A stretch of 37,921 bases of DNA from a virus. Lineage: Duplodnaviria; Heunggongvirae; Uroviricota; Caudoviricetes. Positions 1 through 37,921 of the stretch are shown here, piece after piece. The notes below the pieces were generated by a model, which saw only the letters and a program-made list of their open reading frames with translations, made no database searches and was not told where the DNA came from. The stretch lies in IMG/VR virus record IMGVR_UViG_2713896908_000005; one strand, 5' to 3'. A program made the translations under genes and the position numbers. How positions within the stretch are numbered: position 1 is the stretch's first letter; the number at the start of each line of letters is the position of its first letter.

Positions 1-125
1 TGCTGGGGCAGGCCTTTTTCCATGTCGTCTGCCAGTTCTGCCTCTTTCTCTTCACGGGCGATCTGCTGGTAGTGACGCGCCCAGCTCTGAGCCTCAAGAC
101 GATCCTGAATGTAATAAGCGTTCAT
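1..125 (-). CDS. hypothetical phage early protein, N-terminal part only (gene runs off the left edge)
   Basis: Minus-strand ATG at 125-123 with AGGAG-type SD about 7 nt upstream (rc of 133-137); frame open to position 1; begins [41 protein letters not shown]; no family recognised. Confidence 0.4.
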
Positions 126-200
126 GGCTGAACTCCTGAAAATGGCTGTGAAAATATCGCCCGCGAAATGCCAGGCTGATTAGGAAAACAGGAAAGGGGA

Positions 201-491
201 TTAGTGATTCAGGCCGTTACCGCGTCCGTCGAGAAAAACTTCCACGAGCAAATCACGGGTATAAGTGCGCTCGATGCCGCGATGCAGATAAAGCCGTCCG
301 CGTAAATTAGCTGATGCAGTCCAGGTACCATCTTTGTGTTTGACCAGCATTCCTGGCATGACCGCACCTCGATTAACGGTCTGCGTTCCATAATGTTGAT
401 GAACCATAAAAACTCCTGCCCGTAAGCTGGGCTGCTGAACATATAGAGACTTCTGCGCGTATTCAGGCGGTGGATGGCCGCCGGTTGTCAT
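201..491 (-). CDS. hypothetical protein (96 aa) in leftward early operon
   Basis: ORF from six-frame track; same orientation as repressor gene and downstream of the OL-like operator array; no recognisable motif (not N-like, no Arg-rich N-terminus). Confidence 0.35.
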
Positions 492-659
492 AACTAAGCC
501 GCCTCGTTGAAGCGACTAAGGTATGAAATGTTGAGTTAATTTCAGCTGGTCACACCGACGTTCACGCGTCCGTTTCACCCCTCGCACTCCCCGAAGCCTG
601 CTGAAATTCAAACTGCGGATCTAAGCGGTCATCGCAACGGTGAATCAGGTAGTTGCCGT

Positions 660-760
660 ATCGTTGTGTTGTTGCGATGAATTTATTTAAAACTATAGTT
701 GTTTTATCGTCAACAACAAAAGTTGTTTTATTGGTTGTTTTAGATATAACTGGTTGTATT
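660..760. promoter_or_regulatory. OL-like operator array: clustered GTTGTT / AACAAC half-sites
   Basis: Repeated motifs gttgtgttgttg (663-674), AGTTGTTTTA (698-707 and 721-730), caacaacaa (711-719), GGTTGTTTT (733-741), GGTTGTA (752-758); same half-site as the palindromic operator between the repressor and cro-like genes. Confidence 0.45.
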
Positions 761-854
761 TAGGATGGATTTATTTTGTGACTTGAATCGCATAGCGATA
801 ACTGAAGCGAGGTTATGGTGGTTTTTTTAACGGTGTGTGTGATGAGGGGAGGGC

Positions 855-881
855 AAAAGAAAACCCGGCACGGTGACCGGG
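855..881 (-). terminator. putative intrinsic terminator downstream of repressor gene (minus strand)
   Basis: CCCGG(864-868)/CCGGG(877-881) 5-bp stem with 8-nt loop; on the minus strand it is followed by UUUUCUUUU (rc of 855-863). Confidence 0.45.
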
Positions 882-1002
882 ATTCTTACGCCGTTAGGTA
901 AAGATATTATTGCGGTGGCTTAATATTACTACCTAGAGCAAAGATAGGAATTAGTTCTTTACTGAATGAGCACAATGCCCAGTTGATAATTTTTAATTGG
1001 TA

Positions 1003-1692
1003 CTACCCATGCTTCCTATATGTCTGCGGCATGCTCCCAATAACCTTACCGAAGATGAACACCCGGTTCATCTCGTCTTTCTCGATCGGGTCCCACGGTG
1101 AGTAGCTTTTGTTATCAGAGATGACCAGCAGCTTATCCTTCATCATTTGCAGGCGCTTTACATGGGCTGTGTCGTCGTACAGAAACGCATAGATACCATC
1201 ACCGTCGAAAGATTTAACTGTGATATCAACGAACAGCAGATCACCTGGTTCGATCGTTCCTGACATGCTGTCACCACGCACGTTAATGATGCGGATATTT
1301 TCCGCTTTCCTACCATCGAACATGTGACGAGCATCGTCAAACGAGTACTCAACCGAGCGTAGAACTTCTACAAACTCACGGTTGATGACTCCCGGCCCAG
1401 CACTGACTTCTATATCAAGAACGTCAATCTTGAAGTATTTGGAATGGCTGACAGTTGATTGTATTGGTTGCACTGTACTGTCTGACATATTTCCAACGCC
1501 AGAAGATAACCATTCTGCGCGCACACCCAAAGCGTTCGCGATCTCCACGATTTTAGTTGTTTGATTAGCTTTCCCTGTTTCGATTTTCTGAATAGCAGCC
1601 TGGCTAACCCCGACCAAATCCCCAAGCGCCTTTTGTGTAAGGCCTCGCGCTAATCTGGCTTCTTTAAGTCTTTCTGAGAGTGTTGTTTTCAT
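1003..1692 (-). CDS. CI-like prophage repressor (N-terminal HTH, C-terminal S24/LexA-type autopeptidase)
   Basis: Start taken at internal ATG 1692 (MKTTLSERLKEARLARGLTQKALGDLVGVSQAAIQKIE = XRE-type HTH); C-terminal half has Ala-Gly (SAGPG) cleavage-site candidate, GDSM catalytic-serine motif and a downstream Lys (HVKRL); divergent to a cro-like gene. Confidence 0.85.
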   Translation of the reverse strand: MKTTLSERLKEARLARGLTQKALGDLVGVSQAAIQKIETGKANQTTKIVEIANALGVRAEWLSSGVGNMSDSTVQPIQSTVSHSKYFKIDVLDIEVSAGPGVINREFVEVLRSVEYSFDDARHMFDGRKAENIRIINVRGDSMSGTIEPGDLLFVDITVKSFDGDGIYAFLYDDTAHVKRLQMMKDKLLVISDNKSYSPWDPIEKDEMNRVFIFGKVIGSMPQTYRKHG

Positions 1693-1796
1693 AGTCCAAA
1701 TGTACAACCAAGGTTTTATTCCATCAAACGAAAATGGTTGTTGACTAAAAACAACCATAGTTTTAATCTTGATTCAAATTAACCACGGAGGTTGTT
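1693..1796. promoter_or_regulatory. OR-like immunity operator/promoter region between repressor and cro-like genes
   Basis: 25-bp palindrome ATGGTTGTT-gactaaa-AACAACCAT at 1734-1758 plus extra half-sites ACAACCA (1704-1710) and GGTTGTT (1791-1797); rightward TTGACT (1741-1746) -N17- TAATCT (1764-1769); leftward TTGATG (rc 1722-1727) -N17- TACATT (rc 1699-1704) ending about 7 nt from the repressor ATG, implying a leaderless repressor mRNA as at lambda PRM. Confidence 0.6.
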
Positions 1797-2027
1797 ATGA
1801 ACCCAGCTATCAAAACAGCGATCAATATCGTTGGTTCACAAAAGAAACTGGGCGCTGCTTGCGAAGTTTCACAGCAGGCCGTCTATAAGTGGCTTCACAA
1901 CAAAGCAAAGGTATCCCCTGAACATGTCGGCAGCATTGTTACGGCTACTGGTGGAGTAGTGAAGGCATACCAGATTCGCCCGGATCTTCCGAAGTTGTTT
2001 CCACACACCGAAAAGAACGCAGCTTAA
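1797..2027 (+). CDS. Cro/YdaS-like small HTH regulator
   Basis: 76-aa ORF divergent from repressor with GGAGG SD; HTH-like segment QKKLGAACEVSQQAVYKWL; position and size typical of cro/ydaS. Confidence 0.7.
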   Translation: MNPAIKTAINIVGSQKKLGAACEVSQQAVYKWLHNKAKVSPEHVGSIVTATGGVVKAYQIRPDLPKLFPHTEKNAA

Positions 2028-2096
2028 ATTTCCATTTCACGCTCTTTAACAATAAGCAATCAACTTAACAGTCAATTCAAACTAAAGGAGTCAATT

Positions 2097-2636
2097 ATGC
2101 AACCACTTACATACCAACAGACTAGCGGATTTAGCCCGACTGCGGTGATAAATCGTTCTCAAACAAAACAGGTGCCAGGCCACGAAAAAATCCGTGATGC
2201 CGTCCGCGCCTGGTCGGCTGTAGATAATCAGGATGTCGTTGCCACACTCATTGTGAATGAGTATCGGGAGCAGGGCGGCGGCACCATCGATTTCCCTGAT
2301 GATGTCAGCCGTGCACGCCAGAAGCTGTTCCGCTTCCTCGATAACAAATTCGATTCTGAAAAATACCGAAATAACGTGCGTGAACTGACCCCGGCAATTC
2401 TGGCGGTACTACCGCTGGAATATCGCGGTTACCTGGTTGAGCAGGATAGCTTCATGGCTAGGTTGGCTGAAATGGAAAAGGAACTCAGTGAGGCAAAACA
2501 GGCTGTCATTCTCAACGCACCACGCCACCAGAAACTGAAGGAAATTAGTGAAGGTATTGTGTCGATGTTTCGTGTGGACCCAGATCTGGCTGGTCCATTG
2601 ATGGCGATGGTTACTACCATGCTGGGGGCGATATGA
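2097..2636 (+). CDS. YdaT-like protein (occupies the cII position)
   Basis: 179-aa ORF with AAGGAG SD; motifs EYREQGGG and LTPAILAVLP resemble what I recall of Rac YdaT; assignment from memory, not searched. Confidence 0.5.
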   Translation: MQPLTYQQTSGFSPTAVINRSQTKQVPGHEKIRDAVRAWSAVDNQDVVATLIVNEYREQGGGTIDFPDDVSRARQKLFRFLDNKFDSEKYRNNVRELTPAILAVLPLEYRGYLVEQDSFMARLAEMEKELSEAKQAVILNAPRHQKLKEISEGIVSMFRVDPDLAGPLMAMVTTMLGAI

Positions 2637-2722
2637 CAGGTTCAGAAATGGCGAAAGCCGGTCTGCTGGAACAGAACCGACTTTCAGGTGCAAATCGTAA
2701 CACACTCATTGCGGGAGGAATT

Positions 2723-3652
2723 ATGGCAAACACTGCTGAGATATTCAATTTTCCAGTGCCGGATGCGGCACAAAAGGAGCCGCGCGTGGCAGATCTCGAT
2801 GATGGTTATACGCGCATTGCAAATGAGTTGCTGGAAGCTGTGATGCTGGCCGGATTAACACAGCACCAGCTTCTGGTCTTTCTGGCTGTCATGCGCAAAA
2901 CATATGGCTTTAATAAAAAACTGGATTGGGTTAGCAACGAGCAACTTTCCGAATTAACCGGGATATTGCCGCACAAGTGTTCTGCTGCAAAAAGTGTTCT
3001 GGTAAAGCGTGGGATTTTTATTCAGAGCGGGCGGAATACCGGCATTAATAATGTGGTCAGTGAATGGTCAACATTACCCGAATCAGGTAAGAAAAATAAA
3101 GTTTACCTGAAAGAGGTAAATTTACCTGAATCAGGTAAAAAAAGTTTACCCAAATCAGGTAAAGGCGTTTACCCGAATCAGGTAAACACAAAAGACAAAC
3201 TAACAAAAGACAATATAAAACCTTTTTCGTCCGAGAATTCTGGCGAATCCTCTGACCAACCAGAAAACGATCTTCCTGTGGTGAAACCGGATGCTGCAAT
3301 TCAGAGCGGCAGCAAGTGGGGGACAGCAGAAGACCTGACCGCCGCAGAGTGGATGTTTGACATGGTGAAGACCATCGCGCCATCAGCCAGAAAACCGAAT
3401 TTTGCAGGGTGGGCTAACGATATCCGCCTGATGCGTGAACGTGACGGACGTAACCACCGCGACATGTGCGTGCTGTTCCGCTGGGCATGCCAGGACAACT
3501 TCTGGTCCGGTAACGTGCTAAGTCCGGCCAAACTCCGCGACAAGTGGACCCAGCTCGAAATCAACCGAAACAAGCAACAGGCTGGCGTGACAGCCGGCAA
3601 ACCAAAACTCGACCTGACGAACACTGACTGGATTTACGGGGTGGAGCTATGA
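2723..3652 (+). CDS. O: replication initiator, lambda O-like
   Basis: Start chosen at ATG 2723 (GGAGG SD) rather than ORF start 2633; N-terminus MANTAEIFNF...ADLDDGYTRIANELLEA...LAVMRKTYGFNK and C-terminus LDLTNTDWIYGVEL parallel lambda O as I recall it; iterons lie inside the gene. Confidence 0.85.
   Translation: MANTAEIFNFPVPDAAQKEPRVADLDDGYTRIANELLEAVMLAGLTQHQLLVFLAVMRKTYGFNKKLDWVSNEQLSELTGILPHKCSAAKSVLVKRGIFIQSGRNTGINNVVSEWSTLPESGKKNKVYLKEVNLPESGKKSLPKSGKGVYPNQVNTKDKLTKDNIKPFSSENSGESSDQPENDLPVVKPDAAIQSGSKWGTAEDLTAAEWMFDMVKTIAPSARKPNFAGWANDIRLMRERDGRNHRDMCVLFRWACQDNFWSGNVLSPAKLRDKWTQLEINRNKQQAGVTAGKPKLDLTNTDWIYGVEL
3074..3186. repeat. origin-of-replication iterons (5 copies of an approx 19-bp unit) inside the O-like gene
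   Basis: Units TTACCCGAATCAGGTAA (3074-3090), TTTACCTGAAAGAGGTAAA (3102-3120), TTTACCTGAATCAGGTAAA (3121-3139), TTTACCCAAATCAGGTAAA (3145-3163), TTTACCCGAATCAGGTAAA (3168-3186); each unit is an inverted repeat (TTTACC..GGTAAA); followed by an A-rich tract 3187-3235. Confidence 0.85.
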
Positions 3653-4350
3653 AAAACATCGCCGCACAGATGGTTAACTTTGACTGTGAGCAGATGCGCC
3701 GGATCGCCAACAACATGCCGGAACAGTACGACGAAAAGCCACAGGTACAGCAGGTAGCGCAGATCATCAACGGTGTGTTCAGCCAGTTACTGGCAACTTT
3801 CCCGGCGAGCCTGGCTAACCGTGACCAGAATGAACTGAACGAAATCCGCCGCCAGTGGGTTCTGGCTTTCCGGGAAAACGGGATCACCACAATGGAACAG
3901 GTTAACGCTGGAATGCGCGTAGCCCGTCGGCAGAATCGACCATTCCTGCCATCACCCGGGCAGTTTGTCGCCTGGTGCCGGGAAGAAGCATCTGTTAACG
4001 CCGGGCTGCCAAACGTCAGCGAGCTGGTTGATATGGTTTACGAGTATTGCCGGAAGCGTGGACTGTATCCGGATGCAGAGTCTTATCCGTGGAAATCGAA
4101 CGCGCATTACTGGTTGGTTACCAACTTGTACCAGAACATGCGGGCCAATGCGCTGACTGACGCGGAATTACGGCGCAAGGCTGCCGATGAACTGACCTGT
4201 ATGACAGCGCGAATTAACCGTGGTGAGACGATACCTGAACCAGTAAAACAACTTCCTGTTATGGGCGGTAGACCTCTAAATCGTGCACAGGCTCTGGCGA
4301 AGATCGCAGAAATTAAAGCTAAGTTCGGACTGAAAGGAGCAAGTGTATGA
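3649..4350 (+). CDS. P: replication protein P-like (DnaB helicase loader)
   Basis: 233-aa product (MKNIAAQMVNFD...KAKFGLKGASV) closely matches lambda P as I recall it, including length; start overlaps the O stop. Confidence 0.9.
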   Translation: MKNIAAQMVNFDCEQMRRIANNMPEQYDEKPQVQQVAQIINGVFSQLLATFPASLANRDQNELNEIRRQWVLAFRENGITTMEQVNAGMRVARRQNRPFLPSPGQFVAWCREEASVNAGLPNVSELVDMVYEYCRKRGLYPDAESYPWKSNAHYWLVTNLYQNMRANALTDAELRRKAADELTCMTARINRGETIPEPVKQLPVMGGRPLNRAQALAKIAEIKAKFGLKGASV

Positions 4351-4649
4351 CGGGCAAAGAGGCAATTATTCATTACCTGGGGACGCATAAGAGCTTCTGT
4401 GCACAGGACGTTGCCGCGGTAACAGGCGCAACCGTAACCAGCATAAATCAGGCTGCGGCTAAAATGGCGCGGGCAGGAATCCTGGTCGTTGATGGTAAGG
4501 TCTGGCGAACGGTGTATTACCGGTTCGCTACCAGAGAAGAACGGGAAGGAAAGGTGAGCACGAATCTGATTTTTAAGGAGTGTCGCCAGAGTGCCGCGAT
4601 GAAACGGGTATTGAGGGTATATAAAAGAACATCAATGGGTACACAATGA
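4347..4649 (+). CDS. ren: Ren-like protein
   Basis: MTGKEAIIHYLGTH...VWRTVYYRFATREEREGK matches my recollection of lambda Ren; ATGA overlap with the P stop. Confidence 0.8.
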   Translation: MTGKEAIIHYLGTHKSFCAQDVAAVTGATVTSINQAAAKMARAGILVVDGKVWRTVYYRFATREEREGKVSTNLIFKECRQSAAMKRVLRVYKRTSMGTQ

Positions 4650-4716
4650 TGAAACAGGTGAGTTGAGTTCAAACTGTAGTACAATTCTCTCCAGTTTGAA
4701 CAGGAAAGAATATGTT

Positions 4717-5049
4717 ATGAACCCTTATATTTATCTTGGTGGTGCAATACTTGCAGAGGTCATTGGTACAACCTTAATGAAGTTTTCAGAAGGTTTTACA
4801 CGGTTATGGCCATCTGTTGGTACAATTATTTGTTATTGTGCATCATTCTGGTTATTAGCTCAGACGCTGGCTTATATTCCTACAGGGATTGCTTATGCTA
4901 TCTGGTCAGGAGTCGGTATTGTCCTGATTAGCTTACTGTCATGGGGATTTTTCGGCCAACGGCTGGACCTGCCAGCCATTATAGGCATGATGTTGATTTG
5001 TGCCGGTGTGTTGGTTATTAATTTATTGTCACGAAGCACACCACATTAA
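4717..5049 (+). CDS. emrE: small multidrug resistance (SMR) efflux transporter EmrE
   Basis: Start at internal ATG 4717; 110-aa product MNPYIYLGGAILAEVIGTTLMKFSEGFTRLWPS... with four hydrophobic helices and the conserved membrane-embedded Glu (AEVIGT); matches E. coli EmrE as recalled. Confidence 0.9.
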   Translation: MNPYIYLGGAILAEVIGTTLMKFSEGFTRLWPSVGTIICYCASFWLLAQTLAYIPTGIAYAIWSGVGIVLISLLSWGFFGQRLDLPAIIGMMLICAGVLVINLLSRSTPH

Positions 5050-5080
5050 AAATAATTTGTTTCTAAACGACTAAAATATG

Positions 5081-5114
5081 GAGGCTCTTATATTTATATG
5101 AGCCTCGTTTTATG
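5081..5114 (+). terminator. intrinsic terminator after emrE
   Basis: Perfect 7-bp stem GAGGCTC (5081-5087) / GAGCCTC (5100-5106), 12-nt AT loop, then T-rich run gttttatgcttttt. Confidence 0.6.
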
Positions 5115-5304
5115 CTTTTTGTTAATGTCTTTATTTTTTATGTATTCTTTTGTGCTTTCAAGATTATGGCGTAAGAAAATTGCAATACGATTATTGTTGT
5201 ATATTCAAGATAATGTGACCTTAATTGTCTTTTTAAATAAAAATTAAACAAAAATTATATCCCACCACTAAGGTTTATAAAAGCATACGTTAGCAGGTGT
5301 CACC

Positions 5305-6831
5305 ATGAAAAAAGCCATAGCATATATGCGATTTTCATCACCAGGTCAGATGTCTGGCGACTCATTAAACCGACAGAGAAGACTTATTGCTGAATGGTTA
5401 AAGGTAAATGGTGATTATTATCTTGATACCATAACATATGAAGATTTAGGATTAAGTGCATTCAAAGGAAAGCATGCACAATCAGGAGCTTTTTCGGAAT
5501 TTTTAGATGCTATAGAGCATGGTTATATATTGCCAGGAACTACATTGTTAGTTGAAAGTCTGGACAGACTTTCAAGAGAAAAAGTCGGTGAAGCGATTGA
5601 ACGTCTGAAATTGATTTTGAATCACGGTATTGATGTTATAACTCTTTGCGACAATACAGTCTATAATATTGACTCTTTGAATGAGCCATATTCATTAATA
5701 AAAGCCATACTTATAGCACAAAGGGCAAATGAAGAAAGCGAGATAAAGTCAAGTCGGGTTAAATTATCATGGAAGAAAAAACGGCAGGATGCACTGGAAT
5801 CAGGTACGATTATGACGGCGTCTTGTCCGAGATGGCTCTCCTTAGATGACAAAAGAACGGCTTTTGTTCCAGACCCCGACAGGGTGAAAACTATTGAGCT
5901 AATTTTTAAACTCAGGATGGAAAGGCGCTCATTGAATGCAATAGCCAAGTATTTAAATGATCATGCTGTAAAGAATTTCTCAGGAAAAGAAAGTGCATGG
6001 GGACCTTCTGTAATTGAAAAATTATTAGCGAATAAAGCTCTGATAGGTATATGCGTACCTTCATATCGTGCAAGAGGGAAAGGGATAAGTGAAATCGCTG
6101 GCTATTATCCCAGAGTCATATCAGATGATTTGTTTTACGCTGTACAGGAAATTCGGTTGGCACCTTTTGGTATTAGCAATAGTAGCAAGAATCCTATGCT
6201 AATAAATCTACTTCGAACAGTTATGAAGTGTGAGGCTTGTGGTAATACCATGATTGTTCATGCGGTATCTGGAAGTTTGCATGGCTATTATGTTTGTCCG
6301 ATGAGAAGATTACATCGATGTGACAGGCCATCAATAAAAAGAGATTTGGTTGATTATAATATCATTAATGAATTGCTTTTTAATTGTAGCAAAATTCAAC
6401 CAGTTGAAAACAAGAAAGATGCTAATGAAACTTTAGAGTTAAAAATTATTGAGCTTCAGATGAAAATTAATAATTTAATCGTTGCATTGTCTGTCGCGCC
6501 TGAAGTTACCGCTATAGCAGAGAAAATAAGACTATTAGATAAGGAATTACGAAGGGCTTCGGTATCATTGAAAACTTTGAAGAGTAAAGGTGTAAATTCA
6601 TTCAGTGATTTTTATGCTATTGACTTAACCAGTAAAAATGGACGAGAGTTATGCCGTACACTTGCCTATAAAACATTCGAAAAAATCATAATTAATACGG
6701 ATAATAAAACCTGTGATATCTATTTTATGAATGGCATTGTTTTTAAACACTATCCTTTAATGAAAGTAATATCCGCCCAGCAGGCGATAAGTGCTCTCAA
6801 ATATATGGTTGATGGTGAGGTTTATTTTTGA
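5305..6831 (+). CDS. ybcK: large serine recombinase (YbcK-like)
   Basis: 508 aa; N-terminal resolvase-type catalytic domain (AIAYMRFSSPGQ with candidate nucleophile Ser, later LDRLSR), long C-terminal extension with Cys cluster (CEACGNT...YYVCPMRRLHRC) and coiled coil; AT-rich, follows emrE as in DLP12. Confidence 0.8.
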   Translation: MKKAIAYMRFSSPGQMSGDSLNRQRRLIAEWLKVNGDYYLDTITYEDLGLSAFKGKHAQSGAFSEFLDAIEHGYILPGTTLLVESLDRLSREKVGEAIERLKLILNHGIDVITLCDNTVYNIDSLNEPYSLIKAILIAQRANEESEIKSSRVKLSWKKKRQDALESGTIMTASCPRWLSLDDKRTAFVPDPDRVKTIELIFKLRMERRSLNAIAKYLNDHAVKNFSGKESAWGPSVIEKLLANKALIGICVPSYRARGKGISEIAGYYPRVISDDLFYAVQEIRLAPFGISNSSKNPMLINLLRTVMKCEACGNTMIVHAVSGSLHGYYVCPMRRLHRCDRPSIKRDLVDYNIINELLFNCSKIQPVENKKDANETLELKIIELQMKINNLIVALSVAPEVTAIAEKIRLLDKELRRASVSLKTLKSKGVNSFSDFYAIDLTSKNGRELCRTLAYKTFEKIIINTDNKTCDIYFMNGIVFKHYPLMKVISAQQAISALKYMVDGEVYF

Positions 6832-7352
6832 GTAATAATCACTTTTTCAACCGTGCTATGGTATGAAAGTAAAGTAACTACTATGATATTAACTATCTTG
6901 AACGAAGCGCCCTGAGCTATGGTTTTGCTATAGGGACTGCCAATGGGGGCTGGCATTCTCGCTCCAGTAGTTCAATAATACTCAATCACAAAACAATTCA
7001 CTGATAACAAACTTTGCACACTTGCTTGGTTATGGCGAGCAAGTGATGTGATGTTAACCGTCTGCCAGAACATTACTTCACTTCTTCAAGTGGCGGAACA
7101 TTGCGAATCCGGTAACTTTGCTTCCATCGAGCAAGAATATCCCCAGGTACTCAACAGGGCGCAGGTCAACGTGAATCGGTCATGACACGACACCGATTTT
7201 GCGGAATGTTTCGAAGGTAAACTATTGGATGCCTCTATCAGCAACAACACAGCAAGAGCAGAAGTGATGGACGACACGTTCAGAGCAATGATTCAGCGCG
7301 TCGAGGATGCGAAAGGAAAACTGTAACCACAGAGAAAGAGCTTGTTTCATGT

Positions 7353-7625
7353 GTGAAGGAGCGCAGTAACAGGACATTTGAAGCCCGTTACTACCTTCAA
7401 AACAGCAATCTACAAACTGTGCTCGAACAGGGAATGGTGATAAGCAGAGACGCGTTAGAAAACTATGAAGCTGGAAATCTGATATCCGACATCCTGCCAC
7501 AGCAATCACCTGAAGATGCGGTACTAAAAATGGTTGACTGTCTCAAGCGCCTTGGAGCTGCTACCGAAGCTAATTTTAAAAACAATAAGGATGAAAATGT
7601 GGATCCCGAAAACTACGTTGTGTAA
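7353..7625 (+). CDS. hypothetical ORF, possibly the 3-prime piece of a frameshifted gene
   Basis: 90-codon ORF with GTG start and no clear SD; the reading frame continues upstream and two other frames carry adjacent open stretches (see finding). Confidence 0.2.
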   Translation: MKERSNRTFEARYYLQNSNLQTVLEQGMVISRDALENYEAGNLISDILPQQSPEDAVLKMVDCLKRLGAATEANFKNNKDENVDPENYVV

Positions 7626-7769
7626 CGTAAGGTTAAATGAGGCTATTAAATGTTGTGATATCAATAGATATATATAGAGTAATTTTCGTTATAATTAACT
7701 GTTCTGGGATATCGGACTATGATGGTCTCCAGAATTGAGAATATTTATCAACTTAATGATAGAGGGACT

Positions 7770-8036
7770 ATGAAAATTTACAGCCTTGGTGAAGAGACAA
7801 TCAATAGCATTGTTGAAGAAGATAAAAAATTGTCTGAGCAGGTGCAGATTATTGACGATTATATCGTTATCAATGTTGCTTATGAATACAACATCCCGCT
7901 TAGTACATGTTCAACACATCAGCAAATTTTGAACTGGGTGTGGCACTTAACTGAAAAAACATGGATGACACAAAATGTTACTCGTCGCTTCATTGAAGTA
8001 GCTTGTGGATATCACAAGCTAGACTATCGCCAATGA
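7770..8036 (+). CDS. hypothetical small protein (88 aa), AT-rich cargo gene
   Basis: Start at internal ATG 7770 with AGAGGGA SD; AT-rich unlike neighbouring nin genes; followed by a 10-bp perfect hairpin. Confidence 0.4.
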   Translation: MKIYSLGEETINSIVEEDKKLSEQVQIIDDYIVINVAYEYNIPLSTCSTHQQILNWVWHLTEKTWMTQNVTRRFIEVACGYHKLDYRQ

Positions 8037-8078
8037 TATTCAATTTTTGATTTTTTAGTATCAACCTTCCATAATAAT

Positions 8079-8107
8079 GTCACCGGAGCTTGAACAACTC
8101 CGGTGAC
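8079..8107 (+). terminator. stem-loop downstream of the small AT-rich gene (possible terminator)
   Basis: GTCACCGGAG (8079-8088) / CTCCGGTGAC (8098-8107) perfect 10-bp stem, 9-nt loop; only a weak T-tract follows (ttctgcgcattt). Confidence 0.3.
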
Positions 8108-8226
8108 TTCTGCGCATTTAAGGGGACTTAAATGCGACCACAATCTGAACTCCTTACCTTGTCACAGATGCAGAAATGCACCTGCGATGTCTTGCATCCA
8201 GCGTTTGATCTCTGCGGAGGTGAAGC

Positions 8227-8682
8227 GTGAACCTCCCACAAGATGGTATCAAATTGCATCGCGGTAACTTCACCGCTATCGGTCGGCAGATCCAGCCTTA
8301 TCTGGAGGACGGCAAATGCTTTCGCATGGTGCTTAAACCGTGGCGCGAGAGACGCAGTCTTTCCCAGAATGCACTCAGCCACATGTGGTACAGCGAAATC
8401 AGTGAATACCTCATCAGCAGGGGTAAAACGTTCGCCACTCCAGCTTGGGTAAAAGATGCTCTCAAACACACATATCTCGGTTATGAAACCAAAGACCTGG
8501 TTGATGTCGTAACCGGTGATATCACCACTATCCAGTCGTTACGCCATACCTCCGATCTTGATACCGGAGAGATGTATGTCTTCCTGTGTAAGGTTGAAGC
8601 CTGGGCGGTGAATATTGGCTGCCACCTGACTATTCCGCAGAGCTGCGAGTTCCAGCTGCTCCGCGACAAGCAGGAGGCGTAA
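8227..8682 (+). CDS. ninB: NinB-like recombination protein (lambda Orf family)
   Basis: GTG start at 8227 with GGAGG SD 6 nt upstream; [20 protein letters not shown] parallels the conserved RSLDQN region of lambda NinB as I recall it; size about 150 aa. Confidence 0.7.
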
Positions 8683-8852
8683 TGGCTACACCGCTTATTC
8701 GTGTCATGAACGGACACATCTACAGAGTATCAAATCGTCGTAAGCGTAAGCCTGAGCTGAAGCCATCCGAAATACCAACACTGCTCGGATATACCGCTAG
8801 CCTGGTTGATAAAAAATGGTTGCGACTGGCAGCAAGGAGGAATCATGGCTGA
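8682..8852 (+). CDS. ninE: NinE-like small protein
   Basis: 56-codon ORF below the track threshold: [56 protein letters not shown]; overlaps ninB stop and ybcO start; matches recalled DLP12 NinE. Confidence 0.55.
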   Translation: MATPLIRVMNGHIYRVSNRRKRKPELKPSEIPTLLGYTASLVDKKWLRLAARRNHG

Positions 8853-9135
8853 TTTGAGAAAAGCAGCGCGTGGTCGGGAATGCCAGGTAAGAATCCCTGG
8901 CGTATGTAATGGCAATTCTGAAACGTCTGTACTGGCACATATCCGGCTGGCTGGATTGTGCGGTACCGGTATCAAACCGCCAGACCTGGTTGCCACCATT
9001 GCATGTTCTGCCTGCCACGACGAAATCGACCGCCGCACACATTTTGTCGATGCTGCATATGCAAAAGAATGCGCGCTGGAAGGTATGGCGAGAACACAGG
9101 TTATCTGGCTGAAAGAGGGGGTTATTAAGGCGTGA
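8845..9135 (+). CDS. ybcO: YbcO-like nin-region protein (Cys/His-rich, putative nuclease)
   Basis: Start at internal ATG 8845 (AAGGAGG SD); [34 protein letters not shown]...[10 protein letters not shown] with conserved Cys/His/Asp cluster. Confidence 0.7.
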
Positions 9136-9494
9136 ATACCTACAGTATCACATTACCCTGGCCTCCGAGCAATAATCGCTATTACCGCCATAATCGCGGG
9201 CGCACGCACGTCAGTGCAGAGGGGCAGGCATACCGCGATAACGTCGCCCGAATCATTAAAAACGCAATGCTGGATATCGGCCTGGCTATGCCTGTGAAAA
9301 TCCGCATTGAGTGCCACATGCCGGATCGCCGTCGCCGTGACCTGGATAATCTGCAAAAAGCCGCTTTTGACGCACTCACTAAAGCAGGTTTCTGGCTGGA
9401 TGATGCTCAGGTCGTTGATTACCGCGTTGTGAAGATGCCTGTTACCAAAGGTGGGAGGCTGGAACTGACCATCACCGAAATGGGGAATGAATGA
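9132..9494 (+). CDS. rusA: Holliday-junction resolvase RusA
   Basis: 120-aa product [31 protein letters not shown]...[10 protein letters not shown] matches RusA as recalled; GTG start. Confidence 0.9.
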
Positions 9495-9631
9495 TGTTTG
9501 AGTTTAATATGGCAGAACTTCTTCGCCACCGCTGGGGGCGTCTGCGCTTATATCGTTTCCCCGGTTCTGTTTTGACCGATTACCGAATACTGAAGAATTA
9601 CGCCAAAACCCTGACAGGAGCAGGAGTATGA
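9491..9631 (+). CDS. ylcG: YlcG-like small protein (46 aa)
   Basis: ATG overlapping rusA stop; [46 protein letters not shown]; below ORF-track size cutoff. Confidence 0.55.
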
Positions 9632-9716
9632 AGTCAGAGATAACAATCAACTAATACTGTTTTGTTGATTTTTGCTTGTAATTGGCGTTCTGGTCTGATT
9701 TTTGTGGAGTAAGTTG

Positions 9717-10067
9717 ATGCGTGATATGTATGAAGTATTGGACCGCTGGGGAGCATGGGCTGCAGCAGATAACAGTGGCGTGGACTGGCAGCCGATAGCA
9801 GCAGGCTTCAAGGGGCTTTTACTTCATGGCAAAAAGTCCCGGATTCAGTGTGATGATGACGAAGGCATTATGATAGACAGTTGTGTGGCTCGGTTGAGAA
9901 AGTATAAACCAGAGGAATATGAGCTAATCATAGCTCACTTTGTCATTGGTATCTCATTACGCACTATTGCCAAGAAGAGAAGATGTTCAGATGGCACGAT
10001 TAGAAAGGAATTGCAAACTGCAATTGGTTTTGTAGAGGGGATTACGAGCGTTATGGCATGTAAATAA
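9717..10067 (+). CDS. late-gene antiterminator Q-like
   Basis: Start at ATG 9717 (GGAG SD); MRDMYEVLDRWGAWAA...IAAGFKGL...CSDGTIRKELQTA resembles the Q antiterminator family of DLP12/phage 82 type as recalled; lies between the nin and lysis regions. Confidence 0.75.
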   Translation: MRDMYEVLDRWGAWAAADNSGVDWQPIAAGFKGLLLHGKKSRIQCDDDEGIMIDSCVARLRKYKPEEYELIIAHFVIGISLRTIAKKRRCSDGTIRKELQTAIGFVEGITSVMACK

Positions 10068-10073
10068 AAGTTA

Positions 10074-10095
10074 AAAGCCACCGTAGTGGCTTTTA
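10074..10095. terminator. bidirectional intrinsic terminator-like hairpin immediately after Q
   Basis: AAAAGCCAC (10074-10082) cgta GTGGCTTTT (10087-10095): GC stem flanked by an A-tract on one side and a T-tract on the other. Confidence 0.6.
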
Positions 10096-10273
10096 ACTTT
10101 TTAGGATTGTGCAGGTAATGTTTTGTTCAATTTAGTAAAGAAGTTAGATTGGCTTGTTACAGTGCGTCGACTCTTTCCAGAAGTACTCAACTGAAAGAAA
10201 TCATTGATGCTTTTGGGTTGAGTTCTTTCATAGGCTTGCTTAAGTGACATGTGTTCCCCTTGTCTATTTGTTG

Positions 10274-11557
10274 CTATGACCGCGAAAAGTAGTGATGGTT
10301 CAGTTCTTTTGCAAAATAGTGCTTACGTTTAACCCAGATAAAACCATCAGCTTTAGAAATGATTGCAACATCTATGGGGCCTCCCACTGTTTCAGTATCA
10401 TCGGAGACCTTGCGCTTGAAAGCGGTTAAATTTACTAATGATTCAGCCATATAAGCTAAATCTTGCTTGGGTAAAAACTCGATCATATTTACGACTTTGT
10501 CAACATAGTTTTCTCGGACAAAGCTATCAATACGCCCCTTGCAATCGGAAACAGTTCTGCGCACTACATCAACTATAGCATCCTTAGCTCCTTCGATATC
10601 TGAAGTAGGCACCAAATCTGTGATTACTGAATCAATACCGTCAAGTAAATCGACGATAGAACGTTGATACTCAGCATGAAGATTTTGGATAAGATGTGAA
10701 CTAGCTCCTTGCATGAAAGCAGAAACTTCATCCTCTTGCGCAAAAGGAGTCACGCCGCAATTAGGAGTGATGCAGCACTTGTCAGCATCTGTAGTTTTCC
10801 TGATTTTATCATTAAAGAAGCCACAAACTTCATATGATAATACTTTAGGGTAATAGTCTTTATCGCCATAACCTGCAATCACAATCCCAGAGACGGAACC
10901 GATATCACTTTGCTTGCATATCATAGCTGCCAAAACATCACTAACTACTTTTGTCAACTGTGGAGTTATGGATATTGGATCAAAGTCACTAAACTTTTGA
11001 GCAATGATGCGTTGGGCAACTGATGAAGCATAGGTTTGGGCTGCTTGTTCATCATCCGGAGTAAAACCATCAAAGTAATTAATATCAGATAATTTTGTAA
11101 GGAGATCGTTGCAATAATTTGTAAGGTCTGTAACAAATTGATTCTTATTGAAGTTAACGAAATATGTTGGTTCGAGACCTTCAGAAAAAGCATCAACAAG
11201 CATGCTGAATACAATCTCGCTCAGGAAGTGATAAAGATGAGCCTCACGCATACCTGGTGTGATGATTGATTTAGCCGACTGTAGATAATTGAAGAAATCC
11301 TCAGCATATTCCTCCAAAGAGTCAAAACATTTAGAGCCTAAATCCTTTCTATAAGCCTTGATGATAAGCTCCCATGGAGCTGTGCAGAGATCACCAGTTC
11401 CATATACCATCAAACCTACAGGATGATGTTTAGTCAGAGCGAAAAGCTTTTCAGCGCCATTATAGATTTTATGTTTGCCGCCTCCAGAAATTGTTACAGC
11501 TGAATCTGCGGCTAAAGCTACTGCGGTCTTGTTAAATACGGCTATTTCTGCTGTCAT
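10274..11557 (-). CDS. uncharacterised 427-aa cargo protein on the opposite strand between Q and the lysis cassette
   Basis: Long minus-strand ORF, markedly AT-rich relative to flanking phage genes; own sigma70-like promoter and a terminator hairpin downstream; no signal peptide, no Walker A, no family recognised by eye. Confidence 0.8.
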   Translation of the reverse strand: MTAEIAVFNKTAVALAADSAVTISGGGKHKIYNGAEKLFALTKHHPVGLMVYGTGDLCTAPWELIIKAYRKDLGSKCFDSLEEYAEDFFNYLQSAKSIITPGMREAHLYHFLSEIVFSMLVDAFSEGLEPTYFVNFNKNQFVTDLTNYCNDLLTKLSDINYFDGFTPDDEQAAQTYASSVAQRIIAQKFSDFDPISITPQLTKVVSDVLAAMICKQSDIGSVSGIVIAGYGDKDYYPKVLSYEVCGFFNDKIRKTTDADKCCITPNCGVTPFAQEDEVSAFMQGASSHLIQNLHAEYQRSIVDLLDGIDSVITDLVPTSDIEGAKDAIVDVVRRTVSDCKGRIDSFVRENYVDKVVNMIEFLPKQDLAYMAESLVNLTAFKRKVSDDTETVGGPIDVAIISKADGFIWVKRKHYFAKELNHHYFSRS

Positions 11558-11572
11558 TTTTTACATAGGGTT

Positions 11573-11600
11573 TATATATTGTGTAATGAGAAAAATACAA
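11573..11600 (-). promoter_or_regulatory. putative sigma70 promoter of the 427-aa gene
   Basis: On the minus strand: TTGTAT (rc 11595-11600) -N16- TATATA (rc 11573-11578), about 15 nt upstream of the ATG at 11557; no strong SD. Confidence 0.4.
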
Positions 11601-11666
11601 AAAAATTAACGCGTACGCAAAAATTCTTGTAATCTGTTAAGAGTGGTTGCTTCGCCACACAGCTTA

Positions 11667-11696
11667 AACCCGCCGTCGAGCGGGTTTTGTCGTTTC
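11667..11696 (+). terminator. tR'-like intrinsic terminator hairpin upstream of the holin gene
   Basis: AACCCGC (11667-11673) cgtcga GCGGGTT (11680-11686) followed by TTTTGTCGTTT; position corresponds to where lambdoid phages carry pR'/qut/tR'. Confidence 0.45.
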
Positions 11697-11839
11697 TGGG
11701 CTTTGGTATTCGTTGGGCTTGGTCTATCTAGCTCTTATCCATTGGCTCGGCTTCTTTTACGTTTCCGCTTCTGATTTGCGGTTCGTGGTACTCCCTCAAT
11801 TTGCACCTCTTGTATCGGCGAGGTGAGAGATAACTACAA

Positions 11840-12166
11840 ATGCCTCATAACCCAAATACCTGGCTGGAGTTGGTCCAGAGCTGGTGGCGTGGAGACACAC
11901 CGCTGGGCGCAGTGATTATGTCGATTGTTATGGCTGGTTTGCGCATTGCCTATTTTGGCGGTGGTGGCGGCTGGAAGCGAAAAACACTCGAAATTCTACT
12001 CTGTGGCGCTCTGACGCTGACTTTTGCATCCGCTCTTGAGTATGTCGGATGGCCTAAATCACTATCTGTTGCCATTGGTGGTGGGGTGGGGCTGATCGGT
12101 GTTGATGCTATTCGTGGGGCTGCAATGAGAGTAATCGGTAACAAGTTTGGTGGCTCTAAGGAGTAA
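11840..12166 (+). CDS. holin (three predicted TM helices)
   Basis: 108 aa; hydrophobic segments LGAVIMSIVMAGLRIAYF, LEILLCGALTLTFASAL, LSVAIGGGVGLIGVDAI and a charged C-terminus; immediately precedes the endolysin. Confidence 0.65.
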   Translation: MPHNPNTWLELVQSWWRGDTPLGAVIMSIVMAGLRIAYFGGGGGWKRKTLEILLCGALTLTFASALEYVGWPKSLSVAIGGGVGLIGVDAIRGAAMRVIGNKFGGSKE

Positions 12167-12169
12167 TTT

Positions 12170-12646
12170 ATGCAGGTACTAAATTCCCAGCGTAAAGCTT
12201 TCCTCGATATGGTGGCATGGTCAGAAGGAACGGATAACGGGCGACAACCGACACGTAACCACGGTTATGATGTTATTGTTGGCGGCGAACTGTTCACTGA
12301 TTACTCCGATCACCCTCGCAAACTTGTCACGCTAAACCCCAAACTCAAATCAACAGCCGCCGGGCGTTATCAGCTTCTTTCACGCTGGTGGGATGCTTAC
12401 CGTAAACAGCTTGGTTTGAAAGACTTCTCCCCCAAAAGCCAGGACGCAGTGGCATTGCAGCAGATTAAAGATCGTGGCGCTTTACCGATGATTGATCGCG
12501 GTGATATCCGTCAGGCTATCGATCGTTGCAGCAATATCTGGGCGTCATTACCCGGCGCTGGTTACGGTCAGTATGAACATAAAATCGGTGACCTGATTGC
12601 CCGATTCAAAGAGGCTGGCGGGGTGGTAAATGACGTTGAGCTATAA
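12170..12646 (+). CDS. R: endolysin, lambda R-type lytic transglycosylase
   Basis: 158 aa; NSQRKAFLDMVAWSEGTDNGRQPTRNHGYDVIVGGELFTDYSDHPRK closely matches lambda R as recalled. Confidence 0.9.
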   Translation: MQVLNSQRKAFLDMVAWSEGTDNGRQPTRNHGYDVIVGGELFTDYSDHPRKLVTLNPKLKSTAAGRYQLLSRWWDAYRKQLGLKDFSPKSQDAVALQQIKDRGALPMIDRGDIRQAIDRCSNIWASLPGAGYGQYEHKIGDLIARFKEAGGVVNDVEL

Positions 12647-13091
12647 GCTGGTTATCGTTGCTTTCTTCGTTACTGTCATTGGTTCTTTCATCTGTTCAGT
12701 GAATCGTTACCACAATAAAGCCATTGAATACAAAATGCAGCGTGATGAGAATGCTATGGCATTAGATTCGGCTATGGCGACCATCTTTGATATGCAGAAG
12801 CGTCAACGTGACGTAGCAGAACTTGACGCCAGATACACAAAGGAGCTTGCTGATGCTAATGCGACTATCGAAAGTCTCCGTGCTGATGTTTCTTCTGGGC
12901 GTAAGCGCCTGCAAGTCGCCGCCACCTGTGCAAAATCAACGACCAGAGCCAGCGGCATGGGCGATGGAGAAAGCCCAGGACTTACAGCAGATGCTGAATT
13001 CAATTATTACCGTCTCCGAAGTGGAATCGACAGGATAACCGCACAGGTTAATTACCTACAGGAATACATCAGAACTCAATGCATGAATTAA
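12630..13091 (+). CDS. Rz: i-spanin Rz
   Basis: 153 aa; N-terminal TM helix, central QRDVAELDARYTKELADA matches lambda Rz as recalled; overlaps R stop. Confidence 0.85.
   Translation: MTLSYKLVIVAFFVTVIGSFICSVNRYHNKAIEYKMQRDENAMALDSAMATIFDMQKRQRDVAELDARYTKELADANATIESLRADVSSGRKRLQVAATCAKSTTRASGMGDGESPGLTADAEFNYYRLRSGIDRITAQVNYLQEYIRTQCMN
12853..13038 (+). CDS. Rz1: o-spanin Rz1 (lipoprotein embedded in +1 frame of Rz)
   Basis: Start at ATG 12853 with AGGAG SD; signal peptide ending in a lipobox-like LGVSAC, followed by proline-rich KSPPPVQNQRPEPAAW; fully embedded in Rz. Confidence 0.7.
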   Translation: MLMRLSKVSVLMFLLGVSACKSPPPVQNQRPEPAAWAMEKAQDLQQMLNSIITVSEVESTG

Positions 13092-13168
13092 AAGAGGCAG
13101 ATTGATCGTGTTTTCGAAGTGTTATACCACGCCCGTTCTGTTAATTTGGCAAAATCTGTTCTGATGCA

Positions 13169-13273
13169 ATGAGTATCGAAAGATTTATTGGACTGGTTGC
13201 TTTGGTTATCACTGTTATCGCTGGAGTTGTTGGCCTAGGGCGTATCCGTGGCACTAGTAAAAGAAGAGGTTAA
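13169..13273 (+). CDS. candidate 34-aa hydrophobic peptide
   Basis: MSIERFIGLVALVITVIAGVVGLGRIRGTSKRRG: one TM helix plus basic tail; below ORF-track cutoff; no clear SD; speculative. Confidence 0.2.
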   Translation: MSIERFIGLVALVITVIAGVVGLGRIRGTSKRRG

Positions 13274-13646
13274 AACTGCTCTGTTATACACTGAAGTTAA
13301 CGCAGCGGCTAAGCACTCAGCAGCAGGACACCGTGTAGAGGCAACGGAAGAGGCCAGAAATATACAGCAGACTATTAACCATATTCCTGGTGACTCTGTT
13401 GAGCGCGGTATGCATAAGAAATACAAACGTACAATTTGAAGTGGTATATTTTTCTTGTTAGTAGATGAATATAATATACCACACAGAATACGATATAATT
13501 ATTGCTCATGCTTACCTAAATATGAAAAACAATAAAGTTATAAGTAGACAAGTGTTTTGTTACTTTTAATAATTGATGTGATGTATATATTAAGATTGAA
13601 AAATTTAATCATTCTTTCCACATATAAATTAAGTGGTTCCCTTAGC

Positions 13647-13675
13647 TTGTCATTTTTGATGATAAGTGAGAGAAT
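13647..13675 (+). promoter_or_regulatory. putative promoter of the three-gene AT-rich cassette
   Basis: TTGTCA (13647-13652) -N17- GAGAAT (13670-13675), preceded by TG (extended -10-like); 25 nt upstream of ATG 13701. Confidence 0.3.
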
Positions 13676-13700
13676 ATGAACATTATATGATGGAGATAAT

Positions 13701-14012
13701 ATGTCAAACATAAAAATCAAACAAGCTATTGAAAAGATTGCGGAGTTCAGAGCAGCATCTGCTGCGATGGCTGATGCTCACATGGTTCTTATTACAGATC
13801 TATTGAACTCAATTGAGGATATCCGCAAAAACTCTGGTGATAATCTCTCTGAGTTTGAAAAAGGACAGGTTGCTCTCTACATAAAAATTAGCCCAGTTGT
13901 GAAAAATGGAATTTCGAGTATTGAAAAATATAATGAGTCTTTAAGTTCAGACTATGTTGAGGCTATGAACTCCTTATCTAAAATTGCGGGAGGGAATTCA
14001 AATGTCGATTGA
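13701..14012 (+). CDS. cassette gene A: hypothetical 103-aa acidic helical protein
   Basis: ATG with GGAGA SD; AT-rich; stop overlaps start of gene B by 11 nt. Confidence 0.6.
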   Translation: MSNIKIKQAIEKIAEFRAASAAMADAHMVLITDLLNSIEDIRKNSGDNLSEFEKGQVALYIKISPVVKNGISSIEKYNESLSSDYVEAMNSLSKIAGGNSNVD

Positions 14013-14388
14013 AGATGTTGGAAGCATCCTTGATAGATTAAAAGTAGCCAGGATCGAAAATAAAAAAATTGAAGAGTCAGCTGGAAAAGCAGAGGAAAAT
14101 GCTGTTAACTCTAAGCATACTGATGGTAAAACACGAAGCGCCTTAACTATTACGTTTCTCTGGTTCTTTTTTTTCCTTCTTATTTTTAGCTGTCTTTTTG
14201 TTCTTTGGTATAATAATTCTGTTGTGAATTGGGCTTTAGAGTTAAAGAGCAAAGGTGTTGATGATTACGTTCAATATTTAAAGCCACTCGAGCTGGAAAA
14301 GGTATTGTCAATAATGATTACTGCCCTTGGTACTTCATTAGGATTTATAATTGGGTATTATTTTAAGGATAAAGAAAATCATTCTTAA
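14002..14388 (+). CDS. cassette gene B: hypothetical 128-aa membrane protein with two predicted TM helices
   Basis: Start taken at ATG 14002 (GGGAGGG SD) rather than 13984; hydrophobic segments ALTITFLWFFFFLLIFSCLFVLWY and VLSIMITALGTSLGFIIGYYF. Confidence 0.6.
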   Translation: MSIEDVGSILDRLKVARIENKKIEESAGKAEENAVNSKHTDGKTRSALTITFLWFFFFLLIFSCLFVLWYNNSVVNWALELKSKGVDDYVQYLKPLELEKVLSIMITALGTSLGFIIGYYFKDKENHS

Positions 14389-14433
14389 TATAGAGTTATC
14401 TCTAAAGATAACGAATTTTAATAGGAGGGCAGA

Positions 14434-14736
14434 ATGTCTGAACTGAATTATGAAGCAATAGGTCGCTGCAAAATCCTTAATGAAAAGATCAAAGATCTTC
14501 ATGCTGAACGAATGAAAGCTATTGGTGATTTACGTACTGCTGTCTATGCCCTTCATCAGAAAGGGAATGTAAACCTCATCCCACCAGAAATTGTTGAATT
14601 CAACCCCCAATCGCTTACATCCCTTGTAGAGAAGATTGGTCACTATGATGGTGAGCTGATGCGAGCTGTACATGAGTACAACAACTGGTGTGTAGAAGCA
14701 GGCGAGAAACCCGTAAAACTTATAAAGCTAGACTGA
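14434..14736 (+). CDS. cassette gene C: hypothetical 100-aa protein
   Basis: ATG with GGAGGG SD; AT-rich; followed by terminator hairpin. Confidence 0.6.
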   Translation: MSELNYEAIGRCKILNEKIKDLHAERMKAIGDLRTAVYALHQKGNVNLIPPEIVEFNPQSLTSLVEKIGHYDGELMRAVHEYNNWCVEAGEKPVKLIKLD

Positions 14737-14761
14737 AACAACAAATTTATGCAAATCATTA

Positions 14762-14785
14762 GCCTCGCACATGCGGGGCTTTTTT
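14762..14785 (+). terminator. intrinsic terminator after the three-gene cassette
   Basis: GCCTCG (14762-14767) cacatg CGGGGC (14774-14779) then TTTTTT (14780-14785). Confidence 0.5.
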
Positions 14786-14821
14786 ATGCGCACCACACAT
14801 GCACATCAAAGAGAGTCTTCA

Positions 14822-15172
14822 ATGCCCCCACGAACCCCAAAAGCCTGCCGTGTTCGCGGCTGCCGCCATACCACGACAGATCCGTCAGGCTACTGCGAAA
14901 GCCACAAAAGCGAAGGCTGGAAGCAATACAAGCCGGGCCAGTCCCGCCATCAGCGTGGTTATGGTTCGAAGTGGGACGTTATCCGCGCGCGTGTCCTGAA
15001 GCGTGACAAAGGCCTGTGTCAGTTATGTCTGCGTGCTGGTGTGGTGCGTGAGGCGAAAACCGTTGACCATATTATCCCTAAAGCGCATGGCGGCACTGAT
15101 GCCGACAGTAATCTGCAGAGTCTGTGCTGGCCCTGCCATAAGGCGAAGACGGCCCGTGAACGGCTAAAGTGA
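14822..15172 (+). CDS. HNH endonuclease (terminase-associated)
   Basis: Start probably ATG 14822 (earlier in-frame ATGs at 14771/14786 lie in or next to the terminator hairpin); CRVRGC...CESH then DHIIPKAHGGTDADSNLQSLCWPCHKAK = HNH motif; directly upstream of terminase small subunit. Confidence 0.8.
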   Translation: MPPRTPKACRVRGCRHTTTDPSGYCESHKSEGWKQYKPGQSRHQRGYGSKWDVIRARVLKRDKGLCQLCLRAGVVREAKTVDHIIPKAHGGTDADSNLQSLCWPCHKAKTARERLK

Positions 15173-15298
15173 TAATAATTCTCAACTGTCTGTGGGGGAG
15201 GGGCGGGTCAAATCCCTGTGACCTGACGTCTTCCGGACTGCCCGCCCCATCGTTTTTTTATACCCGCGAAAAATGAAATTTAACCAGGAGTGCCGCAT
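15173..15298. other. candidate cos / packaging-recognition region between HNH and terS
   Basis: Inverted repeat GGGGCGGG (15197-15204 approx) ... CCCGCCCC (15243-15250 approx) followed by a T-run; by analogy with HK97-type phages where cos lies between the HNH gene and the small terminase gene. Confidence 0.3.
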
Positions 15299-15793
15299 AT
15301 GGCTGGAACGGCGGGGCGTTCCGGGCGTCGCCCCAAGCCAACGGCGCGCAAGGCGCTGGCCGGAAACCCCGGCAAGCGAGCCCTGAATAAAGATGAACCT
15401 GTTTTTACGCCCATCAAAGGTGTTGAGCCACCGGAGTGGTTCGCTGAAGAAGATCTCCCTCTCGCTACGATCATGTGGCAACTGACAACTAAAGAACTCT
15501 GCGGTCAGGGCCTGCTGTGCGTGACTGACCTCGCGGTGCTTGAGCGGTGGTGCGTTGCCTACGAGTTCTGGCGACGTGCCGTGAAAAATATTGCCAGACA
15601 GGGCAACACCATCACCGGTGCAATGGGCGGTATGGTCAAAAATCCGGAGCTGACCGCCAAAAAAGAACAGGAGTCCGAGATGAGCAGTACGGGGGCAATG
15701 CTCGGACTCGACCCCAGCAGTCGCCAGCGTCTGATTGGCCTGGCGGGGCAGAAGAAAGCCACTAACCCGTTTCTGAAAATCATCGAATCATGA
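15299..15793 (+). CDS. terminase small subunit (P27-family-like)
   Basis: Start at ATG 15299 (AGGAG SD 15285-15289); N-terminal [29 protein letters not shown] motif typical of this TerS family. Confidence 0.75.
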
Positions 15794-17523
15794 GCCGGAA
15801 ATCTTACCCCAACGTAAATGCTGCCAATCAGTATGCCCGTGATGTCGTGCGCGGAAAGATTGTGGCCTGCCAGTTTGTGATTCAGGCCTGCCAGCGCCAT
15901 CTTGATGACCTGATGGAGGAAAAAAGTAAGTCGTTTCGTTACCGCTTCGACAAGGACCTGGCTGAACGGGCCGCGAAATTTATTCAGCTGTTGCCGCACA
16001 CTAAGGGTGAGTGGGCATTTAAGAGGATGCCCATCACGCTGGAGCCGTGGCAGCTCTTTGTGATCTGCTGCGCGTTTGGCTGGGTCAATAAAGGCTCCCG
16101 GCTGCGCCGCTTCCGTGAGGTGTATACCGAAATCCCCCGTAAGAACGGCAAATCGGCAATCTCTGCCGGTGTCGCCCTGTATTGTTTTGCCTGTGATAAC
16201 GAGTTCGGCGCGGAAGTGTATTCCGGTGCCACGACGGAGAAACAGGCATGGGAAGTCTTTCGTCCGGCAAGACTGATGTGTAAACGCACACCCATGCTGA
16301 CGGAAGCGTTCGGGATTGAGGTTAACGCCTCGAACATGAACCGTCCGGAGGATGGTGCGCGTTTTGAACCGCTGATCGGTAACCCCGGTGATGGTTCATC
16401 ACCCCACTGTGCGGTGGTGGATGAATATCACGAGCACGCCACAGATGCGCTTTACACCACGATGCTTACCGGGATGGGGGCGCGACGTCAGCCACTGATG
16501 TGGGCTATCACTACCGCCGGGTACAACATTGAGGGGCCGTGCTACGACAAACGGCGGGAAGTCATCGAGATGCTCAACGGCTCGGTGCCTAACGATGAAC
16601 TGTTCGGGATCATCTATACCGTTGATGAAGGTGACGACTGGACCGACCCGCAGGTGCTGGAAAAAGCCAATCCAAATATTGGCGTGTCGGTTTATCGCGA
16701 ATTTTTGTTAAGTCAGCAGCAGCGTGCGAAAAATAACGCCCGTCTGGCAAACGTCTTTAAAACAAAACACCTCAATATCTGGGTGTCGGCACGTTCGGCG
16801 TATTTCAACCTGGTGAGCTGGCAGAGCTGCGAGGATAAATCACTGACCCTTGAGCAGTTCGAGGGGCAGCCGTGCATTCTGGCCTTTGACCTGGCGCGTA
16901 AGCTGGATATGAACAGCATGGCGCGACTTTATACCCGCGAGATTGACGGTAAAACGCATTACTACAGTGTGGCCCCGCGCTTCTGGGTACCGTATGACAC
17001 GGTGTATAGCGTCGAGAAAAATGAAGATAGACGGACAGCCGAACGCTTTCAGAAATGGGTGGAAATGGGCGTCCTGACCGTTACCGATGGTGCAGAGGTG
17101 GATTATCGCTACATCCTCGAAGAGGCCAAAGCGGCGAACAAAATCAGCCCGGTCAGTGAGTCACCCATCGACCCCTTCGGGGCGACCGGGCTGTCACATG
17201 ACCTTGCTGATGAAGATCTGAATCCCGTCACTATCGTCCAGAACTTCGCCAATATGTCCGATCCGATGAAAGAGCTGGAAGCAGCGATTGAATCGGGACG
17301 CTTTCATCATGACGGCAATCCCATCATGACTTGGTGTATCGGCAATGTGGTCGGCAAAAACATGCCAGGTAACGATGATTTAGTGAAGCCCGTCAAGGAG
17401 CAGGCGGAAAACAAAATCGATGGTGCGGTTGCACTGATTATGACGATCGGTCGGGCAATGCTCAAAGAACCTGACGATTTCCTCTCATCTCTTGATCCGG
17501 ACGATGATCTCTTAATTCTATGA
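15790..17523 (+). CDS. terminase large subunit
   Basis: 577 aa; Walker A-like RKNGKS, acidic nuclease-domain residues; ATGA overlap with terS. Confidence 0.9.
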
Positions 17524-17681
17524 AATCACTAATTGCTGATGTTATCGGGCTGGCTGGTTTTGGCCTGCTTACGTGCGGGGTTTACCTGCAGTTTGGTATG
17601 GCTCCGGCTCTGATGCTGTCCGGTGCTTTACTGCTGGTGGGCGCACTGGCTATGGTCAGAAGGGGGACGCGTGCTGCTTGA
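17520..17681 (+). CDS. candidate 53-aa two-helix membrane peptide between terL and portal
   Basis: ATG overlaps terL stop; [53 protein letters not shown]; conflicts with the longest portal start, so one of the two calls is wrong. Confidence 0.3.
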
Positions 17682-18897
17682 TGCTCTGTTCAGAAGTAAA
17701 TCACTGGAGAATCCTTCCACCCCGATAACCGGGGATGCCGTTGATACTGATGGGCTGTTCCGGGCAGACGTTTATGTCAGTCCTGAGACTGCGATGAAAC
17801 TGGCTGCGGTGTATTCCTGTATCTATGTCCTGTCTTCCAGCCTTGCCCAGATGCCGTTGCATGTTATGCGCAGGCACAAGGGGAAGGTTGAACCCGCACG
17901 CGATCATCCTGCGTTTTATCTGGTTCATGATGAGCCCAATACTTGGCAAACCAGCTACAAATGGCGCGAACTGAAGCAACGTCACATCCTTGGCTGGGGG
18001 AATGGGTATACCTGGGTGAAACGTAATCGTCGCGGTGAAGTCATATCCCTGGATTGCTGTATGCCGTGGGAAACGACGCTGATGAATACTGGTGGCCGAT
18101 ATACCTACGGTTTGTACAACGAATATGGGGCGTTTGCGATCAGTCCGGACGATATGATCCACATCCGTGCGCTGGGTAATAATCAGAAGATGGGGCTGAG
18201 TCCGATTATGCAACATGCCGAAACAATAGGCATGGGGATGAGCGGTCAGAAGTACACAGAAAGCTTCTTCAGCGGTAATGCCCGTCCGGCGGGGATAGTA
18301 TCCGTTAAAAGCGGACTCAATAAGGAAAGCTGGGGCTGGCTTAAAGATCAGTGGCAGAAGGCATCGCAGGCGTTACGCCGCCAGGAAAACAAAACCATGC
18401 TGCTGCCAGCCGATCTGGATTACAAGGCACTGACTGTGTCGCCAGTTGACGCTCAGATCATTGACATGATGAAGCTGAACCGTTCAATGATCGCCGGTAT
18501 TTTCAATATTCCTGCGCACATGATTAATGACCTCGAAAAAGCCACCTTCTCCAATATTTCTGCGCAGGCGATTCAGTTTGTCCGCTACACGATGATGCCG
18601 TGGGTGACGAACTGGGAGCAGGAGCTTAACCGTCGCTTGTTTACCCGCGCTGAGTTAGCCGCCGGGTATTACGTCAGGTTCAATCTGACGGGGCTTTTAC
18701 GCGGAACTCCGCAGGAGCGCGCGCAATTCTATCACTTCGCTATTACCGATGGATGGATGAGCCGTAATGAGGCCCGCGCATTTGAGGATATGAATCCGGT
18801 TGAAGGGCTGGACGAGATGCTGGTAAGCGTGAATGCTGCTAACCCGGCAGGAGATTTTAAGCCCCCAAAAAACGATGAGGGAAAAACCAATGAATGA
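17623..18897 (+). CDS. portal protein (HK97-type); start uncertain (ATG 17623 or GTG 17671)
   Basis: About 410-424 aa; follows terL; GTG 17671 has an AGGGGG SD 5 nt upstream, whereas ATG 17623 gives an odd Trp-rich N-terminus. Confidence 0.8.
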   Translation: MLYCWWAHWLWSEGGRVLLDALFRSKSLENPSTPITGDAVDTDGLFRADVYVSPETAMKLAAVYSCIYVLSSSLAQMPLHVMRRHKGKVEPARDHPAFYLVHDEPNTWQTSYKWRELKQRHILGWGNGYTWVKRNRRGEVISLDCCMPWETTLMNTGGRYTYGLYNEYGAFAISPDDMIHIRALGNNQKMGLSPIMQHAETIGMGMSGQKYTESFFSGNARPAGIVSVKSGLNKESWGWLKDQWQKASQALRRQENKTMLLPADLDYKALTVSPVDAQIIDMMKLNRSMIAGIFNIPAHMINDLEKATFSNISAQAIQFVRYTMMPWVTNWEQELNRRLFTRAELAAGYYVRFNLTGLLRGTPQERAQFYHFAITDGWMSRNEARAFEDMNPVEGLDEMLVSVNAANPAGDFKPPKNDEGKTNE

Positions 18898-19492
18898 CCG
18901 TGAAATCCGTTGTTACAGCGGTGAGGTGCGTGCTGAGCGGCATGACGATAACCCGGCGCACATTATCGGTTATGGATCGGTGTTTGACTGTCGTTCTGAG
19001 CTGATATTCGGTTCATTCCGCGAAATCATCCGGCCCGGCGCTTTTGACGATGTGCTTGGTGATGATGTACGCGCACTGTTTAACCACGATCCTAATTTTA
19101 TTCTTGGGCGTAGTGCAGCAGGCACGCTGAATCTTTCAGTTGATGAGCGCGGATTACGCTATGACATCCAGGCTCCGGAGACACAGACCATTCGTGATCT
19201 GGTGCTGGCCCCGATGCAACGTGGAGATATTAACCAGTCATCTTTCGCTTTCCGTGTCGCCCGTGACGGTGAGGAGTGGTATCAGGATGAGGACGGGGTT
19301 GTTATTCGCGAGATAACCCGCTTTTCCCGTCTGCTGGATGTCAGTCCTGTGACATATCCTGCCTATCAGGAGGCTGACTCGGCTGTTCGCTCCATGAAAG
19401 CATGGCAGGAGGCGCGCAACAGTGGCGCGCTACAGAAAGCCATTAATCAACGTATGGCGCGTGAACGCGTCCTGACCCTTCTTAACGCGTAA
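18890..19492 (+). CDS. prohead maturation protease (HK97 gp4-like)
   Basis: Start at ATG 18890 (GAGGG SD) overlapping portal stop; about 200 aa; position between portal and capsid genes. Confidence 0.8.
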   Translation: MNDREIRCYSGEVRAERHDDNPAHIIGYGSVFDCRSELIFGSFREIIRPGAFDDVLGDDVRALFNHDPNFILGRSAAGTLNLSVDERGLRYDIQAPETQTIRDLVLAPMQRGDINQSSFAFRVARDGEEWYQDEDGVVIREITRFSRLLDVSPVTYPAYQEADSAVRSMKAWQEARNSGALQKAINQRMARERVLTLLNA

Positions 19493-19502
19493 AGGAAACA
19501 TC

Positions 19503-20732
19503 ATGAAACTGCATGAACTGAAACAGAAACGTAATACTATCGCAACTGACATGCGCGCCCTGAATGAAAAAATTGGTGATAACGCATGGACGGAAGAGCA
19601 GCGCACTGAGTGGAACAAAGCAAAATCCGAACTGGAAGCGCTTGATGAACGAATTGCACGCGAAGAAGAACTGCGTCGTCAGGATCAGGCGTACATTGAA
19701 AGCAATGAGGAAGAGCAGCGTCAGAATCTTGATCCGGAAAACAATCCGCAACAGGATGAGAAACGAGCTCAGGTTTTTGATAAGTGGATGCGTCACGGTG
19801 CCAGTGAGCTGACATCAGAAGAACGAAAGGCGTTGCGTGAACTTCGTGCCCAGGGTGTAGCTCAGGATGAAAAGGGCGGATATACCGTACCAGAAACATT
19901 CCTGGCGAAAGTTGTTGAGAAGATGAAATCCTACGGTGGCATCGCCAGTGTGGCGCAGATTCTGACCACTTCTGACGGTCGCACTATGGAGTGGGCAACA
20001 GCTGATGGTACTTCCGAAGTTGGTGTTCTGCTGGGCGAAAATGAAGAAGCCGGTGAAGAAGACACCGATTTCGGTATGGGAAGTCTTGGGGCGCTCAAAA
20101 TGACATCGAAAATCATTCGTGTGTCTAATGAGTTGCTGCAGGACAGCGCGATCGATATGGAAGCTTATCTTGCCCGTCGCATTGCTGAACGTATTGGTCG
20201 TGGTGAAGCCCGTTATCTGATTCAGGGAACTGGTGCTGGTACGCCTAAACAACCCAAAGGGCTGGTCGCATCTGTGACCGGCACAACACAGACTGCCGCG
20301 GCAAATACTGTGAAGTGGCAGGAAATTCTGGCTCTGAAACACAGCATTGATCCCGCATATCGTCGCGGGCCGAAATTTCGCCTGGCGTTTAACGATAATA
20401 CGCTGAAACTGATCAGTGAGATGGAAGACGGTCAGGGACGCCCTTTATGGTTGCCGGATATTGTTGGTGTGGCACCTGCTTCAGTGTTGAATGTACCGTA
20501 TGTCATTGATCAGGAAATTGATGATATCGGGGCGGGTAAAAAATTCATGTTCTGTGGTGACTTTGATCGCTTCATTATCCGTCGTGTGCGATACATGATT
20601 CTTAAACGTCTGGTTGAGCGTTACGCGGAATATGATCAGACCGGTTTTCTGGCCTTCCATCGTTTTGACTGTATCCTGGAAGACACCTCTGCCATTAAAG
20701 CGCTGGTGGGGAAAGGTAGCGTTGGTGGTTGA
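19503..20732 (+). CDS. major capsid protein (HK97 fold) with N-terminal coiled-coil delta domain
   Basis: 409 aa; N-terminal about 100 aa charged coiled coil (scaffold-like), then capsid core; follows protease. Confidence 0.9.
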   Translation: MKLHELKQKRNTIATDMRALNEKIGDNAWTEEQRTEWNKAKSELEALDERIAREEELRRQDQAYIESNEEEQRQNLDPENNPQQDEKRAQVFDKWMRHGASELTSEERKALRELRAQGVAQDEKGGYTVPETFLAKVVEKMKSYGGIASVAQILTTSDGRTMEWATADGTSEVGVLLGENEEAGEEDTDFGMGSLGALKMTSKIIRVSNELLQDSAIDMEAYLARRIAERIGRGEARYLIQGTGAGTPKQPKGLVASVTGTTQTAAANTVKWQEILALKHSIDPAYRRGPKFRLAFNDNTLKLISEMEDGQGRPLWLPDIVGVAPASVLNVPYVIDQEIDDIGAGKKFMFCGDFDRFIIRRVRYMILKRLVERYAEYDQTGFLAFHRFDCILEDTSAIKALVGKGSVGG

Positions 20733-20756
20733 TTAGTCTTTTTACGTAATACAGCA

Positions 20757-20779
20757 CGCCGCGTAATGCGGTTTTTTTT
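20757..20779 (+). terminator. intrinsic terminator after major capsid gene
   Basis: Short GC stem (GCCGC/GCGG, 20758-20771) followed by T8 (20772-20779); a second perfect 8-bp hairpin GTGCCCGC/GCGGGCAC at 20780-20801 sits just before the next SD. Confidence 0.5.
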
Positions 20780-20811
20780 GTGCCCGCGTTCTGGCGGGCA
20801 CAGGAGGTTTT

Positions 20812-21135
20812 ATGCTGTTAAAAATGGAAGAGATTAAGCTTCAGCTCCGTCTGGATGATGATTTCTCTGATGAAGATGAGTTGCTTGAACTACTTGGGAA
20901 GGCCGCTCAGAGTCGTACGGAAAACTTCCTTAACCGTAAGTTGTATGCAACCGTAGATGACAGGCCTGCGGATGATCCTGATGGGCTTGTGATATCTGAT
21001 GATGTGAAGCTGGCGCTCCTGCTACTTGTCAGCCATTTCTACGAAAACCGCTCAACGGTTACAGACGTTGAGAAAATGGAGTTGCCAATGAGCTTTAACT
21101 GGTTGGTTGCTCCTTATCGCCTTATACCACTATGA
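20812..21135 (+). CDS. head-tail connector protein (gp6-like)
   Basis: 107 aa, acidic; first gene after capsid with AGGAGG SD. Confidence 0.6.
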   Translation: MLLKMEEIKLQLRLDDDFSDEDELLELLGKAAQSRTENFLNRKLYATVDDRPADDPDGLVISDDVKLALLLLVSHFYENRSTVTDVEKMELPMSFNWLVAPYRLIPL

Positions 21136-21542
21136 AAATTCGTCAGGCGCAGACCAGCGCAACCTACATTCTGCCTGACCCAGGCGAGCTGAATAAACGC
21201 GTCCTGATCCGCCAGCGGGTGGATATGCCCGCGGATAACTTTGGCGTGGAGCCTCAATACCCGGTTGCGTTCCGGGCATGGGCGAAGGTTATCCAGACCA
21301 GTGCCACCACCTGGCAGGAAACCGCGCAGACCGGAGACGCCATCACCCATTACATCACCATTCGCTACCGCCGGGGGATCACTGCTGATTATGAGGTGGT
21401 CTGTGATGACAGTGTGTACCGGGTGAAACGTCAGCGCGATCTGAACGGGGCGCGGCGCTTTCTGCTGCTGGAGTGTACGGAACTGGGCGAATTTACGCAG
21501 AGTCACGGAGGCAGCAATGGCGACTCCCTTTTTTCACGTTGA
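21132..21542 (+). CDS. head closure / head-tail adaptor protein
   Basis: 136 aa; ATGA overlap with previous gene; conserved position in HK97-type head modules. Confidence 0.6.
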   Translation: MKIRQAQTSATYILPDPGELNKRVLIRQRVDMPADNFGVEPQYPVAFRAWAKVIQTSATTWQETAQTGDAITHYITIRYRRGITADYEVVCDDSVYRVKRQRDLNGARRFLLLECTELGEFTQSHGGSNGDSLFSR

Positions 21543-22023
21543 TGTTCAGCAGCCCGCGGAGATGCGCTTTAACCGCGCCCGTGTCCGGCGGGCGTTTGTC
21601 ACGATTGGGCAGCGTCATATGCGTGATGCCCGTCGGCTGGTGATGCGCCGTGCGCGGTCGGCACCGGGTGAAAACCCCGGTTATCAGACCGGACGCCTGG
21701 CTCGTTCGATTGGTTACATGGTGCCGAGAGCCAGTAAAAAGCGAGCCGGTTTTATGACACGCATTGCCCCTAACCAGCGCAACGGGAAGGGGAACCGGAT
21801 GATCTCTGGTGACTTCTATCCGGCGTTTCTGTTTTTTGGTGTCCGGGGAGGAGCAAAACGTCGTCGTAGTCATCATCGTGGTGCATCCGGTGGCAGCGGC
21901 TGGCGGCTGGCTCCACGTAATAACTTTATGGTGGAAACGCTTGAAAAGAACCGCAGCTGGACACGCTATTTTCTGGCGCGGGAATTGCGTAAATCACTGA
22001 AGCCGGAGCGACGACACAGATGA
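21517..22023 (+). CDS. HK97 gp10-like tail-component protein
   Basis: 168 aa; PGENPGYQTGRLARSI motif typical of the gp10 family; overlaps neighbours. Confidence 0.6.
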   Translation: MATPFFHVDVQQPAEMRFNRARVRRAFVTIGQRHMRDARRLVMRRARSAPGENPGYQTGRLARSIGYMVPRASKKRAGFMTRIAPNQRNGKGNRMISGDFYPAFLFFGVRGGAKRRRSHHRGASGGSGWRLAPRNNFMVETLEKNRSWTRYFLARELRKSLKPERRHR

Positions 22024-22580
22024 AACTGACTCCTGTTATTGCTGCGCTGCGTGCCCGCTGCCCGTATTTTGAAAACCGGGTGGCAGGCGCGGCCCAGTTC
22101 AAAAATCTGCCGGAGGTTGGAAAGCTGAAGCTCCCGGCGGCATATGTGGTACCGGGTGATGACTCTCCGGGAGAAAACAAAAGCCAGACCGACTACTGGC
22201 AGGAGCTGAAAGAGGGCTTCTCCGTGGTTGTCATACTGAGTAACGGGCGTGATGAGCGCGGTCAGTTTGCCTCGTATGATGTGGTGGACGATGTCCGGCA
22301 GATGCTCTTTAAGGCTCTGCTGGGCTGGAACCCGGAAGCGTGCGGTAACCCGATTACCTATGACGGCGGCACGCTGCTGGATCTGAATCGTCATGAGCTG
22401 ATTTATCAGTTCGATTTTTCGGTCATCAGCGAGCTGACCGAAGACGATACCCGCCAGCAGGATGAGCTGAACAGTCTGGATGAACTGCGAACGCTGGCGA
22501 TTGATGTTGATTATCTCGATCCCGGTAACGGGCCTGACGGCGATATCGAACATCACAGCGAAATAACCCTTCCTTCCTGA
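22020..22580 (+). CDS. tail-associated structural protein (neck/tail terminator-like), family not resolved
   Basis: 186 aa; ATGA overlap with upstream gene; precedes sheath gene. Confidence 0.5.
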   Translation: MKLTPVIAALRARCPYFENRVAGAAQFKNLPEVGKLKLPAAYVVPGDDSPGENKSQTDYWQELKEGFSVVVILSNGRDERGQFASYDVVDDVRQMLFKALLGWNPEACGNPITYDGGTLLDLNRHELIYQFDFSVISELTEDDTRQQDELNSLDELRTLAIDVDYLDPGNGPDGDIEHHSEITLPS

Positions 22581-22588
22581 GAATCTTC

Positions 22589-22759
22589 ATGTTTGTGAAA
22601 CCTGTTAAAGGGCGGTCAGTGCCTGACCCTGCCCGCGGTGACCTTTTGCCCGCCGAAGGGCGAAATGTTGACGAGAACAACTACTGGCTGCGCCGTGAAG
22701 CAGCGGGTGATATCCGGCGCGTTAATAAAAAGGTGAACACCGATGACGATAAGCTTTAA
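22589..22759 (+). CDS. small conserved protein upstream of sheath (DUF2635-like), 56 aa
   Basis: MFVKPVKGRSVPDPARGDLLPAEGRNVDENNYWLRREAAGDIRRVNKKVNTDDDKL; below ORF-track cutoff; overlaps sheath start; family assignment from memory. Confidence 0.4.
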   Translation: MFVKPVKGRSVPDPARGDLLPAEGRNVDENNYWLRREAAGDIRRVNKKVNTDDDKL

Positions 22760-24239
22760 CACCATTCCGTCGAATACACTGGTTCCGCTGTTTTATGCGG
22801 AAATGGATAACCAGGCGGCGAATACTGCACAGGACAGCGGGGCATCGCTGCTGATTGGTCATGCCAATAACGGTGCAGAGATTGTTGCCAACAGTCTGGT
22901 GCTGATGCCGTCGGCAGACTATGCACGCCAGATTTGTGGTGCGGGAAGTCAGCTGGCGCGTATGGTCGAGGCTTATCGCCAGACCGACCCGTTTGGTGAG
23001 CTGTATGTGATTGCCGTTCCGGAAGCCACAGGCGCGGCGGCAACGGTTACGCTGACGGTGACCGGGGAAGCAACCGAAAGCGGCACGGTGAATGTCTATG
23101 TGGGACGTACCCGCGTGCAGGCTCCGGTGACCAACGGCGATAACGTCACGACGATTGCCAGCAGTATCCAGGATGCCATCAATGCCGTTCCGACTCTGCC
23201 GTTTACAGCTTCATCTTCGGCTGGTGTTGTCACGCTGACCGCGCGTCATAAGGGGCTTTGCGGGAATGAAATTCCTGTCAGCCTCAATTACTACGGCTTC
23301 GGTGGGGGCGAAGTGCTGCCAGCGGGCGTACAGATTGCCGTGGCGACGGGGACCGCCGGAACGGGCGCTCCGGTTCTCACCGGCGCGGTGGCTGCAATGG
23401 CGGATGAGCCGTTTGATTATATCGGTCTGCCGTTCAACGACACGGCCTCCGTTAACACGCTGGTGACCGAGATGAACGATACCAGCGGTCGCTGGAGCTA
23501 TGCGCGTCAGCTGTATGGTCATGTGTATACGGCAAAGACCGGCACACTGTCAGAACTGGTGAACGCAGGTGACCAGTTTAACCAGCAGCACATCACCCTG
23601 GCGGGGTACGAAAAAGAGACCCAGACGCCTGCCGACGAGCTGGCGGCAAGCCGTACCGCCCGCGCAGCGGTGTTTATCCGCAACGATCCGGCACGTCCCA
23701 CGCAGACCGGTGAGCTGGTGGGTATGCTGCCTGCGCCGAAGGGGAAACGGTTCACGATGACCGAGCAGCAGACCCTGCTGTCTCATGGCGTGGCAACGGC
23801 GTATGTCGAAAGCGGGGTGCTGCGCATTCAGCGTGATGTCACCACGTACAGGAAAAATGCTTACGGGGTTGCGGATAACAGCTACCTCGACAGCGAGACG
23901 CTGCATACCAGTGCGTATGTACTGCGCAAACTGAAATCCGTCATTACCAGTAAGTACGGGCGTCACAAGCTTGCCAGCGACGGTACCCGCTTTGGTCCCG
24001 GTCAGGCGATTGTCACCCCGGCGGTAATCAAAGGCGAACTGCTGGCAACCTACCGTCAGCTCGAGCGTGCGGGCATCGTGGAAAACTACGAACTGTTTAA
24101 GCAGTACCTGGTTGTGGAGCGTGATGCCAGCGATCCGAACCGCCTGAACACGCTGTTCCCGCCTGACTATGTTAACCAGTTGCGTGTCTTTGCCGTGGTT
24201 AACCAGTTCCGTCTTCAGTATTCAGAGGAGTCTGCATAA
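22743..24239 (+). CDS. contractile tail sheath protein (Mu gpL-like)
   Basis: 498 aa; size and position before the tube gene; Mu-like myovirus tail module. Confidence 0.85.
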   Translation: MTISFNTIPSNTLVPLFYAEMDNQAANTAQDSGASLLIGHANNGAEIVANSLVLMPSADYARQICGAGSQLARMVEAYRQTDPFGELYVIAVPEATGAAATVTLTVTGEATESGTVNVYVGRTRVQAPVTNGDNVTTIASSIQDAINAVPTLPFTASSSAGVVTLTARHKGLCGNEIPVSLNYYGFGGGEVLPAGVQIAVATGTAGTGAPVLTGAVAAMADEPFDYIGLPFNDTASVNTLVTEMNDTSGRWSYARQLYGHVYTAKTGTLSELVNAGDQFNQQHITLAGYEKETQTPADELAASRTARAAVFIRNDPARPTQTGELVGMLPAPKGKRFTMTEQQTLLSHGVATAYVESGVLRIQRDVTTYRKNAYGVADNSYLDSETLHTSAYVLRKLKSVITSKYGRHKLASDGTRFGPGQAIVTPAVIKGELLATYRQLERAGIVENYELFKQYLVVERDASDPNRLNTLFPPDYVNQLRVFAVVNQFRLQYSEESA

Positions 24240-24595
24240 TGGCCCGTATCGGGGGAACCTGTTATTTCAAAATTGACGGTCAGCAGCTATCGCTGACCGG
24301 CGGCATTGAGGTGCCCATGAACAGGACGGTCAATGATGACATCATCGGCCTGGACGGTTCAGTGGACCGCAAGGAAACTCACCGTGCGCCTTATGTCAAA
24401 GGGACCTTCAAGGTGCCGAAGAATTTTCCGGTGAGCAAAATCACCTCGTCTGATGAGATGACCATCACTGCCGAGCTGGCGAACGGTCAGGTCTATGTAT
24501 TGTCGTCCGCCTGGCTGCACGGAGAAGCGAACCATAATGCCGAAGAAGGCACGGTTGATCTTGAGTTCCACGGTGAAGAAGGGGATTACCAGTAA
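24239..24595 (+). CDS. tail tube protein
   Basis: 118 aa; ATG overlaps sheath stop; followed by chaperone pair and tape measure. Confidence 0.75.
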   Translation: MARIGGTCYFKIDGQQLSLTGGIEVPMNRTVNDDIIGLDGSVDRKETHRAPYVKGTFKVPKNFPVSKITSSDEMTITAELANGQVYVLSSAWLHGEANHNAEEGTVDLEFHGEEGDYQ

Positions 24596-24864
24596 TGAAA
24601 GAGCTTGAGTTAAAGAAACCGATTATCGCTCATGGTGAGACACTCTCCGTACTGGAGTTTGATGAACCCACCGGGAAGGATGTCCGCGAGCTGGGGTATC
24701 CCTACCAGATGAATCAGGATGAGTCCGTCAGACTTCTGGCGCATGTGGTGTCGAAATACATTGTGCGGCTGGCGAAAGTGCCGCAAAGCTCTGTCGACCA
24801 GATGTCTCCGGCAGATCTGAATGCAGCGGCGTGGCTTGTGGCTGGTTTTTTCCTCCAGGCCTGA
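24595..24864 (+). CDS. tail assembly chaperone (G-like)
   Basis: 89 aa; directly upstream of tape measure; contains slippery heptamer near its 3-prime end. Confidence 0.7.
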   Translation: MKELELKKPIIAHGETLSVLEFDEPTGKDVRELGYPYQMNQDESVRLLAHVVSKYIVRLAKVPQSSVDQMSPADLNAAAWLVAGFFLQA

Positions 24865-25013
24865 CGGCTGAATACCTCACTGATCGCTTCTTTGACTGCG
24901 CCAGCTACTGGCGCATTAATCCCTTCGAATTGCTGAATATGCCGATCAGTGAAATTCCCTTGCTGGTCAGTCAGGCAAACAGGATAGAGCAGGAGAAACG
25001 CACACATGGCTGA
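24595..25013 (+). CDS. tail assembly chaperone GT-like fusion made by programmed -1 frameshift
   Basis: Slippery heptamer T_TTT_TTC at 24846-24852 in the 0 frame (GGT TTT TTC); -1 shift continues FFPPGLTAEYLTDRFFDC... to the stop at 25011-25013, overlapping the tape-measure start. Confidence 0.6.
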
Positions 25014-26838
25014 ATTTGAGCTTAAGGCGTTGATCACCGGTGTCGACAGGCTTTCTCCCGCGCTGTCGAAAATGCAAAAGAAAATCCGGGGATTTAAACG
25101 CCAGGCGGAAGAAGCGTCACAGGGTGGGCTGGCGCTTGGTGGCGGACTGGCAGCGGGGCTGACGCTTTCCCTGAAATCTTATGCCGATCAGGAAAACGCC
25201 GCTACCGGGCTGAAAGTCGCCATGATGGATGCGAACGGCGAGGTTGGAAAGAGCTTTCAGGACATCAATAAACTGGCTATTGGCCTGGGTAACCAGCTAC
25301 CCGGTACAACGGCTGATTTCCAGAACATGATGCAGATGCTGGTGCGTCAGGGGATCCCGGCAGAAAACATTCTTGGTGGTGTGGGTAAAGCGACAGCTTA
25401 TCTTGCGGTACAACTGAAAAAAACACCGGAAGCGGCTGCTGAGTTTGCCGCAAAGATGCAGGATGCTACCGGAACGGCCTCAGAAGACATGATGGGGCTG
25501 TTCGACACAATTCAGAAGGCGTTTTATCTGGGCGTGGACGATACCAACATGCTGTCATTCTTCACTAAAACCAGCTCTGTTCTGAAGATGGTGAATAAGG
25601 ACGGTCTTCAGGCTGCACAGAGTCTTGCCCCCATCAGTGTCATGATGGATCAGATGGGGATGAACGGGGAGTCGGCAGGTAATGCCCTGCGAAAAGTTAT
25701 CCAGTCCGGATTAAGCGTTAAGAAAATCAGGGACGTCAATAAAATCATGGCCCGCCAGAAACTCGGGGTACAGCTCGATTTTACTGATGGCAAAGGGAGT
25801 TTTGGCGGTCTTGATAACATGTTCAGGCAACTGGCAAAGCTGCGAAAACTGACCGACGTTAAGCGAACCGGTGTACTTAAGGCAATATTTGGTGATGATG
25901 CCGAAACCCTTCAGGTGGTCAATGCACTAATCGATAAAGGAAAGGATGGCTACGATCAGATCCAGCAGAAGATGAATAAACAGGCCAGCCTGAATAAACG
26001 TGTTCAGGCTCAGCTTGGTACGCTGTCCAACCTGTGGGAGGCAATGACGGGGACCGCAACTAACGGCCTTGCGGCTATTGGCGGCGCATTTTCTGGTGAC
26101 GCTAAGAACATCACGCAGTGGCTGGGGGAGTTGGGGGAGAAATTCACGAAGTTTGCGGATGAAAATCCCCGGGTTATTCGCGGCGTCGTCGGGCTTGCTG
26201 CCGGTCTTGCGATTCTGAAACTGGGATTGATGGGCGTGGGCAGTGCCATCAACATTGTCAGCAGGATCATGTCGATGACGCCGATTGGCATGATTGCGAC
26301 GGCGATAGCCCTGGCTGCGGGATTAATTATCACTAACTGGGATGTTGTCGGACCTTATTTCAAGAAGCTCTGGGAAACCATTGGTCCTTATTTTGAGGCT
26401 GGCTGGGAACTCCTTAAGAAAGTTTTTGCCTGGTCGCCGCTGGGGATGGTGATCAATAACTGGGGACCGGTTGTTAAGTGGTTTCAGGATATGTGGGATA
26501 AGCTGAAGCCGATTATTGAATGGTTTACCGACAGTTCCGGTGACACGGTCGATACCATTAACTCGGCGCAGTGGGGCGCGGGTGCTTATGATGCTTATGG
26601 GACGGGAATACCGGCACGGGGATACACGCCTTATCCGGCGGTGGATCCGGCTCAGGCAAACAACGCCTCCGATGCCACAGGCTCGAATCCCTTCATGATT
26701 AATAAAGCTACCGCGCCAAAAGTTGATGGTGAGATCAAGGTATCATTTATAAATATGCCACCAGGTATGCGGGTTACGGAAACACGCTCCAGTGGCATTG
26801 ATATAAATCACGATGTTGGCTATACCCGATTTTGGTAG
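25006..26838 (+). CDS. tail tape measure protein
   Basis: 610 aa; Gly/Ala-rich, hydrophobic central segments; position after the G/GT pair. Confidence 0.85.
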   Translation: MAEFELKALITGVDRLSPALSKMQKKIRGFKRQAEEASQGGLALGGGLAAGLTLSLKSYADQENAATGLKVAMMDANGEVGKSFQDINKLAIGLGNQLPGTTADFQNMMQMLVRQGIPAENILGGVGKATAYLAVQLKKTPEAAAEFAAKMQDATGTASEDMMGLFDTIQKAFYLGVDDTNMLSFFTKTSSVLKMVNKDGLQAAQSLAPISVMMDQMGMNGESAGNALRKVIQSGLSVKKIRDVNKIMARQKLGVQLDFTDGKGSFGGLDNMFRQLAKLRKLTDVKRTGVLKAIFGDDAETLQVVNALIDKGKDGYDQIQQKMNKQASLNKRVQAQLGTLSNLWEAMTGTATNGLAAIGGAFSGDAKNITQWLGELGEKFTKFADENPRVIRGVVGLAAGLAILKLGLMGVGSAINIVSRIMSMTPIGMIATAIALAAGLIITNWDVVGPYFKKLWETIGPYFEAGWELLKKVFAWSPLGMVINNWGPVVKWFQDMWDKLKPIIEWFTDSSGDTVDTINSAQWGAGAYDAYGTGIPARGYTPYPAVDPAQANNASDATGSNPFMINKATAPKVDGEIKVSFINMPPGMRVTETRSSGIDINHDVGYTRFW

Positions 26839-26866
26839 CCAGGATTCCCCTCACATGTATTGCTGG

Positions 26867-26894
26867 TTGTAAGTCATAAATAGAGTGATAGAAT
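26867..26894 (+). promoter_or_regulatory. putative promoter of the tail-module cargo gene
   Basis: TTGTAA (26867-26872) -N16- TAGAAT (26889-26894), 35 nt upstream of ATG 26930. Confidence 0.35.
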
Positions 26895-26929
26895 TAATGC
26901 ACATTTAGAAAAATGTTAATAGGCGAAAA

Positions 26930-27460
26930 ATGAAAGGCTATATCACAGCAAGTGTAATTCTTGGAGCAGCGGCTATTTTTTCATCTCTCATAATCTCTGG
27001 CAACATCTCCTTTAAAGATGAACATATTATTCAGTTATCTGGAGGAGCCATAAAACTTGGTGATGTTTATAAAGAAAATAAATTGATAAGTGCAAAGATT
27101 ATTTTTCCAGATAATCAGGGTGAACAGATTCTTGTTGTCGACGGCAATCCTGAAAACTTTAAGGAGGATTTTCAGGAGAAATTAAATAAAGTAATAAAAA
27201 CTTTAAATGCGTCAAAGAAAAAAGATGAAGAGAAAGTTAGCCTGGATAATTTAAGTGTTATTGAAGAGTCTAAACTAGAGCTCGTTTCTGCGGTGCGTTA
27301 CTCTGCTCAGTATGTTCCTATGTTTACTCTGACGCTGGACAAAAAAGAAATTACCATGCCTAAAAATACGGTAATATTTCCATTTGCCAGCGATGAAACA
27401 GCTAAGTATTTAAATGAACAACAGCAAAAGTATAAAGATTCGTTGTTTCTGACTCGCTAA
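26930..27460 (+). CDS. hypothetical 176-aa signal-anchored/exported protein, AT-rich cargo in tail module
   Basis: N-terminal hydrophobic segment ITASVILGAAAIFSSLIISG (no lipobox Cys), Lys/Glu-rich remainder; AT-rich; own promoter and a strong terminator. Confidence 0.7.
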   Translation: MKGYITASVILGAAAIFSSLIISGNISFKDEHIIQLSGGAIKLGDVYKENKLISAKIIFPDNQGEQILVVDGNPENFKEDFQEKLNKVIKTLNASKKKDEEKVSLDNLSVIEESKLELVSAVRYSAQYVPMFTLTLDKKEITMPKNTVIFPFASDETAKYLNEQQQKYKDSLFLTR

Positions 27461-27480
27461 TTAATAAAATTCATTACAAG

Positions 27481-27506
27481 GCCACCTTCTAATAGGTGGC
27501 TTTTTT
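27481..27506 (+). terminator. intrinsic terminator after the tail-module cargo gene
   Basis: GCCACC (27481-27486) ttctaata GGTGGC (27495-27500) followed by TTTTTT (27501-27506). Confidence 0.7.

Positions 27507-37921: not shown

Follow-up and report, generated by a model that had tools for sequence, protein, structure and literature searches.

The switch between lysis and lysogeny in phage lambda consists of divergent promoters, PRM and PR, with three 17-bp operators 23-24 bp apart, OR2 having its centre near -42 of PRM (where lambda CI sits when it activates that promoter), and of a second operator set, about 1 kb from the first, at PL; the message of cI has no leader and CI has an S24 C-domain with Ala-Gly/Ser/Lys elements. 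Phage 434 likewise has three OR sites over divergent PRM and PR, as well as three operators in OL; the operator consensus is ACAA-N6-TTGT, and four positions of the recognition helix TQQSIEQ (Gln28, Gln29, Ser30 and Gln33) contact the DNA. In the 434 operators, which are 14 bp long, contacts fall on the outer 5+5 bases and none on the 4 in the centre (PMC1636474). Leaderless repressor mRNAs have experimental precedent both in lambda cI and in paaR2 of the cryptic prophage CP-933P (E. coli O157:H7; paaR2, ydaS, ydaT), where 5' RACE and N-terminal sequencing provided the proof (PMC8630535). The operators of CP-933P lie at two places, PR/PRM and a distant PL, and its intergenic region holds four repeats (PMC8630535); the repeats are 18 bp long with the consensus GTTTAGTAA. 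The switch of the Stx2 phage 933W operates without an OL3 site (PMC5977221), and non-cooperative binding has been reported for its repressor.

The DNA analysed here (a stretch of 37,921 nucleotides, referred to as a whole as the window) belongs to a lambdoid phage with 99.9% identity to Escherichia phages PhiR34_1 and Turner, and the isolated phages that are 99.9% identical to the window carry gene annotations for cI, Cro and cII. Of 5426 complete E. coli genomes, about 1048 (roughly one in five) contain the immunity region, which is ordinary: it governs lysis and lysogeny in a lambda-like prophage that is very common in E. coli, and conceptually it is no more than a further member of the lambda/434 paradigm. 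Very probably it is the immunity switch of a lambdoid temperate phage in which a 434-like CI acts on 14-bp operators, is made from a leaderless PRM message and cleaves itself during the SOS response. The genes lie in the order gam, kil, PL/OL, terminator, cI, OR, cro, ydaT (cII-like), O, P and ren, with the features of the region listed in Table 1. As in CP-933P, a YdaS-family Cro (not of the 434 Cro type) is combined with a YdaT-family protein, which fills the cII position downstream of PR (YdaT_toxin, Pfam, E 8.5e-30); the Cro-like protein matches Pfam YdaS_toxin (E 4e-17) and P22_Cro (E 8e-5), and its best solved relative is the prophage Cro 3bd1 (E 7e-4). The YdaT protein has diverged too far from the solved CP-933P YdaT for a match and has no solved relative at E <=0.001; the CP-933P YdaT operator TTGATT-N6-AATCAA, tried as a PRE marker, was not enriched (25 found vs 25.3 expected). 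Unlike lambda, the phage has neither rexAB genes nor an N gene, the latter also being absent from its usual place in HK022.

Table 1. Features of the immunity region, in window coordinates; operators and promoters are predicted.
Feature	Position	Strand	Sequence elements	Remarks
Left immunity-specific OL/PL cassette	678..772			
PL-like promoter	685..713	-	TTGACG (713..708), 17 nt, TTAAAT (690..685)	Predicted +1 near 678
OL1	689..702		Minus strand ACAACTATAGTTTT	In PL spacer; predicted operator
OL2	713..726		Minus strand ACAACTTTTGTTGT	Specified bases matched 10/10; predicted operator
Two orphan half-sites	733..757	-	ACAACC at 738..733 and 757..752	No partner half
Intrinsic terminator of cI operon	864..881	-	CCCGGTCACCGTGCCGGG, then T-run	
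cI-type repressor gene	1003..1692	-		229 aa, N-terminus MKTTL
Lys179 codon	1156-1158	-		In repressor gene
Ser142 codon	1267-1269	-		In repressor gene
Ala98-Gly99 codons	1396-1401	-		In repressor gene
Right immunity-specific cassette	1456..1796			cI N-domain coding part and OR, continuing into cro
PRM-like promoter	1699..1727	-	-35 TTGATG (1727..1722), 17 nt, -10 TACATT (1704..1699)	
OR3	1704..1717		ACAACCAAGGTTTT	Centred -18.5 of PRM; predicted operator
OR2	1728..1741		ACGAAAATGGTTGT	Abuts PRM -35, centred -42.5 of PRM; predicted operator
Perfect palindrome	1734..1758		ATGGTTGTT-N7-AACAACCAT, exact	OR2 right half, PR -35 and OR1 left half
PR-like promoter	1741..1769	+	TTGACT (1741-1746), 17 nt, TAATCT (1764-1769)	Predicted +1 near 1776
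OR1	1751..1764		ACAACCATAGTTTT	In PR spacer, centred -18.5 of PR; predicted operator
O4, fourth operator-like 14-mer	1782..1795		ACCACGGAGGTTGT	Over cro Shine-Dalgarno, about +7 to +20 of PR transcript
cro-like gene	1797..2027	+		76 aa, YdaS family

The domains and aligned residues of the repressor support its classification as a LexA-type protein, predicted to be self-cleaving and SOS-inducible. It joins an HTH_3 N-domain (Pfam, E 5.4e-13) to a Peptidase_S24 C-domain (E 1.2e-18), unlike PaaR2 of CP-933P, which is not S24 and lies in a toxin-antitoxin operon (paaA2-parE2). Ala98-Gly99, Ser142 and Lys179 align with A84-G85, S119 and K156 of LexA, with A111-G112, S149 and K192 of lambda CI and with C24-G25, S60 and K97 of UmuD, Ser142 and Lys179 being invariant; the linker V96-S-A98-G99 falls on VAA84-G85 of LexA, VQA111-G112 of lambda and VQC24-G25 of UmuD. 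All of this argues for the LexA-type self-cleaving repressor that was originally predicted. Judging from these residues, activated RecA would stimulate cleavage at Ala98-Gly99 by Ser142/Lys179, so that the DNA-binding and dimerisation domains would part and the prophage would be induced. The cI of HK022 is 41% identical over the full length (tblastn), and its operators are different. The N-domain is of another type than that of lambda; its best solved relative is the 434 repressor, whose residues 2-65 align gaplessly with residues 5-68 (E 4.5e-9). The recognition helix reads SQAAIQK, and in the alignment three of the four 434 contact positions differ, with Gln28 kept and Gln29 replaced by Ala, Ser30 by Ala and Gln33 by Lys.

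The original prediction had taken GGTTGTT as the half-site and had placed operator sets at two loci about 1 kb apart. The half-site, as GGTTGT, was right, and the two clusters are real because the ACAAC/GTTGT pentamer is in clear excess in both, with five copies in 678-768 (0.17 expected, Poisson P ~9e-7) and four in 1693-1796 (0.19 expected, P ~5e-5); 14-mers shared at the comparative loci further favour the two sets. The exact 7-mer is another matter: with 8 copies found vs 5.5 expected it is not enriched across the window (four of the eight fall in 733-1796), and it was dropped as a motif for a 14-mer. A GTTGTGTTGTTG run at 663-674, at the left edge of the region first delimited, is not immunity-specific, since it also occurs in the heteroimmune phage 4A7.

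We infer that the binding unit is the 14-mer ACAACYNNRGTTGT, ACAAC-N4-GTTGT, which is of the phage-434 type: in both phages the operators are 14 bp long, conserved in the outer 5+5 bases and free in the central 4, with the outer ACAA/TTGT in common, while the fifth base here is, unlike in 434, an invariant C. Our comparison set comprised 35 loci from about 15 enterobacterial genera with the same recognition helix (VSQAAIQK); many of these relatives are closely akin (about a dozen are Pectobacterium species), so that the counts overstate the independent observations. In an unbiased histogram of ACAAC...GTTGT gaps across the 35 loci, the sole peak is at 4 nt (25 cases). Among the 19 relatives with three sites, hardly any change affects the outer 5+5 bases, and the centre is variable (e.g., ACAACCTAGGTTGT and ACAACTCCGGTTGT). 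Allowing at most one mismatch, the window holds six ACAAC-N4-GTTGT sites vs 1.09 expected, five of them in OR or OL, and in the 6-kb loci of the relatives nearly all such sites lie in OR or in a 24-bp-spaced pair downstream of the repressor gene. We also drew on 80 IMG/VR loci, which all encode an identical cI, show little divergence and were used only to profile variant positions; six of the seven variable positions inside the five operators are at central positions 7-9. In the literature that could be searched, these operator sequences did not turn up.

The 25-bp palindrome that had been singled out as a perfect inverted repeat is indeed exact, and it could itself be the main operator, with 9-bp arms (ATGGTTGTT) and a 7-bp centre bound symmetrically by one dimer or tetramer. 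An equally perfect palindrome with both arms changed (ATAGTTGTT...AACAACTAT) occurs in Morganella (L105), and a 9-nt gap between facing halves is the commonest, in 11 of 18 cases. However, this gap varies from 8 to 10 nt among the relatives, and is 9 nt at PR and 10 nt at PL in the window, whereas ACAAC-N4-GTTGT is fixed; moreover, OR3 and the OL sites are isolated 14-mers without any 25-bp context, and a 434-type HTH dimer spans 14 bp. The palindrome is thus very unlikely to be the recognition unit, a role that the 14-bp operator would take instead. The palindrome arises from two neighbouring operators, since OR2 turns its right half, and OR1 its left half, towards the PR -35 hexamer between them, and, as this hexamer forms the centre, its conservation is explained. 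By itself the palindrome is unremarkable, since perfect inverted repeats with arms of at least 9 bp number about 10 independent cases in the window (19 nested hits vs 2.45 hits in shuffles); what is notable is that it sits in the 104 bp between the divergent genes. A different objection concerns the protein: the ACAAC/GTTGT elements might be read mainly by the YdaS-family Cro or by another factor, with CI recognising something else. The cI N-domain, cro and the operators are always exchanged together, so that the comparison cannot separate cI from cro, and a simple CI-dimer model fits the orphan half-sites and O4 poorly. Yet loci that were gathered by the recognition helix of the repressor all carry the motif, which is kept even in Pectobacterium loci with a different right side (OR2, OR1 and cro leader), and the 14-bp geometry agrees with the 434 repressor fold of the N-domain. 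To our knowledge, CI and Cro have common operators in all lambdoid switches studied. This is the case for the repressor and Cro of CP-933P (PMC8630535), and we give scant credence to a motif that CI would not recognise.

The 14-mer as the site of CI is joined by a second element of the prediction, a promoter (TTGATG-N17-TACATT) so close to the repressor ATG that translation would be leaderless. Here TACATT is followed by 6 nt (TGGACT) and then by the ATG at 1692, so that transcription is predicted to start exactly at the A of this codon. Of 32 unique relatives, 27 have a TAnnnT that ends 6 nt before the ATG and four have one that ends 7 nt before it (31 in all), and TTGnnn lies 17 nt upstream of the PRM -10 in 30. 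No Shine-Dalgarno sequence is present upstream of cI, and the median anti-SD pairing is -3.5 kcal/mol for cI vs -10.2 for cro. With a -10 only 6-7 nt before the ATG and no Shine-Dalgarno, the geometry supports the predicted leaderless cI maintenance mRNA, whose transcription would start from the A of the AUG. This would not hold if the repressor were a 251-aa protein starting at ATG 1758 on a leadered transcript; the reading frame is open back to that codon, and the records of PhiR34_1 and PhiR5_1 annotate such a cI of 756 nt. But all homologues begin with MKTTL or MKKETL, without a conserved N-terminal extension, an in-frame stop lies 0-13 codons upstream of the MKTTL-type start in 29 of 35 relatives and the upstream ATG is absent in most. 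ATG 1758 is also part of the OR1 flank, inside PR, and the PRM -10 hexamer would sit within the longer coding region; a gene of 690 nt is what RefSeq (WP_000858975.1) gives, as do two other phage records. We therefore regard the longer protein as extremely improbable, and the 251-aa start as a recurrent annotation error that is corrected here. A first protein search, which gave mostly fragments, was used only for the N-terminus and for two N-domain classes.

Taking CI to bind the 14-mers from a leaderless message, the switch could work much as in lambda and 434. A CI-type repressor dimer with a 434-like HTH would bind ACAACYNNRGTTGT, reading the outer 5+5 bases and leaving the central 4 free. 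By analogy with both phages, OR1 and OR2, which flank PR, would occlude it, OR2 at -42.5 of PRM would hold CI in the activating position, and OR3, which overlaps PRM, would have the same function as its counterparts there; OL1 and OL2, about 1.06 kb away, would likewise occlude PL. The YdaS-family Cro, swapped along with the N-domain and the operators, would be expected on the same sites. The OR3-OR2 spacing is 24 bp (also in 18 of 19 relatives) and that of OR2-OR1 is 23 bp (16 of 19, range 22-24). The left half of OR2 is poor, with 2 mismatches, and many relatives have a perfect OR3, in lambda logic the weakest repressor site. The PR layout is repeated in relatives with the -10 hexamers TATATT, TATTCT and TAATAT, and the match between the PR and PL modules is about 95%. 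A generic sigma-70 scan called none of PRM, PR and PL because their hexamers are below its thresholds; the same scan called a rightward promoter, TTGCGA-N16-TATAGT (672-699), which we judged to be due to chance, its -10 being the centre of OL1.

The left operators depart somewhat from the lambda and 434 pattern. OL1 and OL2 are 24 bp apart, as in 28 of 29 unique relatives, and in nearly all relatives TTGAC(A/T/G) comes right after OL2 and TTAAAT right after OL1. A full OL3 24 bp beyond OL2 was found neither in the window nor in relatives, only half-sites, so the proposed mirror of lambda OR/OL holds for the two-locus sets and not for three sites at OL. The lack of a full third site is shared with 933W, whose operator sequence is unrelated; 434, in contrast, has three operators on each side, where this phage has three and a fourth in OR and, in OL, two full sites with orphan half-sites. 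The orphan ACAAC half-sites, here 12 and 31 nt upstream of the OL2 start, are of a single orientation, with a phasing of about 10 bp that is conserved across genera, and their offsets in the different lineages cluster at 12-13, 20-22, 31-32, 41-42 and 52-53 nt. The fourth site, O4, lies over the cro ribosome-binding site, which again is unlike 434, and 16 of 19 relatives have it, with at most 2 mismatches and at a distance of 27-32 bp from OR1. An RNA hairpin at O4 sequestering the cro Shine-Dalgarno was considered and rejected, the fold being unremarkable (z = -0.5). Tentatively, and with the odds rather against it, the switch may be more than a plain 3+3 copy of lambda/434, in that O4 and the phased half-sites beyond OL2 are functional. 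Were that so, the repressor (or Cro) would have a further point at which to block cro expression, downstream of the PR start, the half-sites could serve assembly on one helix face beyond OL2 (e.g., in an OL-OR loop), and the two together would be an architecture not described for lambdoid switches.

Since no N gene is present, an antiterminator RNA in the PL leader was also considered. A put-like antiterminator or other structured RNA in this leader (492-678, minus strand) was dropped: Rfam gave no family match on 1-5200 at E <=1 except a chance rliD hit, the folding energy of 492-678 was no better than that of shuffles (z = 0.18), and the leader has no DNA similarity to the HK022 early-left region downstream of PL, which carries the put site.

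Alignment with phage 4A7 delimits two immunity-specific cassettes. On the right the two phages are nearly identical to about 1455 and diverged beyond; on the left, identity extends up to 677 and resumes at about 773, with diverged sequence between. Phage 4A7 has the same C-domain with a different N-domain and cro, and 5.5 kb of its sequence contain no ACAAC-N4-GTTGT-type site; it has 14-mers of its own at both loci (e.g., ATACGCTTGCGTAT). Some phage matches cover only 949-1455 of the window. This is a clean natural example of immunity-module exchange, the cassettes at 678-772 and from 1456 onward having been swapped together around a shared C-domain. The OL/PL cassette is retained beside different cargo genes in PhiR47_2, PhiR5_1 and PhiR26_1.

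Because this immunity type occurs in about one in five complete E. coli genomes and its relatives carry cargo, knowledge of its operators, promoters and likely SOS trigger helps with annotation, with sorting phages into predicted superinfection immunity groups and with the engineering or induction of these prophages. In the phage described here no gene lies between the repressor gene and the terminator. The terminator at 864-881 is kept in relatives, with cargo genes inserted between it and cI, and the cargo of these cI operons is of the anti-phage or toxin kind.

The perfect palindrome with 9-bp arms reported in the original prediction (ATGGTTGTT-N7-AACAACCAT) matched the sequence exactly at 1734-1758, and the half-sites said to be common to two loci were borne out in part: the literal 7-mer GGTTGTT was not enriched across the window as a whole (8 observed vs. 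5.5 expected), whereas the core pentamer ACAAC/GTTGT was strongly clustered at both loci, with five copies in 678-768 (0.17 expected) and four in 1693-1796 (0.19 expected). The operators of phage 434 are 14 bp long, with the outer 5 + 5 bases contacted and the central four uncontacted (PMC1636474). The same geometry, ACAAC-N4-GTTGT, occurred with at most one mismatch at six sites in the window (1.09 expected), five of them in the OR or OL regions, and the repressor carries a 434-type N-domain. The proposal of lambda-like operator sets at two loci holds for these 14-mers, but not for the palindrome as their unit.

An independent test set was drawn from one-genome-per-species data: 35 loci whose repressor has the same recognition helix, VSQAAIQK (Kosakonia, Enterobacter, Klebsiella, Pectobacterium, Brenneria, Serratia, Morganella, Pantoea, Erwinia, Rosenbergiella, Arsenophonus, and others). 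In all but two of them (L116, a more distant locus, and L119, a truncated one), the repressor start is preceded by a site of the type ACAACCTAGGTTGT, ACAACTCAAGTTGT or ACAACTCCGGTTGT; the outer pentamers of these upstream 14-mers are invariant and the four central bases free. An unbiased count of gaps between exact pentamers in the relatives' loci returned only a gap of 4 for ACAAC-gap-GTTGT (25 cases), whereas GTTGT-gap-ACAAC, the arrangement first proposed, was scattered over gaps of 8, 9 and 10 and differs within the window phage itself (9 nt at PR vs. 10 nt at PL). Since the former is fixed and the latter variable, the 25-bp palindrome was ruled out as a recognition unit; it is instead the right half of OR2 facing the left half of OR1 across the PR -35. 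Among the 19 relatives with a full three-site layout, OR3 and OR2 are 24 bp apart in 18, and OR2 and OR1 23 bp apart in 16 (range 22-24). A second pair of sites, spaced exactly 24 bp, follows 0.8-2.7 kb downstream of the repressor gene in almost every relative, with TTGAC(A/T/G) directly after the first site and TTAAAT directly after the second, which we read as a conserved PL with OL2 and OL1. In 80 IMG/VR loci, all encoding the identical repressor, six of the seven variable positions inside the five operators are at central positions 7-9. The operator sequences were not found in the searchable literature; this description of operators and switch is useful for annotation, not surprising.

Features of the early region and predicted control sites
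Feature	Position	Strand	Sequence or remark
gam	1-126	minus	cut
kil-like gene	201-491	minus	RefSeq annotates shorter 201-407
Left repeat cluster			intergenic, between kil-like gene and terminator
OL1 (predicted)	689-702		plus-strand sequence AAAACTATAGTTGT
OL2 (predicted)	713-726		plus-strand sequence ACAACAAAAGTTGT
Terminator	881..864	minus	
Repressor gene	1003-1692	minus	
Divergent intergenic region			104 bp, between repressor and cro-like genes
OR3 (predicted)	1704-1717		plus-strand sequence ACAACCAAGGTTTT
OR2 (predicted)	1728-1741		plus-strand sequence ACGAAAATGGTTGT
PR -35 hexamer	1741-1746		TTGACT; middle of 25-bp palindrome
OR1 (predicted)	1751-1764		plus-strand sequence ACAACCATAGTTTT
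PR (predicted)	+1 near 1776		TTGACT-N17-TAATCT
O4 (operator-like)	1782-1795		ACCACGGAGGTTGT; over cro Shine-Dalgarno, about +7 to +20 of PR transcript
cro-like gene	1797-2027	rightward	
YdaT-family gene	2097-2636		cII position; E 8.5e-30
O, P, ren, SMR transporter			downstream of YdaT-family gene, in this order
Cargo slot in relatives' loci	L002 2560-3988; L003 2304-3877; L004 3289-3669		

The heteroimmune phage 4A7 served as a specificity control. Its repressor and that of the window are identical throughout the C-domain (from residue ~84 to the end), but its N-domain (recognition helix VAQPTIWR) and its cro differ. Its 5.5-kb locus has no ACAAC-N4-GTTGT site at up to one mismatch and has its own 14-mers at the corresponding places (e.g., ATACGCTTGCGTAT, ATACGCATTGCTAT). 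Pairwise alignments with the window were nearly identical to 677, diverged over 678-772, returned to near identity through the terminator and the C-domain to about 1455, and beyond that diverged through the N-domain, OR and cro, all of which argues that at both loci the operator sequences switch together with the DNA-binding domain. The predicted PL start falls at the left edge of the OL cassette. A run of GTTGTGTTGTTG at 663-674 was rejected as an operator because it is common to the window and 4A7.

O4, a fourth full 14-mer that the original prediction did not describe, is present with at most two mismatches in 16 of 19 relatives, 27-32 bp from OR1, often as ACAACGGAGGTTGT or a one-base variant; 4A7 has its own half-site type at this position, and an RNA hairpin was unsupported as an explanation. 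Two half-sites within the left cluster originally described, at 733-739 and 751-757, lack partner halves. The window and about eight independent lineages carry such orphan ACAAC(C) half-sites upstream of OL2, all in one orientation and at offsets of 12-13, 20-22, 31-32, 41-42 and 52-53 nt, one helical repeat apart. A full OL3 was absent from the OL regions examined in the window and relatives, for which phage 933W is a precedent (PMC5977221). An operator-like 14-mer inside cI (1547-1560, minus strand, ACAACTAAAATCGT, two mismatches), which reads ACAACCAAAATTGT at the same place in Pectobacterium homologues, encodes the invariant residues T-T-K-I-V, so coding constraint is its probable explanation. 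In about a dozen Pectobacterium species (L087-L098), the promoter of the homologous repressor is itself covered by a perfect ACAACCTAGGTTGT site, and the upstream right-hand side differs, with OR2, OR1 and the cro leader unrecognisable in the 130 nt read; this repressor may be a regulator that has become fixed and domesticated, and not the switch of an active prophage.

A generic promoter scan reported none of PRM, PR and PL (the predicted promoters of the repressor, cro-like and leftward early genes) because their hexamers fall below its thresholds; support for all three is their conservation among relatives. OR1 and OR3 are centered at -18.5 of predicted PR and PRM, respectively, OL1 and OL2 overlap PL at its spacer and -35, and OR2 adjoins the PRM -35 with its center at -42.5, the position from which lambda CI activates PRM; by analogy, repressor at OR2 would activate PRM here. 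The left half of OR2 is weak, as in lambda, which suggests that OR2 needs cooperation with OR1 to be bound. With 1062 bp between OL1 and OR1, OL-OR looping could occur. OR3 is perfect in many relatives, and the affinity order of the sites is not deducible from sequence. From this layout, in which the site positions themselves are observed, the switch would work like that of lambda and 434. It differs from 434 in recognition helix, Cro family and number of OL sites, and O4 is its own extra. The prophage CP-933P (PMC8630535) has genes of the YdaS and YdaT families as well and shares the leaderless arrangement, but its repressor type and operator sequence are unlike those of the window phage. The window YdaT, too distant, gave no match to the solved CP-933P YdaT at E ≤0.001, and the window shows no enrichment of the CP-933P YdaT site TTGATT-N6-AATCAA, so no binding site or PRE-like promoter was assigned.

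Read leftward, PRM consists of TTGATG (1727..1722), 17 nt, TACATT (1704..1699) and 6 nt before the ATG (1692), which therefore places the A of the start codon at the predicted +1. Homologue N-termini are all MKTTL or MKKETL, with an in-frame stop at most 13 codons upstream in 29 of the 35 relatives and an upstream ATG absent in most; the 251-aa cI of the PhiR34_1 and PhiR5_1 records (PV340559.1, PV340545.1), which starts at ATG 1758, is therefore an artifact whose ATG lies within the operator flank/PR region, and the 229-aa start (MKTTL), used by RefSeq and two other phage records, is the correct one. Of 32 unique upstream sequences, 31 (4A7 included) have a TAnnnT hexamer that ends 6 nt (27) or 7 nt (4) before the ATG, and 30 of these have TTGnnn 17 nt further upstream; the 6-nt stretch separating the -10 from the ATG is free to vary among relatives, and anti-Shine-Dalgarno pairing is weak for cI (median -3.5 kcal/mol vs. 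-10.2 for cro). Leaderless repressor translation is experimental for lambda cI and CP-933P paaR2 (PMC8630535). The conserved geometry, weak pairing and upstream stops argue strongly for the leaderless repressor transcript originally proposed.

HTH_3 and Peptidase_S24 domains were identified in the repressor; the alignment of its residues 5-68 with 434 repressor residues 2-65 is gapless (E 4.5e-9). Ala98-Gly99 aligns with the scissile bond and Ser142/Lys179 with the catalytic pair of LexA, lambda CI and UmuD, whose sequences were placed consistently by BLAST and MAFFT. All three LexA-type elements that had been predicted are present, supporting a LexA-like, putatively self-cleaving repressor and predicted SOS induction; viable phages have been isolated among its close relatives.

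Over the 1.5 kb around these features, the window shares 99.9% identity with two isolated Escherichia phages, PhiR34_1 and Turner, whose records annotate the corresponding genes as cI, Cro and cII. Of 5426 complete E. coli genomes, 1048 carry the region at ≥80% coverage; the element is therefore a very common lambdoid prophage. The small multidrug resistance transporter gene after ren in the early-right region (4663-5049) is EmrE-like, the same arrangement as in the E. coli K-12 prophage DLP12. Further perfect inverted repeats with arms of 9-13 bp, at 5552-5575, 8079-8136 and 10069-10098, probably serve later genes as terminators or regulatory sites. Between the cI stop and the operon terminator, the window has an empty slot (882-1002, ~120 nt), which by annotation holds GevA/GevT, a HipA-like toxin pair or a lipoprotein in close relatives; lambda carries rexAB at this position, so the slot resembles a hotspot for cargo or defence genes within the cI operon. 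The interval between PL and kil (492-678, minus strand) lacks an N-like gene. This 187-nt PL leader has no Rfam match, folds unremarkably (z = 0.18) and does not resemble the early-left region of HK022; it is conserved even in 4A7 and contains a 31-codon arginine-rich ORF (516-611, minus strand, ...KRTRERR...).

Follow-up and report, generated by a model that had tools for sequence, protein, structure and literature searches.

An array of five palindromic iterons inside the O-like gene of a lambdoid prophage is, very probably, the theta (bidirectional) replication origin of that prophage, and its plan is that of the lambda origin, from which it differs in initiator and iteron specificity. The array lies in a stretch of viral DNA of 37,921 nucleotides, here called the window, which is a DLP12-like lambdoid prophage of Escherichia coli with a contractile-tail structural module. 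Upstream of the O gene, a cI-like gene for an S24 repressor comes with a YdaS-like cro, and the place of cII is taken by a YdaT-like gene; the order cI, cro-like, ydaT-like, O and P matches that of lambda, where cro and cII stand in place of the YdaS- and YdaT-like genes. Downstream there are genes for a protein that homologous phage records annotate as Ren-like, for an EmrE-like transporter and for a YbcK-like recombinase, and further downstream the terminase, capsid, tail sheath and tape-measure genes are found. A reading of the DNA from its letters alone (the sequence-only reading) had taken this region for the phage ori; this is supported by the location of the array in the linker of the O gene, the dyad symmetry of the iterons, their lambda-like spacing, the adjoining A-rich tract, the inverted repeat that follows it, the lambda-like C-terminal part of O, and the presence of P.

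The O gene and its iteron array

The gene of the O-family replication initiator extends from 2723 to 3652 on the plus strand and encodes 309 amino acids (Pfam Phage_rep_O, E=1.1e-33). The reading frame is open from an ATG at 2633, but the start homologous to that of lambda O is the ATG at 2723, which is preceded by GGGAGGA; from this codon the sequence MANTAE of the window protein aligns with MTNTAK of lambda O, and in the Klebsiella and SEN34 homologues the annotated start is the equivalent ATG. In several phage records the O gene has apparently been called 90 nt too long. Over its whole length the protein is 67% identical to lambda O. The N-terminal origin-binding domain (amino acids 1-117, 2723..3073, plus strand), which is covered by the Pfam match, shows 48% identity, whereas in the C-terminal part (amino acids 169-309, 3227..3652, plus strand), the putative P-binding domain, 138 of 141 residues are identical; the roles given here to the parts of O are those described in PMC6022878. 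The protein is a mosaic with a non-lambda N-terminal part and a lambda-like C-terminal part, and the two gene parts join where the last iteron meets the A-rich tract. The O stop codon is overlapped by a gene for a lambda P-type helicase loader (3649..4350, plus strand; Pfam Phage_lambda_P, E=7.8e-62), whose product is identical to lambda P at 227 of 233 residues (97%).

The 17-nt palindrome TTACCYRAATCAGGTAA occurs five times in the window, with starts at 3074, 3103, 3122, 3146 and 3169 (cores 3074-3090, 3103-3119, 3122-3138, 3146-3162 and 3169-3185). A search of the whole window with the iteron pattern, allowing up to three mismatches, returned these five sites and an unrelated three-mismatch site at 20213; 0.28 matches are expected by chance, and the observed number was not reached in any of 100 dinucleotide shuffles of the window. 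In every iteron five or six of the six arm positions are complementary. The iterons occupy positions 3073-3186, after the Phage_rep_O domain and before the lambda-like C-terminal part that begins at 3227, so that the array is located in the linker of the initiator gene.

Iteron 1 (3073..3091, ATTACCCGAATCAGGTAAG) lacks the outer T and A; it is an additional copy at the upstream end, with 29 bp between its start and that of iteron 2, and is read in frame 0 as LPESGK. Iteron 2 (3102..3120, TTTACCTGAAAGAGGTAAA) has the variant centre GAAAGAG and is read in frame 2 as YLKEVN. Iteron 3 (3121..3139, TTTACCTGAATCAGGTAAA), a palindrome that is perfect except for its central base, and iteron 4 (3145..3163, TTTACCCAAATCAGGTAAA) are both in frame 0 and encode LPESGK and LPKSGK, respectively. 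Iteron 5 (3168..3186, TTTACCCGAATCAGGTAAA), again in frame 2 (YPNQVN), adjoins the A-rich tract. None of the five is assigned to a strand. The sequence-only reading had announced five palindromic iterons within an O-like initiator gene, and all of them were found there; the spacing of 20-27 bp that it gave has to be replaced by the measured start-to-start distances of 29, 19, 24 and 23 bp. Its 19-mer consensus fits copies 3, 4 and 5 in full, but not copy 1, without the outer T/A, nor copy 2, with its variant centre.

That reading had also described the repeats as a repetitive PESGKK linker in the protein, which holds for copies 1, 3 and 4 (LPESGKK twice and LPKSGKG once) but not for copies 2 and 5, which are in another frame. 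Because the repeats are read in two frames (0, 2, 0, 0 and 2 for copies 1 to 5), they were selected as DNA and not as peptide, and the repetitive peptide is a by-product of binding sites placed in the linker of the initiator gene.

The A-rich segment that had been noticed after the iterons corresponds to a 40-nt tract (3187..3226, plus strand; CACAAAAGACAAACTAACAAAAGACAATATAAAACCTTTT), homologous to that of lambda, which contains 23 A, is 75% A+T, and lies within the least stable stretch of the gene according to duplex stability. It is the putative DNA-unwinding element and forms the left edge of the gene part shared with lambda. Its motif CACAAAAGAMA..CAAAAGA is common to nearly all of the O-family origin types examined. 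To its right there is an inverted repeat, GTCCGAG(N14)CTCTGAC (3229..3256, no strand), with six of seven pairs, homologous to the lambda dyad to the right of the A/T tract; lambda has GTCAGAG..CTCTGAC, and the GTCCGAG variant of the window is the same as in phage 933W. No DnaA boxes were found near the origin. Just upstream of the origin, a leftward promoter-like site and a hairpin resemble pO/oop of lambda; a scan of the whole window against Rfam gave no RNA family matches.

Comparison with lambda and other characterised origins

In the lambda record four iterons are annotated, at 39034, 39054, 39078 and 39101, with a spacing of 20, 24 and 23 bp. Lambda iterons 1, 2, 3 and 4 align column for column with iterons 2, 3, 4 and 5 of the window, where the corresponding spacing is 19, 24 and 23 bp. 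Both origins are located in the linker of the O gene and are formed by dyad-symmetric iterons of 17-19 bp in a 6-5-6 layout. The A-rich tract (CACAAAAGACA..CAAAAGA) is homologous in the two phages and aligns as ACACAAAAGACA...ACAAAAGA, and everything rightward of it, including the dyad, is homologous too. The statement that the arrangement is exactly that of the lambda ori is thus correct for iterons 2-5 and the tract, which are in register, but not for the number of iterons, five here against four in lambda; iteron 1 of the window has no counterpart in lambda.

In contrast, the iterons themselves differ, TTACCYGAATCAGGTAA in the window and TCCCTCAAAACGAGGGA in lambda, that is, half-sites TTACCY-N5-RGGTAA versus TCCCTC-N5-GAGGGA. 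The N-terminal domains, with the identity of 48% given above, differ in the segment at amino acids 81-91 (2963..2995, plus strand), a candidate for DNA recognition that covaries with the iteron type: it reads ILPHKCSAAKS in the window and LPVKRCNEAKL in lambda. The lambda specificity type, TCCCTCAAAACGAGGGA together with LPVKRCNEAKL, is that of lambda, 434, 21, ES18 and 933W, and the window does not belong to it. Phage 21, considered as a possible carrier of the window origin type, was rejected, its origin being of the lambda type; the iterons of the window differ from those of both lambda and 21, two of the three phages (lambda, 82 and 21) with which the sequence-only reading had suggested comparing them.

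The Stx phages 933W and P27 have an origin of the lambda type with six iterons (PMC7466680). As in the window, their extra iterons lie distal to the A-rich tract and lengthen the O linker; unlike the window, these phages keep the iteron sequence and the N-terminal domain type of lambda. In them the four iterons nearest to the tract are bound strongly, and mutation of either of two upstream iterons abolished plasmid establishment (PMC7466680). These upstream iterons are the best precedent for iteron 1 of the window; by analogy, the four iterons adjoining the A-rich tract would form the conserved core, with iteron 1 as an accessory copy. Iteron 1 is absent in the four-iteron arrays of Xenorhabdus, Providencia, Klebsiella sp. 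and Pantoea, and it is degenerate in Klebsiella phages. Equal binding of all five copies need not be required, given the divergent centre of iteron 2 and the dispensability of iteron 1 in other genera.

Of the characterised relatives, gene 18 of P22 comes closest in the N-terminal domain (64.6% identity over amino acids 19-117). The two systems are alike in having related iterons, TTTACCGAWTCGGTAAA in P22, with a GAATC-like centre, and an A-rich tract, and the P22 spacing is 20/24/23. They are unlike at two of the six half-site positions (TTTACC in P22, TTACCC in the window) and in the recognition segment, which in P22 is MAPTKCSTAKN; moreover, P22 has four iterons, and the partner of its initiator is a DnaB-type helicase (gene 12), not P. 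The specificity type of P22, defined by TTTACCGAWTCGGTAAA and MAPTKCSTAKN, is therefore related to that of the window but distinct from it. The window type is also distinct from the phi80-like type of HK225.

Theta-plasmid origins (Rep/pi/RepA) share with the window an array of initiator-binding repeats beside an A/T-rich unwinding element (PMC5043065). In plasmids, monomers bind to iterons that are repeated directly, in roughly helical phase and outside the rep gene (PMC5043065), whereas the copies in the window are palindromic, as would suit binding by dimers, and inside the initiator gene; a plasmid Rep-type iteron origin was consequently rejected.

Phage 82, with which DLP12-like prophages have late genes in common, reportedly has five iterons; the origin type of the window may be the classical ori82. 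No phage 82 record was among the matches of at least 95% identity, and literature searches for the origin sequences of phages 82 and phi80 gave nothing usable.

Covariation of recognition segment and half-site, and spread of the module

The relation between the initiator and its iterons was analysed in 111 analysable origins that were picked by the shared A-rich motif only. A lambda-like spacing (about 20, 24 and 23 bp) holds in most of them. The segment LPVKRCNEAKL is accompanied by the half-site TCCCTC, (I/M)LPHKCSAAKS by TTACCC, LPRQKVN.AK by GTCACC, segments of the HHTH type by TTAGC, and MAPTKCSTAK, the P22 type, by TTTACC; rarer segment classes are also present. Iterons of the form TTACC..GGTAA were observed in all 23 loci with (I/M)LPHKCSAAKS and in no locus with another recognition segment. 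Across about ten origin types, which are related sequences and not statistically independent, the half-site and amino acids 81-91 of O change together.

The sequence-only reading had called the repeats the specificity determinant of the origin, and the covariation of the half-site with a segment of the N-terminal domain bears this out as far as sequences can. From this covariation and a weak helix-turn-helix alignment we infer that amino acids 81-91 could be the recognition helix that reads the half-site. A search with a profile built from ten N-terminal domains returned MarR-type winged-helix proteins below significance (E about 0.75), with the segment placed on their helix-turn-helix. A search of PDB sequences with O found no solved structure, and a single-sequence prediction by AlphaFold2 for the N-terminal domain reached a pLDDT of 45, too low for use.

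On balance we favour the view that ILPHKCSAAKS and TTACCYGAATCAGGTAA define a distinct, experimentally uncharacterised O/iteron specificity class, orthogonal to those of lambda and P22 and among the two commonest classes of enterobacterial prophages, which with about ten sister classes of the same geometry would make up a natural segment-to-half-site recognition code. A full-text search of the literature yielded no paper that contains the iteron string, and no binding or replication experiment on this iteron type was found in the literature.

The 251-nt stretch 2950-3200 has matches in 2448 of 5426 complete E. coli genomes (~45%), with an identity of at least 95% in 2409 of them, and in ten records of a plasmid collection. 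The same module is present in the isolated phages PhiR34_1, PhiR68_2, Turner, 4A7 and Perceval; PhiR34_1 is 100% identical over the N-terminal domain and the iterons. Its presence in phages that were isolated, PhiR34_1 and Turner among them, speaks for a working element. Neither the Turner nor the PhiR34_1 record, the two that were inspected, has an origin annotated at this site.

A scan for two adjacent iterons in one genome per prokaryotic species yielded ten matches, in Pseudocitrobacter, Kluyvera, Enterobacter (two species), Xenorhabdus, Arsenophonus, Providencia, Klebsiella and Pantoea (two species), that is, in eight other genera of Enterobacterales, and all of them within O-like genes. 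Nine of these ten species carry the segment LPHKCSAAKS; that of Kluyvera is LSHKCSAAKS. The arrays have 4, 5, 7 or 9 iterons, and the final spacing of 19/24/23 is kept in all the matches except that of Arsenophonus. In Kluyvera a 48-bp in-frame unit is repeated. Among 80 closely related IMG/VR loci, with N-terminal domains at least 96% identical, the 29/19/24/23 layout is kept in all but one natural variant, which has lost exactly 24 bp, equivalent to one iteron; r98, an in-frame deletion in the lambda ori, is similar (PMC6022878). The size of the array thus seems to change by gain or loss of iterons.

In the ten species matches, this N-terminal domain with its iterons is joined to C-terminal parts of O of at least four different kinds. 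Homologues of the initiator are paired with P, but not everywhere. In Klebsiella phages, in which the N-terminal coding sequence is 79% identical, five iterons are kept, the C-terminal part of O is unrelated, and a DnaC-like AAA loader is found in place of P. The N-terminal domain and the iterons thus move as one unit, whereas the C-terminal part and the gene for the helicase loader are replaced. Phage D2, considered as a natural test of a domain swap, was uninformative; its lambda-type part is apparently out of frame and its O is split into two CDS.

Function of the array and its significance

An array of repeats inside a gene could be thought to serve only the protein, as a low-complexity flexible linker between the O domains with no role as DNA. 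The region does encode a repetitive, lysine-rich linker that contains glycine and serine, and a flexible linker has been described in this part of lambda O (PMC6022878). This reading is nevertheless very improbable, given that two of the five copies encode unrelated peptides in a different frame, that selection on the peptide leaves unexplained the inverted repeat in each copy, and that the spacing is that of lambda within 1 bp despite the different iteron sequence. Conservation points the same way: in 13 homologues from nine genera the iteron columns have 1.67 bits and the A-rich tract 1.69, as compared with 1.02 for the spacers, and recurrent polymorphisms among the 80 close relatives affect 15 of 27 spacer columns versus 17 of 85 iteron columns. 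We give just as little weight to the palindromes being operators of a dimeric regulator other than O, such as the prophage repressor, Cro or a host factor. As 17-bp palindromes with a 6-5-6 layout they do resemble the operators of helix-turn-helix dimers; yet the window has no more copies, the region between cI and cro included, DnaA boxes are absent nearby, and the iteron type tracks the N-terminal segment of O while the neighbouring immunity genes differ: they are YdaS/YdaT-like in the window, but Cro and CII-type, with other annotations, in the records of a Klebsiella phage and phage 21.

A further possibility accepts that O binds here but regards the site as an inert relic, or as an element that acts mainly in titration or exclusion of incoming phages of the same type. 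Lambda iterons and oop on a plasmid inhibit phages with the lambda replication module (PMC3349717), and in the window the pO/oop-like promoter site and hairpin are just upstream; besides, the element is found in resident prophages of about 45% of the E. coli genomes, many of them possibly defective. We regard this as unlikely, though less remote than the two previous readings: O, P, the five iterons and the A-rich tract are intact and identical or nearly so to those of isolated phages, the window also keeps its terminase, capsid, sheath and tape-measure genes, and titration and an origin role are not mutually exclusive.

With the array taken as an active origin, the steps of initiation may be proposed by analogy with lambda (PMC5043065, PMC6022878, PMC7466680). 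Dimers of the prophage O would bind the dyad-symmetric iterons through the N-terminal domain, and residues around 81-91 (ILPHKCSAAKS) would read the TTACCY half-site. The bound array would bend the DNA and destabilise the A-rich tract 3187-3226 on supercoiled DNA, and the lambda-type C-terminal part of O would recruit P bound to the host DnaB helicase. Host chaperones would then free the helicase, and rightward transcription from the early promoter would activate the origin.

Judged from these comparisons, the architecture is the textbook one, with an iteron/initiator type distinct from that of lambda, and the understanding of how lambdoid replication starts is unchanged. The finding has value for annotation, given that this origin is present in ~45% of the complete E. 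coli genomes and is unannotated in the two isolated-phage records inspected. The table of segments and half-sites could guide mutagenesis or structural work on initiators of the O family, and the module is a candidate for a replication module orthogonal to that of lambda. For the prophages themselves, the iteron type would predict which co-resident prophages and phages share an initiator or compete for it.

Variation of the iteron array and a probably chimeric O gene

The number of iterons in the lambda-type origin, which lies inside the gene of the replication initiator O, varies among the compared loci. The locus of Kluyvera sichuanensis carries an expanded array (5257-5464, coordinates on the reverse-complemented locus) of nine iterons, generated by an in-frame unit of 48 bp that comprises two iterons plus spacers and is present in three tandem copies. 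The array of Arsenophonus nasoniae is also expanded (3468-3625), and includes seven iterons with the spacing altered to 24/26/18/25. A reduced array of only four iterons was found in the IMG/VR locus IMGVR_UViG_2681813004_000008 (1852-1939); in this natural variant a 24-bp in-frame loss merged iterons 3 and 4, similar to the lambda ori deletion r98 (PMC6022878). One further IMG/VR locus seems to have an insertion in the A-rich tract, to judge by the loss of register in an ungapped comparison.

A different kind of change was observed in Escherichia phage D2 (OM475427), where the O gene (1501-2432) is of the window type for approximately the first 246 nt and continues with lambda sequence and lambda iterons. 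The junction in the alignment suggests that the lambda part would be out of frame, and in the record OM475427 O is divided into two CDS. The D2 gene probably reflects chimeric assembly of the sequence, or else a recombinant that is defective.

The start of O and a possible oop-like element

In phage records O is annotated as a protein of 339 aa that starts at an ATG overlapping the upstream stop codon. The ATG at 2723 corresponds to the start of lambda O and is accompanied by a Shine-Dalgarno sequence. The 30 codons that precede it in the annotated gene (window 2633-2722) are probably an over-extension, and they overlap a possible oop-like element. The stop codon of the ydaT-like gene and the start of O are separated by a stretch of 86 nt, and an oop-like antisense RNA may be encoded between them.

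On the minus strand, within window 2652-2748, there is a leftward promoter-like site, TTGAAT-17-(TG)CATAAT, whose -10 overlaps the start codon of O (2723); the oop promoter pO of lambda is placed in the same way. Downstream of this site, also on the minus strand, a strong hairpin is found from 2686 to 2652, followed by only a weak U run. The 90-nt RNA has a folding energy of -26.2 kcal/mol (z = -2.96).

Gene content around the origin

Whereas lambda has cro and cII, the window carries in these positions a YdaS-like gene (1797-2027) and a YdaT-like gene (2097-2636) that belong to Pfam 'toxin' families, as is also the case in the Rac prophage; in phage records the YdaT-like gene bears the label 'cII'. 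The palindrome ATGGTTGTTGACTAAAAACAACCAT (1734-1758), with a 9-bp stem, adjoins the cI/cro divergent region and overlaps the repressor ORF at its annotated start; it possibly serves as an operator or another regulatory element.

Just past the ren-like gene are located the genes for an EmrE-like small multidrug-resistance transporter (4717-5049) and a YbcK-like large serine recombinase (5305-6831), an arrangement also present in the DLP12 prophage. Turner and PhiR34_1, both isolated phages, carry the same cargo. A minus-strand ORF of 427 aa (10274-11557), which separates the early-gene region from the genes to its right, gave no match in a Pfam search. The window has a structural module of the contractile-tail type, with the sheath gene at 22743-24239. 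A Pin/Gin-like serine invertase gene (34482-35072) and the adjoining, oppositely oriented tail-fibre assembly genes (33308-34491) point to an invertible host-range segment.

The origin module on plasmid records

In the plasmid collection, the window-type origin module was found on small non-mobilizable 'plasmid' records, from Klebsiella (NZ_CP127232.1, NZ_CP146029.1 and CP089956.1, 28-42 kb) and from E. coli (NZ_AP023208.1, 70 kb). These records may represent phage-plasmids, or phage genomes that are circular and were deposited as plasmids.

Follow-up and report, generated by a model that had tools for sequence, protein, structure and literature searches.

Taken as a whole, the account that we consider probable is that the emrE-ylcJ-ybcK block of this phage genome is a composite occupant of a variable cargo slot, and that its ybcK gene encodes an intact recombinase, other than the integrase of the phage, which is silenced in the lysogen and expressed through read-through in the lytic phase. 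The window, i.e. the whole stretch of DNA that was analysed, has 37,921 nucleotides and belongs to virus record IMGVR_UViG_2713896908_000005. The block is an accessory block of E. coli lambdoid prophages that is already known; the understanding of the locus is unchanged, and the result is the correct recognition of a known module.

The host element is an SfV-like prophage whose early region is lambdoid and whose tail is Mu-like. Its variable cargo slot covers positions 4614-8045, from ren (4347..4649, plus strand), which encodes a Ren-like exclusion protein (PHROG 142 match, 6e-42), to the NinB-type gene ybcN (8227-8682). In blastn junction mapping, the homology to lambdoid phages without the cargo stops at about 4613-4622, within the 3' end of ren, and the GC content is 0.31-0.41 over 4650-6900 (0.36) compared with about 0.50 in the backbone. 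The first-pass annotation placed the cargo between ren and ninB. This is correct on the left, where ren lies directly 5' of the emrE block, but not on the right, where ybcN lies 1.4 kb 3' of ybcK and the interval holds what is left of an antirepressor gene, followed by two small hypothetical ORFs. The remnant (6944..7169, plus strand) comes from the 3' end of such a gene (P22AR C-terminal domain / Rha-type) and matches the Rha region of phage PhiR5_1; it is a scar, the cargo having displaced the 5' part of another slot occupant. The two ORFs (7353-7625 and 7719-8036, plus strand) are AT-rich cargo, match PHROGs 1258, 2559 and 12459, which have no assigned function, and are annotated in L001. 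The right edge of the slot (8045..8107) consists of a conserved promoter-like TTGATT-17-CATAAT and a hairpin with a 12-bp stem, and past it the backbone of ybcN, ninE, ybcO, rusA and Q picks up again in all phages compared. The slot content differs among related phages, and the borders of the block read as ordinary mosaic joints.

The block is a composite of an emrE cassette and a separate ylcJ-ybcK unit. The cassette (4640..5057, plus strand) comprises a 77-bp leader, the coding sequence and 8 bp of 3' DNA, and a lone copy of it, at about 92% identity, adjoins fliE in about 2,280 E. coli genomes. The gene emrE (4717..5049, plus strand) encodes a 110-aa proton-coupled efflux pump of the small-multidrug-resistance class, recognized by its size, its Pfam domain (Multi_Drug_Res PF00893, 2e-35) and Glu14 read in the translation, and identical to K-12 EmrE at 109 of 110 residues. 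The first-pass annotation was right about the presence of this gene but not about its start, since position 4663 is merely the first TTG of the open frame and the actual start is 4717. Few model transporters have been studied as thoroughly as EmrE, and that its gene came from a prophage is in the textbooks; the cassette is a lysogenic-conversion gene. Just 5' of its ribosome-binding site there is a 13-bp inverted repeat (GTTCAAACTGTAG / CTCCAGTTTGAAC, 9-nt spacer, 4667..4701), whose fold is not significantly better than that of shuffled sequences (z = -1.3). As a recombinase site this repeat was rejected, because it occurs in a single copy in the window and moves together with the emrE cassette, not with ybcK.

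The ylcJ-ybcK unit (5058..6907, right end approximate; plus strand) is AT-rich, moron-like and about 1.85 kb long. The ybcK ORF is preceded in it by 247 bp of flanking DNA and followed by about 76 bp, and this 3' flank is common to all E. coli arrangements. Its left border was taken from the comparison of K-12 with ATCC 25922, which differ by a clean 2,083-bp indel, and its right border from the downstream variants. On the 3' side of ybcK there are two basic arrangements only, and neither is the inversion of the other. An integron-like single capture site at this position was also considered and rejected, as the breakpoints amount to the two arrangements plus deletions and IS insertions. A 'precise excision' junction with the K-12 allele was found in none of 5,426 genomes, where only the diverged version of the fliE islet occurs. 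Neither EmrE nor YlcJ was found beside YbcK orthologues in other genera; in the account preferred here, emrE and ybcK became linked by chance in the history of E. coli, and the linkage is not a functional pairing.

The first element of the unit is an intrinsic-terminator-like hairpin (GAGGCTC / GAGCCTC with a 12-nt loop, then a T-run; 5081..5121 with the hairpin at 5081-5106, plus strand) with a fold z of -2.8. Such a terminator had been credited to emrE in the earlier reading. The hairpin and the T-run exist, but we assign them to the ylcJ-ybcK unit because emrE copies without ybcK are also without the hairpin. The start codon of ylcJ, at 5098, lies inside the hairpin. This gene (5098..5247, plus strand; Pfam YlcJ, 2e-35), located between emrE and ybcK and missed at first, encodes a hydrophobic small protein of 49 aa. 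A Rho/NusG-dependent terminator has been reported in the ybcK leader, overlapping the ylcJ region (PMC6001520, PMC4150792). Also, GTGACC-17-TAAAAA at 5215..5243 (plus strand) matches the 'constitutive promoter' reported for ybcK from SELEX with RpoD holoenzyme, and the interval that holds this promoter is marked HNS in the same report (PMC3946193).

The gene ybcK (5305..6831, plus strand) encodes a large serine recombinase of 508 aa, identical to K-12 YbcK (b0544) at 506 of 508 residues; the change S36G is private to the YbcK of this window. The protein is laid out as a catalytic domain at residues 1-160 (Pfam Resolvase, 4e-19), a recombinase domain at about 190-285 (PF07508, 2e-14, residues 191-284), a four-cysteine zinc ribbon at 309-339 (Zn_ribbon_recom, 8e-8, residues 302-357), a coiled-coil at about 373-427 and a conserved beta/alpha module at 444-508. 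Residues Y7, R9, S11, Q15, D87, R88 and R91 and the zinc-ribbon cysteines C309, C312, C331 and C339 are invariant both in an 18-member family alignment (40-61% identity) and in 79 E. coli alleles. The catalytic residues align with Y6, R8, S10, Q14, D67, R68 and R71 of gamma-delta resolvase, and S11 also aligns with the serine of a Pin invertase encoded in the window itself. The AlphaFold model (pLDDT 83) contains a long helix at 128-166 and predicted helices at 373-397 and 402-427, and Foldseek matched it over its full length to the SPbeta, Bxb1, PhiC31 and Listeria integrases with E = 4e-19 to 1e-9. A PDB search with the single YbcK sequence gave no match, and the family profile reached SprA at only E = 2e-5. 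The first-pass annotation described an AT-rich large serine recombinase of 508 aa with an intact-looking catalytic N-domain and a Cys-rich C-terminal domain, to be refuted by a substitution at the catalytic serine or a truncation relative to homologues. The length, the domains and the GC content agree with this description; Ser11, Arg9, Asp87, Arg88, Arg91 and the four cysteines are all kept, and neither the substitution nor the truncation was seen, the homologues having 505-523 aa. Judged by its sequence, YbcK is complete as a large serine recombinase and has the look of a functional one, and the intact residues are in line with the earlier suggestion that it could still catalyse recombination.

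That suggestion came with a proposal to search the flanking DNA for att-like repeats, which turned out negative at the block borders: no direct or inverted repeats above chance were found over 4300-8400 or between the block ends, and the analysis turned up no attP/attB, no partner gene (RDF) and no rearrangement product. An Rfam scan of the region gave chance-level matches only, and our literature search found no functional study of YbcK recombination. On the other hand, the view that this recombinase is distinct from the integrase of the prophage, and that the latter lies outside the window, held up well. The phage integrates by means of a tyrosine recombinase, the gene for which lies outside the window. 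Complete relatives that carry the block encode tyrosine Int and Xis (for example, Perceval and NZ_CP172337), no tyrosine-integrase homologue was found in the window, and the mid-genome position of ybcK, from ren to ybcN, is not that of a resident integrase. There is a second serine recombinase in the window, overlooked earlier, which is the Pin-type invertase at 34482-35072.

The distribution of ybcK was evaluated in complete genomes and in viral contigs. It is present in 1424 of 5426 complete E. coli genomes, about a quarter, and at least 80% of the gene is kept in 1398 of the 1424 carriers. The 508-codon frame is open in 79 of 80 viral contigs, one copy being truncated, and all 35 distinct full-length alleles have every catalytic and zinc-binding residue. 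With dN/dS of 0.07-0.08 at a dS of 0.13, strong purifying selection keeps ybcK intact. The gene also occurs in 12 isolated phage records and in plaque-forming phages such as Perceval and 4A7. The synteny of the block is shared with strain PapRG-06-3 (99.4%), phage Perceval and a circular SfV-like record. Beyond E. coli, the YbcK family is conserved across Enterobacterales with 40-60% identity, and relatives at this identity are found as units of one gene, both in the cargo slots of phages and on plasmids.

In the K-12 lysogen, ybcK is kept silent (PMC4150792, PMC3946193, PMC10954037); an H-NS site is marked between emrE and ybcK of K-12 (PMC3946193), and Hfq/polyphosphate bind the K-12 ybcK DNA. 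The gene lies parallel to the pR early operon. Because of this shared orientation, and from it only, we infer expression in the lytic phase: ybcK would be expressed mainly via N-antiterminated read-through, upon induction or infection. YbcK, once expressed, would act as a site-specific recombinase on a putative pair of sites, with attack by Ser11, subunit rotation and religation, a mechanism that is suggested by its family membership. As a counterpoint, the 5' terminator hairpin and the Rho-dependent leader terminator could hold ybcK off in lytic growth too. In BL21, sabinene-tolerance phenotypes are reported by one study for both deletion and overexpression of ybcK (PMC7181518), which hints at some ybcK expression and some role in the lysogen.

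Several other explanations of the locus were weighed. The one that survives best, although we regard it as unlikely, is that the ylcJ-ybcK unit and other YbcK-family genes are self-mobile single-gene elements, in which the recombinase moves its own cassette of about 1.8 kb with roughly 150-250 bp of 5' and 60-90 bp of 3' flank. These elements would resemble a minimal Tn4451/Tn5397-type or IS-like serine element, would insert into, or create mosaic joints in, cargo hot-spots of Enterobacterales temperate phages and plasmids, and the E. coli unit would have landed 3' of emrE. Five independent pairs of related family members in different contexts share DNA that ends 65-250 bp 5' and 0-90 bp 3' of the ORF (+406 once). 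In a Pantoea pair with 94% identity, the common DNA is limited to -223 to +59/80, and the limits of the E. coli unit are -247 and +76. A Duffyella plasmid carries the gene alone, with an aldo/keto reductase gene on one side and an iron ABC transporter on the other, and the homology of its flanks to other plasmids ends at -151 and +79/92. K-12 and ATCC 25922 also resemble a filled and an empty site. However, the 'empty' site has 4 unmatched bases in a locus that is 8-10% diverged and may be a deletion, the right borders conflict (+76 or +309 depending on the comparison used), and the two E. coli junctions have neither terminal inverted or direct repeats nor a common dinucleotide. The 3' flanks resemble plain terminators, and no conserved motif was seen in them; nor did we find any neighbour gene conserved across the family. 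Ordinary moron shuffling also yields sharp gene-sized blocks of homology. There is no sign of recent hopping, because each of the 80 E. coli-type copies examined has the same emrE/ren on its left. An apparent insertion splitting repP in Pantoea alvi was rejected, since a full repP and a separate repP pseudogene are present there.

Less likely still is that the whole phage can use YbcK as an alternative to its own integrase, from an attP adjoining ybcK, which would permit lysogeny at a second chromosomal site when the site of the tyrosine integrase is occupied. The positions of the family in other genera are what speak for it. In Atlantibacter, Yersinia, Erwinia, Ewingella and Pantoea the gene is last or nearly last in a prophage or small element, as seen at the near end that was viewed, and adjoins host DNA; examples of the distances are 540 bp to an ssrA 3' end, about 200 bp to a tRNA 3' fragment and about 130 bp to host genes. 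This end position, however, is where the cargo slot normally lies, behind the tail-fibre genes, and in SfV-type phages that slot abuts the tRNA. In E. coli, ybcK is always mid-prophage, from ren to the nin genes, and no permuted prophage with ybcK at its end was seen.

We give very little weight to a third explanation, that YbcK serves the lysogen as an inversion or deletion switch or in defence or the stress response. A precedent for such service was recently reported for PinQ and PinR, which are small serine recombinases of cryptic prophages (PMC12529663), and the sabinene phenotype fits it. The slots of the YbcK family usually hold defence or conversion genes (Avs2 in the equivalent tail-end slot of NZ_CP172337, and NACHT/RelA-SpoT genes next to a family member on a Pantoea plasmid), and ybcK is still intact in the defective DLP12. 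Against this, PADLOC gave no match for YbcK, EmrE, YlcJ or the neighbouring ORFs, no inverted repeats bound a segment near ybcK, and the two downstream arrangements are not mutual inversions. From the chromosomal fliE islet ybcK is missing, although the host retained emrE, ybcL, ybcM and the porin there, and the gene is silenced in K-12. We also looked for an invertible tail-fibre segment controlled by those YbcK orthologues that adjoin tail-fibre genes; these loci held no alternative genes for fibres or assembly in the opposite orientation.

Finally, the already disfavoured idea that ybcK no longer has any function and is decaying as a relic can hardly be right: the gene is found in defective prophages such as DLP12, is transcriptionally silenced, has IS insertions in some O157 strains and is truncated in one of 80 copies, but its dN/dS is about 0.08, 35 full-length alleles keep all catalytic and zinc-binding residues, it occurs in plaque-forming isolated phages and its family is conserved across Enterobacterales.

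For the preferred account of a silenced, intact, non-integrase recombinase in a composite block, the closest known system is K-12 DLP12. The genes emrE (b0543), ylcJ (b4733) and ybcK (b0544) follow ren there in the same order and with the same left junction, and the DNA identity to MG1655 is 98.97% over window positions 4436-6870, so the cargo was rightly called DLP12-type. The differences lie around the block. The ren gene is intact here, whereas in K-12 it is split by IS3; the host phage here is an SfV-like myovirus-tailed lambdoid, unlike DLP12; and 3' of ybcK there are the antirepressor remnant and two hypothetical ORFs instead of the ybcL-ybcM of K-12.

When compared with the integrases SPbeta SprA, Bxb1, PhiC31 and Listeria A118/LI, YbcK has the same four-part architecture, catalytic residues and predicted fold. 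However, its identity to phage large serine integrases is just 15-19%, and ybcK lies away from the phage attachment site and is not the integrase of its phage. In K-12, ybcK is one of the genes for site-specific recombinases. Because the gene is intact and under selection, is carried by viable phages as well as by a quarter of complete E. coli genomes, and belongs to a family whose members travel as single-gene units, it is a reasonable candidate for att-site discovery and possibly for use as a genome-engineering integrase.

TnpX and TndX of Tn4451 and Tn5397 are large serine recombinases that move their own element, and these elements have cargo and defined ends, cross over at a conserved GA dinucleotide and pass through a circular intermediate. 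The YbcK-family genes are like them in being discrete units across many contexts, but the junctions of the E. coli ybcK unit have no common crossover dinucleotide or terminal repeats. With the small invertases Gin, Cin and Pin, YbcK shares the Pfam Resolvase catalytic domain; in its 508 aa, recombinase, zinc-ribbon and coiled-coil domains replace the C-terminal HTH_7, and there are no bounding inverted repeats and no adjacent invertible segment. The ylcJ-ybcK unit is most readily described alongside the lambdoid morons (lom, bor, nmpC slot), as it is AT-rich, lies among backbone genes as a transcription unit of its own with terminator hairpins and the promoter-like SELEX site, and occupies a slot that is variable among related phages. 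Morons normally encode proteins that benefit the lysogen, and a complete site-specific recombinase as the cargo is unusual among them.

The emrE-ylcJ-ybcK block is composite, built of an emrE conversion cassette and a separate, moron-like ybcK unit, and the best account of ybcK, judged from its sequence, is that its product is a complete large serine recombinase maintained by selection. Both ORFs reported in the first-pass annotation are present in the six-frame ORF list, at 4663-5049 (emrE) and, with 508 codons, at 5305-6831 (ybcK). The emrE gene itself was rightly recognised, its 110-aa product being 109/110 identical to K-12 EmrE (Pfam Multi_Drug_Res, 2e-35), but position 4663 is merely the first TTG in the open frame; the true start is the ATG at 4717, preceded by a purine-rich ribosome-binding site. 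Similarly, of the placement between ren and ninB, ren (4347-4649) does lie directly upstream of emrE, but the NinB-type ybcN (8227-8682) is 1.4 kb beyond ybcK, and ylcJ (5098-5247; Pfam YlcJ, 2e-35), between emrE and ybcK, had been overlooked. The description of an AT-rich, ybcK-like recombinase is accurate: GC is 0.31-0.41 across 4650-6900 with flanks of about 0.50 on both sides, and 506/508 residues are identical to K-12 YbcK. Gly at residue 36 (5410-5412), which lies outside the catalytic motifs, is private to this copy: K-12 has Ser, and none of the 35 other distinct alleles examined has Gly.

In phages without the cargo, backbone homology ends at about 4613-4622, within the 3' end of ren, and returns at 8045/8046, ahead of ybcN; a variable cargo slot thus spans 4614-8045. 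Its contents in other phages are an acyltransferase and a lipoprotein, or Rha and small genes, or nearly nothing. The exact point at which the backbone resumes before ybcN in all phages compared is marked by a conserved promoter-like TTGATT-17-CATAAT and a hairpin with a 12-bp stem (GTCACCGGAGC...GCTCCGGTGAC) at 8045-8107, a candidate for a tR2-like regulatory element or for a sequence that delimits modules.

The emrE cassette (4640-5057) consists of emrE and a 77-bp leader, and a version of it at about 92% identity, not accompanied by ylcJ-ybcK, is present in about 2,280 genomes. For example, in E. coli ATCC 25922 (NZ_CP009072 3128000-3131500) emrE adjoins fliE, and ybcL-ybcM and a porin gene follow directly. 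Alignment of this locus with that of K-12 gave a clean 2,083-bp indel with its left edge at 5057/5058, containing a hairpin, ylcJ, ybcK and 309 bp of 3' flank. The terminator ascribed to emrE does exist as a good terminator-like fold (5081-5106, with a T-run), but since it is inside this indel, it belongs to the ybcK unit. The left neighbour of the E. coli-type ybcK is emrE/ren without exception. On the 3' side, 84 E. coli-type loci show two basic arrangements with about 76 bp in common past the stop codon, followed by either an antirepressor 3' remnant as in the window (6944-7169) or, as in K-12, 233 further bases and then ybcL-ybcM; other variation consists of deletions and IS insertions.

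The emrE leader also contains a 13-bp inverted repeat (4667-4701), with TACAAT within the loop and immediately 5' of the ribosome-binding site, possibly serving emrE as an operator or as a structure of its 5' UTR. The repeat is also conserved in the separate islet that lies on the chromosome between fliE and yedK in ATCC 25922 and about 2,280 other genomes. This islet (emrE-ybcL-ybcM-porin) holds genes of DLP12-like prophage cargo with the recombinase unit and the entire nin-Q region absent, and looks like a prophage pared down to host-useful genes.

Proteins of the YbcK family (505-523 aa, 40-61% identity) were found in Atlantibacter, Yersinia, Erwinia, Pantoea, Kluyvera, Ewingella and Citrobacter. 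The orthologues of Pantoea dispersa, Atlantibacter RC6 and Pantoea alvi occupy a post-replication (nin-like) slot; those of Atlantibacter (beside ssrA), Yersinia, Erwinia and Ewingella are last or nearly last at the prophage end, after the tail-fibre assembly gene; one in Citrobacter koseri is in a conjugative-element-like region, that of Pantoea dispersa S68 is at an element/host junction, and others are on plasmids. Neither EmrE or YlcJ beside the orthologues in other genera nor a conserved partner gene across the neighbourhoods was found. Where related genes stand in differing contexts, the common DNA begins 65-250 bp before the ORF and ends 0-90 bp after it, except in one pair (to +406); in a Duffyella plasmid the gene is alone amid metabolic genes, and flank homology to other plasmids ends at -151 and +79/92. 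Because the common DNA ends so close to the ORF, we consider that the family moves as a gene-sized, moron-like unit. That the ybcK unit is a self-mobile cassette, moving by itself, has a low probability. The proposed check for flanking att-like repeats revealed no direct or inverted repeat joining the two ends of the block (shuffled controls scored higher than the best local alignment), no genome has a 'precise excision' joint of the K-12 allele, and the family 3' flanks have no common motif and often resemble simple terminators. In Candidatus Pantoea alvi (PQJV01000002, 9256-12860), repP is intact on one side of the inverted recombinase unit, and on the other a second copy of its 3' two-thirds is riddled with stops, a recombination scar at the post-replication slot equivalent to that of E. 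coli.

It is similarly improbable that YbcK is a second phage integrase. In Atlantibacter DHIB01000016 (8001-10432), an SfV-like prophage has as its last gene an orthologue of 59% identity, 540 bp separating the 3' end of this gene from that of an intact tmRNA gene, the usual integrase position. As first proposed, the prophage integrase is outside the window; no tyrosine-integrase homologue was found within it. NZ_CP172337, a circular record (44.8 kb) of a phage of this type, has the block in the same slot and also carries a tyrosine integrase, an excisionase-like gene, a pinE invertase and Avs2; phage Perceval likewise has tyrosine Int and Xis. YbcK is thus an additional recombinase, distinct from the prophage integrase as the annotation had supposed.

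A host-serving switch is given a low probability as well. YbcK is listed among 16 K-12 site-specific recombinases and is dispensable for H47-island excision (PMC5426353), and its overexpression or deletion altered the sabinene tolerance of BL21 (PMC7181518); our literature search found no paper assigning it a substrate, and PADLOC and Rfam searches gave no result. In Citrobacter koseri (CAYTAX010000009, 8145-11530), the family gene and a neighbouring 555-aa gene, which faintly matches Shufflon_N (PilV-like), are divergently oriented, and TraD and MobA/MobL are encoded in the same region; this hints that pilus-adhesin variation or element integration might be the role of some members.

A dead relic is disfavoured, as the 508-codon frame is open in 79 of 80 copies from 80 viral contigs, all 35 distinct alleles among them keep the catalytic and zinc-binding residues, and two E. 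coli allele lineages (dS 0.13) give a dN/dS of 0.07-0.08. The Pfam matches Resolvase, Recombinase and Zn_ribbon_recom are the three large serine recombinase domains. In an 18-sequence family alignment Y7, R9, S11, Q15, E84-E92 (ESLDRLSRE), C309, C312, C331 and C339 are invariant. The protein shows neither catalytic-serine substitution nor truncation, and the catalytic N-domain and the Cys-rich C-terminal domain are both as the first reading had them. S11 aligns with the nucleophilic Ser, and D87/R88/R91 with D67/R68/R71, of gamma-delta resolvase (an approximate sequence), and likewise with the window's Pin invertase.

This Pin/Gin-type invertase (196 aa, 34482-35072, Resolvase and HTH_7) is a second serine recombinase; oppositely oriented minus-strand tail-fibre C-terminus and tail-fibre-assembly genes (33308-34491) adjoin it, the classic layout of an invertible host-range segment (33308-35072), for which no convincing bounding inverted repeats were found. 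It is followed by a tail-end cargo slot (35426-37381) with a 262-aa minus-strand ORF (weak HNH_5 match) and a 138-aa ORF without a match, where the related circular record has Avs2. Between the Q antiterminator and lysis genes, a minus-strand gene (10274-11557) encodes a 427-aa protein of PHROG 5990 with no Pfam, NCBIfam or PADLOC match; DLP12 has the porin nmpC there.

On our best account, the slot holds the emrE conversion cassette and a separate, silenced, moron-like unit encoding a complete large serine recombinase other than the phage integrase. From its orientation, ybcK would be expressed with the early right operon upon induction, and YbcK, as a family member, would then recombine a pair of sites via the standard serine mechanism. 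A SELEX RpoD promoter, GTGACC-17-TAAAAA, in an interval marked HNS (PMC3946193) maps to 5215-5243; a Rho/NusG-dependent terminator is in the ybcK leader (PMC4150792), and Hfq binds ybcK DNA in a polyphosphate-dependent manner (PMC10954037).

In comparisons with known recombinases, the single YbcK sequence matched no PDB sequence and the family profile reached SPbeta SprA weakly. The AlphaFold model (pLDDT 83) has matches to integrases at full length, those of SPbeta, Bxb1, PhiC31 and Listeria, with E-values from 4e-19 to 1e-9. Over its late half, the window shares 97-98% identity with SfV, SfII and SfI. Of 5426 complete E. coli genomes, 1424 carry ybcK, and in 1398 of these at least 80% of its length is present. 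The order ren-emrE-ylcJ-ybcK is annotated identically in the DLP12 prophage of MG1655, and it recurs in a 99.4%-identical region of strain PapRG-06-3 and in isolated plaque-forming lambdoid phages (e.g. Perceval, 4A7, Lambda_4C10, 1W/3W/D2, Turner and PhiR34_1); the block is an already known module, correctly recognised at first reading as DLP12-type cargo.

Follow-up and report, generated by a model that had tools for sequence, protein, structure and literature searches.

The 427-aa protein encoded between Q, the gene of the antiterminator, and the lysis genes of the window, i.e., the whole 37,921-nt stretch of viral DNA (Caudoviricetes) analysed here, is a member of the PMI-4 family (Proteasome homolog with Multiple Insertions, variant 4; Fuchs, Alva and Lupas, Bioinformatics 2021; PMC8665760) and, judged from its predicted structure and motif pattern, an Ntn hydrolase of the proteasome beta fold. 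While the family as such was already known and catalogued in 2021, the ~50-residue partner gene accompanying it had previously gone unnoticed. For the explanation as a whole, namely a two-gene cargo operon in which the PMI-4 enzyme and its partner form a mobile conflict module, we estimate a probability of about 0.5.

A proteasome homolog in the cargo slot of a lambdoid prophage

The following features make up the locus (positions in the window):
9702..10067, plus strand: antiterminator Q gene (PF06530, E = 6.2e-44), left border of the cargo slot
10066..10101, both strands: bidirectional intrinsic terminator with a 16-bp perfect stem, a 4-nt loop and U-runs on both strands
10101..10250, minus strand: small partner gene from the ORF list, encoding the 49-aa basic protein MSLKQAYERTQPKSINDFFQLSTSGKSRRTVTSQSNFFTKLNKTLPAQS
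10255..10261, minus strand: Shine-Dalgarno-like AAGGGGA, 4 nt upstream of the ATG of the small ORF, read from the sequence
10274..11557, minus strand: PMI-4 gene (427 aa, ATG start), putative proteasome-beta-like Ntn (Thr) hydrolase with two helical insertions at about residues 96-219 and 286-355
11573..11600, minus strand: candidate sigma-70 promoter of the operon (-35 TTGTAT at 11600-11595, 16-nt spacer, -10 TATATA at 11578-11573)
11592..11650, plus strand: conserved block, putative pR'/Q-utilisation site (A-tract 11592-11605, -35 TTAACG at 11606-11611, -10 TGTAAT at 11628-11633)
11666..11687, plus strand: tR'-like intrinsic terminator from the terminator scan (8-bp stem with 5 GC pairs, T-rich tail)
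11840..12166, plus strand: lambda-family holin S gene (PF05106, E = 5.7e-25), right side of the slot

The original prediction had given the reading frame, its N-terminus and the GIVIAGYGDKDYYPKV segment exactly. It had likewise placed the gene correctly between Q and the lysis genes, which flank it with matches to PF06530 (6e-44) and PF05106 (6e-25), and had rightly called it far more AT-rich than its neighbours (GC of 0.36–0.41, compared to 0.45–0.55 for Q and RusA upstream and 0.48–0.53 for the lysis genes). The holin of the window shares 91–95% nucleotide identity with that of SfII/SfIV. With its opposite orientation, its AT-richness and a terminator of its own, the gene has the properties of moron-like cargo in a genuine cargo slot, and the data support a moron-like two-gene cargo operon located on the opposite strand of a lambdoid prophage.

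The protein had been regarded as undescribed and unplaceable in any family. This is not the case, as the PMI-4 representative HDY66466.1 (= P0126) aligns to it over residues 1-425 with 36% identity (BLASTP, E = 7e-89). PMI-4 proteins were described as ~430 aa in length, devoid of a propeptide and featuring insertions after H1/H2 and between H3/H4; among the 22 families of proteasome homologs catalogued in 2021 they form the most populous one, they are found in bacteria of most phyla as well as in archaea and phages, and their gene context was judged uninformative by their discoverers (PMC8665760). At the protein level, no difference to the published family was found. In the predicted model of the window protein, strands S1-S11 and the flanking helices H1-H4 build up a four-layer alpha-beta-beta-alpha core, so that the structure prediction proposed as a check recovered the core of a proteasome-type Ntn hydrolase. 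In this model, helices 62-73 and 81-94 are followed by helices 101-214 (first insertion, after H1/H2), and the second insertion, between H3 and H4, comprises helices 287-360, preceded by helix 275-283 and followed by helix 364-385, in agreement with the insertion sites described for PMI-4; residues 23-33 form a short loop of low confidence and no insertion is found between S3 and S4. A first AF2 model based on a shallow 40-sequence alignment (pLDDT of 69.6) did not resolve the conserved core and was left out of the fold search; homologs for the alignment were gathered with a distant member as query.

The assignment to the proteasome fold relies on predicted structure together with motif pattern, because sequence profiles alone fall short of it. 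The profile search proposed as a check yielded no match, with scans of Pfam, NCBIfam, PADLOC and PDB sequences giving nothing significant for the 427-aa protein, and the sole match in PHROGs was phrog_5990, annotated as "unknown function". Neither the window protein nor any of 40 members matched PF00227 or another Pfam family, and weak Pfam matches across these 40 members did not recur in a way that points to a consistent family. When compared to the PDB, the family profile reached the Thermoplasma beta subunit at an E-value of about 1, and hhalign detected no significant similarity between this profile and one E. coli HslV sequence. The authors defining the PMI families likewise reported no significant proteasome profile match for them (PMC8665760). 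A porin or membrane protein and an NTPase had been excluded beforehand, and nothing found here contradicts this exclusion.

Hints at an enzyme fold had been noted in the N-terminus and in the segment GIVIAGYG, and both find an explanation in this assignment: the former would represent strands S1 and S2 with the Thr nucleophile and the Asp of an Ntn hydrolase, the latter the G-x-G loop of the proteasome type. Neither the 86- nor the 96-sequence alignment shows any variation at M1-T2, D18 and G229/G231, down to ~31% identity, and K37 and G48 are invariant in the former and at least 90% conserved in the latter. D18 is located 16 residues past the Thr, which is the proteasome spacing, and falls on E17 in the alignment to the Thermoplasma beta subunit; K37 falls on K33 and is embedded in EKLF, the counterpart of KKLF in that subunit. 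Furthermore, G48 (100%) and G53 (99%) are conserved in the strand and loop where the equivalent of the oxyanion-hole Gly47 is expected. Judged from these alignments, the equivalents of a catalytic triad appear to be in place with Thr2, Asp18 and Lys37. Since almost all of the 150 representatives listed align with profile position 1 from their first residue on, a propeptide is lacking. By analogy to HslV, Met1 would be removed by methionine aminopeptidase, with Thr being a permissive P1' residue, and this would expose the catalytic Thr, with Asp18 and Lys37 completing the triad. PMI-4 could act as a peptidase. Conservation is confined to the core, which contains 91 columns conserved to at least 90%, while the hypervariable inserts contain none.

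In comparison to 20S proteasome beta subunits and HslV (MEROPS T1), the window protein is extended by ~200 residues through two helical insertions located at ring contacts, PMI-4 has Tyr/Phe in place of Ser129 of the G-S-G loop, sequence similarity is below the Pfam threshold, and the gene is mobile and strain-variable rather than housekeeping. In contrast to HslV, PMI-4 loci feature no conserved AAA+ unfoldase neighbour among 274 flanking ORFs of 80 loci, and no AAA+ unfoldase gene was found in the window. The PMI insertion sites were predicted to hinder ring and double-ring formation (Fuchs et al., 2021; PMC8665760), and the assembly of PMI-4 into a barrel is doubtful. According to our proposal, these two long and fast-evolving insertions would most likely block barrel assembly and could instead serve as a lid for substrate selection or sensing.

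A conserved small gene next to PMI-4

The locus had been interpreted as a single-gene system, which proved incorrect, as a small partner gene is maintained in bacteria as well as in archaea. In the window, this ORF starts 24 nt past the PMI-4 stop codon. A small basic ORF occupies the equivalent position at 78 of 83 genome loci, compared to 27% in controls, and at all 53 viral loci (53/53); at 48 of the 83 it overlaps the PMI-4 stop codon, and the median pI of the partners is 9.7. A partner profile matched 54–55 loci and all of its matches among 9,442 small ORFs were located at this position. For the enterobacterial subfamily, which shares the motifs M.LKQ..DFF...NFF..L, dN/dS values of 0.08–0.59 were obtained, and a mirror-tree comparison of PMI-4 and partner gave a rho of 0.37 (0 of 500 permutations). 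Moreover, records from Klebsiella, archaea and metagenomes independently annotate the partner as a gene. An origin as frameshift or readthrough extension of PMI-4 was rejected, considering that offsets occur in both alternative frames, that many of these ORFs possess their own ATG and Shine-Dalgarno sequence, and that the ORF of the window starts behind the stop codon. PMI-4 and its partner of ~50–60 aa hence represent a co-diverging and often translationally coupled two-gene module, and this coupling would allow the basic partner to be produced in step with the enzyme.

Pfam searches with five diverse partner sequences (E up to 1) revealed no family, none of the 63 database clusters of the partner carries a Pfam annotation, and no DNA-binding or antitoxin fold was recognised in either set. 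The partner features a conserved aromatic-Pro motif, of which the Pro is lost in enterobacterial partners including that of the window. Starting from the partner side, three of four loci were found to adjoin an intact PMI-4 gene and the fourth a remnant of it; at a Campylobacterota locus the small gene is retained and the enzyme is lost. Conversely, the partner is absent altogether from a Vibrio/Photobacterium clade, and at three loci (L023, L024 and L027) an intact PMI-4 gene is directly followed by a terminator.

An arrangement of this kind could also reflect an addiction module similar to toxin-antitoxin (TA) systems, in which free PMI-4 would be toxic and neutralised by the probably labile small basic protein, so that the pair stabilises the mobile element and phage defence arises as a by-product. 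Adjacency and coupling as known from type II TA systems are matched by PMI-4 and its partner, and the compact layout, the co-divergence of both genes, their scattered and context-independent distribution typical of TA cassettes, as well as the frequent TA and mobile-element neighbours (Zeta, YdaT, ParE, MqsA, HipA) are all in line with this idea. The indispensability of the partner is, however, not matched, given the three loci without it: since the Vibrio/Photobacterium clade maintains an apparently intact PMI-4 in its absence, not every PMI-4 requires the partner, and a role as indispensable antitoxin is thereby excluded. The solitary small gene of the Campylobacterota locus, the lack of a recognisable DNA-binding or antitoxin domain, and the position of the large gene in front, an order seen in a minority of type II TA systems, also speak against an addiction module, which we hence regard as unlikely.

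Another option is a peptide-processing or ligase system like that of connectase, a monomeric archaeal proteasome homolog acting as sequence-specific protein ligase, with the small partner as substrate that is cleaved to an active peptide or transferred as a tag onto a target protein. Connectase, however, is confined to methanogens, lacks the H1/H2 helices which PMI-4 keeps, and has MtrA as its substrate rather than a small dedicated protein encoded next to it. Its signature two-helix lid between S3 and S4 is absent from PMI-4, proteasome beta subunits outscore connectase, and both the loss of the Pro from the partner motif in enterobacteria and the existence of a partner-less clade are at odds with a substrate role, making this option distinctly unlikely.

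Transcription signals around the operon

The bidirectional terminator proposed in the original prediction is a strong one. The hairpin at 10066-10101 reaches a dG of -20.4 kcal/mol on the plus and -22.7 kcal/mol on the minus strand (z = -6.2 and -8.8, respectively), with none of 200 shuffles being as stable, and it abuts the stop codon of the small ORF. No terminator is present between the PMI-4 gene and the small ORF, and the hairpin ends transcription from both sides, that of the PMI-4/partner operon on the minus and that of Q on the plus strand.

For the proposed sigma70-like promoter of the operon the outcome was mixed: TTGTAT-N16-TATATA is present at 11600..11573, but agrees with the consensus at just 7 of 12 positions, was not called by the promoter scan, and shows a -35 region conserved among relatives next to a -10 region that is not. 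The conserved block holding this -35 region is better explained as part of a divergent late promoter. A leader starting from the candidate promoter would be very short, A-rich and devoid of a Shine-Dalgarno site, and the PMI-4 copy of the window lacks the purine-rich stretch which precedes the ATG in relatives. Owing to this weak promoter and the missing purine-rich stretch, expression in the lysogen is putative, which counts against our proposed explanation.

The block at 11592..11650, which includes the palindrome GCGTACGC, is nearly invariant across prophages whose PMI-4 genes are merely 61–86% identical, and homology blocks common to other prophages start or stop at this site. Its sequence suggests that it acts as pR'. 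Between this block and the holin gene, the hairpin at 11666-11687 is not exceptionally stable by itself (z = -1.3) and is maintained in relatives through compensatory changes; the match to E. coli H3-type prophages stops exactly at 11688. Because a conserved promoter-like block and an intrinsic terminator thus separate the PMI-4 gene from the holin gene, the operon is probably located between Q and pR', outside the late transcript and divergent from pR', and the claim that it runs antisense to late transcription is probably wrong. The operon would consequently be transcribed away from the late promoter towards the bidirectional terminator which it has in common with Q.

The position next to the late control region of a phage genome raises the question of a role in the cycle of the carrying phage itself, e.g., in counter-defence against the immunity of the host or in processing a protein of phage or host during lytic growth. 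Homologs are found on at least 163 viral contigs and in 13 deposited phages and satellites, and further small proteasome homologs, PPH and AAH, were reported as phage-borne (PMC8665760). Nevertheless, the operon is oriented opposite to all neighbouring phage operons, has its own terminator and probably lies upstream of pR', which places it outside the early and late transcription units of the phage. Most family members, archaeal ones included, reside in non-phage chromosomal contexts. In addition, the slot between Q and pR' harbours unrelated opposite-strand cassettes in sibling prophages, among them a KwaB-like cassette and SfII_49/50, and this exchange with unrelated cargo argues that the operon is dispensable for the phage. 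A function in the phage cycle is therefore highly improbable.

Distribution and a possible role in conflict

In our searches, about 3,300–5,900 clusters (50% identity) from bacteria, archaea and phages belonged to PMI-4. Its occurrence in E. coli is patchy and strain-variable, with 9 of 5,426 complete genomes being positive; ETEC strains such as E. coli H3 and ETEC-2265 possess a 98%-identical copy. Klebsiella prophages carry PMI-4 in the identical slot and on the identical strand, in P4/PICI-like satellites of Serratia the gene is located directly 3' of the primase gene, and Streptococcus satellite phages carry it as well. The gene also occurs next to type I restriction-modification (R-M) genes and next to R-M plus TA genes. 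Within two ORFs of 80 loci, strong PADLOC matches included SoFic (four times), type IIG and type I R-M, dCTP deaminase, Aga nuclease, MzaA, PD-T4-6 and PDC families; a conserved larger neighbour such as an AAA+ protein, a nuclease or a sensor was not found among the 274 flanking ORFs of these loci. PMI-4 and its partner are a horizontally mobile module residing in a phage cargo hotspot that probably also serves defence.

Eukaryotes possess small dedicated chaperones and inhibitors of the proteasome, i.e., Ump1/POMP and PI31. With this precedent, PMI-4 could be a physiological protease for regulation or quality control unrelated to conflict, its partner being an assembly chaperone or inhibitor and its carriage by prophages being neutral or beneficial for the host. 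The age of the family, which spans bacteria and archaea, and the many environmental loci located amid ordinary housekeeping genes with no obvious island would fit such a role. However, the patchiness seen in E. coli, the carriage on prophages, satellites and integrative elements, the AT-richness relative to the host phage and the hypervariable inserts argue for an accessory and horizontally exchanged function, and we consider a physiological protease very unlikely.

The preferred explanation remains a self-contained conflict module, possibly mediating anti-phage exclusion or abortive infection. The partner may have a regulatory role: it would keep a specific protease latent or represent its pro-substrate, until, upon an infection cue, a defined protein of the host or of a phage is cleaved and the lysogen population is protected from other phages. 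A defence or abortive-infection role is a reasonable candidate because of the KwaB-like alternative in the same slot, the presence in satellites and the R-M, SoFic and TA neighbours, and an anti-phage or conflict role is plausible. The KwaB-like (Kiwa-like) cassette and SfII_49/50 resemble the PMI-4 operon in slot, opposite strand, two-gene layout and size (~1.5 kb), but their proteins are unrelated to PMI-4, rendering them positional analogues in a slot that exchanges its cargo. The proposed logic, in which infection activates a specific protease that had been latent, as well as the carriage in hotspots and on mobile elements, is shared with protease-based anti-phage modules, including Lit, gasdermin-activating proteases, CalpL/Lon-SAVED and Craspase, none of which, to our knowledge, features a proteasome-type Thr nucleophile. 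PMI-4 has no sequence relation to these modules (PADLOC negative), and in contrast to CBASS- and CRISPR-linked proteases no sensor or signalling partner is associated with it.

Several observations weigh against a conflict module, namely the negative result with PADLOC and defence models (0 families of PADLOC-DB v2.0.0 at E up to 1 for the PMI-4 protein), the many environmental loci among housekeeping genes and the partner-less Vibrio/Photobacterium clade. The searchable literature holds no experimental phenotype for PMI-4, and no functional study was found on proteasome-like or Ntn-hydrolase defence, on phrog_5990 or among the citations of the 2021 paper. A further-reaching version is rather tentative: PMI-4 could be a pan-prokaryotic abortive-infection system and the first immune system to employ a Thr protease of the proteasome type, in which the hypervariable inserts sense the invader and the ~55-aa partner serves as latch or pro-effector.

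With a partner at ~95% of loci and the carriage of the pair in a prophage hotspot and on phage satellites, an orphan family becomes a two-component system that is tractable in E. coli, illustrating that unannotated small ORFs can conceal key context of seemingly "contextless" families. If PMI-4 acts as a specific protease or ligase on its partner, it might, like connectase, provide a new tool for protein engineering. As a defence system, it would introduce the proteasome-type Thr protease as a new enzymatic principle in prokaryotic immunity, and if the abortive-infection reading holds true, the largest orphan family of proteasome homologs would gain a function and the proteasome fold would be tied to immunity.

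PMI-4 membership and predicted active site

What had been read from this locus by eye was largely confirmed. The opposite-strand ORF is present exactly as originally described, including its N-terminus MTAEIAVFNKTAVALAADSAVTISGGGKHK, and its AT-richness holds, with a GC content of 0.36–0.41 vs. 0.45–0.55 in the upstream Q/RusA region and 0.48–0.53 in the downstream lysis genes. The locus comprises the following features:

9702..10067: antiterminator Q (PF06530, E = 6e-44)
10066-10101, both strands: terminator hairpin, 16-bp perfect stem with U-runs on both sides
10101..10250, minus strand: partner ORF of 49 aa between the PMI-4 stop and the terminator, with an AAGGGGA Shine-Dalgarno-like site
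10274..11557, minus strand: PMI-4 gene, 427 aa, ATG start
11600..11573, minus strand: candidate promoter TTGTAT-N16-TATATA, 7/12 consensus positions matched
11840..12166: lambda-family holin (PF05106 match)

The predicted terminator is indeed strong (dG of -20.4 and -22.7 kcal/mol for the two strands, z = -6.2 and -8.8, no shuffled sequence folding equally well) and abuts the small partner ORF rather than the PMI-4 gene.

Pfam, NCBIfam and PADLOC gave no match to the 427-aa protein, and a PHROGs search returned only phrog_5990 (“unknown function”). It is nevertheless not undescribed, as had been assumed, but belongs to a family catalogued in 2021 among 22 new proteasome-homolog families, including the PMI group (“Proteasome homolog with Multiple Insertions”; Fuchs, Alva and Lupas, 2021; PMC8665760). 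According to that catalogue, none of these families is as large as PMI-4 (501 sequences, representative HDY66466.1), whose members come from the majority of bacterial phyla, from Euryarchaeota and from phages. HDY66466.1 (our homolog P0126) and the window protein share 36% identity over the full length (E = 7e-89), which identifies the latter as a PMI-4 member, and the published insertion sites coincide exactly with its two insertions. The window protein is thus a further member of a known, functionally orphan family, for which no later functional work was found in the literature.

PMI-4 homologs form more than 6,000 clusters at 90% identity and 3,266–5,950 at 50%. Of 150 listed representatives, all but a 340-aa fragment measure ~417–457 aa, and in nearly all of them the alignment starts at residue 1. 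Alignments down to ~31% identity show M1-T2, D18-S19-A20, K30 and G229-x-G231 as invariant and the motif V391-G392-G393-x-I395-D396-V397-A398 as mostly so, while K37 and G48 are invariant in an alignment of 86 sequences and at least 90% conserved in one of 96. The 16-residue Thr-to-Asp spacing and the EKLF motif parallel Thr1, Asp/Glu17 and Lys33 (KKLF) of proteasome beta subunits. The best PDB matches of the family are ordinary proteasome subunits, the Thermoplasma beta subunit being found by the family profile only at E ~1, and no solved PMI-4 structure exists among them. The early hint at an enzyme fold was right: with its fold and a catalytic set that is fully conserved, PMI-4 most likely works as a Thr-nucleophile hydrolase that is active and substrate-specific. 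Columns conserved to at least 90% number 91 in the catalytic core vs. 0 among 194 insert residues, a distribution that fits an unchanging enzymatic engine combined with putative fast-evolving recognition surfaces. Both their location and the account of Fuchs et al. indicate that the insertions probably block the proteasome-type barrel and could act as lid or sensor.

A small partner gene at the PMI-4 stop

The locus is not the single-gene system originally proposed. We surveyed 83 distinct loci of species-representative genomes covering almost every bacterial phylum and several lineages of archaea for same-strand ORFs of 40–90 aa starting -48 to +40 nt relative to the PMI-4 stop. Such an ORF was found at 78 of the 83 loci, compared to 125 of 466 other long-ORF ends (27%) in the same loci, and at 53/53 distinct viral loci. 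A profile built from clear cases detected the partner at 54–55 loci, and all its matches among 9,442 small ORFs from six frames lay at the PMI-4-stop position. Independent gene callers annotated the partner in Klebsiella prophages, a Methanoperedens archaeon and a metagenome contig. The product is small and basic (median 59 aa, pI 9.7), and its gene overlaps the PMI-4 stop codon in 48/83 cases, suggesting translational coupling; in the window it starts 24 nt past the stop. The leader of the PMI-4 gene in the window (11558-11572) is very short and A-rich and lacks a Shine-Dalgarno sequence, including the purine-rich GAAGAAG-type stretch that relatives carry just before the ATG, so that translation efficiency may differ from that of their copies.

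The common partner form has a basic N-terminus, a ..S..EF.K.FFP.. motif, whose Pro is invariant among 30 diverse sequences, and a C-terminal amphipathic helix. In enterobacteria, the window's copy included, M.LKQ..[YF]...QPK...DFF and NFF..L are kept on either side of a variable middle, with in-frame indels and a dN/dS of 0.08–0.59. Divergence of PMI-4 and partner is correlated (Spearman 0.37; 0/500 permutations as high). Searched from the partner side, 63 clusters of stand-alone 52–70-aa “hypothetical proteins” without a Pfam domain appeared; independent look-ups of four of them showed three to overlap a full-length PMI-4 gene and one (Campylobacterota) to follow a remnant of its last 46 residues only. 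This arrangement, an intact partner behind the last ~46 PMI-4 codons, is seen in two Campylobacterota MAG contigs (L185:1754-2123, L186:2308-2677), reflecting either a decayed locus or a partner kept on its own. In a Vibrio/Photobacterium clade (L023:7281-7400, L024:7284-7400, L027:7254-7370), there is no partner ORF and PMI-4, here with the N-terminus MTAEVAVYN, runs into an intrinsic terminator; this natural “solo” form is handy for probing the partner's role.

PMI-4 and partner therefore form a two-gene operon, in which the partner is dedicated to PMI-4, albeit not absolutely universal. Made in presumably stoichiometric amounts, it most likely binds PMI-4 as latch, inhibitor or pro-substrate, as translational coupling, co-divergence and exclusive adjacency suggest. 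A TA-like addiction module of both proteins is weakened by the partner-less clade, and a connectase-like processing or ligation system with the partner as substrate by the missing S3/S4 lid of PMI-4 and the loss of the partner's Pro motif in enterobacteria.

Probable position between Q and the late promoter

Lambdoid prophages with PMI-4 genes of only 61–86% identity were aligned over the 140 nt preceding PMI-4. They share a nearly invariant ~55-nt block (seen upstream of the homologs in L014, L097 and L117-L131), followed by a hairpin maintained through compensatory changes:

11592-11650, plus strand: conserved block, in order A-tract, TTAACG (11606-11611), perfect palindrome GCGTACGC, TGTAAT (11628-11633)
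11666-11687, plus strand: intrinsic terminator

In E. coli H3-type prophages, homology spans Q, operon and block and stops exactly at 11688, beyond which a methyltransferase, tRNAs and then the holin follow; homology of SfII/SfIV to the window starts at ~11596-11635. The same layout is expected for Q, pR'/qut and tR' of lambdoid phages, which places the operon, as we infer from block, terminator and homology borders, between Q and its cognate late promoter, divergent from pR' and convergent on Q. The block would then represent pR' and the Q-utilisation site, while the palindrome could alternatively be an operator for another regulator. As this promoter-like block and the terminator lie between operon and holin, the proposed antisense orientation to late transcription is probably wrong. 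The suggested sigma70-like promoter exists as sequence, but was not called in a promoter scan; its -35 falls inside the conserved A/T tract, whose conservation may reflect an UP element of pR', and its -10 is not conserved.

Exchangeable cargo and a possible role in conflict

Sibling prophages carry unrelated two-gene cassettes in this slot, always on the opposite strand, namely a KwaB-like protein (PF16162, 32 bits, above cut-off) with a 173-aa protein in E. coli H1827/12, 311-aa and 189-aa proteins in E. coli H22, and SfII_49 with SfII_50 in SfII. The latter two gave no family match, and these alternatives are additional candidates for uncharacterised cargo systems. Counterparts of window 10068-11600 lie at L183:987-2398, L184:985-2522 and L103:845-2459. 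Strand, terminators and this interchangeability make a function in the carrying phage's own cycle unlikely. Two further AT-rich patches were observed, at 13450-14400 just past the lysis genes (GC 0.26–0.35), which looks like a second moron slot before the packaging genes, and at 7600-8050 upstream of the NinB/RusA/Q region (GC 0.33), with ORFs giving no (significant) Pfam match:

13701-14012, plus strand: 103 aa
13984-14388, plus strand: 134 aa, hydrophobic stretch FLWFFFFLLIFSCLFVLWY
7719-8036: 105 aa

The window gene is rare in E. coli (9/5,426 complete genomes), and Klebsiella prophages carry a 63%-identical operon in the identical slot. A 98%-identical copy occurs in E. coli H3 (NZ_CP010167.1 2818268-2832237) and eight other E. 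coli, mostly ETEC/human isolates. There it lies in a degraded prophage adjoining ydfJ, with a frameshifted holin and truncated lysozyme and tail-fibre genes; that PMI-4 is nonetheless intact would agree with the cargo being selected for once the phage had decayed. Elsewhere, the operon lies directly 3' of the primase in Serratia P4/PICI-like satellites, inside a small integrase-GPA element in Alteromonas, next to a type I R-M system in Vibrio, between R-M and TA genes at one locus and next to transposases in one archaeon. Homologs occur in at least 163 IMG/VR contigs and in 13 deposited phages, nine being Streptococcus phage or satellite-phage records. In the ~10-kb satellites Javan103/106/109/198/421/468, homologs of 29–31% identity sit at the extreme right end, a position reminiscent of accessory or defence cargo of PICI-like elements. 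Among 274 ORFs within two genes of 80 genome loci, no conserved neighbour was found; strong matches included SoFic (four times), type I, II and IIG R-M, dCTP deaminase, an Argonaute-associated nuclease, MzaA, HEC-06, PD-T4-6 and several PDC candidates. Families such as Fic, Zeta, YdaT, CI and Q were present as well. Many environmental loci are surrounded by housekeeping genes, and a physiological protease with the partner as chaperone or inhibitor is a rival explanation.

As self-contained cargo exchanged in hotspots with known defence genes, the PMI-4 module could serve inter-element conflict, by excluding other phages or aborting infection, the reading that we favour at even odds (about 0.5). 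Cargo, enzyme and candidate defence are hence what stands of the original interpretation. The conserved partner and the hotspot/satellite context seem to be novel and bring the family within reach of experiments; a Thr2-dependent anti-phage phenotype, if shown, would give prokaryotic immunity an enzymatic principle new to it.

Follow-up and report, generated by a model that had tools for sequence, protein, structure and literature searches.

A putative late promoter and subtype-specific candidate Q-binding palindrome separated from the antiterminator gene Q by an antisense cargo cassette in a lambdoid prophage

The late regulatory cassette of the prophage studied here, comprising the late promoter pR' with a start near A11642, the Q-binding element qut and a proximal terminator, very probably occupies positions 11596-11695 of a 37,921-nt stretch of Caudoviricetes DNA (IMG/VR record IMGVR_UViG_2713896908_000005; the whole stretch is called the window below). 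The promoter activity of pR' in this phage is predicted from sequence comparison. The control module itself is unremarkable, a 933W-type PR' homologue of a known kind; the noteworthy parts are the cargo hotspot that it borders, the strong antisense bias of that cargo and the palindromes that change with the Q subtype. The original prediction had offered two placements for the late control elements, either at 10100-10270, directly after Q, or at about 11600-11700, which would leave a cargo gene between Q and its site of action. The second placement is supported by homology to the mapped PR' of phage VT2-Sakai, by linkage of the promoter motif to Q genes of the PF06530 family and by the subtype-varying palindrome.

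Table 1 Features of the Q-to-lysis region of the window
Feature	Positions	Strand	Remarks
YbcO-like nuclease gene	8806-9135		Upstream of Q
rusA	9132-9494		Between the YbcO-like nuclease gene and Q
Antiterminator gene Q, Q21/Q933W family	9717-10067	+	116 aa from ATG at 9717; PF06530
Low-GC cargo cassette	~10032-11595		Edges are the conserved Q body and the conserved pR' module
Perfect 16-bp hairpin	10066-10101		Putative bidirectional terminator between Q and the convergent cargo operon
49-aa ORF 3' of the cargo gene	10101-10250	-	From the ORF list; uncertain whether a real gene
Cargo gene, 427 aa	10274-11557	-	Proteasome-beta-like fold; candidate defence gene
A-rich tract 5' of the -35	11596-11605	+	Putatively UP-element-like
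Candidate -35 hexamer TTAACG	11606-11611	+	18-bp spacer; poorly defined
Palindrome GCGTACGC	11611-11618	+	Candidate Q-binding element (qut); followed by AAAAA
-10 hexamer TAATCT	11630-11635	+	Counterpart of Sakai TATCAT
Conserved start-site block TAAGAGTGGTTGCTTCGCCAC	11638-11658	+	Predicted start A11642
Intrinsic-terminator hairpin with interrupted U run, UUUUGUCGUUU	11666-11695	+	Putative tR'
Holin	11840-12166	+	PF05106
Endolysin	12170-12646	+	Same-position gene annotated R/lysin in SfII
Rz	12630-13091	+	PF03245

The structural genes come after those for the holin, endolysin and Rz, all on the + strand, and a non-coding stretch of 282 bp lies between the cargo gene and the holin gene (Table 1). 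The endolysin gene gave no Pfam match. The GC content falls to 36-42% from ~9950 to 11600, as against ~50-55% in both flanks, and similarity searches found 11596-11839 to be common to many lambdoid phages but 10068-11595 not. Homology break points set the edges of the low-GC cassette between Q and pR', 1.5 kb in length, which we propose to be a backward-facing insert acquired by horizontal transfer.

In VT2-Sakai, a phage of the 933W type, the sequence across and beyond the Q stop codon (TTTACGATCGTAAAAATCTGCATATCATGATAAGAGTGGTTACATTGCCACGCAGTCGAACCCGCCGATGCGCGGGTTTTTTT) aligns base by base with positions 11606-11691 of the window (TTAACGCGTACGCAAAAATTCTTGTAATCTGTTAAGAGTGGTTGCTTCGCCACACAGCTTAAACCCGCCGTCGAGCGGGTTTT). 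The Sakai PR' start has been mapped by dRNA-seq, 258 nt before the 3' end seen by Term-seq, and its transcript is cut by RNase E at +173, between GU and AUU (Sy et al. 2020, PMC7547250). We anchored this start by internal distances, the coordinates of the paper referring to NC_002695.1 and our comparison sequence being NC_002695.2; the 258-nt length and the +173 cut both point to position 2957 of the Sakai locus (L005), an A seven nucleotides after TATCAT. Transferred to the homologous base of the window, the start would be A11642, seven nucleotides after TAATCT. It is because of this homology to a promoter with a mapped start that pR' is placed at 11606-11642.

The individual promoter elements are conserved to different degrees. 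Of 71 distinct homologous promoters, 64 have TAnnnT at exactly -12 to -7; an A-rich run 5' of the -35 is present in nearly all homologous promoters, and TTAACG aligns near the TTTACG of the Sakai and DLP12-type promoters, whose spacers are 16 bp. A consensus promoter scan did not call pR' at 11606-11635, where the -35 is weak and the spacer 18 bp; the scan returned two promoter-like sites compared with 6.1 in shuffled sequences, that is, fewer than chance. A scan match on the + strand at 11551-11580 (CTGTCA-18-TATATT) was rejected as a promoter, for it lies in cassette-specific DNA and is without conservation. The composite motif at 11638-11658 occurs once in the window with three mismatches allowed (0.04 chance matches expected). 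Its core block is invariant in the IMG/VR sample, partly by construction, since the block served as the search pattern there.

Two candidate sigma-dependent pause elements, neither of them clear-cut, lie near the start. The better one, AAGAGT (11639-11644), spans -3 to +3, a position that is unusual for such an element, and its conservation is partly forced by the search pattern; the other, TACTTC at +7 to +12, varies among relatives, with A, T or G at +8. The window itself carries G at this site (11649, changing TTAC to TTGC), where 127 other IMG/VR and phage segments have A, among them the closest relatives that share its cargo. We considered this G as a disabling mutation of the pause element and rejected that reading on account of the variability of the site; the G is probably tolerated, since loci from Serratia (L158) and Edwardsiella (L196) have it too. 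Likewise, a 5' mini-hairpin at +2 to +17 suggested by single-sequence folding was discarded for want of covariation in 40 diverse leaders, in which 81% of its cells were paired, compared with 80.3% in shuffles, and no double changes occurred; RNAalifold on 40 diverse leaders predicted no structure at these positions. An Rfam scan of 9500-12300 returned no credible family, the best matches (E 0.12 and 0.64) scoring far below their gathering thresholds.

The product of Q matches Pfam PF06530 with an E value of 5.3e-44 and, distantly, the Q21 structures 6P18 and 6JNX (E 0.007); it is 44% identical to the VT2-Sakai Q and 85-97% identical to the Qs of its own, window-type cluster. DNA homology to related Q genes ends at 10031, which leaves 36 nt (10032-10067) up to and including the stop codon, so the last ~12 Q codons would come from each cargo cassette; Q C-termini vary from cassette to cassette. 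We examined the linkage between Q and the promoter motif in two samples. For the motif-first sample, IMG/VR was scanned for TAAGAGTGGTTRCNTNGNCAC, and the resulting 120 loci made 130 together with further motif-bearing loci and the window. A PF06530 Q gene lies upstream on the same strand in 108 of these 130 loci; in 21 of the 22 others the available upstream DNA does not exceed ~2 kb. In this sample the spacing between Q stop and motif has a bimodal distribution (5-40 bp in 26 loci, 626-2461 bp in 82). The Q-first sample consisted of 80 Enterobacterales Q loci, one genome per species, with up to two mismatches allowed in the motif. Here the motif was found downstream of Q in 57 loci, adjacent in three and at 292-2918 bp in 54, and several of the remaining 23 visibly have more diverged versions of it. 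The agreement of both samples therefore ties the motif to the PF06530 Q family with or without intervening cargo. In the cargo-free arrangement the promoter abuts Q: the motif starts -3 to 40 bp past the Q stop in 29 such loci, among them Q types just 46-59% identical to the Q of the window.

Qs were then grouped at 80% identity, and the -40 to -13 promoter region was compared group by group. A short palindrome occupies a fixed position in 11 Q clusters, with a sequence particular to the Q subtype, and precedes an A/T-rich run that usually consists of A's (loci L012-L212). The palindrome is TTTACG(A/T)(T/A)CGTAAA in the 933W and DLP12 Q type, the 8-bp GCGTACGC at -31 to -24 in the type of the window, GCGGTCCGC in a third type and TGTTATAACA, TGGAATTCCA and ATTCGTTACGAAT in further types. 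The Q-first sample shows the same pattern, and the predicted DNA-binding helices of the Q subtypes change in parallel with the palindromes. GCGTACGC occurs once in the window, and each of the 20 loci with a window-type Q has it, one in the form ATGCGTACGC with the core kept. The centre of the palindrome lies 27.5 bp before the start both in Sakai (L005 2923-2936) and in the window. Because it differs between Q subtypes, as a Q-binding site should, it is likely that GCGTACGC is the Q-binding element (qut), of an inverted-repeat type. The subtype-specific palindromes thus make a testable prediction of Q-binding specificity, including that of the clinically relevant Q933W group.

These data bear on the first of the two original placements, in which pR' and qut lie at 10100-10270 and polymerase modified by Q crosses the 427-aa gene in antisense on its way to the lysis genes. 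The late promoter does stand immediately after Q in lambda, in 933W and in the 29 cargo-free loci, and a hairpin follows Q in the window too. However, the scan found no + strand promoter-like site in 10068-10273, and neither the palindrome nor a copy of the start-site motif is present at 10100-10270, which is low-GC cassette DNA bearing a minus-strand ORF. This stretch has a homologue after other Q genes solely in loci with the same cargo, whereas the true homologue of the post-Q promoter sits at 11606-11691. We consider a late promoter directly after Q highly improbable in this prophage. We attach equally little weight to the idea that 11596-11695 does no more than provide a shared arm for recombination, or a promoter for the divergent cargo genes, the late genes being served by readthrough from an early promoter. 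The segment does border every cassette, cargo transcription must start beside it, and the A-rich DNA 5' of the -35 could contain minus-strand promoter elements. Yet the same segment is present beside Q even where cargo is absent, the mapped Sakai start lies in the homologous segment and is directed rightward, and the palindrome follows the Q subtype and not the cargo type.

If pR' lies at 11606-11642, the next element downstream is the hairpin that the original prediction had placed at 11667-11696. This hairpin is real and consists of AAACCCGC-CGTCGA-GCGGGTTT at 11666-11687, followed by TGTCGTTTC. It was the top terminator-like match of the scan, 144 bp before the holin ATG at 11840, although the match alone is weak evidence because the scan returned six such sites with 2.6 expected. 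Of 62 distinct homologous leaders, 57 have a GC-rich hairpin with a T run that starts between +24 and +37 and is complete by +61, and the diverged members form it from several unrelated stem sequences; that the hairpin is kept despite unrelated stems argues for selection on a terminator-like structure. In the terminator scan, 11666-11695 is the sole candidate between pR' and the holin, and the complete genome records of SfII and SfIV have an identical hairpin and U run, again as the sole candidate.

How far this hairpin alone restrains the late genes is less certain. In Sakai, a 258-nt transcript is made from the native PR' without Q, and the tR' of that study is a second Sakai terminator, which is lacking in the window (PMC7547250). 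The homologous proximal hairpin is therefore leaky in Sakai, where PR' transcripts pass it without Q and reach +258. It could accordingly be argued that pR' is where we place it but that 11666-11691 is leaky and acts mainly as a pause, RNA-stability or leader element, with the late genes held off by Rho or by weakness of the promoter. The interrupted U run of the window and the finding of no second terminator before the holin by the scan are in line with this, but the retention of hairpin and T run at the same position across diverged members and the SfII and SfIV arrangement are not, and we regard such a role as unlikely. Given the leaky Sakai hairpin and the interruption in its own U run (UUUUGUCGUUU), 11666-11691 may nevertheless be a partial terminator, with further control, for example by Rho, in the 150-nt leader.

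A mosaic junction at 11688/11689 falls inside the U run of this hairpin. Over 9719-11688 the window is matched at 97.5% by nine E. coli genomes carrying this cargo, which diverge beyond that point and continue with TTTTTTTGTACC and then a late region of the methylase/tRNA type; the window continues with TGTCGTTTC and then a holin region of the SfII type, and its U run is thereby weaker and interrupted.

The other hairpin of the original prediction, at 10074-10095 after Q, also exists and proved to be the GC-rich core of the 16-bp stem listed in Table 1, whose loop is 4 nt and whose ends reach into the Q stop codon (10065-10067) on one side and up to the stop of the 49-aa minus-strand ORF (10101) on the other. 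The terminator scan missed it because its T run lies within the long stem. Folding gave -20.4 kcal/mol for the + strand (z -5.35, equalled by none of 200 shuffles) and -22.7 kcal/mol for the - strand (z -8.07), and a compensatory change from T-A to C-G at 10071/10096 distinguishes the window from its nearest E. coli relative, H3. With a GC core and A and T runs on both sides in both directions, 10066-10101 fits a two-way terminator that would end the cargo transcript and stop unmodified rightward transcription.

We propose the following mechanism. Q would be produced from early rightward transcription, and RNA polymerase would start at a sigma-70 promoter, pR', made up of TTAACG, an 18-bp spacer and TAATCT, with initiation at about A11642. 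The qut would consist of two parts, GCGTACGC at -31 to -24 and a pause signal within the conserved sequence surrounding +1, and here Q could act in trans on polymerase newly started at pR'. The modified polymerase would then read through the hairpin at 11666-11691 and reach the lysis and morphogenesis genes. The start region of the cargo cassette would adjoin pR', the two diverging back to back, and next to the Q stop codon the 16-bp hairpin, working in both directions, would terminate the cargo operon. With its own start region and this hairpin, the cargo could be expressed in the lysogen without depending on either phage operon; its orientation allows expression there without drive from the late operon. 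The scan called no minus-strand cargo promoter, and by eye we noticed only weak candidates (TTGTAT ... TATAAA) at ~11570-11600.

In this arrangement the cargo is divergent from pR', since it runs leftward from 11557 and pR' rightward from ~11642. The original prediction had the cargo convergent with late transcription in either case, which is wrong under the placement supported here. It had also proposed that the cargo is silenced during lytic growth; interference is still conceivable, but through the early rightward transcript and not the late one. Early rightward transcription through Q would converge on the cargo, so that lytic interference is possible, and antitermination-modified early transcription could cross the cargo in lytic growth.

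Among the closest known systems is PR'-tR' of the Stx phages 933W and VT2-Sakai (Sp5), the source of StxS RNA, whose Q belongs to the same family. Sakai and the window share the homologous -10 position, the start-site block (TAAGAGTGGTTAC in Sakai), the proximal hairpin and the distance from palindrome to start. In contrast to the window, cargo is absent from this place in Sakai and the promoter reaches into the 3' end of Q; the Sakai palindrome is TTTACGATCGTAAA instead of GCGTACGC, and the Sakai leader is longer by 200 nt, with a second terminator at +258 and the StxS small-RNA part. The homology with the window ends at the first hairpin, at ~+50, and the distal StxS part is absent from the window: we found there neither a 258-nt leader whose 3' 74 nt form an Hfq-binding RNA at a distal terminator nor an Rfam match.

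In phage 21 (pR'21; 6P18, 6JNX), where Q is of the same Pfam family, the Q element likewise lies inside the promoter, upstream of the -10. By analogy, Q of the window would be expected to load on promoter-proximal paused polymerase and to block formation of the terminator hairpin. Q21 is 46 residues longer than the Q of the window. Q21 reads TGAGCA repeated directly, the key C:G pairs lying at -21 and -13 (PMC6606751), whereas the candidate site of the window is an inverted repeat centred at about -27.5; as Q21, the only solved member, reads a direct repeat, an inverted repeat would be a variation. The lambda pR'-qut-tR' system (6S RNA) follows the same logic, with a constitutive promoter that contains the Q site, a pause signal resembling a -10 close to +1, and a terminator upstream of gene S. 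Over 18 nt, the lambda leader AACGATGGGTTAATTCGC (44587-44604, L009) strikingly resembles AAGAGTGG-TTACTTCGC (window 11639-11656), and the AAGAGT of the window family resembles lambda AACGAT-GGG; this likeness may reflect shared polymerase/sigma pause signals, or chance. Unlike the window, lambda has a Q of an unrelated family (PF03589), no gene between Q and pR' and its terminator at +194 instead of ~+50. Phages PA-2 and DLP12 and the 434B isolate share the layout of the window, with a backward-facing non-phage gene, the lc/nmpC porin, between a PF06530 Q and the same promoter-hairpin segment, upstream of the holin, but differ in the porin cargo, in Q subtype and palindrome, and in their S21-type lysis genes.

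This layout recurs widely. Q and the late promoter are separated by 0.3-2.9 kb with cargo between them in 136 related loci, and Stx1_499, Stx2a_1447, SfII, cdtI and mEp460 share it as well. The gap ORFs of at least 80 aa in the 136 loci fall into at least 72 protein clusters, 68 of the 72 confined to the minus strand, and 127 of the 136 gaps contain antisense ORFs only (76 of 82 in IMG/VR and 51 of 54 in genomes). The commonest occupant is the lc/nmpC porin (34 of the 82 IMG/VR loci). Among the others are Kiwa KwaA/KwaB, the PADLOC candidates PDC-S20, PDC-M53A/B and PDC-S42, and a PDC-M68A-like HNH protein, and Kiwa is found at the same gap in the RefSeq annotation of E. coli genomes too. Exceptions in the sense orientation are a 214-aa protein in five loci (L123 at ~1179 (+) and four similar ones), all with a Q of the TGTTATAACA type, and a 197-aa protein (L102).

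P2-like phages and P4-like satellites have defence hotspots (Rousset et al. 2022; Vassallo et al. 2022) that likewise occupy a fixed position, flanked by conserved phage genes, and hold alternative small cassettes, known defence systems among them. These hotspots differ from the Q-to-pR' gap in phage group and position, and the flanks of the gap are a regulator gene and its own DNA target; the cargo here is also nearly always antisense, unlike that of the P2 and P4 hotspots. We found no explicit description of a Q-to-pR' hotspot in the literature searched, which included Zhang et al. 2018 (PMC6266700), a study that reported Stx prophages whose post-Q region lacks the reference pR' site. Several consequences follow for work on these prophages. 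In the group that includes Stx1_499 and Stx2a_1447, the late promoter cannot be assumed to lie directly after Q, and reporter or PCR designs that use the DNA just 3' of Q as pR' would capture cargo. The gap is also a rich source of candidate defence genes, and an easily searched one because both flanks are recognisable.

The cargo of the window has several features of a prophage insert or defence cassette: its composition is foreign, it appears to carry its own terminator, its content is variable and known defence genes occupy the same place in relatives. The 427-aa product falls in phrog_5990, and of its more than 6000 homologues none is named; searches against Pfam, PADLOC and PDB sequences gave no match. 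T2, D18, K30 and K37 are invariant in the family, which also has a conserved C-terminal GGPxDVAxISK. In the AlphaFold2 model (pLDDT 82.8), two long helical insertions split the fold. Every top Foldseek match in the PDB is a subunit of the 20S proteasome, in most cases beta (E 2.6e-4, target TM ~0.55); Anbu stands further down the list. The model thus points to a proteasome-beta/Ntn-hydrolase fold, with an alpha-beta-beta-alpha sandwich, a predicted N-terminal Thr nucleophile and equivalents of Asp17 and Lys33. Homologues lie after the primase of a P4-like element in Serratia (L217-L220) and beside a type I restriction-modification system in Vibrio (L213-L216), and by association with these neighbours a role in defence is plausible. 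The protein of the 49-aa ORF is identical in E. coli H3, with one synonymous difference in the DNA, and is not annotated there; it matched no Pfam, PADLOC or PHROG family.

Taking the gap, its contents and the palindromes together, we offer a broader and tentative proposal, which we hold to be possible but rather doubtful as a whole: that the interval between PF06530 Q genes and the late promoter in Enterobacterales lambdoid prophages is a dedicated exchange site for anti-phage and surface-modifying cassettes, with two constrained homology arms and cargo nearly always antisense; that the split proteasome-beta-like Thr-hydrolase homologue is a new single-gene defence system; and that, in contrast to Q21 with its direct repeats, Qs of the 933W, DLP12 and window group read an inverted repeat centred at about -27.5.

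Two further features of the window were observed outside this region. A second low-GC island (27-41% GC) lies at 13400-14750 between Rz and an HNH endonuclease gene; it has three + strand ORFs of 103, 134 and 100 aa that match no Pfam family, and it occupies the position of another accessory-gene site. A large serine recombinase of 508 aa, with Resolvase, Recombinase and zinc-ribbon domains, is encoded at 5305-6831 (+), within the early/replication-side region of the prophage.

Follow-up and report, generated by a model that had tools for sequence, protein, structure and literature searches.

Morons are said to have been defined for HK97/lambda-like phages by Juhala et al. and by Hendrix et al., both in 2000, and the bor gene of lambda is a moron lying in the interval between Rz and cos. 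RexA/RexB-type pairs combine a soluble protein with a membrane protein through which membrane function collapses when phages attack, and CptA/CptB (YgfX/YgfY), SpoIISA/SpoIISB, and GhoT/GhoS are membrane-toxin toxin-antitoxin systems with protein antidotes. IS1595-family insertion sequences that carry passenger genes are the 'tIS' members of this family in ISfinder. The gp30 and gp31 proteins of mycobacteriophage Butters are presented in a preprint as a two-component prophage defence (bioRxiv 10.1101/2023.01.03.522681), and Rip1 (ring-interacting pore 1) is a small prophage-encoded pore former whose trigger is a terminase or portal ring (PMC13434031).

The locus described here lies in a window of 37,921 nucleotides (the whole stretch of DNA that was analyzed) from an E. 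coli/E. albertii prophage, in a variable slot with spanin genes on one side and HNH/terminase genes on the other. The initial annotation had placed a three-gene cassette (A, B, and C) in this cargo slot. The slot itself was borne out, and the region was found to hold two separate accessory inserts, or morons, stacked one after the other, namely the A-B pair and gene C with its terminator. Like morons, A-B is an extra unit between modules, low in G+C, present or absent in near-identical phages, and followed by a terminator in about half of the family loci, and it has in common with lambda bor the slot downstream of Rz. It differs from classic morons in being an operon of two genes in which the partner is obligate and, in the window, in having only a weak hairpin directly after B.

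Layout of the slot and of its two inserts

The features of the slot and of the neighboring lysis genes are the following:

11840-12166: the phage's own holin, lambda family
12630-13091: intact Rz/Rz1
13170..13439, plus strand: spanin relic, a second, short i-spanin gene of the phrog_1026 type, in which a frameshift separates a 34-aa TM part (13170-13274) from 'orf63' (13248-13439)
13440..13700, plus strand: A-B leader, AT-rich and non-coding, 261 nt, with a G+C content of 0.30 in 13400-13799
13701..14012, plus strand: gene A, predicted 103-aa helical hairpin, the fast-evolving partner of B
14002..14388, plus strand: gene B, predicted 128-aa inner-membrane protein, ATG start
14167..14174, plus strand: T8 homopolymer tract within B, in the FFFF codons of TM1
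14395..14412, plus strand: weak AT hairpin after B (-6 kcal/mol, z -1.3)
14434..14736, plus strand: gene C, predicted 100-aa helical hairpin, homologue of Sb55 of Salmonella phage ST64B
14761..14785, plus strand: intrinsic terminator with an 8-bp stem (14761-14780), 6 GC pairs, and a T-run

The coordinates first given for the three reading frames, the 11-nt overlap between A and B, and a GGAG-type Shine-Dalgarno site upstream of the starts of A, B, and C alike were all confirmed from the sequence, and RefSeq annotates B from the identical ATG. All three genes match PHROG families (E 8e-44 to 8e-69), namely phrog_21707 for A (E 4e-48), phrog_20796, of unknown function, for B (E 8e-69), and phrog_4827 for C (E 8e-44), and they are thus real genes. 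Of 5426 complete E. coli genomes, 2 have the full A-B-C cassette.

The low G+C content noted earlier was recovered (0.30-0.35 over 13400-14600, compared to 0.50-0.58 in the flanks). The leader had been called an AT-rich promoter region; it is AT-rich, but promoter-like hexamers, such as those at 13545-13573 (10/12) and 13647-13675 (9/12, TG), are not enriched in it (6 observed versus 6.5 expected in shuffled sequence), so that it is at most a possible promoter region. An Rfam search of the leader gave no match. The terminator after C holds at 14761-14785 (dG -16.9 kcal/mol, z -3.5), and the hairpin at 14395-14412 is not a convincing terminator. Since transcription through B in the window would meet its first strong terminator only after C, the three genes may share a transcript here.

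In the spanin relic, orf63 matches phrog_1026 'Rz-like spanin' (E 4.6e-10), and the TM part was read from the sequence in another frame. Unbroken homologues of about 90 aa are found directly upstream of A-B in other loci (L007, L015-L017, L023, L028, and L049).

A and B form a conserved, dispensable, and mobile pair

The B protein begins with a variable, charged N-terminus of ~47 aa, followed by a DGKTRS..LT motif, TM1 (~48-72), a loop of ~27 aa, TM2 (~100-120), which contains the invariant LGTSLGFIIGYYFK, and a C-terminal tail of only 7 residues. Hydropathy thus agrees with the N-terminal segment and two TM helices proposed initially, and both termini of B are predicted to be cytoplasmic, with a very strongly conserved TM hairpin between them. 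Its homologues fall into 105 clusters and the whole superfamily into 242 clusters at 50% identity, with an invariant C-terminal helix, G..LGF..GYYFK, as signature. Conservation is very uneven, with mean identities of 20% for the N-terminus of B and 24% for A versus 58%, with 18 invariant columns, for the TM region. Among longer B-family proteins, fusions to A were also sought, and the N-terminal extensions proved to be of low complexity and not A-like.

Gene A encodes a protein modelled by AF2 as two helices (residues 2-45 and 51-98, pLDDT ~79), with conserved motifs at residues 16-17 (F/Y-R) and 77-85 (YN.S...DY). The mean pairwise identity among A proteins is 0.24, and a tblastn search of A against phage records gave no match; because of its rapid evolution, A escapes searches with a single sequence, and its homologues were recovered by synteny and profile methods only. 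In the Providencia clade, A has an additional conserved hydrophobic segment at its N-terminus and is predicted to be membrane-anchored. No recognizable DNA-binding domain, as in typical type II antitoxins, was detected in A.

Each of the 45 loci that could be assessed has, upstream of B, an A-like ORF of ~100 aa whose end falls between -41 and +28 nt relative to the start of B, and in many loci the reading frames overlap by 8-23 nt. The distance matrices of A and B are correlated (Mantel r 0.64, 0/2000 permutations). Translational coupling of a soluble partner with a membrane protein and their co-occurrence across genomes stand for A and B, and the co-occurrence does not extend to C. The carriers of the pair were prophages, IS1595 elements, and, in one record, a plasmid; these small, adjacent, co-translated genes are always found together on mobile DNA, in 45/45 close and 8/8 remote cases. 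A degraded Serratia prophage adjoining icd still keeps the A-B pair.

Several observations on A-B are typical of a moron. Its G+C content is 0.35 versus 0.49 in the rest of the window, and 0.31-0.39 versus 0.36-0.55 in the flanks in 35 related loci. A canonical terminator lies no more than 45 nt past the B stop codon in 16 of 33 family loci. One near-identical phage (L059; holin 100%, endolysin 98%, C 99%, and TerS 99%) is devoid of A-B and has a different membrane gene in its place. On its right-hand side, the A-B block has its mosaic boundary at 14419/14420: the blastn match to L059, L004, L002, and L063 begins at 14420, 14 nt upstream of the C start.

Moreover, B is broken in nature. In the alignment, alleles that are one T short of an intact T7 allele at the homopolymer tract encode a truncated B of 74 aa; this truncated allele (P0047) is found in 41 contigs versus ~260 with intact alleles. 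The idea that it might be the predominant form was rejected from cluster counts (~13% of contigs). B is frameshifted in L086-L088, and A remains intact in this lineage. Gene C itself carries a nonsense mutation, with TGA in place of CGA, in both L014 and L086, with B intact in L014, and the corresponding C allele (P0303) is found in 61 contigs. As both B and C are broken in natural lineages, neither is essential for lysis or packaging.

The A and B proteins gave no match in Pfam, NCBIfam, PADLOC, or the PDB, and their PHROGs are of unknown function. In agreement with the initial annotation, profile searches found no likeness of A, B, or C to lysis, packaging, or structural families. In PADLOC-DB v2, A and C have no match and B has a sub-threshold one to 2TM_IV over its TM region (E 0.0024, 15 bits). 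The other hits of A, B, or C, to EcKL, bPH_10, TIGR01906, designed helical bundles, and rhodopsin TM segments, were, like that to 2TM_IV, below threshold or compositional. A megablast search with the cassette as query returned nothing from 50,697 phage records, and no published description of the A, B, or C proteins was found in the literature searched.

Remote members of the B superfamily were also sampled. In 8/8 cases, a gene for a helical protein adjoins B on its upstream side; the complete ones encode 70-95 aa, and one was cut by a contig end. In remote members, the loop of B is short or absent. In two pairs of loci (L079/L080 and L077/L078), the genes lie together with an IS1595 transposase within terminal inverted repeats of 26 nt and 33 nt, respectively, and an identical IS unit of 1.67 kb was found in two different flanks. 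These IS elements, which represent 2/8 of the sampled remote contexts, reside in unrelated low-G+C bacteria, and their B proteins match phrog_20796, as does B of the window. To our knowledge, the identity of these IS1595-borne passengers has not been described before. Other remote contexts were a polysaccharide/glycosyltransferase locus and the opposite strand in the early region of a phage, and none of these contexts, the IS elements included, has lysis genes in its vicinity. A comparison of the A family with the IS-borne partners by hhalign was not significant (probability 4%). Whereas the remote pairs lie with a DDE_Tnp_IS1595 transposase between terminal inverted repeats, the copy in the window has neither, no transposase ORF being present in or beside 13100-14800, and it was moved by recombination between phages.

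Gene C and its terminator

Gene C is 85% identical to ST64B Sb55, and AF2 predicts two helices (residues 3-44 and 58-85, pLDDT ~79), so that the description of A and C as small helical proteins was upheld by the models. Foldseek searches of both models against the PDB found nothing at E <= 0.001, only generic hairpins (MacA, ESCRT-III/Vipp1), and in the sequence and profile searches C had a hit to stathmin, either sub-threshold or compositional. The resemblance between A and C, both hairpins of ~100 aa with a shared 'EYN' motif, raised the possibility that they are paralogues, which was rejected by hhalign (probability 0.4%).

The distribution of C follows the HNH gene in ST64B-like phages, whether or not A-B is present. 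The HNH gene lies directly downstream of C in 19 of 20 C loci, mostly at 63-90 nt and at ~300 nt in L002 and L061, and A-B lies upstream of C in just 4. These C loci span a wide range of phages, with a TerL identity of 37 to 98%, and C adjacent to A-B is confined to near-identical E. coli/E. albertii prophages. C is found without A-B in ST64B, in M9-type E. coli strains, and in 13 IMG/VR loci, and many A-B phages have the HNH gene without C. As a packaging accessory of the HNH-terminase genes, C would show the constant HNH adjacency that was found; indispensability or co-evolution was not observed.

The homology block comprises C and its terminator. In L072 and L073, C is 87% identical and the HNH gene only 58%, and the match to L002 stops at 14796 and that to L072 at 14787. 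Sequence comparison thus shows that C and its terminator are a separate mosaic block (14420-14796) moving as one piece. This block is insert 2, whose small and unrelated helical protein is carried along with HNH/terminase modules. The claim that A, B, and C are one evolutionary unit was not sustained: phages without A-B align again from 14420, and C accompanies A-B in one lineage. C likewise failed as a third component, being missing from all other A-B loci and linked to the HNH gene.

Possible functions of the A-B pair

Our preferred reading, which we hold tentatively, is that A-B is a toxin-antidote or abortive-infection-like moron, in which an autonomous membrane effector, B, is controlled by the fast-evolving A. 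A would be made in a fixed ratio with B through the overlapping reading frames and would bind the equally variable cytoplasmic N-terminal segment of B, which would be held inactive or regulated. B would act on the membrane, probably by oligomerization of its Gly-rich TM2 and perturbation of the bilayer, and the pair would benefit or stabilize its carrier element, either a prophage or an IS1595-type insertion sequence. With somewhat greater doubt, we also consider it possible that A-B founds a widespread, undescribed family of two-gene membrane effector/antidote systems, present as phage morons downstream of lysis genes and as IS1595 passengers, that serve as addiction or abortive-infection devices with their specificity in the co-varying A and B N-terminus.

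Such an autonomous selfish or defensive module is favored over a lysis accessory because A always accompanies B, because A and the B N-terminus are hypervariable and the TM hairpin is conserved, because about half of the A-B loci have their own terminator, and because remote relatives ride in IS1595 elements. The lineage in which B is frameshifted and A intact was counted in favor of the effector. Counted against it were the minority status of truncated B, which could be neutral decay, the lack of demonstrable homology between A and the remote partners, the absence of a recognizable DNA-binding domain in A, the sub-threshold nature of the PADLOC match, and the small share of IS-borne contexts.

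A-B was also compared with described pairs. RexA/RexB and Butters gp30/gp31 are, like A-B, encoded by prophages. However, A and B match no Pfam family at gathering score and no PADLOC model, hence no Rex, and A-B lies in the late region, not in the immunity region. The Rex proteins are also much larger than A and B, and RexB has four TM helices compared to two in B. The CptAB, SpoIISAB, and GhoST systems resemble A-B, as proposed here, in architecture, with a small soluble antidote upstream, a small multi-TM toxin downstream, and compact, often overlapping operons on mobile DNA. They differ in that A and B have no Pfam match at gathering score or NCBIfam match at threshold, B combines a C-terminal TM hairpin with a predicted N-terminal cytoplasmic extension, and A is an all-helical hairpin, unlike the RNase fold of GhoS.

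Rip1 is likewise small helical prophage cargo beside terminase genes and confers a membrane-disrupting, abortive-type defence, but it is a single protein, unlike the A-B pair. The match of A to Rip1 (9oox_A) was not significant by Foldseek (E 5.1), and PDB profile and phmmer searches missed it; for C, 9oox_A was not among the best 50 Foldseek matches. Following this lead through a review and the HK446 genome (one candidate ORF, PDB search) provided no support.

If B is indeed a membrane effector checked by A, the pair would represent a new, compact family within the toxin-antidote/abortive-infection repertoire of prophages, and its size (~700 bp) makes it easily tested. It would also be a rare documented case of one module carried by temperate phages as well as by insertion sequences, and one may ask what the IS gains.

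It is unlikely that A-B is instead a lysis accessory, expressed behind the spanin genes as part of the late operon, that times the holin, endolysin, or spanin in an antiholin-like or envelope-acting manner. In 35 loci, the three ORFs that precede A are mostly endolysins, holins, and Rz-like spanins (at least 5 spanin PHROGs), and the position of the pair directly after lysis genes of many unrelated families in enterobacterial phages could mean a lysis-linked role. In the Providencia clade, the start of A overlaps the upstream lysis-cassette ORF (gap down to -4 nt in L047 and L053), which in L053 is the o-spanin LysC, and the broken spanin gene of the window came into this phage with the cassette. 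The predicted layout of B, with two TM helices and both termini inside, is that of class II holins and antiholins, which also lie beside endolysin and spanin genes. Nevertheless, B matches no holin, antiholin, or spanin profile, and differs from holins by its long acidic/basic N-terminal domain and by its short tail, unlike their charged C-terminal tails. A-B is not a required part of the lysis cassette, as the phage has its own holin, L059 lacks the pair, and B is frameshifted in L086-L088. The terminator found after the pair in about half of its loci and its deviant G+C content also argue against a lysis accessory, as do its relatives in IS1595 elements, the polysaccharide locus, and the phage early region, that is, outside phages or away from lysis genes.

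Quite unlikely, in our view, is a role of B in superinfection exclusion, by blocking DNA entry or receptor function at the inner membrane, with A as its chaperone or regulator. A small inner-membrane protein in a prophage cargo slot would suit this role, the alternative cargo of L059 is also a membrane protein, and the AT-rich leader could contain a promoter active in lysogens. On the other hand, known proteins of this type (HK97 gp15, P22 SieA, T4 Imm) act alone, whereas here a cytoplasmic partner is universal, and searches of Pfam, PHROGs, and PADLOC revealed no homology to any of these three proteins. Furthermore, the most conserved part of B is the TM hairpin and not the exposed loop, which remote members have reduced or lost, and IS carriage in unrelated low-G+C bacteria better fits a host-independent activity than a barrier to the entry of one specific phage.

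The pair might also be a neutral or mildly beneficial membrane 'conversion' module, involved, for example, in envelope stress or surface modification, and neither toxic nor antiviral. This we regard as improbable: one relative lies among glycosyltransferase/polysaccharide genes and no defence or toxin profile is matched, yet this lone context may be incidental, and the strict coupling of two genes, the hypervariability of one partner, and the repeated acquisition of the pair by phages and IS elements are more usual in conflict or addiction modules.

That A, B, and C constitute one three-component system, as the first strong terminator after C might suggest, is hardly credible and already contradicted by gene distribution, A-B occurring without C in Klebsiella, Serratia, Providencia, Vibrio, and elsewhere, C occurring without A-B, the mosaic boundary falling between them at 14420, A and C being unrelated, and C being interrupted in L014 where B is intact. 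Whatever the function of the pair, the unit to annotate is thus A-B plus a separate gene and not a three-gene cassette, and the signature motif, together with the clean mosaic boundaries, provides a means of finding and classifying members of the family.

Gene map of the region and the position of gene C

The window represents the genome of a temperate phage with an HK97-type head and a contractile tail. The same prophage is located at tRNA-Thr, beside proA, in E. coli NZ_CP178690, and proteins identical to A, B, and C are recorded from Escherichia albertii. The three open reading frames found between the lysis genes and HNH/TerS/TerL are genuine genes, each with a PHROG family of unknown function.

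Genes and relics of the region (window coordinates)
from 11840: holin, lysis gene upstream of A-B-C
from 12170: GH24 endolysin, lysis gene upstream of A-B-C
12630-13091: Rz/Rz1, intact spanin pair (Rz1 lipobox LLGVSAC in 12823-13038)
13170-13439, + strand: short i-spanin relic of the phrog_1026 type, split by a frameshift, adjoining the intact Rz/Rz1
13701-14012: A
14002-14388: B
14434-14736: C
from 14822: HNH gene, downstream of C
from 15290: TerS
from 15790: TerL

The sequence bore out the 11-nt A/B overlap with its Shine-Dalgarno sites, the AT-rich character of the cassette (G+C drops to 0.30–0.35), the two hydrophobic helices of B, and the intrinsic terminator, which is present at 14761-14785. 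The promoter region placed upstream by the initial annotation consists only of AT-rich DNA, in which consensus-like sites were not above shuffled-sequence frequency. A, B, and C resemble no known family: sequence and profile searches of Pfam, NCBIfam, PADLOC, and PDB, and Foldseek searches with the A and C models, returned nothing significant.

The i-spanin relic carries a frameshift near an A-run (~13258-13262), leaving a 34-aa transmembrane part and an annotated 63-aa "hypothetical protein". Since intact homologues of this short i-spanin are found just upstream of A-B in other phages, a phage of that kind is the probable donor of the cassette, through recombination.

Gene C, which had been read as part of a single unit with A and B, was found to be separate by both its distribution and its mosaic boundaries. 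Its counterpart in Salmonella phage ST64B is Sb55 (85% identity), and the gene order there is a KilA-N-like gene, Sb55, and the HNH gene Sb56. An HNH gene lies directly 3′ of C in 19 of 20 C-bearing loci, with TerL identities of 37 to 98%, and only four of the 20 contain A-B. Conversely, tblastn detected C among the A-B loci only in four near-identical E. coli loci, and in Klebsiella phage P7641 the HNH gene directly follows A-B and C is absent. When the window was compared by blastn with phages lacking A-B (the comparison loci L059 and L063, ST64B, and an M9-type phage), homology began at 14420, 14 nt upstream of the C start, and it stopped just past the terminator (14796 against L002, 14787 against L072). 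These limits indicate that C and its terminator form a mosaic block of their own. No relation between A and C was detected by hhalign. The B-C gap of the window holds no good terminator, and the three genes may thus share one transcript in this phage; judged by distribution, they are not a functional set, and C represents an independent second moron, associated with HNH genes.

A Rip1-like role for C obtained no support. In Rfam, the stretch 14698-14791 (+ strand) matched the sRNA STnc100 below the gathering score (23.8 versus 47 bits; E 0.017); this match spans the C 3′ end and the terminator, and is probably just the terminator hairpin.

Pairing and predicted form of A and B

Homologues of B formed 105 clusters, from Enterobacterales, Vibrio, and one record labelled Pseudomonas. 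Among 46 fetched loci, all 45 that were assessable, the window included, contained an 89–163-aa ORF ending at or overlapping the B start; A-B is a conserved pair of which C is no part. The motifs F/Y-R and YN.S...DY of A recur in these ORFs despite a mean identity of only 19–24%; a single-sequence search with A retrieved only its own cluster, and a profile search 20 clusters. The G+C content of A-B was 0.31–0.39 in every locus, and a canonical terminator lay at most 45 nt downstream of the pair in 16 of 33 loci.

The pair directly follows the lysis cassette in enterobacterial phages. The three ORFs on its 5′ side (35 loci) mainly encode endolysins from several families, holins, and spanins that belong to at least five PHROGs, and the terminases on its 3′ side vary in type (P27-type TerS with HNH, or lambda GpA). 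In Vibrio parahaemolyticus (L051/L052, 5658-6456), a PM2/corticovirus-like prophage with a P2_N/P2_C coat protein has A-B (120 aa and 151 aa) as its final two genes, so the module is not confined to tailed phages. At the e14-type site adjoining icd in Serratia marcescens (L055, 3293-6378), a prophage remnant has lost all but the pair, a phrog_30351 gene, and a Mom-like/XF1762-family gene.

A is predicted to be a long helical hairpin (H2-45/H51-98, pLDDT 79); its counterparts in Providencia, Morganella, and Moellerella have an additional conserved N-terminal hydrophobic segment, which would place A at the membrane. B begins with ~47 charged, variable residues, followed by a conserved DGKTRS..LT motif, a TM1 with YN at its end, a ~27-residue loop, a TM2 with the invariant LGTSLGFIIGYYFK, and a very short C-terminal tail. 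The positive-inside rule would put the N- and C-termini of B in the cytoplasm. The conserved part of the module is the transmembrane hairpin (mean identity 58%), and the variable parts are the partner (24%) and the cytoplasmic N-terminus of B (20%), both hypervariable. The A and B distance matrices were correlated (Mantel r 0.64, 0/2000 permutations), as would be expected if A recognises the N-terminus of B, although plain linkage would give it too.

A B profile searched against 1.84 billion representatives matched 242 clusters at E ≤ 1e-3, all of small proteins with a B-like layout and a G..LGF..GYYFK end. Sixty remote members had no Pfam family in common. An upstream gene adjoined all eight remote members that could be looked up, encoding a helical partner of 70–95 aa where complete (one was cut by a contig end). 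Homology of these partners to A was not demonstrable; their size and predicted helicity are alike. One remote pair was located among glycosyltransferase genes.

Mobility and dispensability of the pair

Remote B-family pairs are also carried on insertion sequences.

IS1595-family elements with a transposase and a B-family pair as passengers
L079 1502-3176: ~1.7 kb
L077 3696-5381: ~1.7 kb

In L079 and L080, the pair and a DDE_Tnp_IS1595 transposase are enclosed by 26-nt inverted repeats in a 1.67-kb unit that is identical in the two contigs, while their flanks differ; the 8 bp that flank the L079 copy on its right (CATTTTTA) are identical to those that flank the L080 copy on its left. The 1.69-kb unit of L077/L078, with 33-nt inverted repeats, lies within a 40-kb phage contig, where it is inserted into the early region on the opposite strand. 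The B proteins of these remote pairs match phrog_20796, as does B itself.

Locus L059 (IMGVR_UViG_2563366856_000002) is essentially the same phage as the window (holin 100%, endolysin 98%, C 99%, HNH 97%, TerS 99%) with a different Rz/Rz1, and there a 160–177-aa membrane protein (3317-3850; phrog_6169, unknown function) with an N-terminal hydrophobic hairpin replaces A-B. The full cassette was found in only two of 5426 complete E. coli genomes. The TM1 codons of B contain a homopolymer (T8 at 14167-14174, T7 in relatives), and loss of one T in one lineage shortens B to 74 aa (L086-L088, 5001-5225; 41 contigs, against ~260 with intact alleles). This deletion could be a case of neutral decay, the outcome of selection against B, or an on/off switch based on slippage. 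In a sub-lineage including L014 and L086, codon 26 of C is changed from CGA to TGA (~5508; window 14509), and annotators call the 74-aa remainder (protein allele P0303, 61 contigs). Both inserts, A-B and C, are dispensable cargo.

Possible functions of the A-B module

A-B is an autonomous, mobile, dispensable, and always paired module. The reading that fits best, which we favour only tentatively from sequence, is a toxin-antidote or abortive-infection-like moron, in which B would be a membrane effector and A would hold it in check or trigger it. The main rival, an accessory of lysis timing, draws on the striking location after the spanin genes; it seems unlikely in view of the copies borne on insertion sequences and outside phages, the natural knock-outs, and the exchange for another gene in L059. 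Superinfection exclusion, also proposed initially, is somewhat less probable still, as it accounts poorly for an obligate cytoplasmic partner and for carriage on insertion sequences.

The bare observation is ordinary, since prophage morons without an assigned function are common. Less ordinary are a strictly paired, undescribed superfamily with an invariant motif, its clean modular boundaries, and its double existence as a phage moron and an IS1595 passenger.

Elsewhere in the window, the Q antiterminator and holin genes are separated by a 427-aa gene (10274-11557, − strand), which matches phrog_5990 (unknown function) and had no match in Pfam, NCBIfam, PADLOC, or PDB. In the otherwise similar prophage of NZ_CP178690, a KAP-family NTPase occupies its position, which points to another variable cargo/defence slot.
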